DNA of 64,000 nucleotides from Microbotryum violaceum (taxonomy: Eukaryota): the NCBI GenBank assembly GCA_001244265.2, contig CDLV01000014.1:310001-374000 (forward strand), given 5' to 3'. Made by a program: the position numbers and the translations under genes. Below the pieces are notes generated by a model. It had not been told where the DNA came from, ran no database searches, and saw only the letters and a program-made list of their open reading frames with translations. Positions 1 to 64,000 of this stretch are shown piece after piece; the first letter of the stretch is position 1; each line of letters begins with the position of its first letter.

Positions 1-39
1 CGAATTGATGAGTGATGAACCTCAACCTCAGGAGCTCCA

Positions 40-2605
40 TCAGGCCAACGGACCCCCGGGAGGAGGCGGCGGTCCGGGGTATCCCCGCGTCACCCTCGGT
101 TGGAACTCGTCGGGATCGACCAAGCCGTCCACCCCAGTCGATGATACTGCGGTCGAATACGACGTCGCCGACAGTGGATCATGCATTGACCCCCCTGTCG
201 AGGTCCCGTACGCTTCTTGATGACTCATCGCTCCCCGAGTTGAGGATGACGGCGCGGGCCAGTTGAATGCTCGCCCGTGCCCCGATCGACTGCTCTCCGC
301 CCCCGTCGAATTGTACGAAACGGGTGTGATCGGCGAAACGGGGGATCCACTACCCGTCCGCAGGGGCACTTGCAGAGGTGGCGGAGAAAATTGGCACGCG
401 TTGTGCGGTGGTGAGTGCGGGTTCATTGGCTGCAAGTAAGGGTGATCGTACTCGGCGCCAGCTTGGGTCGGTCTTGATGGCGAGGTCATGTGAGTCGACG
501 CGTCCCACTCCATTTCGTCCAATTTGCCTTCGCGCGGCGAAACAATAAAAGGACTGACGGCGGGTTTGCTGCCGTCAACATTCGTGTATTCCGGCACGTG
601 CTGCTGAGTCTGAAACTGCTCCTCGACCTTGTTCGATCTCCGTCGCATCCACCACCACGCTAGCAGAGCAATGAGGGCCGCGCCGACAATGCCCCCCACG
701 ACCCCTCCGACAATGGCTCCAATCGGTGGCGAGCCGCCGTCAGCACCGGTGGTCCCGCTATTGTCTGAGATCGTCTGACAGGAGTAAAAGTACAGTCCCG
801 ATGTTATGTTGGGAGAGGCCAGCGAAAAGGCGCCCGCACCATCGAACACATAAACTGCGCGCCCACAGGTGAACGAGACGGATCAGTGTCACGTCGGGTC
901 AGACTGGCGCGGACTATGAGAATCGACTCACGATTGAATATCTGGCCCGCAGGCACGACGTTTTGGACATAGATATCGGAGGAGTTGACATTGAGCGCTG
1001 CCGCGAGCAACCCTGATTGCCTGATGTAATCGTGAGCTTCGAGCGATCAGTCATGTTCGTTAGGCACATGCGATGGCCCAGGTAAGAGGACTGACCCTGC
1101 AATGATACCGACAGTATACGGGGCCACCCCGTTCTTAATCGAGACCTTGAACTCTTGACAGGGATTGTTGGGCGGATTGACCGTGAAACTAAGCACGGGG
1201 TTGTCCTTAGTCCGTACCGTGCAGTTTGAGAATCCGGGAACAATGGTGTCTACACGAATGAGAATCCAACAGTTGACGTTAGTCCGGGTATAGAAACAGT
1301 GGTGCCGCACGAACACCCGAGGGACGCGGGATGAAGAAACCAATCAAGTCCGCAAACGTGTCTGGCCCTGGGACGCGTGCTCTCGGCGCCCTGCTGTCGA
1401 TGTCTCCAGCTCCACGCATGCTCCGGAACGCCGAAAGAAGGGACTCACACAGCGGGTAAATGGCGCCGCCGCTCGTACCGTTGGAGTCGACCATCCCGAA
1501 CGAGAATGTTGTACCCTGCAACATGCCATGGCGAGCAACAGTAGATTTTTTTTGGTAGGTAGTTGTAGCCGGGGATGAAAGAGGTGAGAATAATCGTATG
1601 GTCAGGGGCTGTGGCGTTTGACCTTTTACGCAAATGGAGGCATCTGGATGCTCCGTTTAAGGAAAGTGCTCCCGAGGGCTCGGAGAAGAAAGAAGTGCGG
1701 GGAGAGACTCACGACTGGCAAATTAGCAGTATATGTAAAGTTGCCCCCAACATTGGAGGCCCCATACATCACCATTGGCTGCGGTCGTTGAGAAGCATCA
1801 CACGCGGAGTCAAAGAGATTGTTATCAGAGGATGAATGAGACAACGTGTCAGCTCGCCGTTCCTCTATTGCCCCTGCGCGACGCGCGCCGCGACCGCCAG
1901 CCGCGGAGGCCGGGGTGCCAGGCACGCGCGGCTGGATCGGACAGGCCCAGCTTTGTAGGGTGGAAGCAAGCGTCCACTGACCAGAAACTGCGAGTCAATG
2001 GGCGTGACGGCGTAATAGAGCGGAGGCACGGTCACGGCCGACGAGCCTGGGTTGTCCATTGTGCCCACCCTGACGACGGCGCACTGCGGAATTGCGCGCA
2101 CCGAGTCGTTGATCGAGAGCATCGTCCAGAAGAAAGATATCGGCGGAACTTCCACCTGGGTGAGCGTTATCTGCTCGATGGACCTCAACACGTCAGCCCG
2201 TGCTTTCCATCACCCTCATCGCCATCTGGCTTTGCGCCATAAGAGGGCGAATCGGCGGGTGGGACGACCCGGTCTCCGCGGTTGGCGTCTGGACGACGCC
2301 GCGGTTCTACAGCGCCCCGGCCGATGTGCACGCGAAACAGGGCAAGAGTACGTAAGATTTGGACTGACACTGACGTCCCTGGGTATTTCTTCCCTCTTGC
2401 TGTTGTTGAGAAAGTGTTGCTCCGGGTCGAGAGGCGCCAGCGCATTGAATTGATCGCCGACCGAGCCCAGGGCCGAGAATGCCGACCGTGCGCGTTGGTG
2501 CATGGAGTAATCCACGCCGTGGGCGGGGGCGTAGGCATGGGTGGGCTGCAGGAAGAGGGTGGTGGTGGCCAGGGCGACGAGAAGGCCCAATCGAGTGGGC
2601 CGCAT
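40..2605 (-). CDS. Secreted/single-pass membrane protein (signal peptide, beta-rich ectodomain, Mid2/SKG6-like TM segment, Ser/Pro-rich tail); multi-exon
   Basis: ATG at 2605 gives MRPTRLGLLVALATTTLFLQPTHA (signal peptide). Exon fragments in ORFs 1865-2191, 1626-1925, 1279-1524, 1047-1343 and 804-1010. TM segment IGAIVGGVVGGIVGAALIALLAWWWMRRR. TGA at 40-42. Confidence 0.75.
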
Positions 2606-3116
2606 TTTAGGTGTCGAAGAAGTGCCGCGGTGTGACATGCACAGGTGAGAAAGTGACAGAGCGATAAAAGTGGTGGGCCGGCTGCAACCGACCGATTGAA
2701 GCTGAGCGCTGAGTCCCTGATCAGAGATCAGCTTGAGCCAAATACCTATCATTCATTTTGTTCCCGGGGACCGCAGTTTGCAAGTCTTCTCTTTGAGCTA
2801 GGTCTGCATCTGGGCGGGTGACAATATTTTTTGCGAGCGTGGCCGTTTGAGCGAAACGAATTTACTAAAGTGCAGGAGCGAAAAGCATTTCCTCTGGCCT
2901 ACTCTGCTCTAGCGCAGGCGCGCCACGCTCAGGGGGGGCGGCCCACCGGTCTCTGAGATCGGCAATTGGGTAAGGTGTAGACCGCTAGTCGCGGGTTCGG
3001 GCATCATTAGTGCTCGATCACCACTCGGACACAGGTCGACGTCTAGGTGCATACACTCGTCGCTGCCACCTTCCGAGAAACGCACAACCACCAGCCGCTC
3101 ACACGTGTCCCCGTAG

Positions 3117-5781
3117 ATGATGGCCTCCCTCTTGTGAGTTGCCAGCGTCGCGTCGCGAGCGGCGATCATGAACCGACCTCGAGGACCGCAAAGGCTGATG
3201 TCAATCGTGCACGTCCGCACGCGATCGGTCACCTCCAGTGCGGTGCGCAAAGCGGAGCAACAGAAGAATGCTGGTTAGTGCACTCAAAGGCGCATGTCCT
3301 CCTCCCAGACGGCTGTTTCGTGGCTCATGATCGCCTGCCAACCCATCACAGACGCGTTGAAGGCGCTCGACTTTAACCCACCCGCGGTGTCGAAACCGTC
3401 TTCGACCGCATCCACGGCCACGACCAAGACCAAGTCGACCGTACCGAGGAAGAGACCTGCTCCCAAACGCGAACTGCCATCGAGAGAGCCGACGAGGGCT
3501 CGGTCGACGAGAATGGCCGCCGCGGCTGGACAGCAGAGGACAGACGAGCAGATTCAGGCGATCGCTGAGGTCAGTTTACTCGAAAGACACGTCGCGTCGC
3601 GTGAAGTGCGGACATGAACTTCGGCAGATGATCCTCTGCGGGGGAGAAGCAATACTGATAGGCCTATACAATACGTTTCGGCGCGCTCATTTGCCCTCCA
3701 GGCCAATGCTAAGGAGGAGGAGGAAGAGAAGGAACGCCTTCGAGTAGCCAAGCACGGATCGAGGTCACTTGATGCCATGACCGGTGTCACCGGCTCACTC
3801 GAGACGGAGCAGCTGCAAGAAGAGTTCAAGCGACTGGCCAACTATGTTGCTGAGACGACCAATCGATCCGCCTCTTCTGCCAAGTCGAGTCCGAGCAAAA
3901 CGAGGAGAGCACCGTCGAGCTCGCCGCAGAAGGGCGGTGGTGCGACCGAACTTGGGCCTGCGAATGTCGACACCAAGGCACTGCAAACTATTATCAAGTC
4001 GGTCGAACATCGAGCCACCGTCAAGGTGGGCTACAGCGCGTCTGGAATATGTGATGCTGCCGCGGGGTTTGCTGATCCGAGTGTGCATGCCTCCAATTGC
4101 AGATTATTCCCGATCGAATCTACTCAATGGTGGTTCATCCTGATCAGACACGCGATCTGGTGAGCGCTCTATAATGGTCCTACGTCCATAAACAACCCAA
4201 CTGACGCTCTCGGTTTTGCTCCCCATCAGGTCTTTGCCGGCGACAAGAAAGGTCACATTGGGCTGTGGGACGCCACGAACGCGGGAAACTTGATTCTGGC
4301 AGCCTCGAATGGGTCCATCCGCGATGGCGCCAAGAATGACATTGAGGATGAAGAAGACGAAGAAGAGGTGTTCACACCCGATCGAGGCAACCATTATCAC
4401 TGGCAAGGCCATCTACAAAACACTGTCTCCCAACTCAAGCTCGCTCCCAACGATCCCCACAAAGTGAGCAATAACAGATGCTTCGAAAGGATGTTGAGCT
4501 TTAGGAGCTCACGCCGTTCTCTCTGTACAATGGTCAGCTCTACTCGAGCTCTTACGATTGTACGTTACGGTGTCGGGACTTTACCAAGGATGTCGATTAT
4601 GAGATCGTGGACCTCGACCGCTTCGACGAATCAGAGGCGCTCGTCCATTCGTTTGACTTTACCCCATCTGGGCATGTGCTCTACGGTAGGTGGCAGCATC
4701 GAGGTGTAACACGCTTTGACTGAAGCTGACCTCGTATTGTCATGAAATTGACCAGCTGTCGACAACAATGGAGGCATGGTGCGACGCGATCTAAGGCAGA
4801 AGATGGACAAGGCCGAGCGTTGGTACATTGATCGAGCCAAAGGTAGGTCCAAGGCCGTGGATGCTTGAGCAGATCAGCGGACTGCTGCTTATCCAAATTG
4901 TCTTTCCTCACAAAGTTGGATGCATCAGCATCAACCCTGCGAATGAGAACGTGGCTGTCACGGCCCACCTCAAGAAGGAAATGAAGTCGGTCCTTGTCTT
5001 CCAAAGCCCGGCACATGAGTTGACATGCTGACTGCAGGTACTTGCGAACGACTTTGCTCGCTCAGGCTTTGGGACCTGCGTAAATTCACGACGTCGGCTC
5101 AAGAGACTTCCGCCGAAGATCAAATGGAAGACGCCTTGCTGGCTTCATATTCGTATCGCAACGCGTGCTCGTCTGCGTACTTCGACTGGACGGGGACCAA
5201 GATCTTATCGACCTGCTACGATGATTATCTCAGGAGTAGGTCCCGGCTATCTCAGTAAAACGTGCGTGGACCCAGTCGGCTGATGGCGTTGTTGGTGCCT
5301 ACAGTCTGGGACATTGATCCGAAGAAAACCGAGCCGGTGGTCAAGACGTTCGAACCTTCAACCAAGATCAGAGTGAGTGCGATTGAGGGTCTTTCTTCTC
5401 GACTTCCAAAGCTAAAATATGCTACTTCATACAAACCCAGCATGACTGCCAAGGTATGTAGCTCCCTCTGTGCTTCTGCACGCCCGTCTCGTATCGTATT
5501 GACATGTCCAGCCGCTCGTATCTCTCATAGTCGGACGCTACGTATCCGTCTTCCGCGCGCAATGGATCCACTCCCCCCTCCTCCCTTCATCATTCACCAT
5601 TGGCAACATGAAGCGTTACCTTGACGTTTACTCAGCTGACGGAACCAACGTCGCTCATCTAGCCGACGAGATGATCACGGCCGTACCGGCTGTGACGGCG
5701 GCTCATCCTACGCTTGGGGAAGTGAGGTTGTATGGCGGTTCAGCGAGTGGCAAGATTAGCTTCTTCAAAGGGGTCGATTGA
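3117..5781 (+). CDS. CMR1: WD40-repeat DNA damage-binding protein CMR1 (WDR76 family); multi-exon, start approximate
   Basis: Spliced motifs PDRIYSMVVHPD..VFAGDKKGHIGLWDA, SSAYFDWTGTKILSTCYDD, GRYVSVFRAQW, FTIGNMKRYLDVY, ITAVPAVTAAHP..GGSASGK. Stop at 5779-5781. Confidence 0.85.
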
Positions 5782-6150
5782 GAGAGCATTTCGTAGTAAG
5801 GATGTGTAATGCCAGGACAAACGATTTCTCGGGGTCGTGCTTCTCGCCCAAAGCGAGAGAAAGCATCTATACTTTCTCGCCTCACTCGATAAGAATCTGA
5901 TTAGGGTACAGACATCAATAGCTTTCGTCTTCCTCCGATTTGAAAATCAACAAATTGAAAAGGTGGTCTACCATAAACATACATGCACGTGAGGGTTGAA
6001 GGTGGAGGGGTAATGCGACATGTGACGTGTAGGAAAGGGAATGCGATGAGGGGGCGGAAACACAATGAATCCGATAGCTCCTTTGATGCGTTCAATCCGT
6101 CGGCCCTTCGTCAAGTCCCCGAGCTCCATGTCGTTTCCAATTCCCGGTCC

Positions 6151-9143
6151 CTACTTGGTCTCGGAGCCGGCGATCGTATGTGTTATATCGCCTCCGCTGC
6201 CATTGATCTTCTCCTTTGTCGAGCCGACCCAATTCTGAACGCCATCACCCATCGCAGCGTCCTCTTCCTTACTCGCTTGCAAATCGGCGAAACGAACCTC
6301 GGCCAGCAGGGCCAATCCATCCAATGCCGATAAGCTCGAACTGCTTCGTGGACCGTGCGAGGTGTGCCGTCGATCGAGCGCATCATCGTCAGATTCATTC
6401 GACAATACGTCCATATCCGGTGAGCTGTGTCGGTTTGTCGCAAGTAACCCATGTTCCGCGGGAGATTTGTCCAGTGCTTTGAGTGCTAACGACGCTTTGA
6501 GACTAGCTTGCAAGGCCCCGGCTTTCCCCCAAAAGTCGAGGATAATCGTCTCCTCTGGCACCTGATACCGCACTCGGTTGACCGTAATCTCTTCGTATCG
6601 ATCGTCGTCGAGCAGGCGAGGTTCGCGTTTCGGGATGACGAGGATGTCGCCATTATTCGTCGAGTCGCGCGATTGGACAGGAATGGTGGTCGTACTCCGA
6701 GGAATGCGTTTCTTCGGCTGATAGGTCAAGATATAACGTATGAGCGCGTCAGTGACACTCTCAACTAGATGAAAAGTGACCACTCTACTCACTAGGACAT
6801 GCTGCGTATGTGCAGGGCACATCCACTTGCGAGTCGGCGGAGGCATCCCGACGAGTGGTGGATCGAGGCAGTCGAGATGCCAGTGCTGGTCACAAAAGTC
6901 GCAGGATATGATACGCCGTTGCTTCGCGATCGAAGATGTTTCGTTGCAGTGGTAGCAGATGAGCGTCTTGCCCGTCTTGTCGCGCAGCTTGTACCCATCG
7001 CGCTCTTCTTGACCGACCGCTCGACCTCTGCAAAGTGCGACCATGCGGTCATCGGGTCAGCCCGGTTCTTCACTCTATCACCAACACCGACCCTCCGGAT
7101 TATGCTTACGTGATTTTTGACGGTGGCCGATGTTCAGTCGTGTCAATATATTCTCCTACCGCGCCCGTCGCAACTGCGCAGGTGAACAAGTGTGGCGCGG
7201 ACCAGGGCGGCGCTTGGTCAGTCAAAGAGCTTGGCACCAACAACGCATATCCACCCGCATCGAAAACCCACTGTTCTTGTACAAACTCTTAATATCGGGT
7301 CCCAGTGAGAAGACCTTGGGGTTCTCGCAGTCGATCTTGTGTATGAGCTCGCGGAAGAAACCTCGAGGCGGTTGCGGAGGCGGTCTCTGTAGGTTTGCAA
7401 GAGCGGGACGTCGAACAGGGCGAGTCAGCATTCGAACGCACGTGTGGAACTCTCTTTCCACACATCTCCATCCCTCGACTCCTTGGTGTGGGTCGCTCGT
7501 GAGGGGCCGCATCGTCGCTGGGAGAGCGAAAGAGGGGAGACAGGGGTGCCCAACTGACCTTCGCCGCACGGCAAGCTTTGCAGTACCATGCCTCGTCCGG
7601 TACTTGATCAACATCGAGGGGAGGATCGAGACAAGTGAAGTGAAACGACCTCAAGCATCCTCCATCGCAGCATAGGAAGTGGCCCTTGCCGAGACACGCA
7701 TCACAGTAATCGTTGTTTGGCTGAGCTCCGCCGCGCGAGGAGAGGTGAGCGCCCGTGGTGGTGGTGGAGGCGGTCGTGGTCCAGGTGTGAGCCGATGCAG
7801 GCGCGGGCGAGCACCGGGTCGAGCGAGTCATGTTGTGCCACGGGTGTAGCGACGAGATTAAGAGTGAATAAAGAAGGAAGTCTAGAGTAAGCACACCAAG
7901 AGCGACGGCAACGAGAGGAGGGAACCGGCGTCCCCAAGGCAGGCACGACCACGCACGGAGCGCGCAGGGGGTATGCGGGAGCGGGTGGGTGGAAGGAGGG
8001 CAAAAGGCGAAGCTCGGCGGCGCGCGCGCGCCCCAATCTCGATGGCGCTCGGGGCAAGTCGAGCCTGCCTGCAGGACTCGACACTCACCAGCTGGGCCTC
8101 CTCGCCGCTGAAAGCCTTGTGTGCCGACACCGCTGCACGACGAGCGAGGATCTTGGGTCCTTTGACCGAGGTAGCGGATCCAGCACTGTTAAAGCAAAGG
8201 CCAAGCCAAAATGGGATGTTCAGCTTCCAATCACAGAAAACAATCCAGTGTCGATGTAGTGATTGCTAATGCATGCTCACCTGATCTTGATCGACTTTTG
8301 AGCTCGCTTCGAGCCGGGCTTAATGATCCCGTCCCCTAATCCTAGCCCTGCAGACGCTCCAGTACTTCCCCATCCACCGACCTTGCCTTTGCCCGCGAGT
8401 TCCCTCGGTGGTGGCGGCAGCGAGTCCTCGACCGAAGCAGCACCAAACAACGCAATCTCTTGCTCTTCTAGCTCTCGGGTCGGGTTCAGAACCGGTGTCG
8501 CAGTTCCGGAATATGAGACTACAGCGTCGTCGCCCGTCGCGTCGCCCGAGGCCGTCTCCGTTTGGCCGGCGAGGAAAGGCGTAGGGGGTGCTGAGGACGA
8601 TGCATCATCATCGACTTCCATGTCGCCGTTGTGATGCAGCAACATCGACGACGACGAGGTGCTTGCAACGAGACGACTTCGAACGCGCTCTTGGGCCACT
8701 GGGACCCCGGAATGATGATCGGATGATGGCGGCAAATGGCCACTGGCTACACTGCTGCTGCCACCATCTCCGTCGGTCGAGGTCGAGTTCGAGTTGGACG
8801 TGGATGAGCTCGCCGCGCTTCGATCCATGCTCGACGCGCGGGCAGTGGAGCTGTCGTAGTTCGCGATCGAGGCGACGGCTGCTCTTAATGCTCCATCTCC
8901 TCTTGGTGTTCGACCAGTATCCTCCGCTTCGGCATGGCTTTCGCCCTGCCCGAGGCCGAGGCCCGTTAGCGGTCGCGCGCCGTTCGCGGTGACATGCGCG
9001 GCGCCCGTCTGCGCTGACGGTGGTGCTGCTGAGGGTTGTGGTGCCAGTGCGCTGCCGCCGCCGCCGCTGGAGGGGGCAGCGCGGTGCGGTCCCGGCGGCA
9101 GGACGTCATGGTAAGCAAGCACATTGTCTGCAAAGCCATCCAT
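6151..9143 (-). CDS. RCO1: Double PHD-finger protein, Rco1/Cph1-2-like subunit of the Rpd3S/Clr6 deacetylase complex; multi-exon
   Basis: PHD1 NNDYCDACLGKGHFLCCDGGCLRSFHFTCLDPP..WYCKAC and PHD2 CYHC..IISCDFCDQHWHLDCLDPP..WMCPAH, followed by YQVPEETIILDF. ATG at 9143. Confidence 0.75.
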
Positions 9144-10534
9144 GGTCGTTCTCGATTCCGCAAACGTCAACTTGGGTAGAGAACAGAGCAGTGGGAGCGA
9201 AGAAACAAAGGGGGATGCGTGGAGAAGGAGAGAGAGAGCCACCGAGGGCAGCGCCGTTTGGGCCCTGTGGTGTTGTAAGGGGGCCAATTCCTAGGCGGGT
9301 TTTGGTGTCCTGCAAGCTTGGGTTTGGTTTGGAGCGAGCGCCGCAGGTCAAAGTTGCGCGCGCGCAAGTGGCGCTGGTTTCGGGAAAGGATCACTCGCCT
9401 GCTGCCGCTTTGACCCTTGCGGACTCAAGACAGGGGGTGCTGAGAGTGTCTCGCGAAGGCTGACCTTCCACGGCGCTCTGCTTGGCACGCCACGGCCAGA
9501 GGGTTGCGCTACAGAGAGCGCAGCTTTGGTCCCCGCTTCTATTGTCATCGAACTATGATGATTTACGGCTTGACTGCTACTGGATGCCTACTGCTTGCAG
9601 TGGGAGCATCACGCGGGCTGAGTCCTGACACCCGTCCGGCGCGCGGAGTTAAAAAGAGCCACGTCTATCCAGATTAGACTTTGGCTGCGCTGATACTTTG
9701 GGTAGAGCTAAACATTGGCTTGGACCCAATTGGTCTCTAACAAACAGTTCAGGCTTTAATCTGCACTGCTTGTTTGCTCGCCAAGGCAAGAAGTCGCCAA
9801 GAGAGCGTTTTTTGATTGGAGGAACACCTGTTCCGTCGGAGCCGTCCGGCCCGTCACACGTCACCGTCCACATGTGCACTCTACAGCTGTAATGGGGCTA
9901 TGAACTAGCTTGGATAATGGCTCCAGACTCGATCGACCTCATTCACCTATGATCTGAGGCGTTATGACTTATGCATGGCGACGGTTGACCATGATGTCCG
10001 TCGAGAGATTCTCGCTCCGAGATGATGTCAGGCGTGGCCCCCCACCGACGGTATCGACGCCGTCCGCGCACGAAAGGGGCCTCTTGGCTCGGCAGTTGCT
10101 GAAACAATTGAGATTCATATTCTGGGTTGATCTTTTCACTCTGTGGCTACTAAGAACAGAAATCGCGACGTCATGGCCTTTGTTCCAACCAAGGCCACTG
10201 GTGCTTGAAATAAAGGGTCTGTTCGGCGCACTCCGAAGCAAGAGGCAGGCGACTCGCCTTGATTAGCCTAGTCAGATCCGAATCCTCATTGAGCCTCCCT
10301 CGTGAACCCTTTTCTCGCATCCCTAGTGTTTCCTTTTGTGTTTTATAGTTTCGAGTGCACGCATCGAGACGCGCATGCACCACGGATTTGAAATTCGAAG
10401 CTTGGGGACACAAGAGGACCACATCGGCGTGCTTCGTGTCACTTGTCACTTGGGCGCCTCGCCTCGCCTGCTGAGCTTGACCTAACCCCACCCGTTCCCC
10501 AGTCGAGTGCGGCGCGCTACGGGGCGCATTGACG

Positions 10535-13500
10535 ATGACGACACCGACCACTCGTACGAGAGGGACGTCGAACGCGTCACTGCAGTCTTTTTCGTCTGCT
10601 GCACCGCTCAACAACACGGCGCCGGTCGCGAGCACGAGCGGATCGCCGCCGCGTCGAGGACCGCCGCCTGCGCTGTCCCGAACCGGTTCCAGCCTCGCCG
10701 ATTCACCGATCAATCGGACAGGATCCAAGTATGGTGGTACGTCGTCGATCCAAGCCCTCTCGCCGAGGTACTTGACCTTCTCGTCCGCGGCCAGCAACGT
10801 CGGATCGGTCGCAACCTCGGCTGCCCCAGGAGGACCAGGAGCACCAGGGGGATCAACACGCTTCAAGCGCGGCCATTTGCGCAAAAAGGCACCTGCCATC
10901 ATCGGCATCAGGAGCGCGAACCCGGATGAGATTGATCTGATGGCACTCGAAGACCCGGACGAGGTGTTTCGGCGCTTTAGCGTGCGCGACGTCCGTGGTC
11001 TCGAGAAGCGAGCTAGGTCAGTTTTACCCCAGCCGGTTTCGGGCTCAGCGAAGGCCCGGGAGGCGTCCCGTTCCGCTTGTTCACTAGAGATCGTTACTCT
11101 TTCCACACTGTGCCTTAAACAGTGATGCAGCCGCGGGGAAAGTTGCCGAGCTACGGACGATGGTCGGCGAGCGATATCGTGACCTGCTCTCGGCCGCGGA
11201 CTCGATCATTCGCATGAGGGCTGCCGCCGAGAAGCTCGTCGACCGGTTCGACAAGGTCGAGACCGGCATATCAGTGGGAGAACAAGACAATGGGCCCGAC
11301 AGTACGTTGGCAGCAGATTGCCTCACTGTTCCTCCGATCCCTAGCTGACGGTGTCGTGTCGCGTCACAAAGAATTATCATTAGACACTCCGACGAAGCGA
11401 GTCAAGCATCCTAAGCTCGCCCATCGCGCCTCACTTTCATTGACAAAACCAGACCGAGTCTTCGCATCACCCCCAACACTCTCGCTCTCCATACAGCTGC
11501 TGCTCACACTGCCGTCGACGTTGCACAGTCTGCTCGAATCGGGCGACTTTCTACCTGCGGCACGGCTCGAGGGCTTGGGTCGATTGGTCTACCGCGCACT
11601 GTCAAACTTTACCAGCGACGATGACGATGCAGATGGGGGTATCAAAGCCGCCTTCCCCATCATCGAGAAACAGTCGGAAACGATCAACGGGCTAAGCCCG
11701 GCAATAACTCGAAGGGCGATCGCTGAACTCCGGACGTGGGATACTCCGACTCTGGTGAGTTACGCGAATCCATCACTCGTTCATGTTTGGCTCCATGCTG
11801 ACGTGTACTGGAGCATGTAGGCGACCGCAAACACGCTGGCTGCCATTGTCATGCTTGAGAACGCCTCCCTGCCCTCCTCTCTCGCAACTCTACTCGAGGC
11901 TCGGTCCAAGACCCTTTCCGCCATCCTCTATGCCACGGGCTCGAGCAAGTCACCGGACGTCGATACAATACTGCAACGTCTGAACGAGGCCCTTGGTGTT
12001 GTTCTGCGGACCGTTGATGCCGCTAGCTCCATATTTGGGGCGACTTCAAGTCCCTCGACGTCGAAAAGCTTGCTCGCCCAGCTACTTCAAGAGATCGAGC
12101 AGCCGACAGGGCTCACCAACCCCACAGACCCAACCAAACGCGACGATCAGTCGCCTCGCCTAGTTCCCATCATTCACACCCTGCCGAACCATGCCCTTCT
12201 CGCTCGACACTTGCCTCTCTCTATCCTCGAATATACCCCATCCCTGCCCATGTCGCCGTCCACCCACCCCTTCGATCCCTCAGCGGCGCACTCGCAGGTT
12301 CAATCCTGGCTCGCCCTCGAAACAGATCGAGTCGTGCAGGGTGTAACTTCCTGGATAGCTCATCTACGCGGAGGAGCACGAACGCTCGCTCAGATCCGTA
12401 GTACGCTCCGCTCGAGTCTCGCGGCCTTTTCGGGGCTTCGCGATGCCCAGGCCGACGTCGCGGCTCTCGAGGTCAGCCTCAACGCTGCATTGGAAGCTCG
12501 CTTCGAGAAATTCTATCGCCAGCATATGCGCAGTCTCGTCGATCGCGTCGAACCTGCCCTATCTTCCGCACTCGAGAAGCTCCCCACGTCTTTGCCTGAC
12601 CTCGACACCGCCGAGTTCTTGCTCGAAACGCCCCTGCCTTTCCCCAAGACCTCGCATTACGGCGTATTGCCTCACATGAGTACAAGAGCCAACAACAATG
12701 CAGCGCAGTCGTTCAGCGACACGCCATTTGAGGCGTTCCTGGACCAGGTGAACAAAAGGGTCATTGGTCGGAGCCCACTTATTGATCATGCGCTCAGTGA
12801 ACTGGAAGCGCATGCTCGGGACCTGCGCAAGGATTTGCAGGACTGGCTGGAGAGTGAGGATCATGGTCTCGATGTACAGTAAGTCCTTCGCCGTGGTGGG
12901 TTGAGATCGTGGTACGTTGACCTTGACTTATGTTGTTTTCAGGACACGGTTGAGGATCGCTTACGTAGGCTCGGCTCGGGACATGCTGCACAGCGTTTAC
13001 GAAGCCTTGGCGGCTCTTCTGGGCAAGCATGCTTCATCGGTCACATCGTCTCTCTTTCTTGGCAACGTTTTCCACCAGATATCACTCAGCACCACGTTCA
13101 CCGCCGACCTCCTCCACGGCACACTACCCGTCGCCAAGTCACAAGGCAAGTCTCGCTGCTCGCTGCCATCCTCGTACATTGGGCAAAGGGGTCTTAACGG
13201 GTGTGAAATTTCGCCTTATCACAGAGTCGAGCATCATCGCCGAATGGCAATCGCAACTCGCTGAACTGCAACAGCGATCACTCGAGACATGGCGCATTCA
13301 AGCTGTCGAGCGAGCCGCGGACAAGCTGCGCGGCGCCACCAGCTCCGATGCGCTGCGTACGGCAACTTTGAAGTCCCGCGAGATGGTGCAGGGGCAACAG
13401 AATGGGCAACAGGCCACTGCAGCCCACATGCCTTTGCCGATGCAGCCTTCCCCTGCCGTTCTTTCGGCGCTGCGTAACCTCGTGTCGTTGATTCGGAAAG

Positions 13501-14050
13501 TGGGACTTCATCGAACCCAAGCGGACCCGACGATCGTACGAGATCTTCTCGACCAAGTTGCTGAAGCTGCGCTGCAGTCGTACCAGGCTTTCGTGGCGAA
13601 GATGGCTCAAGCTGACGAGAGCCCATCGGAGAAGCGCGAGTTTGCGAATCAGGTCTTGTGGGATGTTAGCTTCCTGGGAAGGATATGGAACGCTTCACAG
13701 CCCGGATGGATCGCTGTGAATGAAGAGCTACGGCAGTTGGTGAGTTTGAGGTTTGTCCGAGTTGGGTGAGAGTGACGTTGCATCATAATTGACCACTTGC
13801 GTCTGCACAGGCCGATCCTTCTCTCGTTTCGTCGGTCGAGGCCAGCACGTTGAAATATCTGCAACGAACGCAAACCATCTTTTCCTCGCTATTGCTAGTT
13901 GGAAGCAAACCCTCGTCCTCGTTGTCGACTACCGCTGCAGCAAGTGCGGCCGGATGGCTCGCGCTCGGTACGGTCTCGGCGCCGAGTCTGGCACTGACGG
14001 GGTTGGGCAAGCCGGGTCCGCGTTTGGGACAACTGCCGACGGGGAATTGA
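10535..14050 (+). CDS. COG1: Conserved oligomeric Golgi complex subunit 1 (Vps51/Vps67 domain); multi-exon
   Basis: DPDEVFRRFSVRDVR..KVAELRTMVGERYRDLLSAADSIIRM is the COG1 N-terminal signature. Long helical exons follow, with C-terminal LQRTQTIFSSL. Confidence 0.8.
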
Positions 14051-14401
14051 GTTGGAGTGTGGACGTGTTATTTGGTCAATGGTTGTGTCTGTCTGTGTGT
14101 GCAACCTGAAATTATGTGTTTATCATCATGTGCGCCTCTCGGGGCACGATTGCGATTAGCTGGGGGCGGGGGGGGGGGCGGAAAAGTGATTTTGATCGCC
14201 GAACATGCGCGATCGGGGTGCTTCGATTGGCGCGTGCTGGAGCGTGCGATCGCAAGGCTGCCGAGACCCGCCTGGACACCCCCACTTGCCACTTGCCGCT
14301 TGCGCTCTTGTTCTCTGTGAACGTGCTCCCCTCGTCCTCTCCGCCGGCCACCCGAGGTCACCAGAGCGAACTTAAATTGAGCCATGATTCGACCAACGAG
14401 C

Positions 14402-16594
14402 ATGCTGCGTTTTGGTACGAGTTTCTTCCTGGGTTCAGCTCGTGCGGCTGCCCGATCTCCAGGTGCAGCCCCCCTCCGCGCCCCACCACAACTTCGACGG
14501 CCGATCCGCACCTTCCTCGCCCTCACCGCAACGACCTCGACCCTTGCAATCGGCTATGCTCTCCATCAATCGACGAATGAGCCGCTTTACGCTCGCTCGA
14601 GTGAGCCAGAACGAGGCTATGAGTCGCAGTCGCAGTCGCAGTCGCAGTTGCATCGGGGAAAACTCGGGAGTATCTCCCCGAGTGTCTTCTTGTCAGTCGG
14701 CGCGCTTTCCGGAGTCGAGTGCGGTCGAGCTCCAGCTAACTTTCACCGCGTTCACATATAGATGGGGTCGCAACGAGCACAACGTCGCATCACCTCAGAC
14801 ACCCGAGTCCGACATGGTCAAACGACCCAAGCTGGCAGCCCAGTTCACAGGAGCCATCTTAAGGGACTTGGTCCTTGCAGAGACCTATGGAGGTGCGTCG
14901 CAAACAACTTGAGTCGGTGCCATGATGTACAAACTCATCCTCTTCCTCTTCGCTCTCATGCACGCAGCCGCCGTTGATGAAAAGGGTGACGTTCTACAGT
15001 GGGGCTCCGGGTTCGATTCCTCCCCAGTGGCGACGGCGACCCCTCGACCGACACTACGCGGCTACGACGTCCTCAAACTCACCGCCACACCACACAAGAT
15101 ATTCGCCTTGACTCGTAAGGGCGAGGTGATCGTCTTCCCTAGCTCGAGTGAGCGTCAAGAGATTAACGAGGAGCAGAGGAGGAGCAATTCGAGTTGGTGG
15201 AAAGTGTGGGGGTCCACCGACCACGGCACCGATCACGAGAAGATTATGCCCGAGCAAGCGCTGGCAAAGGGAGAAAAGTGCGCAGCGGAAACTGGCTTCC
15301 AGACACTTCCTTCTCGACCTAATTTTGGACATTCTTGCTCTCCAGATTCGTCTCGCTCTCGGCCGGCGAGTCTCATCTGCTTGCGTTAACTTCAACCGGC
15401 CGATCGTTTGGTCTCCCGCTCGATCTCTCGGCGAACGTGTTTGGTCAACTCGGTGTGCGCAACGTCCAGCTCCTCTCGGTCCACTCTACATCGGTCTCTT
15501 CAGGAGCAGTGCGGGTCAAGCTTAACCCCGACCCGACATTGAACGAAGTCCGTCGCGAGCTACCCGCACCGCCGACTCGAATCGACCCTCTGCTCTTGCC
15601 GCCCGGTGCGACTGAGCTGCCCGTGATCGCCTCCCAACCTATCGCACCCGTTTCACGTCCCCGACGAACCGGGTCAGACGTACGATTGCATGATGATGAA
15701 TCCACTCAGCAAGCGATGGAAGAAGACATTCGTTTCTCGACCGTGTTGCACGAACTCCCAGCTCTGCGCGAGATTGAGATCGCCGAACTCGTGGCCGGTG
15801 CCAGGCATTCGCTCGCTCGCTTATCCGATGGTCGTGTTCTTGGTTGGGGAGCGAATGGCTACGGTCAACTCGGTCTCGGGGCGTCCCTTTCGTACCCTTC
15901 GATCCCTGCACCGACCGAGATTCCTCTGACGAGGTGTTACCCCAAAGCCGTTCGAGTGACATGCAACCGCATCGCCGCGGGAGGCAACCTCTCCTACTTC
16001 ATCGTCGATGCCGTTGACATCCCTACGATGAAGCAAACGATCGACCTCTTAGCAACGGGCAACGGTCAATTCGGAGGGATCGGGAACGGCAGTTGGGCCC
16101 ACCAAGCTTCGCCCGTCAAAGTCAAAACCATCTCTGGCTTGTTGGAATGGAGTGAAGAAATGGGTAAAGTCGCTCCTATCGCTATCAAGGACATCTCAGT
16201 AGGCAATGCCCATATCGCATTGGTGTTGGACAATGCGGTCGATCAAGGAGGCGTCAAGTTTGGGAGGGACGTCTTTGTGTGGGGCCACAATTTTTATCAT
16301 CAGTTGGGGACGGGCAAGAGGTCCAACCTCTCTACCCCGCAACATTTACCTCCCTTGCCTTACGCGGGGTTGATCGCTCCTCCTAAGAGGACCGTTGCCA
16401 GCGTCGAAGGAGCGACGGCAATGGAACAACAGCCGGAGAATGAGAGGACAATGGGGAGTGGGACGCTGAGCCCGATGCCTCATTCGAGGATGCAACTTGC
16501 GCCTGAGATTAAAGTGGGCAAGAAGGTCGTCGAGGAAGCGATCGTGGCCGGGGATGGGGGCAGTGCAGTGTATTGGAGGATCTTGAACCCTTGA
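14402..16594 (+). CDS. FMP25: Mitochondrial RCC1-repeat protein, Fmp25-like; multi-exon
   Basis: Arg-rich N-terminal targeting-like peptide plus a hydrophobic segment. RCC1 repeats: SAGESHLLALTSTGR, VAGARHSLARLSDGRVLGWGANGYGQLG, VFVWGHNFYHQLGTGKRSN. Confidence 0.7.
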
Positions 16595-17289
16595 ACCGGA
16601 TGAAGGACGAGCCTTTGGAGAGTGAGTGATTTGCAATCAATTGTATCTCGAACAGAATTTTCTCTATGTTACGATCGGAGCCAATGAAATCCGACCAACA
16701 AGTGTTACAACTGTTACAAAATGAGCGAGAGAGCACAATGCAATACAGGTAGTACAGAGGAGAAGGGTAATCAACACAACGCCAACCTGAACAAACCCCG
16801 AAACGGCGAGCAAGCGAGAATGCATTGATGTTACGAAAAGCACTGATGGAGAAAGACAGAGACCAGATCCAGGAAACGTCAAGACATCGCAAAACAAAAT
16901 CAGAAAATTAAACCAAAATGAGAGGGACATGAGTATGGTAGAATAATCAAACTCAGTCTCCACTGCCGGGGAAGGGCAATGTCGGAGTTTTGTAAAGCGA
17001 GCCTAGAGTGGTGGTGGCGATGAGCCGAAAGCGCAGGCGCTTTTTGCAATTTTTGGAAGAGGTCAAGCTTTTTGGTTGCCCCAATCGTATCCAATCTGGG
17101 CATGGTCCCAAGCGAAGCTGAGTATCCGTGCCGAGCGATCTTCCATCACTCCCGGGTTGGCATCGGCTCCTCCGCGGCAGTAAACGACAGTGGTAGAGGG
17201 TAGCCCGAGATGCCAAAACTGGTTGAGACACAAGATATAAGATGTCAGCGCGAAGGAAAGGGGGGTTTTTTTTTGACAGGGATGGCCAC

Positions 17290-18513
17290 TTACTCGATGC
17301 AGTCATAAAACGACTTGACAATCCCGGTCGTCCTGTACGACGTGAACGATGGTGGCGAAGGCGGCAAGCGAGCCGGGACCGACGAAGATCGAGGTGGTCG
17401 AGAGACCACATCAGAATTACCCCACAATGAAAAACTCGAAAGCGGAGGTACATGGATCGAAGAAAATTCGCTCCGAGGATGAAGGAAGAAGAGCTTCTCG
17501 GGGAAGGGCTTGTGAGGTTTCGGCGACAAGGGGGGTTTCGGCGCTGCGACGGTCAGTCTCGAAAGATCGAGAGCTAGCAGACTTCTTGCGTTGGATCGAT
17601 CCGATACCCATTGGAAAGAGTCGATCTCAGCGAAAGACTCGGTACTGGTGGCGAGGAGATCCGACGCAGCACCGGGACCTGGAGGCGTCGAGTCTGGCGT
17701 TAACGGCGGTGGATCGAAAGGTGGTGAGGACGAATAGTCTTCTTCGAGCGTCAACGGCCGCGAGCTAGCGATGAGAGGCAGGTCTATAGGGGGGGAGCGA
17801 GGAGGCGATAAAGAGAGACCTTCGAGGGAGAGAGTCGACTCGTCCTCATTCGCAGCAGCGGGTCTCTTGGCGGTGTGGGGCTTGAGCAGAGGCTTCTTTT
17901 GCTTCTCGCGATCGAGATCGAAAGTAACCTCGTCACGACCTCCGCCCTGATCGGCGACGAAGGCATGCGGGTCTTGCTCCAGGAAACCCGAATCGCTAAC
18001 GTTGGGATCGGCGACGTATATGGCCACGAAGTCGTCGTCCTCGTCGTCGGGATCCTCGAGCATCTCGTCTAGCACCGAGTTGAGCCAGCGCTCCTCCTCT
18101 TGCTTGCGCGTGAGCTCGAGTTGAAGCCGTTGCTGCTCTGCATCGACCTGTGGTGATCGCTGGGCAGGTATTGTTCGACCAAACACGTTCGAGAGTAGCA
18201 CGAGTTCGCGAAGTCCATTGGGTCCTCGACGACCTGTAAGATGGCCCTGTGCGGCTCGCTCCAATTTCGCTCGAGTAAGATCAAAAATGTCCGAGCTGGT
18301 CGTCGCGGTGTCGGCGATTTCTGTAGTCGAGAGTGCACGACTCGTTGATGCGGAGGTGCAGGCCGTGGTGCAGGGGTCAAAAGTAGTAGGCGGTAGTGGT
18401 ATCGAAGACTGACTGTTACTGAGTATGGATTGGGCGTTGGGGGAAGGATCGATCGAGAGCTGGCGTCGTTGATCGACGAATGAGTCAATCACAAGTTGCT
18501 GGTCCGGCGTCAT
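17290..18513 (-). CDS. Hypothetical low-complexity protein (about 407 aa) with a SERTA-like helical motif; possible short upstream exon from 18609
   Basis: Uninterrupted 407-codon ORF with acidic and Pro/Ser-rich tracts. Motif IFDLTRAKL..LRELVLLSNVF. Confidence 0.7.
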   Translation of the reverse strand: MTPDQQLVIDSFVDQRRQLSIDPSPNAQSILSNSQSSIPLPPTTFDPCTTACTSASTSRALSTTEIADTATTSSDIFDLTRAKLERAAQGHLTGRRGPNGLRELVLLSNVFGRTIPAQRSPQVDAEQQRLQLELTRKQEEERWLNSVLDEMLEDPDDEDDDFVAIYVADPNVSDSGFLEQDPHAFVADQGGGRDEVTFDLDREKQKKPLLKPHTAKRPAAANEDESTLSLEGLSLSPPRSPPIDLPLIASSRPLTLEEDYSSSPPFDPPPLTPDSTPPGPGAASDLLATSTESFAEIDSFQWVSDRSNARSLLALDLSRLTVAAPKPPLSPKPHKPFPEKLFFLHPRSEFSSIHVPPLSSFSLWGNSDVVSRPPRSSSVPARLPPSPPSFTSYRTTGIVKSFYDCIE

Positions 18514-20431
18514 CTGCGCGCGGAGTCACGTGAGCGAACCGAGCCAGCGAGCGGGCGATCGAGGGGATGTCGAACCGTAGTGAACGGTGGTCAGAGAAGG
18601 AAGAGTCATGGGGTTTGTGGTCAGTGATGAGAGTCTAAGGAGAGTGAGAGTATAGTCGCTCGAGGTGCTCCGAGAGGGCCGGAGTTGCGCGTCGGAGAGT
18701 TGCTCCAACTGCCGAATACTGGGCCTCATGGCGTGCAAGCTCGCCTTACACGTGCTTGCCCGCTTGCCCAGCAGCGTCACCTCGGCAGTCATTTGGACGG
18801 GCGTCGCACGGCGCACGGCGCACCTCGAGTCCTCACCCAAAGGTGGCGCAACCCCTTTGAAGCCACAGCTCAATCGAACGTCTCATCGGCAGCAGATCAT
18901 CGACAACCCATTGCCCTAATCATACTGTGAGCCATCCCACCACCTCCATGGATCGGCCCCTAGAGCCCCCCCGTCGCAGCTGCCACCGTCCTAAGCGCAT
19001 GCGCCGCGAGTCGTCCAGTCATGACCGAGTCAGGCGATCCGGAACGGCCCCCAGCTCAGCGTGCAGCTTACCGTCGCGTGGCCTCAATCTGTAGGCGATG
19101 GAAGTGTCAATCTTGTCATCGTCATCAGACTCTGGTTCCCATCTACCCGGTAACGATACGATGGCGATGTGAATGCAAGGCTGAGGCGAGCACGAGCGTC
19201 GAGACACGAGATGTGTACAAGCTCAGACCGAGTCGGAGTCGAAAGCTCCAAGTGGCGCCCGATAGCGATTTGTAAATCGGACGAACGGGCAAAATCCCGA
19301 GCGGGCCTGAGACACCGGCTCCTCTTGTGTTCCCGCAACCTTCAGGGTACTCAGCAGGAGAGCATTGAAAGCCTGGTAGAAATGTGACCAGAAAGCATAA
19401 ATCGACTTGAAATTCGGGCCCGGTGTGGAGGGACGTCGCTTTCGTCCTGCCGCTGTAGCGGATCGCCAGCTGAGATCGCCGAAACACTCGTTCGTGACTT
19501 AAATATTAGCGAGATCGAGGTGCGTCGAGGTCTCCGAATCTTAGATCGAATGCGCTCCCATTCTACTCATGAGCGACCCGAATGCTATGCTGAAATTTTA
19601 GTTTTTCCATTGACCGGGTTGAGTCGTCAGTACCACCTACTTTGTGTGCTCATTGCATTCTCACCATCAACGGCGCAGGTCATAGGCCTCCGATGCGCGG
19701 CTGGCTTGTGTTCGAACCGGCGTGCGGTCCAAGCGCGAATGACAAGCATTATCATCCCATGAGAATATTGCCGGGCAAAGTCGCAGTTAGTGGATCTCTG
19801 TTGTTACCAACACGTTCCTGAACACTCTTTGCAGCCAGTGAAGGGCCCATGCCGTTAGCTCCCTTTGTTGCCAAAGCCCCTGTCCAGCCTTTCGCCAAAA
19901 TCTGGCTCACAGTTCCCCCAAAGGTGTTCCGGTTCCGCCGTAGCACCCCCAATGCGTTAAATGATATGTCTGCAGCGACTCAGCAGGTAGGCACTGGAAC
20001 CTAGACTTGGGCATGCTGATCTTCTCAAAGCATCACTCCAGAAGTTATCGGCCCATCAGCAAGTGGAGTCCGGCCGCTACGGGATTTTTGCAGTGGATGA
20101 TTGTCTGGTCCTCAAATGTTTCGTAGAACTGAGACTAGCTTGGTGGATGTGGAGACAAGAACTTGTTTCCTGAATTACGGGCTCTCGGCCGTCGATTTGG
20201 TATCGGGGCGCTTATATGTGCTAGCCATCACCGGCCGCGGTGCCGGGCTTGCAGCGGGGCAGCAGCACTGCCAAATCTGACGCACAGTCGAGCGTGATCG
20301 CGAGCTCGGAGTGACCACGACGAGACCAGACGAGGCGGGGCGGCCGTTGCGCTGTTGGCCGGGGTAATTTGACTCGCACCGATCTCTCTTTTCTAACACT
20401 CCCCATACACACAAAGACACCGTACAAGGCT

Positions 20432-23150
20432 ATGTCGCCCAAGCCCGAAAACCAACCTACGATCGCCATCATTGGTGGAGGGTCAGTGCATCAGCTACTT
20501 TCACCTTGCCTTCCTTCTTCCCCGGCGCATGCCCCATCTTGGGCCCCACTCGGGGTTAAAAAGTTGAAAGGTCGCCGGGCTCGGAAAAGCAGCGGTCTTT
20601 TGCCCCACTCGTCGCACGCTGACATCCGGACTTGCTCACATCTTTTCCGCAGCCTTTCGGGTCTCACCCTTGGTCTCGAGCTCAAGAAAAACCTCGGCTT
20701 GGAAAACACCGTCACGATGTAAGCTTAACGGGTTCGGAAGGCACTTCCCTCGAAGGCGCGCCGATCTGGATGACGCCGGCATTCAGTCGACGCAGTGTCT
20801 CGGTGAGCCAGAGCGAGACAGGACACTCACGCCATCGGTTTCAACTCAACTGTCGCAACTCCCGCAGCTACGAGAAGCATCCTCATGATGTCGGGGGTAC
20901 CTGGCGCGATAACTACTAGTGAGTGCATTGCCTTCTTCACACAGCTCTTTACCCCGTTACCCTGCTAGCCTCCAAGTCGGAAGAGCGTGGCGGTTGTGTA
21001 TCTTGGAGAACAGTCAGAGATCTTCCATTGACTGTTCTCCACGTCTACTTCTCCAGCCCTGGATGTGCCTGCGATGTGCCATCTCATTGTACGTTACCCT
21101 CGGGGCCACCGGTCACCAACTTCACCGTTACCTGACTGATTAAGGATCATTCTTCAACTGGCACACAATCATCCAGGGTACTCACTTTCGACCGAACTGA
21201 ACCCTGACTGGTCGAGCAAGTACTCTGGCCAGGCTGAGATCCAAAAGTGTGGGTTTTCAAATTTTTATCCCGATTTTCCGTGCTTTTCCAGGCGATATAC
21301 AGGATGGCAAGTGATTGATCATCAGCGATTCCTAACAGACTGGCAAGGTATCTACAAGAAGCACAACCTGGCCAAGCAGACAAAGTTTGACAGCACCTTC
21401 ATCAAGGGTGAATGGGACGCGGTCGCGCAAGGCTACAACGTCGAATTCAAGCGCAAGGACGGTTCGACCTTCTCCATCAAGTGCGACGTACTTATATCGT
21501 GCATCGGTGGATTCTCGACCCCGCTTGACAAACCCCATGGTATGAAGGGGATTGACTCATTCAAGGGTCCCGTCTTCCACTCGGCTCGTTGGCGCAAAGA
21601 CGTCGACCTCAAGGGAAAACGGGTAGCCGTCATTGGCAACGGCTGCTCCGCTGCTCAGTGAGCACTTTTCAGATGCCCTGGAAAAGCCGATAAATGAGGC
21701 TAATCCACTGGATCTCATGCAGATTCATCCCGATTCTTGCTGAGGAAAAGTCGACCCAAGTCATAAACTTCAGTCGTACCCCCAGTACGTTCCTCGATCA
21801 CCCGTTGCTCTGGGACCAAAATTCTGACGCTATGACGTTTCGCAGGTTGGTTCGCACCGCGGGATCAGAAGGACTACTCCGGTGTAACCAAAGCAGCGTT
21901 CCGCTATGTCCCCGGCTTGATGCGTTTGTACCGCAACTTCATCGCGATCACGTCCGACTCGCGCTTCGTCGTTTGGTGGTTGCAATTCTCGACCTTGAGG
22001 CACTACGTCGAGGAGCAGATGGCCAACTACAGCCGTCAGAACTCGCCCGAGAAGTACCACGAGTGAGTCATTGTTTTCATCAGTCTAGACGGTCAAAATT
22101 GATCAACCTTGCCTGCCCAGCTTCTTGGTTCCCAAGTACCCCTTCGGCTGCAAGCGCGTCATCATGGACCCGGGCTACCTCCAGTGCCTCTTCCGCAGTA
22201 ATGTCGAGCTTGTCACCGACGGCATCTCGACCATCACGGAGAAAGGCTTGCTCGGCAAATCGGGCAAGGAGTACGAGTTCGACGTGCTTATCCTTGCGAC
22301 GGGCTTCGATGTCTCAGAAGTCGGCTTGGGCATCAACGTTGTTGGTCGTAATGGAAAGACCATGACCGAGCAGTGGAAGGAGCAGAATGGTCCCCAAGCT
22401 TACCTTGGAACGACCATCGCCAATTACCCCAACGTTAGTCGAACTCATCCTATAAAGTGACGTGATGTTTGAGGCTGATCGGGATCTTTGGACCTATTTA
22501 AGTTTTACTCGGTCCTCGGCCCTAACGTGGCGTCCGGAACGGCTTCGGTCGTCTACTCGACCGAAGCGCAGGTCAACTACATCGTCAAGATGATCGAACC
22601 CATGGTCAAGTATGGTGTCAAGTCGTTCGAGTGCAAGGTCGAGGTTGAGCAACAGTACAACGAGTACATTCAGAACCGACTCAGTAAGCTGACCGTACTT
22701 CTCGCGGCTCATGACGGAGAGCTTTGCTGACGCGCGCTCGTCTTGTCGTAGAGGGAACGGTTTGGAACGGAGGATGCACGTCCTACTACAAGTTGGGCGA
22801 GAAAGTTGTTGCGACCTTCCCCGGTCCGACGTCCGAGTTCGTTTGGCGCACGCGCAAGCCCAAGTTCGAAAACTTCACCCAAACCGGTGGAACGGTTCGT
22901 GTCGCCGCTCGCCATGCGCAGAAGAAGATCGCGAAATGGTTCACCTTGTTCGCGCTCATCGCCTTGTTTCGCAAGTTCGGGTACAAGAGGATCAGGAACG
23001 AGATTGTACTGTGGTTATTGGTGAGTCTGAGTGGTGTCGTGGACTGTACATTGTAGATTGGTACGTTACTGACCACCGCATCACTTTGAACAGATGCGCT
23101 ACCAAGAGGTGATCCCCATCATAAATCGCGTCCGAGGACGAGTCGAATAA
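20432..23150 (+). CDS. Flavin-binding monooxygenase, Baeyer-Villiger type; multi-exon
   Basis: IAIIGGGLSG (FAD site), GGTWRDNYYPGCACDVPSH, BVMO fingerprint FKGPVFHSARW, VAVIGNGCSAAQ (NADPH site), FGCKR, ILATGF. TAA at 23148-23150. Confidence 0.92.
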
Positions 23151-24906
23151 ATCGCGATGGCAACACGGACTACTGGAACTTTACCCCGCCCTTATATATC
23201 ATCTGCTATTTTAGTGTACGTTCTTGTTGGAATCAGGCAGCTTTTCGCACCGGCGGATTGCCGTGCTGCAGAGCGCCATGAGCGACGGGTTAAATCAGAC
23301 ATTTTCGCTCTATTGAAGCAGTTTCAGCTGTTTCGGCTTGTACGCCATATATGCGTGTGTCTCTTCATCTCGTAGGAGTTACCCAATCTGCATCGCATCA
23401 TTGGTTGGTCCCCAACACTCGAAAACTGGGTCTACTATGCCGTCAAGTTAAACACGCAGGAAACGGAAGGCTTCGAAGCGAGGGAAATACAGAACATGAG
23501 ACATTCGTGACGGATCTCGCAGTGCACAACCGTGGTCCGTATTCAGGACCACCACCCTTATCTCCGTATTAGACAAGGGGGACATGGGCCCGCGGTGTTT
23601 CGTAGTTGATCGAGATTCTAGTCATCGCGTCGAGGCTGCGAAGGTGGAACGCGTCGCGACGCCCGTTCCTCCTTTCGAAAAGACGTCAGAATTATGACCC
23701 GTTACTTTCATGCTTTTACGCGGGACAGGGTCGGGCACAAGACCCAATGCGAAACCAAATTTCAGGGAGGATCAGAGTGATCTACGTCGATGTACCTGAG
23801 TACGATGTCACTAGTTTGGAAGTCAAACTAAGTGACCCCGGATGAAGTTTAGCCGATCGTTGATACTGCCGTCGTCACCATCGAGTGAGCGCGCGTCCGA
23901 TGGCGTCAGCACAGGGCACTGAGCTTTGGTCCTTCATCTTATAGCTATAGAGATTGGGGACATTCTTCAGACGTTGCAGCAAAAACAGTAGCAGATGATC
24001 TCGTGGGGATTCAGCCATTGGGAACGTAGGAATTGTTTCTGTCCGGTTCTGAGGGTGTCCAAGTCAAGCACTAGCAACCCGACCGGAATTTACGGAGCGA
24101 ATCTCCCACGGGATTCGCTTCTGCACCTTGTTACATAACGCAGCAGAGCACTCAGAGTCAGGTATATTTGTTTTTATTTTCTAAATAAGGCACTGTTAGT
24201 CATGAACGGAGCTGCTCAAGACGTTGTAGGAGCTTTCTCCGGTGGAAAGGTTTCGTTGCCGAATTGAAGGACGTGGCAGACCGACGGCGTCGGGGTCCGG
24301 CACGAGCTCCTTGCACGCGCCTCAGTCGCGGCCTTGGCTTTCCCTCTCGACCTCCTCGTGCAGCCCAGTGTCCGTCGGCTGATCGCCCAGGACTCTCCTT
24401 GACCTCGAAACAATCGGTTCAGAGCTCCTGTTCACTTGTTGGCGCTCATTCGGCTCCTCTGCCCCTTCTCTTCTCCTTACGACGCCGCGCCTTCTACACC
24501 TCGACCCGACGACCGGTTGTCGCGTTACGGCCTCGAGCAGCATCGCGTGCCAGCACCAACTCGCGCCCACCCTTGGCACTCCGCAGGTCCCTGTAACAAA
24601 CCACGCATCCACTTGAAGAGCACCGAACGTCAGAACATCGGTTGATCCGTGCTCCGAGGAACCCGGGATCGCGCCTCTGACTACTTCCGATCGGGTGCTG
24701 GTACGTCGTGATCCGTCACCTCAAATTAACCCTCGCTCGCGCCGGCGTGGCGGGTGTCGTCGCGCCGTGTGCACGAGGCGACGAGGGCACATTGCAACGC
24801 GTGACGCGCCGTCTTCAGTAGGCGCTGCACGAAACAAAGAAAAGTTTTTCTGACCATCATCAATTCTCACTGGTACCTAGCGTAACTCGCATCGATCTTG
24901 CTCAAC

Positions 24907-27900
24907 ATGTCGCGTGAGGGTGTGCACGTAGCGTACAGGGGCTCGCCCATCTTTGGCAAGCTGGCCCCTGGGTCGCGCAACCTCTCGAGCGTGCCGATGC
25001 AAGCTTCGCATTCTTCCCCGGCGAACCTCACCTCACCTTCCCACGACACATTCAGGTCACCCATACCGCCTTCGCCATCTACGTGGGCCATGGGCGTCCA
25101 TGGCTCTGCGACCTCGTCCTCATCGCCCGCTTCGTCATTCCGATGCGACGCCGGATTTTCTTCGCCTTACGCGAGCTCGTACTCCACCGTCGCGTCCTCT
25201 CCCATGACAAAGTCCTCCTCCCTACAATTCTCGGCGGAGAGGCACGGAAGTTCAACGTCAAGCTCGCCGAGCTATGACATGATGTTGCAGGACCAACAAC
25301 ATACTCGGCCCGAGCTGCAACGTCGACTCACGGCTCCGGCCGTCCACTACGCGTCCGACTCGCCATCTCGTAGCGGCAGTCCCGCCGGAGTGGTGCGCCG
25401 TCCTCCGATTCCCAAACTGCGTTTCGACCCAGCGACCGAGGTCAAGCGAGGTGTGGCGAAGCAGAGCGATGATGCCAGTATTTGGCCAAAAGAAATCGAC
25501 GAAGCATTCAGGAATGGTGGGTTGTCAAGCGCTTTGTTCGGGAAATCGCGAGCTGACCTTGTTTCTCGTGAGCCAACAGCCTATTTCAACTTGCCCGAGT
25601 TGGGACGCCGCAAGGTGCTCGTCGACGGCAAGCCTGCGGGTCGCAACGAGCTTATCGCCCTCTACATCCTGGATCGGTGCCACCAAGAGCGCACGCGCAA
25701 GCAGATCTCGAGCCACATTCAAGTCATAAAGAATGCGATCATCGGTAAGCCCGCTAAAGTCGCTTGGGCTTTAAACAGAATTGAGAACAAGGTTCTGACA
25801 TCCCATCCTGCTCAATAGCCCAAGGACAGACCCAGACCTTCGAACCTCAGCGGACAATGCTGACCGACGCCGAGGCACGTTATTGGTTTCCGACGCACCA
25901 GATCCAATGCTTAGATGGATCATCCCCTGAGCCGATGCCTGGCGTTGAATATCAACCCCGAGTTCCACTCTACCCGAACTTCCCCATTTCTGTAGCGGCA
26001 AAGACAATGCGACCTACGGCCATGACGCCGATGATGCCGCAAACCGCCTATCCGATGACCCAGAACAGGCCCATAGCCGGACACCACGCGCCTTACTACC
26101 CTTCTGCCAAGTCGCTGTATGGCCCGATGCCACTCACCCCCACCACGACCCTCACACATGCTATAAGCAACCTTGGCTTACTCTCGGAGCCTTCCCCCGC
26201 GATTCGGTACGCCGAAACAGTGATGCCCGAGTCGCTGTGCTTCTGGGTGTCCAACGGCAAACCTAATGGCACCGAAGTGATGGCGAGACTCGACTCGGCA
26301 GACGCTGCAACCGGTTCGCAAAGCGTCTCCTTCATCGAAAGTTTACCTCCCGCGACAATCAGCTACGACCGCCTCATGAGCATGCACGACAAATACCAAT
26401 GCCCTTTCATACACGCCAAGCTCAACGTGACGATCCCGGACGAGAACTACTCGGGTCGCCACCTGCCAACGAAGTTTCACTCGAGCTATGTGCTGTCATC
26501 AACGCAGGAGCTCGACATATCCGTTGTCACTTCGATGTACATTGCCGGCGAGCTCCAGCGTGTCGAAAAGACGAGCTTGATCGAGCGCGTCTCGGTGGGC
26601 AGCCCCGCTTTGGGCTCCGACGTTTCTTCCCCCGTTTCAGCTGCTTCACCCGAGGTCCGCGATGCGTCGCAGTCGTCACAGAGGAACGCAAATGGCAAGA
26701 TCGAGTACAACGTGCCTTTCGGTGACAAGTTCTGGTCCTGGCTCTTTGCCAAGGAGGCCGAGATCTATGATGACTCGCATCAAATCGTCCCCACGCTCAT
26801 CTTCACCAAGAACAAAGAGGAGCTGGAGTCGTTCGCGAACATCGCGGAGGCGGTACTGGTGGTGCAAGAGTTCTCGGTGCACGACGCAGCAATGGCTTCT
26901 TCGAATGGCGAGGTCCAAAGCGAGGTCGTTCTCGTCGTGGCGCACACCGTTCACCTCCACGATCCCGCTTGGTCCGGCGGACCCTTCTCTGTGCTCTCGA
27001 CGTTGATCAGGAACCAGCCCGGTCCGCTACCTGGCATGCCCGCAGCGATGCCAATGCCGATGCCGATGCCGACGCAGATGCCGATGCCGGTTCCCAGTCC
27101 GGCCGAACGAATGCCACTCGCCATGATACAGAACCTGCCTCGACAGCCTACTCGCACGGGACCTTCTTCATCAAGTTTCGGACGTCGCCGCGGCAACTCT
27201 GTCAATAAGCCGAACCTCTCCCTGCAAATCCCCCCTCTGCCGAACTTTTCGTTTCAGCAGGCCCCGGGCCAAGGGGGAATTACGGCGGCCAAGGGTGGCT
27301 TGCACACACCTCTGATGCAGATCGTCCACACCCCGATGGACCCTCCTCCCTTCATCAGTGGTCCACCGCCTCCTCCCCATGCCCGAGCCCAGCGCAGCTA
27401 TTCGCAGTCTTCCATCTCGCCGTGGGACTGCACATCGCCGGCGTTCGCGGACCCGTACTCGGCCGAGCAAGGCGTGGGCATGCCTTTTTTCGGCGAGCAC
27501 GACGACCATCTCTCGACTTCCGTACAAGGCCATCTCAATAAGGCTCCCACGATGGCGGGGGCGCCCATGTTCCACCAAATGTCGACGATGCACCCCACTT
27601 CTCGCGCGATGATCGACAAGCTCACCGCCGAGGCCTTGGCGGCCGGCACACCGACGATCGAACACTTCCCCGGTATGATCGGCACCCCCATCACTCTACA
27701 TCCGACGATGAACGGAGTCGCGGGGACCAACAACGCCAGGCACCCCGTCAAAGTTGTGGTCTCGTCGACACCGATCGGGTCCCCCCTCATTTCGGCCCAT
27801 ACCCCTGTTCGGACGCCCGCCCTGGCCGTCTCGTCTCCCGCGGAGGAGGCAACGGCACCCAAGTCAGCTTCCAAGGTTTTAGCTTCGCATGAGGAACGCG

Positions 27901-27941
27901 ATTTCTTCTCCGGCCTCTTGGGCGAGTCCCGATATGCGTAA
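24907..27941 (+). CDS. TEA/ATTS-domain transcription factor (Tec1/AbaA family); start approximate
   Basis: Spliced TEA domain IWPKEIDEAFRNAYFNLPELGRRKVLVDGKPAGRNELIALYILDRCHQERTRKQISSHIQVIKN, then a long terminal exon (ORF 25857-27941). Confidence 0.88.
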
Positions 27942-28521
27942 TATAGCGCGGCGCTTCCGTTCTCCACGTCTCCCTCGCAACTCGCTGTCCTCCTTCTCAC
28001 TCAAGCATGATCTCCACTGCCCTACCCTCTTCCATGCATAACGCTCTCTTTGTACGGCTACCTCACGGACACGTGTACCTTCTGTCTTTTGTCCTCCGAT
28101 TCACAGTGTTCACACCCGCAACCATACCATAAAAGTCGGTCTGCTGGGTAGACTCGCGCATATTGGGTTGTCATCATCTTCATCATGTATTCATAACTTT
28201 CTTGATTTTCTCCGTCTTTCTATTTGTTTTGTTGCATCAGTTGCATAAGGACGGTTTTTTATTTATCTTTGAAGAAGCCTTGTGGCTTTTGGGCTTGTGA
28301 AGAGTACCCCGGGGACAAAGTGAAATTTGGTTGTAATACACCGCTTCATCGATCATGTTTACTGTACTTGCAGGACCAGGTGTCAAACAGCATCGAGAGG
28401 AAAGAGACCATGTCAATCAGTATGCGTCCGCCTCGAACACCCAAATCACTTCGGATGCAACTCACCAACTCATTCCTCCGTTTCGCCTTATCCTCCACAT
28501 TGACCTCCCTCTTTCTCCCCT

Positions 28522-29863
28522 TCACAGTCGTCGTACCCCCTCGGGGTCCAAACCCAAATACTCCACGGTGACCAGACGAATAATTAACGCCCATGCTTTG
28601 ATCGTGGGTAGATGAAGGGCGTCGACGTTGTCGAGCATGGTGTGCCATACGGTGGGGAAAGGGACGGAGATCATGTGGACTACGGGGACACCGGCTTCGA
28701 GGAAGGGGATGTGGTCGTCTTCGACTGTTGGAAAGGACCAAACGGTGAGTGCGATATTGTAGGCTCGGGCCCGGGAGTGACTGACCTTTGCCCATAATCC
28801 CGAAAGTCGATCTCGGCATGAAGAAGCTCTTCATCGGGTTCCCTTCCTCCTGCGCCATCGCGACCTTTGTATAGGCTTTCCCCTGATGCCCCGGCCACAA
28901 GATCCCCGCCTGTCCCAACTTGGTCTCGACGTTCGCAAACTCGTCGTACAACCACCCTGTCGGACCATAAAATGTTCGACAGTATGGATTGAGAGCGCCT
29001 AACAGGTCCAAGAGGACGAAATGGGATATCCTTTGCATCTCCGTTCGAGGAACGTTCTCGATCGCCGAGGGTCGTGTGCTCGGTTTGGACCATTGCTTCG
29101 CCAAATGCTTCGCGCCATAAATCGAATCCTCATCCGTCCAATCGACGAAGGCTTCTTCGCCATCGAAGAAGATGATCTGCAACGTCTCGGCTTGGGTTGA
29201 CCGACCCTCTTCCCCACCTTGGGCGAGGATACGTTTCTTGCGTAGCTCCAACCAAGGTGTCAACGACTTTGCGAGGTCCATCAACATCGCGCAAGGCGCC
29301 GCCGAATCCGTTGCTCCAATGAATTGATCCTCTGGGTGGGTGGGGAAGTATTTCGAGTCCAGATGAGCAGCAAAGACGAAGCGCCTGGTCGCTTCGGGGT
29401 CGTGGGTCATGATGAGGTTGTTGAACCTCTTCTCCCCGATCGGTGTCTTGGCAGTGAAACGATCTTGTTCGACGTGCCAACCTAAATCGGTGAAAAAGTC
29501 GACGAGGTAGGTCTGTAAGGTCGTCAAGTTCGTAGATCCGACGGCTCGCGGAACGAGGAGCTTGCTCAACGCCGAGGAAGGGTTGGTGAAATCGAGAATC
29601 TCGTTCAGGTCCGACAGGGTCGAGAAGGCGGAGAGGTGAGAGGTGGAGAGAGGCGCATAGGTGGGATTGCGTTTGAGGACGGAGAACGGTCGTGGGCGGG
29701 GTGGGGAGGAGGATGCAGAGGCCGACAGGACCATGAGCACCAGGAGGATCGTCGTCGTCAGGAGCCAAGATCGAGTGCAAGAGGGGAGTTGCGGTGAGGC
29801 TAGTTGCGATGCACTGAGACCGATTCTATCGTCCCTACTTCGCCGCCGTCCAACGGGAGGCAT
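28522..29863 (-). CDS. Glutaminyl-peptide cyclotransferase (M28 family)
   Basis: AAHLDSKYF, GATDSAAPCAM, IFFDGEEAF..W..DSIYGAKHLA, LLDLLG, and after an intron EDDHIPF..PFPTVWHT..D. N-terminal signal/anchor. Literal stop at 28522 (see finding on the alternative tail). Confidence 0.92.
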
Positions 29864-29902
29864 CGTGTGCGACGGATGTACAATACAGGCGCGTCGGGTA
29901 GG

Positions 29903-29906
<4 letters not shown>

Positions 29907-29938
<32 letters not shown>
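29907..29938. repeat. (AG)n microsatellite
   Basis: About 16 AG units, 44 bp upstream of the glutaminyl cyclase ATG. Confidence 0.95.
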
Positions 29939-29946
<8 letters not shown>

Positions 29947-29990
29947 GGAGACGTGTTGCCTAATAAGTTCGGCGAAACGCGCGCCAAGCA

Positions 29991-32063
29991 AGGACCCCCG
30001 AAAGCCCAGCCGGAGGCGCTTTTTTTTTTTTTGACATTTTGAGGACCCAAAATCCTGGAAATCGTCGAGGCGCATTGCAAAAAATTGACATTTTGGGACG
30101 AAACACACGTTTCGCCCCCGAGGCGCATGTCCAGATTTTGACAACATCCCGTGAGTCGGCCCAATTTTGGCCTACCCTGAGCAACCTTCGGCATGACTTT
30201 GGGCCCGTTCGCCTTCGCTTCGAGACGCGTTTAGCGATGCTCGCGCCTGAACAAGTCACTTAGTACTAGCCATCTTCGGTAATCACATGAGTTAAGTGGC
30301 TGTGAGGGATTAGGCCGATTCGATATTGAAGGGGCGCAGGTTCCGTTCCGCTTCACTTCGGTCCGAGATTGGAGCATAGCACGACAACATCATCCCATGC
30401 AGGCCTACTATTTGAACGATGCCTTCGATTGATTATCGCCGCTCACCAACATGAACATGACGATCGCCGAGCTCCTCGCCTTCGATGTCGCTCCCGCCGA
30501 CGCGTCTCTTCACATCGAGTTGTCCAAAGACGAGCACACCCAGTACTCGACCTTATCATCTACTCGATGCCGTTGAGAAGGCAAACAGCTTCTCACGACC
30601 AATCGTGCGTCTACCAAGCTCAACTATCGAAAATTTGGTCTAAGCTCACGCGTGTTCAGTTCTACACAGCCCACAAACTTGAAACTTCCGCCTCAAGTTG
30701 TCGATGCTCGCGATACCAATTTCTCGCTGAACTGTCCAACCTGATTGCCCATCAAGCTGCTCATAAGTGTAGCCACCTCAAGCTGTTCTACTCAAGGGAG
30801 GCCGATGGAATCGAGCGACCCAACTCGCGGAGAGGCAGGCGTAGGGGTTAGCAATACAGAGGAAGGACGCAGTGTAGCACATTCATGCGTCTTGAAAGGG
30901 CTGGTACAGTCCATGGGACCATCTCGCTGCGAAGACATGGCGGGCACGACAAGGAGCTTTCGCTGGACTAGAGGTGATCAGATGGACCGAGCGCTCACAA
31001 CACACGAGGATCCAGAAGAATGTCTATACTGAGGATGGCCGCATTCAAGTGAGTTGTCGCTGAATTTAGGAGCGAAGGCAACTGGATCTAATGTTTGGAG
31101 AAACAAGCAGACGGAGCACTAGCACAACGCTATCCTCATTTTGGATCGCTTGACGGCGGAGCTGTAACCACTACCACAACATCGAAGATCGGATCTCTGG
31201 TCTGCTTTGGCCTCAAGCGTGGCATGCATTCAATCAGCTGCGATCAAACTGCCTATGGAGAAGAAGTGCTGTTCATTGGAATTGGTACGATGCCTTGAAT
31301 GGCAGTTGAGCTGTGAAGTTCTCGTTTGACACAAGTCTTGTGTCCTACAGTGCGATACATCTACAGCAAAGTGACAACAAACCACTGCAACCAAGATAGG
31401 CTCGCCTCGTTGGTTCTACTCTCAAATGTCGTCGTACAGGAGCTTCGCCTCATCAAGAAAACATGCTATTCCACACACCTCATTGATGGCACTATGCCGT
31501 TCCGCATAATTGATGGTCGACAGGTCATCGAGTCATTAGGCCCGTCAACGACTACATATCGTTCAACCACGGACCTTACCTCATGTTATCCGGACGAGCG
31601 CCTAATCAGCACGAGCGCACATGCCGAGCAAAGGCTTGCCGCCTTCGGAGCGTGCCCGGCCTGCGAGATGCCGCCGGCAGAACCTCTACAAGCCGCACAA
31701 ATGCCACCGCGGAAACAAGGATCTCAACTTCAGCAAAAAGGAAGTCTGACAACGAAGCAGCGAGCCAGCCAGCAAAGCAAGGAAGGCTTGTTTGAAGCCT
31801 GGAGCCACGCGCAACACCAGCCGAAGCGACGCGCGCCGCGAGCCACTTTCGATAGGCCGCCGCGCGCCCGCAAACGCTCGGAACGCGGTTTCGAGGACTT
31901 TTGAGCGATTTTTGGAGCAAGTAGAACACATTTTGATGATATTTCCGAGGCGCATGCGAAATTTTGACATTTTGGGGCCAAAATAGGGTAAAAAAACTTT
32001 GACAAAAAGGCCAAAAAAGGGCGTTTTTCCGCATGCGCCTCTGGCTGGGCTTTCGGGGGTCCT
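29991..32063. mobile_element. Non-autonomous/decayed DNA transposon with 29-bp TIRs and an 8-bp TSD
   Basis: Left TIR AGGACCCCCGAAAGCCCAGCCGGAGGCGC (29991-30019) matches the reverse complement of 32035-32063 at 28/29 positions. GCCAAGCA flanks both ends (29983-29990 and 32064-32071). Subterminal repeats GAGGCGCAT and TTGACATTTTG. Confidence 0.9.
30450..31904 (+). pseudogene. Decayed spliced ORF inside the TIR element, with a SWIM-like CxC-x20-CxH motif
   Basis: GT..AG introns near 30605, 31049 and 31285 join protein-like frames. In-frame TGA stops near 30574 and 31030. CRC..KCSH at 30699-30776. Confidence 0.5.
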
Positions 32064-32312
32064 GCCAAGCAGGCACACGCCTGAGCTCGCCTGAGGGCCT
32101 GAGCAGCACCACGCCTGCACATGCACGCACCCACAGACACGGGCTTTGCCGCATCTTGGCACAAGGGCAATGTGGGGATCGCTACTATTATTAGTACACG
32201 TGAGAGCTACGGCAAGCAAAAGATTCGAGTGAATGACATAAACAAACCCCCGAAAGAAAGAAGCACTGGAAGGACAGTTCAATATCACTTCTATAAGCGT
32301 CACAACCCCCCA

Positions 32313-35300
32313 TCAAGCGACACCGTACTTGGCCTGTGAGGGGGTCATCCCAGCCACAAGTCAGCCACAATCCTGAGCCAACCTTTGCCGAAAAAATTCA
32401 CTCACCCTGATGACCTGATCCACATCCCACACTTTCTTCCCTTTGATCGTTGCACTCTCGACTTTCTTCGGATCCAATTCCCCCCACTTGATTTGCACCG
32501 TCAATTTAGGCACCTTGAACACCGACGACCGATTCAATTTCTCCACCACGCCTTCCAGCAACTTGATCTTGGACATCATTTCCGATCCATGGATCAATGA
32601 GATCATACGAGCGACGTCGCCGTCGGACATGATCGTCGAGAAACGACCGGCCTTTTTCTTGCCTCCTGTTTGACCGGGCGCCGACATGTCCGTGTTGGTC
32701 GGGTCGGCGACGGCCTTGCCTTTGCCTTTGGCGGCCATCCCGTTTGTCGGAGGTGGCAACGGTTTGGATTCCCAACGGAAGGGATCAATGCCGACATGCG
32801 CGTCTGCCAAGGAAACGTCAGACACGGTCAGAAGCAGGTTCCGCGTAGCCATGAAACATCGCCGCAACTGACCATTCAAGAACTGAATCCTCATCGACTC
32901 AAACATTTTCTCCTTCGGCACGCCAAGTCTCGTCTCCCAACAAGGCCCCTTGACGATCGGAATCAACGTCTTGATCTCCTTCTTGTTTCTCGCCTTGCCC
33001 TTCTTCTCCCTCCTCTCCAACCTCCTCCTCGTAGCCAACAGCTCAAGATCCTTCGCTCCCCCATCCGCATCCATCCTCAATTCATCCTCACTCCCCGCTC
33101 CGTCCAAATACTCCACATCATCATCCCCGGCCAACCAGTCGTCCGAAAGGTCGTCATCCGAGTTATCCTCTCCCGAAAGCTCGTCCCCCGATCGAAGATC
33201 CTCCGCATCCTCATCCTCTTCCTCCCAATCGGCCTCGGAATCATACTCATAATTGATCAACGCTCGATCGACTTCGAGAGGTGCACGAGGACGGATCGTG
33301 CGACTCCATATGGTCCACGTCCCGACGTAGCCCGGGCGAACATCGTCGTGGAACTTCAAGAGCTTGACGGGGACTTTACGACGATCTTGAAGAATCTTTA
33401 AAAGGGGTGCGGGATCGCCACCCGTCACTGCGCATTGCGTGACTTCTTCCGCGATCGAGCGGACCGAAACAGTCGTCTTGGGCAGAGCAGAATGGTAGGT
33501 CGGGATGTGTCGCGCAGGAACTCTCTTGGTCAGGTCCGCTAAAGCCGTCTGTTTGGACAAAGTCGGCTCAGAGTCGATGCGGACTTCGGGGAGTTTGCCC
33601 TTGGTAGCGAGACGGTACTTCTTGAAGCGGTTGATGGGGGCGACTTCGACACCGGCTCGAGCGTCGTTGAAGTCCTTGAAGACAAGGTTGAAATCCGACT
33701 CTTTGACGCGTTGACCCGCGCCTATTTACTCGAACACACTCGTCAGCGCCGGTTTCGAAAGGCAAGAACACAGTCGCGCTTGCTCACTGTTGGACGACGC
33801 ATCATTCGACGCAGCAGGCGAAGGCGTCTTCTTGACAACGAAAGCGTTCATGAATCCCGCAGACTTGGACAAACTCTGCAAGGCATCGACCGGGCTCGAG
33901 TTCAGTATTCACCCCGGACCTGGGGCTAAGTGCGGTCGACCGCCTCACCTTGCGCTTCTTCTCCTCCGCGGCCAACTTTTCGGCCTTCTTGGCATCCTTG
34001 ACGGCTTTCTCCGCTGCCTTTTCCGCGGCCTGAACCATACAGCCAAAGTACAAATCAGCATCCATCCACCCACAACCCACCCCACGTCCTGTCAGACCAA
34101 AAAAAGACTCACGACCTTCTCCCTCGCAGCCTTCTTTTCCGCCTTCTCGTTCTCCTCCTCCTCCTTCTTCCTCCGCTTCTCCTCAATCTCCCTCAATTGC
34201 TCGTCCGTCTTGACCTTTTTCTTCTTGGTCGCGCTCCCACTCCCACTCGCTTCCGAGTTCGCCATCGATGAAGAAGCCACCGCTACAGTCTTGGCGACCT
34301 TCCCCTTGGGTTCCTTGACCGTACTCGTCCCGACTTCCCCAGTCTTGCCTGCCGACCCATTACCCTCGAGCAGCAAGCCCTTCCTCTCTTCCTCCCCCAA
34401 CGCTTGCCAAATTCTCAAACAGGCCTTGCCCATCTCGAACCTCTGATTCCTCCTCTTCGTCAACCTCGCCCGCAACTCGGTCGGTAGTAAACTCATACTG
34501 TTGAGTTCCCAGAACCAGAGTTGTAAACCTTGAGGAACGACGAGGGGGTTAGAGGATCCAATTATGTCGGAAGAAATCTTGTCTTGGTCCATCTTGTGCT
34601 CGTCCTCCTGCCCACCGCCACTAACAAGGAGACTGCCGACGTCCAAGCCATGATTGACCCTTTCCGCCAATTCGGCAACAAGGCTCTTGATGGGTCCCAA
34701 CGGAATCCTTTCAAGCACGGACTTGCTCTCCACTTTACGATCATCGTCATCGTCATCTTCGTCGTCGAGGTCGGCTTGAATCGCTAAACCGAGGATCGCG
34801 CCGTCGAGGGCTTTGACGAGCTCGTCGCGGATGAATTTGGATAAGGCGATGAGGGTCTTGGTTCTAGGGGGTTCGAGACGCGCAGGAGGATGAGCGACTT
34901 GATGGGGAGTTGTCTTAGTCAGGTGGGATTACTGACGATTCATTGATCATTGCCGCAAATACCGCATGATGTTGCTGCGGGTACTCGGTCAATTCAAACT
35001 CGGGGTCCGAATGGAACTTTTGCGCAAACTCGGTCGTGAACGCCGTCCAGCCTGAATGTCAAAGATGTCAAAAACACGCGTCGGGTCGGGTCAGTCTCGC
35101 GTATCGAAGCAGAAAGGAATTGGATTTGGACTGACGTTCGATCGCACTCGGGATTTTGGTCGCTTCGAATGGTTTTTGCTTGACGACGAACTTGCCCTTG
35201 ACCCAATCGACGAGGGAAGGTTCGAGAGGGGCAGGGGAGGCGGCGGGGCCGGTGGTGTTGAGTTTGGGGTTGGTCGTAGTCGACTTGGCCACAGAAGATG

Positions 35301-35954
35301 CCGATGCGAGGTGGACATTCTCTGAGGAAGCGGTCTTGGACGGAGTTGACATCGGTGTGACGTGCTCGGCCAGCAACTTTGGTTTCTTGGTGATCGAGTC
35401 TGCAAGACCTGCCCAAACGCAAGATGAGAAAGCAAGTCGACATAGACCTGTCATCTGCTGCGCCAGGATGATGCTACTTACCCTGTTGTTGAGGTTGGTG
35501 TGCTAGCTTCCTCTTGGACAAGCTCGAGGGTTCGTTGTTACTGGTATCTTCGAGCACTTGAACGTCCACCTCCATCTCGACGTCTTCCCCCAGAGGGGAA
35601 CGTGGAGGGGGGGAAGAGGACGAGTCGTGTAGAGAGATACTGTCCATATCAATGTGGCGGCGTTTACTCGACTGGATGACCGAGGACGCGAGTGTCGATG
35701 CGGCGGAAGAGGGGGAAGACGGGGAAGAGGAGGAGCACCCGTCGCGCGACGAAGGGGAGGAAGCGCAGCGAGACGAGCTCGAGCACGAGGATGGGAATCC
35801 TAATCGCTCGGTGGTGGTCGGGATCGACTTGGTAGTCAATGCTTTCGGGGTGTCTGATGGGGTGTGTAGTCGGAAAAGATAAGTGTGGGTGACTCGACGG
35901 AGAAGACGCGATCTGAGCCTTGGACTGACCCGGTAAAGAAGACGAGGCGCTCAT
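32313..35954 (-). CDS. CAC1: Chromatin assembly factor 1 large subunit (Cac1/Rlf2/p150); multi-exon
   Basis: KER-rich coiled coil, KLLKFHDDVRPGYVGTW, NYEYDSEADWEEEDEDAEDL, acidic domain. Last micro-exon AKYGVA* ends at 32313. Confidence 0.9.
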
Positions 35955-36244
35955 AGCCCACACGACACACGCGCGACGGGGCGACGGCGTAGGCACGCAG
36001 GCGCACAGACGGACGCGGGCTGACTCCGCAGAGGGGTGTGACGCTCAAATTGTCCAATGAGGGGCCGGAATGGGTCGGCCACCGAGTTGATGACAGGGCG
36101 ATACTGCTCCTGTAGTAGCAGCGATGAAGTGACTGCGTGGTGATGGGCAGAGGAGGAACATACGAAAAGAGGGGAAAGACCACAACACACCACTGCACGG
36201 CATCCCTGGTTGAGCGCGCACACCTCGCAAATTGGCCCGCGCGC

Positions 36245-36274
36245 ACGCGTCGAGGCGCGTCCACGTCGACGCGT
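36245..36274. promoter_or_regulatory. Two MCB (ACGCGT) boxes in the CAC1/RFC2 bidirectional promoter
   Basis: ACGCGT at 36245-36250 and 36269-36274, with GCGCGT between them, in the 444-bp divergent intergenic region. Confidence 0.55.
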
Positions 36275-36398
36275 CTTCCAGTCCGTGCGCCCACCGTGCG
36301 CCCGCGGGTGCGCCAATTTGACAAGTCATCTCGGGCGCGCGCCGACTCGTTGGCCCCTGACACTTACCTCCTCTCACCACGCCCACGCTCGCATCACC

Positions 36399-37974
36399 AT
36401 GTCATCCGAAGCGCCCGCACCCAAGAAGGATGCGTTTGCCATGATGCGTGCCGCCTCGCTCAACAAGACCAAACCCGCCCCCACTTCTTCAGTCGAAGCA
36501 GCCCCCGCTCCCGTCGCCGCAGCGTCGACTTCTACAGCACCGACTTCTCCCTCCAAACCCGCCAAAGCAAAGACCAGCACGGCTTCCATCTTCTCGGGCG
36601 GTGGTATGGGAGGTGGTCCCAAGCATGTCGTCGATCCCAAAGATCAGCCCTGGGTCGAAAAGTAGTACGTCGCTCCGTCCCACTCCTCACTGCATCATAT
36701 CATGGCAAGAGCTCATACCTTATCCTTGACCAAACAGTCGGCCCAAGAACCTGTCCGAGGTATCCGCTCAAGACCACACCGTCGCTGTACTCAAAAAGAC
36801 CCTCGGTTCTTCCAACGTGCGTCGGAGAAAGAGCCTCCACGCTCTCGCACTCGGGTCGTGCCGCTTACTCCCCATCTACACAGCTCCCACATATGCTTTT
36901 CTACGGTCCCCCAGGCACAGGCAAGACCTCGACCATCCTCGCCCTCTGTCGACAACTCTTTGGTCCTGAACTGTTCCGTTCGCGCGTGTTGGAATTGAAC
37001 GCTTCGGACGAACGAGGCATTTCCGTCGTCAGGGACAAGATCAAGGCGTTTGCAAAGACGACCGTGACGACCAACCATGATCCGTGAGTGGGAAAACTAC
37101 GTTTACGAGTGTCTAGGTTGCTTCTTTTCTGACACGAATCAACTACGCGCCCTCCTTTTTAGCAACTACCCCGCGCCCCCGTTCAAAATCATCATCCTCG
37201 ACGAAGCCGATTCGATGACCCAAGATGCGCAATCGGCCCTACGCCGCATCATGGAATCCCACTCCAAGATTACCCGTTTCTGCTTAATCTGCAACTACGT
37301 GACCCGTATCATCGAACCGATCACGTCGAGGTGTTCAAAGTTCCGGTTCAAGCCTTTGGATACATCCTCCACCGAAATCAGGTTGAGGTCGATTTGCGTT
37401 GCGGAAGGGATCGAGTGTCCGGATGAGGCACTGCAGGCGTTGATCAAGACGAGTGATGGCGATTTGAGAAGGGCGATCACTTATTTACAATCCGCTTCGA
37501 GGTTGCATGGGGCGAGTGGGACCGAGTTGGATAGTTTGTCCGTGCAGGAGATTGGAGGGGTCGTTCCGGACCGAGTGATGAGGGACCTGGGCAACGCGTT
37601 GGGGGTTACTTTTGAGGATGAAGATGAGGCGATGCAATTCGAGGACAACTATGGGACGAAGGGCCAGAGTGCGTTCGGGATCGTGCGCAAGGCGGTGGAG
37701 AAGGTGACGAGGGAAGGGTATTCCGCTACGCAGGTGCTTTCTCAGGTAGGTTTTTTCCTTCATCCCGGACTCAGCACCGAGAAGGTAGAACTAATCCCGT
37801 GCCTTCTCTCAGCTTCACGATCTCGTGATTCTTAACCCTTTGGTCGACCCTAAAGCCAAAGCCAAAATCGCGATCGTGCTAGGAGAAACGGACAAGTGTC
37901 TGACCGATGGTGCGGATGAGGAGTTGCAGTTGTTGAGTTGCGCGGCGAGGATCAGGAATGCGATTGTAGCATAA
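36399..37974 (+). CDS. RFC2: Replication factor C subunit 2 (yeast Rfc2 / human RFC4)
   Basis: [79 protein letters not shown]. Confidence 0.95.
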
Positions 37975-38153
37975 AACGGGTGTGCGTGGGTAGTTTTGAT
38001 GAGGTGTAATGATATCAGAACTGGGCGCTGTAGGGAATCTGGCTGGTGCGGGAAAAGTTTAGTGAGCTTCTGTGAGCTTCTGTGCTCGCGCTTCGTCACC
38101 TCCACTCCCGGGCTGCCGGCGCGACGTTCTCCTTCACTCTCAAGCGATCCAAG

Positions 38154-39817
38154 ATGTTGCAACTCTACGTCTGGCCCGGGTCGACCAAACACGACTTGCC
38201 TTCCCTGGATGCTCAATGCTTTGGCAAGTAGCCACGTACTGCAGAGTCCAGCCTTCCGCTGGGGCTCATCTCGCTCCCTGCAACCCCCACTTTTTTCTGA
38301 TGTGGCGATCGCTCTGCTGTGCTCCCCTACAGTGGCGGCGTCTTATTTACAGTTGCTCAGACCAGGGGAATGGGAAATGATCGAGACGACTGATCCGGGG
38401 GTGTCGCCTACTCGTACGTCCAACTACTCGCTCATCTGGTCGTCATCAATCGTCATCGTCATCGCCATCGCCTCGATTACGTCGCATCAGAACTAACCCT
38501 TCCTCCGTCCCCGCGATACTACCCAGGCCAGCTCCCTCTCCTCAAGGACCACCATCAAACCTTCGTCTCGAGCTCGATCCTGCGCCACCTCTTGCAAAGC
38601 TCGTCCTCGCTCGTCGATTTGACCGAGCCGGTTCAACGCAGTGAAGGCAAAGCATTTGAAGCCTACCTCGACACCACCGTCTTACCTCTGGTGTTGCATT
38701 CCCTCTATTCGGTTTGTCGTTGCAGCAGCGCATAGAGCTTGGTTTTGTTCATAGCCACTGATCCATGAATGATCGCACTCCTCACTCACGCATCCCAGCT
38801 CCCCAAGAATTGGCACGCCTTTTCCAGCTTGTTGGCCCCTTCGTTCTCTTACCCATTGCGCTTGATCCGACCCGCTCAATTGAGGGAACAGGCCCACGAT
38901 CTGGTCGACGCGACTCAACCTATGTGGTGGAATCTGGGAGGGCAAGCCGAGAAGGAGGAAGAGAAGGAGAGGAGAGCCAAGAAGGTTCTTTTGGCTTTGG
39001 GTACGGAAGGCGTCAGGGAACGCCAGGAGGAGGAGAGAAAAGAGGGTAAAGAGAGGATCAAGAAGAAGTTCGGAGAGAGCAAGGTGCGCAAGGTGCACAA
39101 AGGTGGCTTATCAGATAAGGCATTGACGCGGTCCGTTCGTAACAAACAGATCATCGCCGCGGCTCAAAAAGTCTTTGGCTCACTCGAGCACACTTTGGCG
39201 AGTAGTTCGACGCCCTATTTCTTTTCTTCCACGACGTAAGTTCTTCTCCATACTACCCAGCCTATCCCCACCTGTACTAAAAAAAAGCCTACGTCTACGA
39301 CTCCCCGCCTAGGCCCTCCCCCGTCGACGCCCAACTCTGTTCCCTCCTCTCCCTGATTCTCTACCTCCCGCTTCCGACCCCGATCCTAGCGGACCTGATC
39401 AACTCGTCCTTCCCGCGCCTATGGGCCCACACGGCCCTACTCCGACGAACGCTCTGGTCCGAACGTCCTTCACCGATCCTCGCCCCCACTGGGGCGACGA
39501 CTCCATTGAGCGTACTTTCGAACCTAGGCGGTCTATTAATCCCGACCGATTTTCTTCCCTGGTCTTCTCCACGAGTCTTTCATGGCGCATCCGAGGCAGG
39601 AGGGAAGAAGAAGAAGACGAAGAACGATTTGGAATTTGAGAGGAAACGATGGATCTATTTAGGCGTCGTCGCGGTCGCGGTGGTGGGTTGGGGATTGGGG
39701 ACGGGTAAAGTACCGTTGCCTTGGGGGTGGGGGTGGAGTCGCGAGGAAGAGGAGGAAGAGGGGGAGTATGAGTGGGTCGTTGTGGAGGAGGCTGAGGGGG
39801 TTGGAGAGGTCGAATGA
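38154..39817 (+). CDS. SAM37: Metaxin/Sam37 (Tom37)-like mitochondrial outer-membrane protein; multi-exon
   Basis: MLQLYVWPG..LPSLDAQCF/VAASYL..DPGVSPT N-terminus, GST-like C-terminal part (PYFF..PSPVDAQL), C-terminal TM WIYLGVVAVAVVGWGLG. Confidence 0.7.
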
Positions 39818-40201
39818 AGTGTGTGCGACGATGCGGGAGGGCGGCGGTGGTGAGGTCGAATGAACTGTGTGCGGCAATGAGGAGGTGACGGTTTCCAATG
39901 GGAATGGAATTTTCTCGAACTGGCTCGGTGGCCGGCTGGTTTAGAAAAGGGAACATGACAAGCGGGGATATACGCAATGCAAAGAACAAAGATGTTTTTG
40001 ATGATCAATTATTCTACCCAGATCGGTTCAGAGAGGTAGGTAGTTTGGGCAACCGAAAATGACCGTGCTCAAAATGTTCGGCCTAGACCCGAGCAGACGG
40101 GGGGGGGGCTCGACATGACGTGTGCCGTGCCCCGTCCCCGCGCTCTGCTTTTGCTCCCGCCTGCATTCCCGTCACTCTTTAAGAACGGTGCGCTACCCAG
40201 A

Positions 40202-41972
40202 ATGGCACCTAAACGACCCGCCGAATCGTTGGCTAGACCCAAGTAAGTTCACAAAGACCCGAACTGATCCCAGAACTCTCACGTAACTGGATGTAAGGAC
40301 GCCAAGCCCCGCCAAAGCTTGCTCAGCTGATCTTACTCCCTTCCGCCTTTCCCCCCCTTCATCGCAGTGCGTCCTCCTCCTCTTTGGCCGCGACCCAACC
40401 TTCCTCTTCAACAGGAGGCAAGCGAGTCAAGTTCGACGCTGCGACTTTGAACGCTACCAACTCAGGTGGTGCGAACGCGTCCGCGACCGAAGCCGAATTG
40501 GAAGAAGATGATCTCCTCAACCCGTCTACAGCGCGCAAGAAGGTCGTCACGGACGGCTACGATTCCGATTCGAGTGCTGATGGCTCCGAGGATGGGTTTG
40601 GTGGGATCGGAGGCGGAAGGAAAGGGAGGAAAGGTGCGGGCGCGGAGAAGGAGAAGGAGGGGGAGGGGGAAGACGAGGATGATGATATGTTCGATGGTGG
40701 GCACGACGAGGGGGAGGGCGTAGCCAAGCGAAACACCGCGGAGAAGAGTAAGAAGAAAGAGTTTCTGGAGATGGGCGATATCGAAGGGCAGGAATTCGGC
40801 AAGGGGGAAGATGAGGAGGAGGGGCAGGAGCAGGACGGAGCGGAGCAGGACGAAGAGGAGGAGTATGCGCTCGAAGACGATCTGGCGAATGATGATGATG
40901 CGCCGAGGAGTAGGAGGAGTAAGAAAGGGATGGGCTACCAGTTGAGGTAGGCTTCCTCGTTGATGGGCTTTGGACACAGCGAAGGAAGCTGATCTGATCC
41001 TTTTTTTGTCGCCCGCCCTTCCCCCTACTCAGCTCGTTCAACATGGCCGACGAACTCAATGAAGGCCGCTTCTCCGCCGACGGGACCTACGTACGCAACA
41101 ACGACGACCCCCTAGCAACCCACGACAAGTGGCTCGACGGGGTGAGCAAAGCCTCCATTCGCGCTGCACGGGAATCCAAGAAACGGATGGACGAGCAAGC
41201 GCGGAAGAAGGAGGAAGAGGAAGCGAGAGGCGCCGAGGCGATGGCTCAACAGAGGGATGACTGTTTGATTGGCTTGCTGAGCTTGGTCAGACCTGGGGAG
41301 AGTATTACGATGGCGCTGAATCGATTGGGCAAGAGGAGGAGAAAGGTCGCGAAGAAGGTGGTGAGACCCAAGGTCAGGGATGGGGATGAGGCGATGGATC
41401 TGGACGAACAAACCACAACGTCATCGGAAGTGTCGAAGGGGAAACAAAGGGAGGAAGAGGAAGCAGAGGACGTTGATCCGGCAGTGAAGATGATTGATCG
41501 CATCACCTACCTCGCTTCGACCTTACTCGCCCAAGGCGAATTGGAGATTTACGATATCTCGTACGAAGCCATTATTCAAACGCTCAAGGAGGAAGGCGCA
41601 GTCAGAAGGGATTGGGTCCCCCCCGTGGATCCTGATATTGCAAAGGAGGAAGAGGAAGAACGATTGGCGTCATTGGCTCAACCGAGAAGAGGGTTGATTG
41701 CGAGACCCAACGTCGTTACGGCAAGACCATCTTCTTCGACACCACAAGCGGTTGCGACGGCCGTGAATCCGAATGGGAGGAAATTCTTCTATAAATGGAA
41801 GGTCCCTCAGGCGGATCAAGTGCCGAATCAGGAGTATGGACCTTTCGGAACGGAGGAGATTGAGACGTGGATTCAGGGAGGATTTTTGGGACCCCAGGGA
41901 GCGAACATTGTGGTGAGGGTCGAGGGACAGGGCGGGCAGGCTTGGACGAATTGGCAGGAGGCCAAAGTGTAG
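40202..41972 (+). CDS. LIN1: U5 snRNP 52K / CD2BP2 / Lin1 GYF-domain protein
   Basis: FNMADELNEGRFSADGTYV..DKWLDGV, PGESITMALNRLG, IDRITYLASTLL, GYF-like YKW..YGPF..WIQGGFL. Confidence 0.85.
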
Positions 41973-42407
41973 AGAACTGGAGAGAGGTGGTGTGGGGAGT
42001 TTGTTGTGGAATTGAACGAATTTTGCAGAGGCTCGAGCGGGGATGTGGCGTCCGAGATCATCATGAGCAGATTCGAGAGAGATCGATGCTGGACCTCAGA
42101 GGAGTATCGAGGCGCACACGACAAAACCACGGGCGACTTCCCCCCATGTGGAACGCCGAAGAATGAAAAATTGTGATTGCACTTGCGTGCGACACGCACC
42201 TCACCTCACGTCACGTCGTCCGAAGCTGAGGGCGCTGACCAATGCAGTCGCGCACTGCTGTTGGCCTCCGTCCGCTCACCGGCCTCACCCACCACGCCCA
42301 AAAGCGGACTCTAGCCCAATCGAACGACCGGGCCTCATCCCTTTGACTGCACATCAGCACCCACTCTTCACTCAGCACTAGCCTCGTTCCGTAGCCTGAC
42401 GACCAAC

Positions 42408-43716
42408 ATGCCTCCCAAAGCCGATCTCAACAAGGCTGGCGTCGAGACCTCTGACTTTCCTATACTCTGTCAGTTCAAGCCTGGCTACGATTCCGGTAGA
42501 CGTTTTGTGGACTATGCTGACCTGTTTTAACGTGCTACTCGACAGGCGAGACCTGCTTGGGGCCTAATCCGTAGGTCGAGTGACCACCCTACGCCTCGCC
42601 TCGCCACCGGCACAGCTTTCCTGCAACATCCGAGTCACCGTATGAATCAAACTCACCGCTCTCTCCTGTATTCTTCATCCCACAGCTACGTGCGCATGTC
42701 GAAACAACCACTCGGAGCAGAATGCAAGATCTGTACTCGCCCCTTCACCATCTTCCGCTGGCTGCCCGGCGTCGGCATGCGCTACAAGAAGACCGAGATC
42801 TGTCAAACCTGCGCCAAGGCCAAGAACGTCTGTCAGACCTGCTTGCTCGATCTGCAGTTCGGTCTACCGACGCAGGTCAGGGACACGGCCCTGAGGATGA
42901 AGAACCAGGCGCCGACGAGTGCGATCAACCGGGAGTATCATGCCCAGAATCGTCAGTCTCCGCAGCGCCAGCTTGTGTGCAGAGCGGACACGTACTGATA
43001 ATAAACGCTTGTGTCCTTCCGAACACCACAGTCGAAAGCGCAATGGAAGGTGGTGCAGCAGGGGGAGCGATCAACTTTGGCAAAGCCGATAGCGCCGGCA
43101 AGGAGCTGCTCAAACGTCTTGCCCGCAAGGACCCCGAATACAAACGCAACCGACCGCACATCTGTTCGTTCTACGCCAAAGGCGCTTGTAACCGAGGCGA
43201 CGAGTGCCCCTATCGCCATGAGCTGCCGGTCGAGAATGAGCTCAGTCATCAGAATATCAAGGATCGATGTGAGTTTTCGTGATGATGGGCACCGGCCACG
43301 GCGGACGGGGCAGCAACTCTCAGCAGTGCTTATGCGGCATGATTTCTGACTCGTTCCTGTCTTCTGACATCACAGACCACGGTACGAACGATCCCGTCGC
43401 GCGCAAGATCATGGCCCGGAACGCCGTCGAATCGGGCCTCGCCCCACCTGCCGACGAATCCATCACATCCCTCTTCCTGACCCAACTTCCCCCAACCGCA
43501 ACCGAAGAACACATTCGCGCTTATTACGCAGGGGAAGGAGCGGCCCTCAAGTCCGTTGTGCTGGTCCCGGCGAGTAAAGTCGCTTTCGTGAATTTTAAAG
43601 ACCGGAAAGGGGCCGAGGCCGCGGCGGCAAAGAGTAGTATGAAGGTTTTTATTGACGGCAAGGAGGTCAAGGTCTCGTGGGGGAGGGCGAGGCCAAAGAA
43701 GGATGTGAACGCTTGA
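42408..43716 (+). CDS. SLT11: Pre-mRNA splicing factor Slt11/Ecm2/RBM22
   Basis: [49 protein letters not shown] finger [21 protein letters not shown]-terminal RRM. Confidence 0.95.
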
Positions 43717-44016
43717 GAGTACGGCCGAGGGAAGGAGAGGGCTTGTTCTTGAGAAGGAGCATGGAAAGTGGGGGTGCGAGTTGTAGTATTCCGGAAAACA
43801 CCACAGTGATGCATTTGTACGAATGATCGGGCGCACTTGGTTCTGTGATTTCGAAATACAGAGAGACGTGGGAAGCACACCAGCATTTACCATTTGAAGG
43901 AGGGTGCAGATGCTGAGTGCTCCAGAGTTTCCCAGAGTCTCCCCATGTCTCTCCACCCCACACTTCACCGGCTTCACCGACGAACGCGCGCGAGCTCACG
44001 TGCTCAGGCTCTCTAC

Positions 44017-44043
44017 CTCTCTCTCTCTCTCTCTCTCTCTCTC
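44017..44043. repeat. (CT)n microsatellite in the 5' region of the downstream gene
   Basis: About 13 CT units. Confidence 0.9.
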
Positions 44044-44085
44044 GTCCTTTCCGCACCAACTCGCACCCCACTACAAATAATCGAC

Positions 44086-46213
44086 ATGGCTCAACCTCTA
44101 ACCAATTCTCCGGTGACCGAAGAAGCGGTCATAGCCGGTACGTGTTCTCCACATCTCGTCTCGGGGGCAGGCACTCAACGTGCCCCACGCAAGGGCGGCT
44201 GTGTGCAATCGGATCCATCTCCTCTGCCTAGCATGAAACAGGCTCCTGAACCTGCCTCTATGCGTGGCCAGGGTTTCATTCCATCATGAAGGATTCCTTG
44301 GCTCAAGCGAAGGGCGAGGGTCTGTTGGATGATAAAGAGTTGTCCAGTGGTGGTGAGTTCTGGGCGATGACGATAGGGTATGAAGTGCGCAAGTGGGGGG
44401 TCCGCACGTGACCTTCAAGCTGGAAGTTGGCTTGGAGGATACGTGGCCCTCCGAGTCTGGACGTACTGACTGATGATTGGTTTGTTTGGGTCCACACTGG
44501 GCTTCAGACCTCGACATCCGAATCGCCGGTCCAGGACTGGCCTTGTTCTTCTCCGCTTTAGGAGCCACCCCCGGACCGAGCATCTCGGCTCCTGATGGTT
44601 CGTTCACGCTCACGAATGAAAATTGTCCTCGTAGGTGATCCTCACACCGTCAAATTTCACTCGGAATCAAGCTAAACTTCCATCCCCCTGTATCATCAGC
44701 CTTCTTCCTCTCCTTCTTCCATCTCTGGCAAGCTTCCGTCCCTTCGATCCGCCGACTACCATTGGAAGCACGCCATGATCTCGCACTCTTACTTTGCTCC
44801 AAGGAGCCGCTGCAGTCTGTACTGAGGCGGGACGTCGTCAAGCTGTCGGGGGATTTGAAGGCTGTCGCGTTGGAGATCGCTCAGGTTCGTCCATTGCGGT
44901 AAGGGGTGTGTAAACCCTTTTCACGGGACTCAAGAGTTCTGAGTGGTGTGACTAACTTATTGGCAGAGGCTTGGGCCGCGTGCAGAGAGGCACCTTCCAG
45001 CAACGGTGGGTGTATCTGAGAGATATAATAACAGTCCATTATACCCCCTATCTGACCTGAAGTCTCTCCCCACTCAGCTTCCAAGCCGACATTCAATTCG
45101 CCCTCCAAGCGCGCGTGCGCAGCCATCCCAACGACGTCAAGATTTATTCAGGGCCATCTGAGTCTACTGCCTCGGAAGAGGGAGCTCCACCACCTCGATA
45201 TGAAGCTATGGCGTCGAATCAGCCTGGGCCGCTGCTTGGGTTTGCGGATACGGCACGGAGAGGGAGTGATGCGGATCATCGAGGCTCGAGTTCCGGAGGG
45301 ATGGTGAGACACGAGACCTCGGATGCGGCGATGATGGAGAATTTGAAAGTTATACGAGAGACACTATATTCAGGTACACCCATATCTACCGTGGGAACAG
45401 GGTTCTTCAAATGCTTCCGGCCACTGACTGGGTTTCCTCCCCCCGCCTTTCTTATGCCACTCCAGCTCTCGCCGATGTCCTTGTATCCTCCACCTCACTC
45501 CGTTCGCTTGCCTCCCGAGGCCCGGAATGGCAATCTAGGCTTTTCTTCGCTTCCAGTTGTCTTGCCATCCTAGAAGTCGCTTTGACACGCGTCGATGATG
45601 AGGGTGTTCGAACCGTCAATTTAGGGAGTGGGAGACGCTCGGTTATTGAGGCGAGCGATACGCCTCGTGAGTTGAGAGTCAACCTGCACACGCTGTACAA
45701 ACTCGTCTAACTTGATCACATCTGATCGTGTACATTCATTTCTTTCTCGGCGCATTGGAATCCCGAAGCCCATCTCCGACCCCTCTTCACCAAACTCCTT
45801 CAAGTCTCTCGAGTCGCCCGATCAACGATGCAACAAGATGACGTCCGAGCGATCCAAGAAGCCACCGACGACGTACCACCTTCTACGTCGCGGATCGATC
45901 GATTGAGGTATAGGCTCGAGAATGGTGTTGAACATGAGACTGAAACTCGAGAAGGTGCGCGAGGGCAGGGTGCTGATGACGAGGATGGTGCCGAGGGTTC
46001 TACAGTGGTGAAGCTCGCGAATGGAATCAATGAACTGGCTTTGGGTGGGTCGAGGCTCGTTCTGCGTGGCAAGGACACTCGTCGTTATTCGCATCCAGTG
46101 CTAAACTTCTGATCCATCTCGCGTTTGGTCCCGTAGCTATGGCCCGCTTACCCGAGTTCTCCGAACGACAGGCCGAGGTGTTCAAGATCGTTAGTGCGGT
46201 TCAGACGCTCTGA
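44086..46213 (+). CDS. Hypothetical protein; multi-exon
   Basis: Consistent GT-AG exon chain: MAQPLTNS.., LPLEARHDLALLLC, IRETLYSALADVL, RLFFASSCLAILEVAL, MARLPEFSERQAEVFKIVSAVQTL*. Confidence 0.7.
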
Positions 46214-47629
46214 GTGAAGGGAATGTGGTAGTTATCGGGAGGTAAAAGCGCTTGGGGATGAGATGGAAGGCTTGTGAGAGGAAACGTCCCCGCAGGAGTA
46301 ATCAAATTCCTTCATGACCGAGAGAAAGCTCGAAAAGTCGCGCGCGATACTAGACGGAGAAACACAGGGGTATCTCTTGCTGCGAAGAGTGACGTCACTC
46401 AGCAAATTTGCTACGATCGGACGCCAGGGTACTGGACTACAATGGCGATCATGTACGAAGGTGTTTGGTATGATATAGCTCTACGGTCTCATTAATCCTG
46501 TTGGCAAAGCAGCCTCATTCTTGCCACGAAAAAAAGGAGCCATTGCGCCGCCGAGATACCTCGCAACCCTAGACGTCTTCGCCGAGCCTCCTCTTCTTCC
46601 TTCATTACTGCGGCGAGCGCAAGCTGGACAGTGTAGCCATGCAATGGGTTGATGGGAGGTGGTCTTTTCTTTCGGCCTCCGCAGCCACGCTCGCTTGATC
46701 CCGGCCCTTTCCGTCATGAAACCCGCCTGAGTTTGCAAATTCGTCCCATCTTGGGGATACCACTGCCAAAGTGTAAGACAGACCACAAGTGCGTGAGCGC
46801 AACGTCTTTTCTTTTCCCTGCTTGATCGCCAAAGAGTCCACGTCTAATTCCTGCAGGCTGACAAGTCATCGTCGGATACGAAAGGTGACGACGTCATCAC
46901 GCTCGCAGCCGAAGTGACCGTCGCGGAATATCATCAACGTGGCTTCGGCATCTCTCAAGGGTGATCGAGCGTACTGAAAGGCATGAGATTGCTCTCGAGC
47001 CTCACTGGTTCCGAGTCCAAACTGAAAGGATCAAACGGTGTAATTCGCAGGCGAAGAAAGACTACTAAAAGGACTAAGGTCAAGAGACGCGGCGGCTTCG
47101 CGCGCGAGGGCAAGCGTGAGGCCGCAGAGGTCGGCTCGAGGTCGTCGTGAGGCGTAAGCGGAGCGGCGCCTTACACGTACAAGGATCATCGCGTTCGACC
47201 GTTCGGACTTAATGAAAGGACCATGATCCATGGTCTACCGACGGGTCCACCGCGCAGTTCGTAGTCTCTGGGAGAATCCACAGGCACAGGCGAGTGATTT
47301 TTCACAGCGGTTGTGGGAGACAGACTTTTGAAACTCCAGGACCAGGACTCCGCAGGAACGTGCGCCAAGGTGCGACAATTCAGGCAGCACCTACACTAAA
47401 AAAATTGTCGCAGACTTCGGGATCACCCATGCTCATCAACAATGAAACCACTGGAGAGCTTGGGAACTGCGAAGAGGAAATCACTGAGCTCACCGACTGC
47501 CGACCTGTGCGACGGTGCGACTGGATGGGAGAATTCCTGTAGCGGGGCCGACCCAAGGTCTAGGCCTGATCGGCCGATCGGCAAGGTGCGGATGACTCAT
47601 CGGAACCGACGTTTGCCGTATGCCCTGTT

Positions 47630-48350
47630 AGATTCGCCTTTTGCTCACAACCCGCTTGGGTCCCCCTCGCTTCCTGGACAGGCTTTGAACCCTCCTTTCC
47701 GTGAGTGCTATTTGGCGGTCTCGCTGTGTTCGAGTCGTTGTCTGTTGTCGCGTGCAGCATCGCGCAAATCTGACCCCTTTTCCTCCACACCCCGTATAGT
47801 CTCCACCTCCAACGCCCCAATCGCCTTTCCGAACGCCCCATTTTATAGCAATCAATCCTACCCGCACCGTCGGGACTCTGCCCCGCTAGCTCAACCACAC
47901 TTCACTCCCGCGTACACCGCAAACATTGGACGCGACGAATCCCACTATCCGGCGGCCTCGCCAGCGGACCACGCGTACCCCTTGGCTGCCTTTTCCGACC
48001 AAGGACCCCACAATTCCGTTATGGGCATCACAGAAGACCCATCAATTCAATTCACAGTCCCACTCCTCCCGCCAATGATCGCCACTCATTCGCACTCGGT
48101 GGCCAAGCGTCTGCGCGTCGGGATAGCCTGAACTTGTAGGCCCAGGCTCGCCGACCGCGCCTTCTTAGCAAGCTTCAAAGCTTCCGGAACTTGCTTGATT
48201 ATACGGGCAGGGGGAGGTCCGACGGCAGCAAGGTATTGAGGTGCGGCGGAGAAGAATGGCAAAGAGATCGTTGAAAGGCGTGCAGCGTGGTCCGCAGACA
48301 GGGATGGCGCGGAGGTTCGATTGGCGTCCTGCGAGGCGATGCCTCCGTCT
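47630..48350 (+). pseudogene. Spliced gene fragment of unknown identity abutting the truncated Helitron helicase
   Basis: GT..AG introns (about 47586-47631 and 47701-47799). The Pro/Ser-rich frame continues through TGA stops at 48129 and 48237 up to the RepHel junction. Confidence 0.4.
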
Positions 48351-48351
48351 T

Positions 48352-51300
48352 TGGCCGTGTGTCCTCCCTAGAGAAGCAACGCCGCTACTCCGGACGACGC
48401 CACCGCAATCGCTTGGTCGCCTAGAGCTCGCACAGTATCGAGAAGGGCATTTTCCACAAAAGTCTTGCCAGTACCCCCAGGTGCTAGCAGGAAAAACACA
48501 TGCTGCGGCCCAAGGTTGTTGTCGCGCATCTGATCGACGACATCGAGCTCGACCGCGCAAAGACACTCGTCAAATGCAATTCGTTGGTCGTGGTTCAGAC
48601 GGGCATGCGCCGCTTCGGCATCTTGCGCGCATTGCTGGCGATCAAAACGGGGAAGCCGTTCCTCGAAACGATCAAACAGCCGCACTTCGTCCTCGGTCAG
48701 CTCGGGAAGATCAAAGAAGGCCAAAGTTCGATCGTTTGCCGCAAGGAGGAGACGAATCTTGTTGAGGGTCCACAGGCGGATGGTTTGATCGTTGACGGGC
48801 ACGTCTTCATAGCGTTTGATGTGATAACGGGCATCGTCGCTAAGAGAAGCAAAGTGACGATCCAGCAAAGCTGGTGGGTTGGCAACCGTCGCATGGACGA
48901 GCATGAACACGAATAATCGGCGTAGTTGGTCACCGGTTTCAATCTGTGCAGCTTCCCTGAGACAGATGTGATGCTCGCCATCGTCGGCGAGAAGTCCGCG
49001 AGCGGCGCGATAGGAAGGATACACGACGTCTTCGAACATGAGCAGGTCCGCAAACGATGTCGGGCCCATGGCGACCTCGAGGAGCAGTCTGAGGTAAAAG
49101 CGCTCCCCACTACGCAGTGAGACGGTGTAGATTCGTCCAATGACATTGCGATCATGGACTCGGCGTTTCCAGCGCAACTTCTCCTTATTCCAGGAGTAGT
49201 AGCGCGGCACATTCGTGTAGAGCAACGTGGTAGTGAGCTCGCCGTCGGGAGCTGCAGCGCACAGGTCGAAGAAGCCGGTCAGTTTGGAGCGAGTGGGCGG
49301 AGTGTCGAGGGGCAGCGGTTCATTGGGATTGATCTGCACAGATTGTTGATTCTCCAGATGGACCGGTAGTCGATTGACGGGTGGCCACACTCTACCGACC
49401 GAGAATCCGAATAGGCGGTGGACCGCTTCTGGAGCACTGATGTAGCGACCTTCGACGAACTCGTTGATCTCATCTCGAACCGGTTCGTCCTCGCGAGCCC
49501 CTTCACCGTTCGCTGCACGCTCAACACGCGCCACAGCTCGATCCGGAACCTTGTACACATACTTGAAGAGGTACTTAATCGCGCCGATCGTTGTCACAGC
49601 CTCCACATTGATATGCGCATTGTACTTGGCGCAGAGATAAGGCGAGTACGGCACGCAGTCACCATCGTTGTAGATAACACCCCCTTGACAACGGCGTGGC
49701 GAAAGCGTCGGCGATACAACGGGTAGCCTTCAGGGTGCATGCGGGTGTGGGGGTTCTGTTCGCGAGGAAAATGGCGCTTGCACCTCGGATGCCCGTACTT
49801 GTCGTTCTCCATGCAGGGCTGAGTCGAGTTTCCGCCACACTTGCCATGCAGCATGTGCTTTGTGACGGTCTCGTGGAGATCAGGATAGCGCGAAGGATCG
49901 GGTATCTCGGCCGAGATCATCTTGTCGATCGCTTCCGTCGACAAAGGATGATCGTCCGGCGCGAGGGTGATGAGGATATGGGCATGTGGCAGGCCCCGCT
50001 TCTGATACTCAATCACATGTGTATGCGTCAGAACCACGCTAAAACAGCCTGCACGTTGCTTGTTGCCAAAAACGTCGTCGCAGAGTCGGTTCAGCTTGGC
50101 TTCAAACACTCGTGCAATGAGATCCGGACGGTTGCATGCTTTGTCGTTCGGCCCCAGTGCAGCCTTGATTTCCGGCCATTCGGGGTTGCACGTCACCGGG
50201 ATGAACAGCGAAGGCTTTCCATATTTGACGACGCAAGCCATCGCATCTTGGTAGCGCTGCGTGATCTCGCGCGGGCTATTCTTGAACGCCGAGCCCAAAA
50301 TCACCGAACGTCCAATTTGATCCGGGGTCAGGCCGTTGGCAACAGCGTCGGTGATGCCTTGGGCCGTGGTGAGGCGCAGACTTTCTTGATGCAACCGGAT
50401 GTAGTTGAGTCGATCGGTCTCGACTTGGGAGTATCCGTCAATCACGAACCCGAGGAAGAGACGCTGGGTGACATGCGGAATGGAGAAGTAGTCGTCGCGT
50501 TCGTGCAAGTGATATGCAAAGTATTGGGAACGCGAAACTCGGGTTGATCCACCTCGACCCCTCTTGTTTGATCTTCGTCCTAGATTTTCGAACAATTTAT
50601 GTCAGTCTGAGGGTGCGTCTCAACAGAGAGGTATATGAGAATGAGCCGAAGACGCTTAGCTTACGTTCACCTTCACCATTCTCTTCGTCCTCCTCGTCGC
50701 TTTCATCCTCATCGTCCTCCTCTTCGTCTTCTTCATCTGGACCAAGGCCGTCAAGTAGCTCGCGCAATTGGACACCATTGTCGATCTGCTCTCGGTTTCT
50801 GGCGATTGGCGGCCCGGCTTGGTGGAACCCGCAAAGAGGAATGTTGGGGTGGAAGCCATCTTCCCCCGCGGGGAAGAGTAGTGGGTACCGGAGAGGCATC
50901 GCAGACGGATGGAGCGAGAGCGAGCTAACGATTTGGTACTTGGGCCGACCATCGGGACATCGATCACCGTGCACCTGGAGAATACGGTCTTAAGGTCCAC
51001 GATCTCCCGTGTTGGTGTCGGAATCGCAGATAAGCATCGCCATTTCCGTGCTTGACGTAGGAAGGTTGTGGGTGCGTCGGTCTCGGCCTGGTGGTAGACA
51101 GAGGCGCAGGACCCACTCTTTGGCTGTATCCCAACCCGCGCGGGCTTTGGCCGATGCGAACTCCCTCACAAAGCGATTGCCGGTGCGCAACATGGACTCT
51201 AGCTTGGTCAGCGTTGAACTTTGTATGCGAGTCTCTGTGCTGTCGGGTCCTTGAAGTCGTGTGTCGGTGGCCTCGGCCGGGTCGATCAGCCATGTCTGGG

Positions 51301-51994
51301 CAAAGGGCAAAGGCTGGGCGTTGATTCACGGCAGGGATCAGGGCACCGAGTCGATCATAGAGGCGGCCGAACACACGAAACACGGGAGGTCCTAGAGTGC
51401 CCACTTGGGTTTGGTCGCAGTGGGCAGCGAGCGAAGTAAAGGATAGTGCGTTGTTGTAAGACCGGGCATTCTCGCGGAATGCTTTAGCGTCTGTGTAGGT
51501 GCATCACACAGTTCAGCATGTGAGTACAGTGCAGACGCATGTTGTTGGACGGAGCAACTGACCGCTATCCGAGCCTTCAAGAAGCTGCCGATACTCGAGA
51601 TTGGGCTGGGGAGGGGGAGGTAGCCGCACCTTGCCCTGCGAAAACGTGGGGCTTGAGGGGTTTGAGCGCGATTCGAGCCCGGCGCACTCGCCTTTGCGGA
51701 GGTGGTTGGTGGGGCGAGCCCAGCGTCGAGTTGGCCATCGCGCTGACGACGCTGTCCGTTCTGCACAGCTGCACGGCGGGCCCGTATACGTGTCGCAATG
51801 CCAAGATCGGTTGACTTGTTGTCATGACGCGCGGGGGGCTGATTCTGTTGATCGGTGCGGGACGAAGAGGAGGTTCGAGCCGCGGGGCGCCCAGCAGCGG
51901 GCGCTCGAGCTGGCCCACGGTACGGCGCTATCCTCGCGCCCAAGACTTGGCGAGGTTGCGATGGCCCTCCCTGGCGACCTTGGGACCGGGGCAT
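48352..51994 (-). pseudogene. Helitron Rep/Helicase (HUH Y2 Rep plus truncated Pif1 helicase), disrupted
   Basis: FRENARSYNNALSFTS, YPLLFPAGEDGF, YGKPSLFIPVTCNPEWPEI, VIEYQKRGLPHAHILI, KYLFKYVYK, RFYLRLLL, APGGTGKTF, AVASSGVAALLL*GGHTA, then homology ends. Several frameshifts and stops. Confidence 0.93.
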
Positions 51995-53870
51995 AGTAGC
52001 GAAGGTTTGTTCTTGAATGAGTGTCACTAAAATTGGATGAGAGTGGGAGGGAGAAAGGAAAGGCTCGAGGGAGTGGCGCAGGATTATTTACGTGGTTTGA
52101 TTCGTTGTTCAGCCCCTAATGCCGCTGGTCGACTGCCGGAATGACACTGACACCGCCGGCGCACCGCATCACGTGACAAACGCCAGCCCTCGCCTCGCAC
52201 GTCAGGCAGAGCTCTGCTGTAGAAGCAATATCATGCAAAGCCACGCGCTTGCGGTTCGTTAAATGAAATATGAGTGGAAGCATTGGTTTATGTCAGCGAA
52301 GAAAAGAAAGAAAATACTGGGAGCGCTGTAGCTTCGTTGGAACGGCGCGGAAAATACAAAAGTCACCACAGGCCTTGTACATGACTTCTGATCGGAACCC
52401 CGACACCACAGGCAGGTGCGGCAAACACAACAGTGTGCTGGTACATCCACCACAGGCGGTCCGGAGGGCCTCAACCGAGTTAAAAACAGCGATTTTAGGT
52501 ACATTCCTTAACTCACACTTTTTTTTTTACTAGTTAGGGTAATCGTCCCTTCTTTTATTAAGATCGTCCCTTCTTTTGTCTGCCCGAGGTGGCCCTGTCA
52601 TGACAGCACGTGGATCACGGTGATCCCACTTGCAGGCCTCTGAAAAGTCTCGGAGCTGGTCATGATTGCACATTTTGCTCTCACCAAAATGTGGTGGCGA
52701 CCGGCCTGGATCGGCGTTGACGTTGACGCGGACTCCGCACTGAGTAGTAGCGACAGATGACCCCTCGTTGTGGCCCGCGGACTCCGTTGGTAGGTCTTGA
52801 GTGGAACCACTTCATGTTTCACATGGGACCAGATTGATCAGCGTCAGATTCCACATGCTGTTCCGCTGAAGCTGCCGCTTAGATACTGAGAGTGGTTCAA
52901 CGGTGCCAGAATTTTGGCGTTAGACAGCCAATGATCGGACCAACTCCCGCGGAGATGCAGTGCCACGGATTTGAGGGATCTTGGAGTTCGCTCTGAGACA
53001 GCTCGGCGTGTTCGCGGCGGTGTACCCGTCACTGCGGTCACGTGAGTCTGCTCGGGCAGGGATAGGCTAGTGGTCTGTCAGGTTCGGGCAAGACTCAGGA
53101 ATTCAGGAGTCAGCCATCACCACCTCTGAATCGAAATTGACCATGGTGTCGTGTCGCCGCTCTATAGCTTTGAAAAGCATCGCCAATCGTTCTCTCTTGC
53201 GCCTCCCGAGTGCCGGCAAATTTATAGCTAACCAGATTACCTATCCATCTAAGGACTTCGTACACAAGCGGAGGCATCCGATCCCAGGATGACGATAAAA
53301 CTCGACGAGCTAATCATAGGGGGGTGCTTAAACACCCTGGTCGCGTATGAAGGCGCGCCATCCAGGAGTTGCATCCGAGCTGGCTTGAGAAACTATCGGA
53401 TCCTGTCTCACTCGCAGCTTGCAACGCACAACGGCCGCCGGTCCTCGCAAGCGTATAAAGCTTCATTTTTGGGGGGTCGCAGGTGTCTGGCCTGACCTTG
53501 TTTGTTTTTCTTGCTCACCGATTGACCAAAATGCAACGAAGAAAACACTTCCTTACGCACTTCGCTTTGTGCAAAGAGAAGATTGCTTAAGGCTGCCAGT
53601 ATGTGGCGGTAGCCCCAGCCGCATTAGCGATCGAGTCTTCAAAAGTGCTGGAACGCGTAGCCGCGTCCGCGGATAAATCCGAGTCTGGATTGAGCTCCTC
53701 GAACCTCTTGCTCTGCCGAGAACGCCTAACACCGGGGTCGCTTCCTTCTTACACCTGCCTTCAGTCTCTCCCGCGTCGTTGCGTCCCATTCGGACACTAG
53801 CAATCAGGCGGCTTCGCTCCACAAGGGGGCACTCCAACCTGACCTGTCTTCGACTGTGAGAGCTGCCGCC

Positions 53871-56800
53871 ATGTCGACAACGTCGTCGGACTCGACGGCG
53901 GCGCCTGAGCTCTCGGCGCGCAACGGCGATGGAAATGGCGTTGGCGTTGGCGAGGCTGCCGGGGGAAACGCGGCGATAGCTGCCACCGGCAACACGCCAG
54001 CTGCACCAAGCACCAGCAACAGCGCTGGGAGCACGAGCAGCAACAAACACAACTACGCGAGCCAGCTCGAAGGCGCGCGAGGATGGTTCAATGACGCATC
54101 TGAGGAAGGCGCTGCATCGCCTGAATACGCTGCCGATAATAAACGTCGGCGCAAGCGAAGGGTTAGTTCGAGTTTCTTCGACGCTCGAGTCTTGCAGGCG
54201 GCTCTGCTCAGTTCAGGCTCTCGCTAGCGAGGGGCGCGCGCCGGTCGGCTGTCGTATGTGTGTCTGTTTCGTGTAGCAAATGGCTAACGGGCGGCTTTTT
54301 TTTCTATGATCCCTGCTTGGCGGTGCCTTGCTCGTCTTGGTCGATCTTGATTCGGCAAATTCCAATGTCTTGACATGCTCAGCCCGTCACCTGTGCCCGT
54401 GAGTCTGATCGTTTCAAGCTTCTGGGCGGACTGGACCCTTTTAGTGGCGCCCGAAGCTAATCAACTGCTATCGAGGATCACTTTATAGAATGTCGTAAAC
54501 GGCAAGTCGGAACTCACCTTGACTTTAGGACTGCGCTGTATCTCTAGCCGGAAGGCATGCTTGACGGGCAGTAAAGCTAATCTCCGACATTTCTGACCGG
54601 CGTTGACAGCAAGCTCAAATGCGATCGTGGCTCACGATGTGGTGTAAGTCGAACCTCTCCCATCCAGATTTGGCTTTCGAGCTCCTTTATACCTCGCGCG
54701 CGGGGAGCTCGCGTATGTGTGTGCTCAGTCTTGCTCGATCATGCTTGGGTCATGCTACACGCATGATACAACAACTTTCTGGCAAAACCAGTGCTCCCTT
54801 AATATGAGCTCCACTGACCTCTGTTCTGTGGCTCCCCCCCGGCTCCCTGACATGCCTGCCCGCACCTATCTCGCTGATTCTGCGCCGCGCCACCCTCCGC
54901 ACCGCCCTCGTCAACGCACGCTCTTCTTCGCGTTCCCATGTTACCCCGCATGGCCGTCACAATAGGCTTGCCGAGATCGGCAGGAAGGTCATCTGTGCGA
55001 ATGGGAGGGAGCTGTCCGATTGCCGTGAGTTGACGGCGTTGCTGTGTGCGGAAGCTGAGCCGTTGGGCTCCCGCGGTCTCCGCTGGGCTCCGCTGACACG
55101 CTTTTGTCTTCATGGCGTGCAGCAATCCGGTTTATACTCGAGATCAGGAAGCACAGGATTTGAGGCATCAATTGGGTAGGCTTGAGGGGCTGCTCAACAT
55201 TCTGAGCGGGAGCGAAGGAGAGAAGCCGCGGGCCAATACCGAAGTCGCCGCTGCGCGTGCTCTCGGGATGCTATCCGTCCGTGTAACCCAAACCCTTTCT
55301 TGAGCGTCAATCGGCGATGAATCTTGTGTTTTGAAGTTGCTAATTCGATCTTGTTCGTTCGCATGCTTTACAGGGTACATTTAATGGCGGGAGCGCGGAC
55401 AATCGTAGGTCTGTGAACGTGGGTGTGGGGGCCGACGCGGTCGATCAGATCGCGCAGCTGTTGCCTGACCAGCACGAGGTACGCCCGCCTTCGGAAACGT
55501 CGCGCAGATCGGGTGGCATCGTATGCAGGATCACTGACAACGTCAAATCACCTTATTTGTAGCTCAATTTGGCCATCGAGCAATTCCTCTCCGACGTTGT
55601 ACCCTTTCTGCCCATCTGCCACGCCCCCTCCTTCAGCGCGCGCTTGCGCCAATTTGACGATAAGAATGCACTCGAGGATCCTTCGCTCCTCGCTATCGTG
55701 CTGGGGATTCTTGGCTTATACTCTAATAGCCAAGCTATCGAAGATGCATCACGGTCGAGGTTGTCCTCTTGTCGCGCTTTGCTGAACGGTGCGAAGACCG
55801 CCCTGAGGCTCGCACAGTAAGCACTTCGCTCGCGATGGGCGAACCTGTTTAGCTTTCGCAGTTGCTGATACTTCGACTGTCCGTACTGTCAGCTATGCTG
55901 TCGCTCCATCACTCGACTCGCTACGAGCACAGTTGATCATTCATCATCACGAAGTGTCGCAAGACTTGCCCGAGGCACCGTTCTCGCTCGATGCGATCAT
56001 TAGGTCAGCGCAGGTGAGTCAATCGCTCTTTACTACTGTCATCATATCAGACGTTGAGTGCCCGTTCCGCTATGAAAATTCCAGAACCTTGGTCTAGTAA
56101 GCCCCTTGCTCAAAATTTCGCAATTGACGCCGAACGACTCAACCCCCGGCGAAACCCTTGTTTGCCCCACAGCATTGCGATTCAAACTCCTACCGCCTGT
56201 TCGCATCGAGCTGGAGGAGAGACGGCGCATCTGGCACTACATCATCTCCGTCGACTGGGTGTGAGTCACGCGGGGTTGCCTGACAATTCATCCGCCCGGC
56301 TGACCCGTCCATCCTGTTTCGCAGCAGCAATGGCGGGCGAACCTGTACATGCAGTTCCTACCAATACGAAACCCGATTTCCAGCCAATGCTTTCGACGTC
56401 GACATCACCCACGATGCCGTAGGGCAACGCCCTATCGGAGCCGCGACTCCGACGCTGTACATATCTCATCTCGCCGAGATCGCCTCCGCTTCGCGAACCA
56501 TCACCGAACGGATCTTTGCCGTTCACACGCCGTTGCCTGTGACGTGGCATGTGATCCTACAGCTCAGCGAAGAGTTGAATCGGATTGAAGCGACATTCCC
56601 AGGGTCGTTCCTGCTCTAATGGAAGGGGGAGGTGGTTCGACCTTTGGACCCGCAGAGCGCGTCGCTCGATATGATTCGCATCAAGGTGCGCTTACAATTG
56701 CTCAGGCAGCACCTACGTTTCAACAGGGCATTATGAGTCAGGTCTGCACAAGCGTGGGATCGTTGCCAAATCTGTGGTGCTAAGCCCTTGCTCTGTTGCG

Positions 56801-57601
56801 GGCGTATCAGTTTGGTCCGGGGGCGCTCGGACCTTCGCTTCAAGGAAGGAAGCGCAAAATGTTGCTGGGCTGCGTGAGTCTCTTATCACACGCTTCATTT
56901 ATGCAAGGTTTTGGACTGACCACCAACGGAATCCGCCCTTTTGTCTAGACACCAGATTTTGTCCATATTCAGAGGCTACGAGCAGCACCCGAAGCTCTCT
57001 TCTTCCGCCGAAGTCACCCATCACGCCTTGAACGCCATCCTCGTACTTGCCGTTGATCTATTGCGTACGTCACAATACATCCCCACATTGTCCAGAGGAC
57101 CCCGAAGGACCTGGCAACGATTTCACGAGGCGGCAGCTGACGGCCTCGATTGCGATCCTCGAAGGTCGACAAACGCACCCCGTACCCTTCGAGCTCCAAC
57201 GTGAATGCACACGCGTCGCCTCCTACTTGATCCGCCAATCCTCTGGAGGACCCGAACGATCACGCAAGCGCATGACCCCAGGAGGATTCCCCCGTGCCGC
57301 CGGTTCCGAACACCCTTCAACGCATTTGGCCCCCATCCTCTCAGGTCCTACTTTGATGCGAGGGATAGAAATGCCTTTTACGGTTCCGATGCCGTTGACG
57401 ATCGCGTTGGATCCATTTGGGAGTCGAAGGGTGGCTTTGGTGTCCCCTTTGAACCAGAATGAGATGGCTGCGCTTTGGAATGGTTTGAGGCGCTGGAAGG
57501 GGATGTATGGACTTCCTGATCTCAGGGAGGTCGATGAATTGGTCAAGATCTCCATGGGTGGTCGGGCGTTTAGCGGAGGTATCGATTTATTACAATCCTG
57601 A
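53871..57601 (+). pseudogene. Zn(II)2Cys6 fungal transcription factor with middle-homology domain, carrying inactivating lesions
   Basis: Spliced cluster VTCAQCRKRKLKCDRGSRCGACRDRQEGHLCEW, LRHQLGRLEGLL coil, LGLHCD, ELEERRRIWHYIISVDW. In-frame TAA at 56617. Donor site ATGAGT at 56733. Confidence 0.75.
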
Positions 57602-57917
57602 GCGACAAACACCTTCAATCATGGATGGCACGATCCTCTTCACGGAGTCTCTCCATCAAGCTAATAATACAAAACAGCATACCCTCTGCAACGCAACCGC
57701 AACACCTCTCCTACCTTGTTTCGCTCGTTTCCGCACACTCCTCATCCAATATCTCTTCAAAATGTAAGATATATAGCATTCTTCACCTACATATACGAAC
57801 ATGATCCCCCTAACCCATGCTGCACGATCCGAAATCTTTGCCTAGAGAGAGGGAGGGAGGGATCTGACACCCCGGTCTCCGGGAGAAGGCGATCTATAAA
57901 TAACCCCAGCTCGACTC

Positions 57918-59831
57918 TCAATAGCCCAACACCCCTTTCCTCAACTCCCTCCCTCCCACCCTCAAATCCCTCATCGCTGCAGGAGTCTTGCACCAAAAAG
58001 CATCATCAGGGAGGTTCGCCCCTTTCCCCATTTCGAGGAGCCATTGATCATGACGATCGAATTGTTTGGGATGGCCGTAGACGAGTTGTTTACGATCTTC
58101 GGGTTCGGATTCAGGAACGCCGGGAAGTATTTGGAGTGGGGGATGAGAAGAGGACCAGTGGTGGGCTGTGAGGAGGGATTGGATTTGCGCGAGGGAGAAG
58201 GGGAGGACCTGGAATGTGGATCGGATGATAGGTTATCACGGGAGCTCAAGGGGCCAACATTCTGTGATGTATAGACGATCAGGACCTCAAACTCACCAGA
58301 TACGGGAGACCCACTAAAGCGAGCGTAGGATCGGGCAGATAGAACAAATCTCGGTCGTCGAGGTGGTGTACTCTCAGACCTCCTTCCGGCGCCTTGGTCA
58401 GAGGGTGAGTCGCGAAAGGCTCGTTGGAGGGGGAGCAGAAGGGGAATGCGAGGTAATAACCTGTTGCGAAGATACTGTACGAACGTGATAGAAACATAAT
58501 GGCTTCAGCTTCATGTCAAGTGTCTTTTGAGGAGACGCGACTGCTTCACTCACATAACATCGACGTCCTCGAGAATCGATTCATCGTCGAGCTCGATCCG
58601 GCTGCCCTCGATCTTCCTGATCGCAGGTACTTGAGCGACCTCGTTCCACCAGCCAGGTGCAGCATCAGCGTCGAAAGTACCATAGACGGGTGATATTGAT
58701 CTTGACGACTGATAAAGCCGTGGCAGAGCTGCTGAGGGATCCGCAGTCCGTCGTTCCGAGATGGACTCGGCGAGTTCACGAGCGACATCGAAGCCCGATG
58801 CTCCGTTGCCCACAACCAAGACCGTCTATACGAGGATTAAAGGGAGTTGGGTTATAATTTCAGTCGCCTCAAACTTGAAAGCGCGTTGTAGCTGACCTGA
58901 TTGGCAAACTCTTCAGCCTTTCGCCACCATTTTGAGTGCCACAGATCGCCGGTGAAGGTGTGCAGTCCTTCGACCGAGGGTACGTAAGGTTTAGAATAGT
59001 GTCCATTCGCTATTGCGACGAAATCATACTGTTCCGTCTGAAAAGAAAGATGTGAACATTTGGGAGAATGCATCAGCATCGGCTTTTCACCTTTCGCCTC
59101 GGACCCTCTCGGACATCGCCGTGGGATTTACCGTATGGACATTCTGGGACGAGACTTGAACGAGCCATCGCAGCTGTTCACCGCCATCTTCGGGGGCCGT
59201 GTACCTCAGAGAGGCGACCCGGTGGGATAATTTGATGTATTGAGAATATCCCGAGGCGACGTCGTGGAGATAGTCGGCGACATGGGACGCCGCGGGGAAT
59301 AGGGGCTGTGGGGGCCAGGAACGAGGAGAGAGAGGGAGAAAGGCATTTGCGGAAGTCAGCTATGCCGGAAGCTCACTTTGTGGTGAGGAAGACTGCTCAC
59401 CACATGATTTTTAAATGGTTGACCTCTGTATTGCATCAATGACTGGATGTAATGAATGCAAGGGTCAGTACTGAGCTCGTAATGGACCGAAGCCTGGCTG
59501 GAGTTGTCGAGCTTACCACGGGTATGTTGGCGCGTAATCCGGGATACATGGGTGTGAGATCATCTCCTTTGCTGCCTACGATCTTATCGAGCGATCCTTT
59601 AGAGTCGAAATGGAAGTGAGGTCGTCCCGGTTCGGGATCGAGGACCCAAGCACCGCCCGTCGAGTCCTTCGCCTCGTAAAGCGTCGGTACGAGGTCTTGC
59701 TCCAATGCGAGAGGGAGTAAGGAGAGGCCCGAAGCTCCCCCACCGATGATGCACACTTTCTTGCGGTTGAATGTTGGTTCGACTGGGATGGAAGATGTCG
59801 AAGGCGGGTGGGGTAAGGCGGTGAAGGTCAT
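57918..59831 (-). CDS. Flavin-containing monooxygenase (FMO1-like); multi-exon
   Basis: VCIIGGGASGL, GGAW, MYPGLRANIP, ANGHYSKPYVP, FTGDLWHSKWWR, VLVVGNGASGFD, IFATGY, C-terminus LRKGVLGY*. Confidence 0.9.
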
Positions 59832-60295
59832 CGCGGCGATAGTGAGTCTGTGCTGATTCCGGTAGCTGTAGAGCGTAGGTGGACGACGATAAAATGGAGC
59901 CTAGTGCTGAAAAGATCAAAAGTGCAATTCAATCAAGCTCTTGCGATCGGTGCGTGTCCTAGGTGCGGCGGAGGAGGGGTGCGATGGTGTGTGTCGAAAG
60001 CCAACCCTGTTCGGGAAGCGATGGGTCCGATTCGGACACTCGCTCGAGCCAATCTCCGAGCCGGTCGAGCCGCGCGCGCGGGATCGCACAAAGGCATTAC
60101 AGAACGAGCTAATCGGCACAAGCAACGATCGCTAGTGCCCGCCGATCGCGCCTTCCCGAGTCCCCCTGGCGCCCTGGCAGGCACCCTAGCTCCAGCAGTG
60201 CTCCAGCTGTTGTTGGCTCTGGTCTACTGCCTCGATCAAGGCCAAACCCCACTCTCACTCTTTCACTCCCTCATCCCACCGATTCGTCTAAAGCC

Positions 60296-63179
60296 ATGGA
60301 TGAAGCAGGTAAGATGCGCGGCTCAGCTCCCCTATCCTTCCCCACGTCCTGTTGCCCTCGGCGAGGTCGGTCAAGGCTACGTCAAGCCATGTCATGCCAA
60401 GCCGAACAAGTGCTCGCGCCCGCGCTGCGCTCCCCGGCTGATTCCCACCACCGGCGGGACCCCCGCCCGTCCACGAGCCCACTTCAACTTGAAATGGATG
60501 CATTACAACCGCCACTGACACTGTTCATCTCACTATCATCGTTCAGGATTCCATGCCCGTCGCAAAGGTCAGTTTTGGTTCCAACTTGGTCCCAATGGCT
60601 ACACGCGACCGGTCGTCTTGGGAGGCTGGGTGCCTTGCGCCTCGGCCTGATTGGCGCGAGCCTCGGCAGCATCGACCACAAACTTCGCAGAGTGATTCCA
60701 TCGTGCTGATCCCACATTCCTCATCTAAACCTTGCTATCCCACCTCTTCAGCCGACCGGGAGGCCAAAGCTGCCTTCCTCCGCGGCAAGTTGGGTGGCAT
60801 CAATGCCGTACAGCCGATGCAGGACGGTCAACAGAACGAGCAATCGGCCCTACCCGCCGCGCACGAGTACAATGAGGAGCTGCACGATCAGCACCCTGAG
60901 GCCTCCAGCGCCTATGCGATGCCGGGCTACAAACCGCCTACACACGCCACTGCTGCTGAACTTCCCGGGCCAGGCACACTCGCCCAACCGGCTCCGTTGC
61001 CCGAGTCCAACGCGAAGCGACGAATGTTGCCTCATTTGCAGATGATGTAAGTCGAGCAACCCCACACTCCGATCGATCGCTCGCCGAGAGAACTTCCTGA
61101 CTCGTCCGGTCTACCTCTCCAACATTAGGACCGGACCAATGCTTCGTTACGATACCGTCAAGGATGGTATCTACCACGCCTTCTTGATGATTGTCGTCGC
61201 AGCTTCGAACAGCGATACAGCGCCGTGAGTAACGCCTCTTGTCGCTCTGTGGAGGTGGCTCCGAGCTAAGCCCAGAAATGCGGTGATGACCACAGGATTC
61301 CGCCCTGCCTTTTGCTCGAATGGGATGCTTCAGCTCAACACATCGGCTTTGAGCATCAGTTCGAGCACCTCACCCTCTCGGAGCAGGAGAAGGAAGAGAA
61401 AGTGAACCGTCGCGCCGTCGCGGGTCTCAAAATCTTCACCTACTACGGCCTCAATGGCGCGAATGACTTTTGGAGGTTCAAAATCGAGGTCCCTTTGAGT
61501 GATCGGGAGGAGGAAATCTTTTACTCCATCAACGTAAGCTTTTCGTCTTTTTCTTCGTGATTACGAATGCTTTTCCTGACCTCATGTTCTGTCCATGTCG
61601 CGAATGTAGAAAGGGCCCGAAAACTCGTTCTTCGTCCCGGCAAGAAACCAAAACATGCGATGGGTCGGACACTCGTGCAATGGCTTCAGTAGTGGAGTTG
61701 ACACGGCGGCGTTCAATGGTCCGGATCCTCTGTGGCGCGATGTCCTCCGCAAGCACGAGGAGAAGCCCCTTCACGTGCTCATCGGTGGCGGTGACCAGCT
61801 TTACTGCGACCCTTTGACGATGGAGCCCGAGATCGCACCTTGGATCAACGAGCCTGATCCGGAGAAGAAGCGCAAGGCCCCCTTGACCGAAGACATCCGC
61901 CTCGCCTTGGACAGGTTCTTCTTCAACAAGTACTGCAGCTGGTTCCGCTCCGGCGCGTTCGGGCAAGCGATTGCCCGCATCCCCATGCACAACATCTGCG
62001 ACGATCACGACATCATCGATGGCTTTGGCTCGTACGACGACGCGACGCAAGCGTGCCCCATTTTCAGCACGATTGGTGCGCGAGGCATGTTTTGGTTCTT
62101 GCTCTTCCAGCAGTTCATCGTCGACGAAATTGATGGGCTGCCGACGACGTTTGGTCAGCACCCGTCGAAGAGCACCATCATTGGAGGTCCGGGAGCTTGG
62201 ATCCCTACCCCTTCACATTCATTCTTGAGCTACTTGGGTCCCCAGGTCTACATTTGCTTGCTCGACTGTCGCTCCGAGAGGAAGAAGGACCAGATCTGTT
62301 CGAGGCTGACGTACGATCGCGTGTTTGCCGAGTTGAGGGCGCTGCCGGATGAGGTGGATCATCTGGTCATGCTGCTTGGTCAGTCGATTCACACGGATTC
62401 TTTGGCACCGCGTGTCCGTGGCTGACCGCGACTCTGCCTTTGTATCCTCAAACAGGTGTGCCAATTCTCTACCCGCGTATGGGCTTGATCGAAAAGACGC
62501 TCGAGTCCAAATGGAACCCGATGACCCTGGCCGCCAAGATGGGCCTGATGCCGAGCGCGGTCAACAAGTTCAACAAGGACGCCGAGTTGCTCGACGACTT
62601 GAACGATCATTGGTGCGCGTCGCTGCACAAGACCGAACGCAACTGGTTCATCGAGGTGAGCGCTCATTCATTCCGAATACGTCTCCCCGCGAGAGAAACT
62701 GACCATTTCGCGATTGTTTCGGCGTTGCACAGGAACTGCAAAAAATCCAACTCGACCGTCGGATGCGAGTGACGTTCCTCTCTGGTGACGTGCACGCGAC
62801 GTGCGTGTCCAAGCTCTTCACGCACAGCAAGAAGATCGAACCCCGTGTTGATCCACGCTACATGCTTCAGATCGTCTCCTCGGCGATCGTCAATACCCCT
62901 CCTCCTCCACCCGTCATTACGATGGTTAGCACCTTTGGGAAGAAGAAGCACAAGACCCTGCATCACGCCGACACGGACGAGGAATTGATCCCGATCTTTG
63001 AGACCGATACGGACGATTCCAAGTTGAAGCAGAACACGGTGATGGGGAGACGTAATTACGTTTTGGTCGACCATCATCTCGAGAGCGGGGAGTTGGGGTG
63101 GTTGATCCAGGTGGAGGTTAAGCAGGGGTCCGGTACGACCAAGGCTTATGGAATTCAGGCACCGCCGCCGGGTTGGTGA
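60296..63179 (+). CDS. PhoD-like metallophosphatase family protein; multi-exon
   Basis: GHSCNGFS, LWRDVL..HVLIGGGDQLYCD, NICDDHDIIDGFGSY, LDCRSER, LLDDLNDHW, RVTFLSGDVH, IVSSAIVNTPPP. Confidence 0.85.
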
Positions 63180-63948
63180 TCGGAAGACGAAGGGAGTGGG
63201 AAAAGCGTAACTTTGTCACTTTGGGAAGAGAGGTGTTACCCAGCACGGATTCTGTTGTCACTCCTGCGGGAGCTGGAAGTCTGTTTCTTGTCGTGCTTGG
63301 CCTTTTACCTGGACCTTGGTTATTATGTTCTGTTACCACCTGGTTTTACACCTTCCTCTCCCCTCAAACCCAAAGATAGGGGCTCGCTCCTCGATGTGCT
63401 CGCTCGGACCTGCAACCCAAAGTGGACAATCGAAAATGTTATTCCAATCCCAAAAGCTCCTGAGAACTTTTGGCTAATTCGATGGATCGGGCTGGTCATG
63501 ACACTTTATTCCACAATTCGTGAGCACCCAGAGTGCTAGGCGGGGTCGCTTTGCCGGAAGCGAGCAAGTTAAGCCGAGATCGCGTTGGCGTATGTGCCTC
63601 GAGGCGGCTGGGAAAGGTCGACTTCGCAGCCGAGGGCGTCACGAGGCTCTGCTGGCTTGCTTCACTTGTCGTCACTTGCTCGCGGGAACGGTTCTCCCCG
63701 CCCCTCCCACACACTTACGAGGCAACCGAGGCCAAGGACAGGCTTTTGATCCACAGGACAATCTTCGTGGACTCGGTACATCGTAGCACATCTTCGACAG
63801 ACCGCTTGTCCCGCTCGCGAGGACCCGTCACCCGTTCGCCAACCACCAGCACCAGCCGAGCTTTCACCACTCGAAGCCTTTCGGGACACTTGCTCCGATC
63901 TGTTCCTTTTTGCTCTCCTACCTCAATACCTCAACTAGTGGTCAAAAG

Positions 63949-64000
63949 ATGACCTCCCTCATCTCGGCGGTGAACTGGATCCCGCGCGGTGCCGCAGCGC
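63949..64000 (+). CDS. PWP1: 5' end of periodic tryptophan protein 1 (runs off the window)
   Basis: MTSLISAVNWIPRGAAA matches the conserved PWP1 N-terminus (IS..W(I/V)PRG.A). Only 17 codons are visible. Confidence 0.65.
   Translation, partial: MTSLISAVNWIPRGAAA

What the first reader, a model, noticed from the sequence alone, without database searches (positions are those of the whole stretch)
29983..32071. Unannotated 2.07-kb TIR transposon with perfect 8-bp TSD and no recognisable DDE transposase
Seen: 29-bp TIRs (28/29 identical) starting AGGACCCCCG, and an exact GCCAAGCA duplication on both sides, inserted about 130 bp upstream of the glutaminyl cyclase ATG. Known: 8-bp TSDs occur in hAT, P, Merlin and Zisupton/KDZ elements and in some MULEs. 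Inference: the AGG terminus is atypical for hAT, so this may be a non-autonomous member of a poorly described fungal family. The well-preserved ends contrast with the decayed interior, suggesting mobilisation in trans.
Basis: partly seen in the sequence, partly recalled or inferred. Interest (0 to 1): 0.75.

Follow-up and report, generated by a model that had tools for sequence, protein, structure and literature searches.

The report
Internally deleted P-like fungal transposon
This is a real 2-kb jumping gene in an anther-smut fungus: a gutted copy of a roughly 6-kb P-element-like transposon that has lost its own enzyme, and a related strain still carries the empty, uninterrupted site.

Summary
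There is a 2,073-bp element (29991-32063) with 29-bp inverted ends (28/29) and an exact 8-bp duplication GCCAAGCA. It lies 128 bp upstream of an M28-peptidase (glutaminyl-cyclase-like) ORF on the minus strand.

It is a mobile family. In Logan contigs of 4 public runs, summed depth jumps at the element's bins. One run (X14) joins 29982 to 32064 with 8 shared letters, a precise empty site. In X14 other contigs break exactly at 29991 and 32063 with unlike flanks.

The interior is not random. It is the 5' end (residues 1-98) and 3' end (1330-1662) of a ~1,650-aa gene found whole in Microbotryum silenes-dioicae protein models. About 1,231 codons are deleted at 30555|30561. One model (P0018) reads through the element's left end, which ties the ends to the long gene.

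The long protein carries a Ulp1 (C48) protease domain. Its RNase-H-type core is nearest to P element/THAP9 transposases, by ESM Atlas and weak fold matches but not by Pfam.

An 8-bp duplication and ~30-bp inverted ends fit the P superfamily.

This scan already noted a P-type/Ulp1 element with AGG ends elsewhere in this genome (e1-7176048). Sequence identity with it was not shown.

No intact autonomous copy was seen.

The parts
29983..29990 (.). Left copy of the 8-bp target-site duplication GCCAAGCA
   Evidence: The empty-site contig in run X14 joins 29982 to 32064 with 8 letters that fit either side (table 5).
29991..30019 (+). Left 29-bp terminal inverted repeat (starts AGG)
   Evidence: (I1, 28/29). 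In X14, 9 contigs break exactly at 29991 with unlike flanks (table 7). The P0018 protein model reads through this end.
30013..30146 (+). Left subterminal repeats: three direct units (a GAGGCGCAT-type word followed by a TTGACATTTTG-type word) starting near 30013, 30067 and 30120, spaced 54 and 53 bp. Inferred transposase binding sites.
   Evidence: (D1, D3, D4). At 30144-30146 most other copies read TTT, which restores the third unit (table 3). The binding role is inference.
30193..30555 (+). 5' remnant of the family's long gene (P0016 residues 1-98), with two in-exon stops and a probable intron
   Evidence: tblastn, (E 4e-25).
30555..30561 (+). Main internal-deletion junction. About 1,231 codons (P0016 residues 99-1329, at least 3.7 kb) are missing, including the Ulp1 domain and the whole catalytic core.
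   Evidence: In other copies, loose ends behind 30555 and before 30561 continue into the longer form: contigs carry 1,028 and 1,424 unlike letters before 30561 (tables 7 and 8). The letters after 30555 translate to P0016/P0001 residues just past residue 98 (my reading).
30557..31904 (+). 3' remnant of the long gene (P0016 residues 1330-1662) in shifting frames. It ends at the same C-terminus and stop codon (31902-31904) as the full-length models.
   Evidence: E 1e-117; 195-aa open frame 31317-31901, 84% identical to P0001.
31096..31111 (+). Second, small deletion relative to other copies (about 10 codons of P0016, residues 1457-1466, are missing)
   Evidence: Loose ends at 31096 and 31111 in X17, X9 and X11 (table 7). 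Gap between the aligned pieces.
31945..32043 (+). Right subterminal region: one direct unit (31947-31975) and one inverted unit (32032-32041), able to form a hairpin
   Evidence: (I2, 33 nt, 73%), and the DNA fold (-25.2 kcal/mol, z -2.9, 2 of 200 shuffles as good).
32035..32063 (-). Right 29-bp terminal inverted repeat
   Evidence: In X14, 4 contigs break exactly at 32063 with unlike flanks (table 7).
32064..32071 (.). Right copy of the 8-bp target-site duplication
28346..29863 (-). Context: M28-peptidase (glutaminyl-cyclase-like) ORF whose start lies 128 bp from the insertion
29907..29951 (.). Context: (AG)22.5 microsatellite between the gene start and the insertion

Best explanation
The segment 29991-32063 is a non-autonomous, internally deleted copy of a cut-and-paste (class II) transposon family of anther-smut fungi (Microbotryum).

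The full-length form is about 6 kb and encodes a single protein of roughly 1,650 aa. That protein has an N-terminal Ulp1/SUMO-protease-like (C48) domain and a central RNase-H-type transposase core of the P element/THAP9 kind.

This copy keeps three things: both 29-bp inverted ends, the subterminal repeat units that most likely bind the transposase, and the first 98 and last 333 codons of the gene. The rest was lost in one large deletion at 30555|30561.

Because it has no catalytic domain, it must have been moved by transposase made elsewhere. That enzyme pairs the ends, cuts the element out and inserts it at cuts staggered by 8 bp, which repair turns into the GCCAAGCA duplication.

The insertion here happened after the split from the lineage sampled in run X14, which keeps the empty site.

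Shown:
- the ends, the duplication and the empty site;
- the multi-copy family;
- homology of the interior to both ends of the long gene;
- the link between the end sequence and the long gene;
- the Ulp1 domain.

Inferred:
- P-superfamily membership;
- the binding role of the subterminal repeats;
- supply of the enzyme in trans, and which copy supplies it.
For: (1) Anatomy. Inverted ends match 28/29 and the 8-bp duplication is exact.

(2) Empty site. Run X14 has one contig, at single-copy depth 28.5, that joins 29982 to 32064. It skips 2,081 bases, with 8 letters fitting either side. Its flanks differ from the window at 24 of 895 and 35 of 937 letters. Run X9 (3 of 1,018 and 6 of 963 letters differ) has contigs running from each flank into each end (29000-30017 and 32038-33000). 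Run X17 shows the right junction only (all).

(3) Multi-copy. Summed contig depth in the bins from 29938 to 32081, against the flanks, is 30,392-108,138 vs 229 (X17), 646-2,673 vs 21 (X9), 195-2,285 vs 28.5 (X14) and 57-577 vs 5 (X11). In X14, 9 contigs break at 29991 and 4 break at 32063, with flank agreement of only 0.47 and 0.57.

(4) The deleted form itself has moved. In X14, where this site is empty, a contig (30516-30910) bridges the 30555|30561 junction (table 8). P0005 carries the same junction peptide.

(5) Partner gene. The 195-aa frame found 15 relatives. P0001 then led to four Microbotryum silenes-dioicae models of 1,517-1,765 aa at 66-93% identity. tblastn maps the element to P0016 residues 1-98 and 1330-1662.

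(6) Ends tied to the gene. P0018 residues 72-83 match the translation of both element ends.

(7) Domains. Peptidase_C48 is above its cut-off in 4 of 4 long models and in 7 of 9 family members. The nearest solved relative by sequence is the Ulp1-like protease 6dg4 (E 7e-6 with the profile).

(8) P kind.
- ESM Atlas: the nearest named clusters to P0023 residues 1-580 carry PF21787/PF21788/PF21789/PF12017, with cosine 0.95 and structural TM 0.66-0.73 over 443-502 aligned residues. The same holds for P0016 residues 560-1045 at cosine 0.92.
- Foldseek: of 350,542 PDB chains, the top two are the Drosophila P transposase entries 6p5a and 6pe2 (E 5.5e-3, probability 0.84).
- VIA-align: model residues 110-324 on 6pe2 residues 201-338, Z 6.9, rmsd 3.4, 109 aligned. 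This is the best transposase in the list.
- The motif order D .. D .. D-x-x-H .. E fits the P signature string described in PMC8230255 (passages).

(9) P elements have 31-bp inverted ends, 8-bp duplications, subterminal binding sites and internally deleted non-autonomous copies (PMC7776569, passages).
Against: - No Pfam P-family model, and no other transposase model, matches any of the 9 family proteins, even at E up to 10.
- Sequence and profile searches of the PDB find only Ulp1-type proteases.
- My AlphaFold model is poor: mean pLDDT 35.6, pTM 0.26, from 9 sequences.
- No Foldseek match reaches E 0.001, and the TM-scores to 6p5a are 0.14 and 0.23.
- In VIA-align a glucokinase ranks first (Z 8.0), and the P transposase (Z 6.5-6.9) is tied within 1 Z unit with ISCth4 transposase (Z 6.2). 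The tool warns that Z under 8 may mean only a common arrangement.
- Atlas scores are leads, not tests.
- No THAP domain was detected.
- The AGG...CCT termini differ from the Drosophila P termini (the latter recalled, not tested).
- The 8-bp duplication was measured for this one copy only.
- No intact autonomous copy was seen. In 4 of 4 closest long models the stretch that should hold the third catalytic motif is read in the +1 frame.
- The X14 lineage is about 3-4% diverged, so the presence/absence difference may lie between close species rather than within one.
Confidence: 0.78

Rival explanations
1. It is the same deletion-derivative transposon, but the family's transposase is not of the P superfamily. 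It would belong to another RNase-H-type superfamily that also makes 8-bp duplications (hAT, some MULEs, Zisupton/KDZ), or to a separate fungal lineage of superfamily rank.
For: - No P-family Pfam model hits 0 of 9 members.
- The fold model is of low confidence.
- The VIA-align Z for the P transposase is tied with ISCth4 and lies below a glucokinase.
- The [C/D](2)H motif is not exclusive to P (my recall of Yuan and Wessler 2011, which I did not read).
- The AGG termini and the lack of a THAP hit are atypical.
Against: - hAT, MULE and KDZ Pfam models also hit 0 of 9 members, and 0 of 30 frames of the element.
- In the first Atlas call every listed row that carries a family carries a P/THAP9 family, and the tool's tally is 10 of 10 best family-bearing hits sharing one family or clan. 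The second call agrees.
- The two best Foldseek matches in the whole PDB are the P transposase entries. Hermes (hAT), Transib and RAG rank 14th or lower.
Confidence: 0.15
2. The presence/absence difference is not an insertion. The element is old at this site and was removed precisely in the X14 lineage, by excision or by recombination between the two 8-bp repeats.
For: The joint in X14 lies between two 8-bp direct repeats, which could in principle mediate a deletion. X14 is the more diverged lineage.
Against: - Removal would have to restore exactly one copy of the 8-bp word. Cut-and-paste excision usually leaves a footprint (established knowledge of class II elements).
- An 8-bp repeat is a very short substrate for recombination.
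- The family is multi-copy with many near-identical pieces: 689 of 1,683 contigs laid in X17 are 99% or more alike. That fits recent insertion activity.
Confidence: 0.04
3. The element is an inert relic. The inverted ends and flanking 8-mers are remains of an ancient event, and the family is no longer mobile, so 'mobilisation in trans' is only history.
For: - This copy has stops, frame changes and two deletions.
- All 4 closest long models read the third catalytic motif region out of frame.
- No intact master copy was seen.
Against: - The ends match 28/29 and the duplication is exact.
- The site is empty in a lineage only about 3-4% diverged.
- Many contigs are 99% or more alike.
- The TCG-mutation index is only mildly raised: 0.98 against 0.58 and 0.79 in the flanks.

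This rival concerns present activity only. It does not dispute what the element is.
Confidence: 0.35

Closest known systems
Drosophila P element and its internally deleted derivatives (for example KP-type copies)
   Same: - 8-bp target duplication.
- Inverted ends of about 30 bp (31 there, 29 here).
- Subterminal repeats or binding sites.
- Non-autonomous copies made by internal deletion and moved in trans (PMC7776569, passages).
- The family protein's core gives its best PDB matches to 6p5a/6pe2.
- It shows the motif order D..D..D-x-x-H..E (PMC8230255, passages).
   Different: - Fungal host.
- Partner protein of about 1,650 aa against 751 aa.
- Added N-terminal Ulp1 (C48) domain.
- No THAP or P-family Pfam hit.
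- The ends start AGG, whereas the P ends start differently (recalled).
- The element's last base is T, whereas the P structure has GTP contacting a terminal G (PMC7776569, passage). The end chemistry may therefore differ.
Zebrafish Pdre2/THAP9 elements and the BuT5 MITE-P element pair of the Drosophila repleta group
   Same: P-superfamily families in which short or deleted copies share ends with a coding partner and carry duplications of 8 bp (BuT5: 8-9 bp) (PMC7776569 and PMC3698922, passages).
   Different: BuT5's interior is unrelated to its partner, whereas here the interior is the partner's own coding ends. Their inverted ends are much shorter (13 bp and 3 bp). They are animal hosts.
The P-type transposon with a Ulp1 protease and AGG termini noted earlier in this scan on another piece of the same genome (e1-7176048)
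   Same: Same genome, same reading (P-like transposase plus Ulp1 domain), same unusual AGG terminus.
   Different: That one is a decayed copy of about 6.4 kb and this is a 2.07-kb deletion derivative. Look-ups by sequence with this element, P0016 and P0021 found no shared stretch. It is therefore not shown that they belong to the same subfamily.
Ac/Ds and other hAT elements
   Same: 8-bp duplication, and the autonomous/deletion-derivative logic (PMC12730594, passage: hAT usually 8 bp).
   Different: No hAT dimerisation domain or other hAT model in 0 of 9 family proteins and 0 of 30 frames. Hermes ranks only 42nd in Foldseek.
Ulp1-carrying transposases of other superfamilies (Mutator-like elements of plants, hydra and lancelet; Ginger1)
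   Same: A C48/Ulp1 protease domain joined to a DNA transposase (PMC2836005, passages).
   Different: The superfamily differs, the duplication length differs, and Ulp1 is C-terminal in Ginger1 but N-terminal here. This 2-kb copy has lost the domain.

Membership tests
Class II cut-and-paste TIR transposon, non-autonomous deletion derivative | Terminal inverted repeats flanked by a target-site duplication | tested here: met
   Ends match 28/29 and the 8-bp duplication is exact.
Class II cut-and-paste TIR transposon, non-autonomous deletion derivative | Insertion polymorphism: an empty site with a single copy of the duplicated word | tested here: met
   X14 contig joins 29982 to 32064, with 8 letters fitting both sides, at depth 28.5. 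X9 is filled at both junctions.
Class II cut-and-paste TIR transposon, non-autonomous deletion derivative | Other copies with the same ends at other loci | tested here: met
   In X14, 9 contigs break at 29991 and 4 at 32063, with unlike flanks. Depth jumps at the element's bins in 4 of 4 runs. The individual flanks and their duplications could not be read.
Class II cut-and-paste TIR transposon, non-autonomous deletion derivative | Interior derived from a longer coding partner that shares the ends; no catalytic domain of its own | tested here: met
   tblastn maps the element to P0016 residues 1-98 and 1330-1662. P0018 reads through the end. 0 of 30 frames has a Pfam hit.
P superfamily (P element/THAP9) | Target-site duplication of 7-9 bp, typically 8 | tested here: met
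   8 bp for this copy. Family values are from PMC7776569 and PMC3698922 (passages). Other copies were not measured.
P superfamily (P element/THAP9) | Transposase matching the P-family sequence models (PF12017, PF21787, PF21788, PF21789) | tested here: not met
   0 of 9 family proteins match at E up to 10. The same holds for 4 of 4 long models at E 0.01.
P superfamily (P element/THAP9) | RNase-H-like catalytic fold closest to the P transposase, split by a helical GTP-binding insertion domain | tested here: inconclusive
   - Atlas: TM 0.66-0.73 to THAP9/P clusters.
- Foldseek: top two are 6p5a/6pe2, but E is 5.5e-3 and TM 0.14-0.23.
- VIA-align: Z 6.9 on the N-terminal RNase H half only, tied with other RNase-H folds.
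- The model's pLDDT is 35.6.
- The insertion domain is not resolved.
P superfamily (P element/THAP9) | Signature string D .. D .. [C/D](2)H .. E | tested here: met
   Motifs sit at P0023 residues 138/139, 261, 326-329 and about 504-507. D261, D326 and H329 are invariant in 9 of 9 sequences. The string is taken from PMC8230255 (passages). The E motif is in frame only in P0021 and P0023. Residue equivalence was judged by eye and from the VIA range.
P superfamily (P element/THAP9) | N-terminal THAP zinc-finger DNA-binding domain | tested here: not met
   No THAP (PF05485) hit in 0 of 9 proteins. A Cys/His-rich stretch lies upstream of the core but was not classified.
hAT superfamily | hAT dimerisation domain (PF05699) and a hAT-type transposase | tested here: not met
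   0 of 9 proteins and 0 of 30 frames. The 8-bp duplication alone would fit.
Zisupton/KDZ | KDZ-type transposase; 8-bp duplication (PMC12730594, passage) | tested here: not met
   The duplication length fits, but no KDZ-related Pfam family is among the hits of 9 proteins. Every listed Atlas row that carries a family carries a P/THAP9 family.
Mutator-like elements (MULE) | MULE transposase (PF10551/PF00872) and duplications usually of 9-11 bp | tested here: not met
   No MULE model in 0 of 9 proteins. The duplication is 8 bp. The typical MULE range is recalled, apart from the 9-bp Mu value seen in the abstract listing.
MITE | Short (a few hundred bp), homogeneous, no coding remnant | tested here: not met
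   The element is 2,073 bp with clear coding remnants. A derivative of about 285 bp (joint 30053/30054 to 31842) exists in X17 and X14, at single-copy depth.

The most novel reading that the evidence does not exclude
The family is a still-mobile, fungus-specific offshoot of the P superfamily. It is too divergent for the Pfam P-family models tried here, it has swapped the THAP domain for another DNA-binding module, and it has gained an N-terminal SUMO-type protease. Its different end chemistry (AGG...CCT termini) may no longer use the terminal-G/GTP contact of the Drosophila enzyme.

In addition, every sizeable copy seen so far, 'full-length' ones included, is defective. The whole family would then be propagated by a rare or unseen master copy.
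Probability: 0.25. Interest if true: 0.6.

Novelty: new variant of a known kind. Interest (0 to 1): 0.4.

Why it matters
A survey of fungal cut-and-paste transposons lists P elements in fungi only as single occurrences, with Repbase entries only from Pucciniales and Allomyces. It counts Microbotryomycetes among the lineages that lost transposon types (PMC5751038, passages). The large Microbotryum transposon study lumps such elements as 'ClassII:TIR' in its text passages and in the supplementary tables held (PMC10502011).

This copy supplies three useful things:
- exact ends;
- a verified 8-bp duplication with its empty site;
- a direct tie to a Ulp1-carrying gene of about 1,650 aa.

That is what is needed to annotate the family, to count insertions between anther-smut lineages, and to set up a transposition assay.

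The biology itself (deletion derivative, mobilisation in trans, insertion in a promoter-proximal spacer) is textbook.

The insertion lies 128 bp from the start of an M28 peptidase gene, so it could alter that gene's expression. This was not tested.

Tried and rejected
- Whole genome: none is held. Copy census and duplication lengths of other copies could not be done.
- TIR word in JGI metagenome contigs: 0 matches.
- Relatives of the family profile in the same collection: 597 pattern matches, none confirmed.
- Earlier-findings look-ups by sequence with the left end, the whole element, P0016 and P0021: nothing.
- Pfam on 30 frames of the element: nothing above cut-off.
- Pfam on the 15 phmmer hits: nothing above cut-off.
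- P0015 (845 aa, 31% identity, low-complexity repeats) was dropped as a chance hit.
- A hAT reading of the 31100-31420 frames (a resemblance to the hAT dimerisation motif, seen by eye) was rejected. Pfam gives no hit, and the stretch aligns to the partner's C-terminal region instead.
- Sequence and profile searches of the PDB for a transposase relative: only Ulp1/SENP/XopD-type proteases.
- AlphaFold2 on 9 sequences gave a poor model.
- The bacterial promoter/terminator scan is irrelevant for a fungus and was ignored.
- X11 has no contig over 32082-32215 and shows no junction, so nothing is concluded for that run.
- Literature: searches for P superfamily + Ulp1 + transposon + fungi and for P element + superfamily + Basidiomycota + DNA transposons + THAP9 listed no paper describing a P-type/Ulp1 element in fungi. 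Only listings were seen, plus passages of the papers I opened. Repbase reports are not in the library.
Full report
**1. The observation**

A 29-nt inverted repeat (29991-30019 and 32035-32063, 28 of 29 complementary) starts AGGACCCCCG, and the word GCCAAGCA directly abuts both ends.

The first 21 nt of the end, allowing up to 3 mismatches, occur nowhere else in the 64 kb. 100 shuffles gave 0.00 expected.

The 8-mer itself is not rare: 7 in the window against 2.71 expected. What matters is that it sits exactly at both ends.

The element is 2,073 bp long.

The neighbouring ORF (28346-29863, minus strand) hits Peptidase_M28 (E 4.5e-15). Its ATG is 128 bp from the element. An (AG)22.5 microsatellite lies between them.

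None of the 30 stop-free frames of 40 aa or more in the element reaches a Pfam cut-off. 'No recognisable transposase' is therefore correct for this copy.

**2. It is a mobile family, and the empty site exists**

No genome is held for this window, so I used public runs. 22 of 23 listed runs hold part of a 5-kb stretch around the element. I laid Logan contigs of four of them on 29000-33000.

*Depth.* In all four runs the summed contig depth jumps in the bins that hold the element:
- X17: 30,392-108,138 against 229 in the flanks.
- X9: 646-2,673 against 21.
- X14: 195-2,285 against 28.5.
- X11: 57-577 against 5.

The tool warns that this is no copy number. It does show a repeat whose borders coincide with the inverted ends.

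*Borders.* In X14, 9 contigs stop matching exactly at 29991 and 4 exactly at 32063. Their flanks agree with one another only 0.47 and 0.57. These are other copies at other places.

*Empty site.* X14 also has one contig, at single-copy depth (28.5), that joins 29982 directly to 32064. It skips 2,081 bases (2,073 + 8), and 8 letters fit either side. That is the empty site with a single GCCAAGCA.

*How far apart the lineages are.* X14's flanks differ from the window at 24 of 895 and 35 of 937 letters, so it is a lineage about 3-4% apart. X9 differs at 3 of 1,018 and 6 of 963 letters and is filled at both junctions (contigs 29000-30017 and 32038-33000). X17 shows the right junction only. X11 shows neither junction, and nothing is concluded from it.

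*Other derivatives.* Further joints (30053/30054 to 31842 in X17 and X14, 30709 to 31598, and others) show more deletion derivatives, including one of about 285 bp.

**3. What the interior is**

The longest open frame (31317-31901, 195 aa) was searched against 1.84 billion representative proteins. There were 15 hits at E 0.001 or better, 7 of them at 1e-30 or better. None has a Pfam family above its cut-off.

The best hit, P0001 (490 aa, 84% identity), is the open frame of a less damaged copy. Searching for longer proteins with it gave four models of 1,517-1,765 aa, named by their source as Microbotryum silenes-dioicae, at 66-93% identity. A fifth hit, a Copia polyprotein, shares only 8% of the query.

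tblastn places the element on P0016 as follows:
- 30193-30555 = residues 1-98.
- 30557-31901 = residues 1330-1662.
- The element ends at the same C-terminus and stop codon.

The element is thus the two ends of a gene of about 1,650 codons, joined at 30555|30561, with about 1,231 codons (at least 3.7 kb) gone.

The read data agree. Other copies continue past 30555, and before 30561, into unlike DNA (1,028 and 1,424 letters in two contigs). The letters following 30555 translate into the residues that follow residue 98 in P0001 and P0016 (my reading).

This copy also has:
- two stops inside aligned coding sequence;
- several frame changes;
- a second small deletion at 31096|31111.

Some alignment gaps look like introns, for example 31290-31375 with GT..AG borders (seen). 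The TCG-to-TTG index is only mildly raised: 0.98 against 0.58 and 0.79 in the flanks.

**4. The ends belong to the long gene**

The P0018 model starts upstream of its element and reads through the left end. Its residues 72-83 match the translation of both ends of our element, and the following residues match the subterminal repeats. The 29-bp end, the subterminal repeats and the ~1,650-aa gene are therefore one element. Its length should be about 6 kb (2,073 bp + at least 3.7 kb).

In X14, where this site is empty, a contig (30516-30910) bridges the same 30555|30561 junction. P0005 carries the same junction peptide. The deleted form, which has no catalytic domain, therefore sits at more than one locus. 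That is the evidence for mobilisation in trans.

No other piece of the family lies in this window.

**5. What kind of transposase**

*Sequence level.* Pfam finds only Peptidase_C48 (Ulp1) in the long models: 4 of 4, E 1.4e-5 to 7.5e-5, above the cut-off. It is found in 7 of 9 family members and no transposase family in any, at E up to 10. Sequence and profile searches of the PDB find only Ulp1/SENP/XopD-type proteases.

*Family range.* All relatives found by the word-based search are Microbotryum proteins, falling into three or more subfamilies at 42-54% identity.

*ESM Atlas.* The nearest named clusters to the core (P0023 residues 1-580) are P transposase/THAP9 clusters (PF21787, PF21788, PF21789, PF12017). 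Cosine is 0.95 and structural TM is 0.66-0.73 over 443-502 aligned residues. Unnamed Basidiomycota clusters rank first. P0016 residues 560-1045 gives the same picture at cosine 0.92, including a Basidiomycota cluster in which 53% of members carry PF21787.

*My own model.* The AlphaFold model (9 sequences) is poor: pLDDT 35.6, pTM 0.26. Even so:
- Foldseek's two best matches among 350,542 PDB chains are the Drosophila P transposase complexes 6p5a and 6pe2 (E 5.5e-3 and 1.1e-2, probability 0.84 and 0.63). TM is only 0.14-0.23 and nothing reaches E 0.001.
- VIA-align puts model residues 110-324 on 6pe2 residues 201-338 (Z 6.9, rmsd 3.4, 109 aligned). This ranks behind a glucokinase (Z 8.0) and is tied with ISCth4 transposase (Z 6.2) and Prp8 RNase H domains.

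The RNase-H-like fold is therefore supported. P is the best transposase match, but on structure alone the case is weak.

*Motifs.* The motif order is a D in a beta strand, a second D at a strand end, D-x-x-H, then E in a helix. D261, D326 and H329 of P0023 are invariant in 9 of 9 sequences. This fits the P signature string described in PMC8230255 (passages).

*Element anatomy.* It also fits. P elements have 31-bp inverted ends, 8-bp duplications, subterminal binding sites and internally deleted copies of 0.5-2.8 kb. Zebrafish P-like elements show the same pattern (PMC7776569, passages).

I put P-superfamily membership at about 0.8. It is not proven.

**6. The subterminal repeats**

The left end has three direct units, a GAGGCGCAT-type word followed by a TTGACATTTTG-type word. 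They start near 30013, 30067 and 30120. At 30144-30146 most other copies restore the third unit.

The right end has one inverted unit 22 nt from the tip and one direct unit 107 nt in. Together they can form a hairpin.

By analogy with other class II elements these are the likely transposase binding sites. This is inference.

**7. Caveat on the 'autonomous' partner**

In all four closest long models the stretch that should hold the end of the insertion domain and the E motif is compatible, codon by codon, with a +1-frame reading of the DNA that encodes the in-frame sequence of P0021. On one diagonal there are runs of 22, 18-22 (11 in P0017), 13 and 10 residues. A reversed control gave none, and the +2 frame gave none.

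Either these copies share real frameshifts, and so are themselves defective and were spread in trans, or the gene models are wrong. I cannot tell which without their DNA. No demonstrably intact source of transposase has therefore been seen.

**8. Comparison and novelty**

The element works like a Ds or KP-type deletion derivative. The family is best filed as a divergent P-superfamily lineage with an added Ulp1 domain.

Ulp1 domains are known in Mutator-like and Ginger1 transposases (PMC2836005, passages).

A fungal survey lists P elements only as single occurrences, with Repbase entries from Pucciniales and Allomyces (PMC5751038, passages).

The Microbotryum transposon study does not split 'ClassII:TIR' further, either in the passages or in the supplementary tables held.

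My two literature searches listed no paper on a P/Ulp1 element in fungi. Repbase reports are not searchable here.

An earlier agent of this scan reached the same reading (P-type, Ulp1, AGG termini) on another piece of this genome (e1-7176048). I reached the family independently through the protein searches, but that note told me what to look for. Sequence identity between the two elements could not be shown.

**9. Verdict**

This is a real, well-bounded, recently inserted non-autonomous transposon. The mechanism is ordinary. The family is a modestly novel variant (a fungal P-like transposase with Ulp1 that the Pfam P-family models tried here do not detect).

Interest 0.4.

Noticed in passing
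Proteins P0016-P0019 (relatives; no window coordinates): In 4 of 4 closest full-length models, about 100 residues that should include the third catalytic (E) motif are compatible with a +1-frame reading of the sequence that P0021 has in frame. Runs of up to 22 residues lie on one diagonal, and a reversed control gave none. This is either shared frameshifts in 'full-length' copies or a gene-model artefact.
   Followed up: partly
window 31701-31889 and 32005-32064 versus protein P0020: The first 77 residues of a Copia-type polyprotein model of M. silenes-dioicae (PF00665/PF07727) match the right end of this element at 95% and 85%. In that genome a copy of the family abuts or sits inside a Copia element, and the gene model runs through the junction.
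   Followed up: no
window 30053/30054 joined to 31842 (runs X17 and X14): A derivative of about 285 bp that keeps little more than both ends exists at single-copy depth in two runs. Other joints (30709 to 31598, 31372 to 31504, 31718 to 31855) show a spectrum of internal deletions.
   Followed up: no
window 29907-29951: An (AG)22.5 microsatellite lies between the M28 gene start and the insertion. Contigs of all runs break there, which hides the left junction in X17.
   Followed up: no
window 24907-25815 (+) and 25857-27938 (+): An ORF with a TEA/ATTS DNA-binding domain (E 9e-22) is followed by a 694-aa ORF without any Pfam family. They may be exons of one gene.
   Followed up: no
window 31945-32043: The right subterminal region can fold back on itself as single-stranded DNA (-25.2 kcal/mol, z -2.9, 2 of 200 shuffles as good). 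The left end has direct units only, so the two ends are asymmetric, as described for P elements (PMC7776569, passage).
   Followed up: partly
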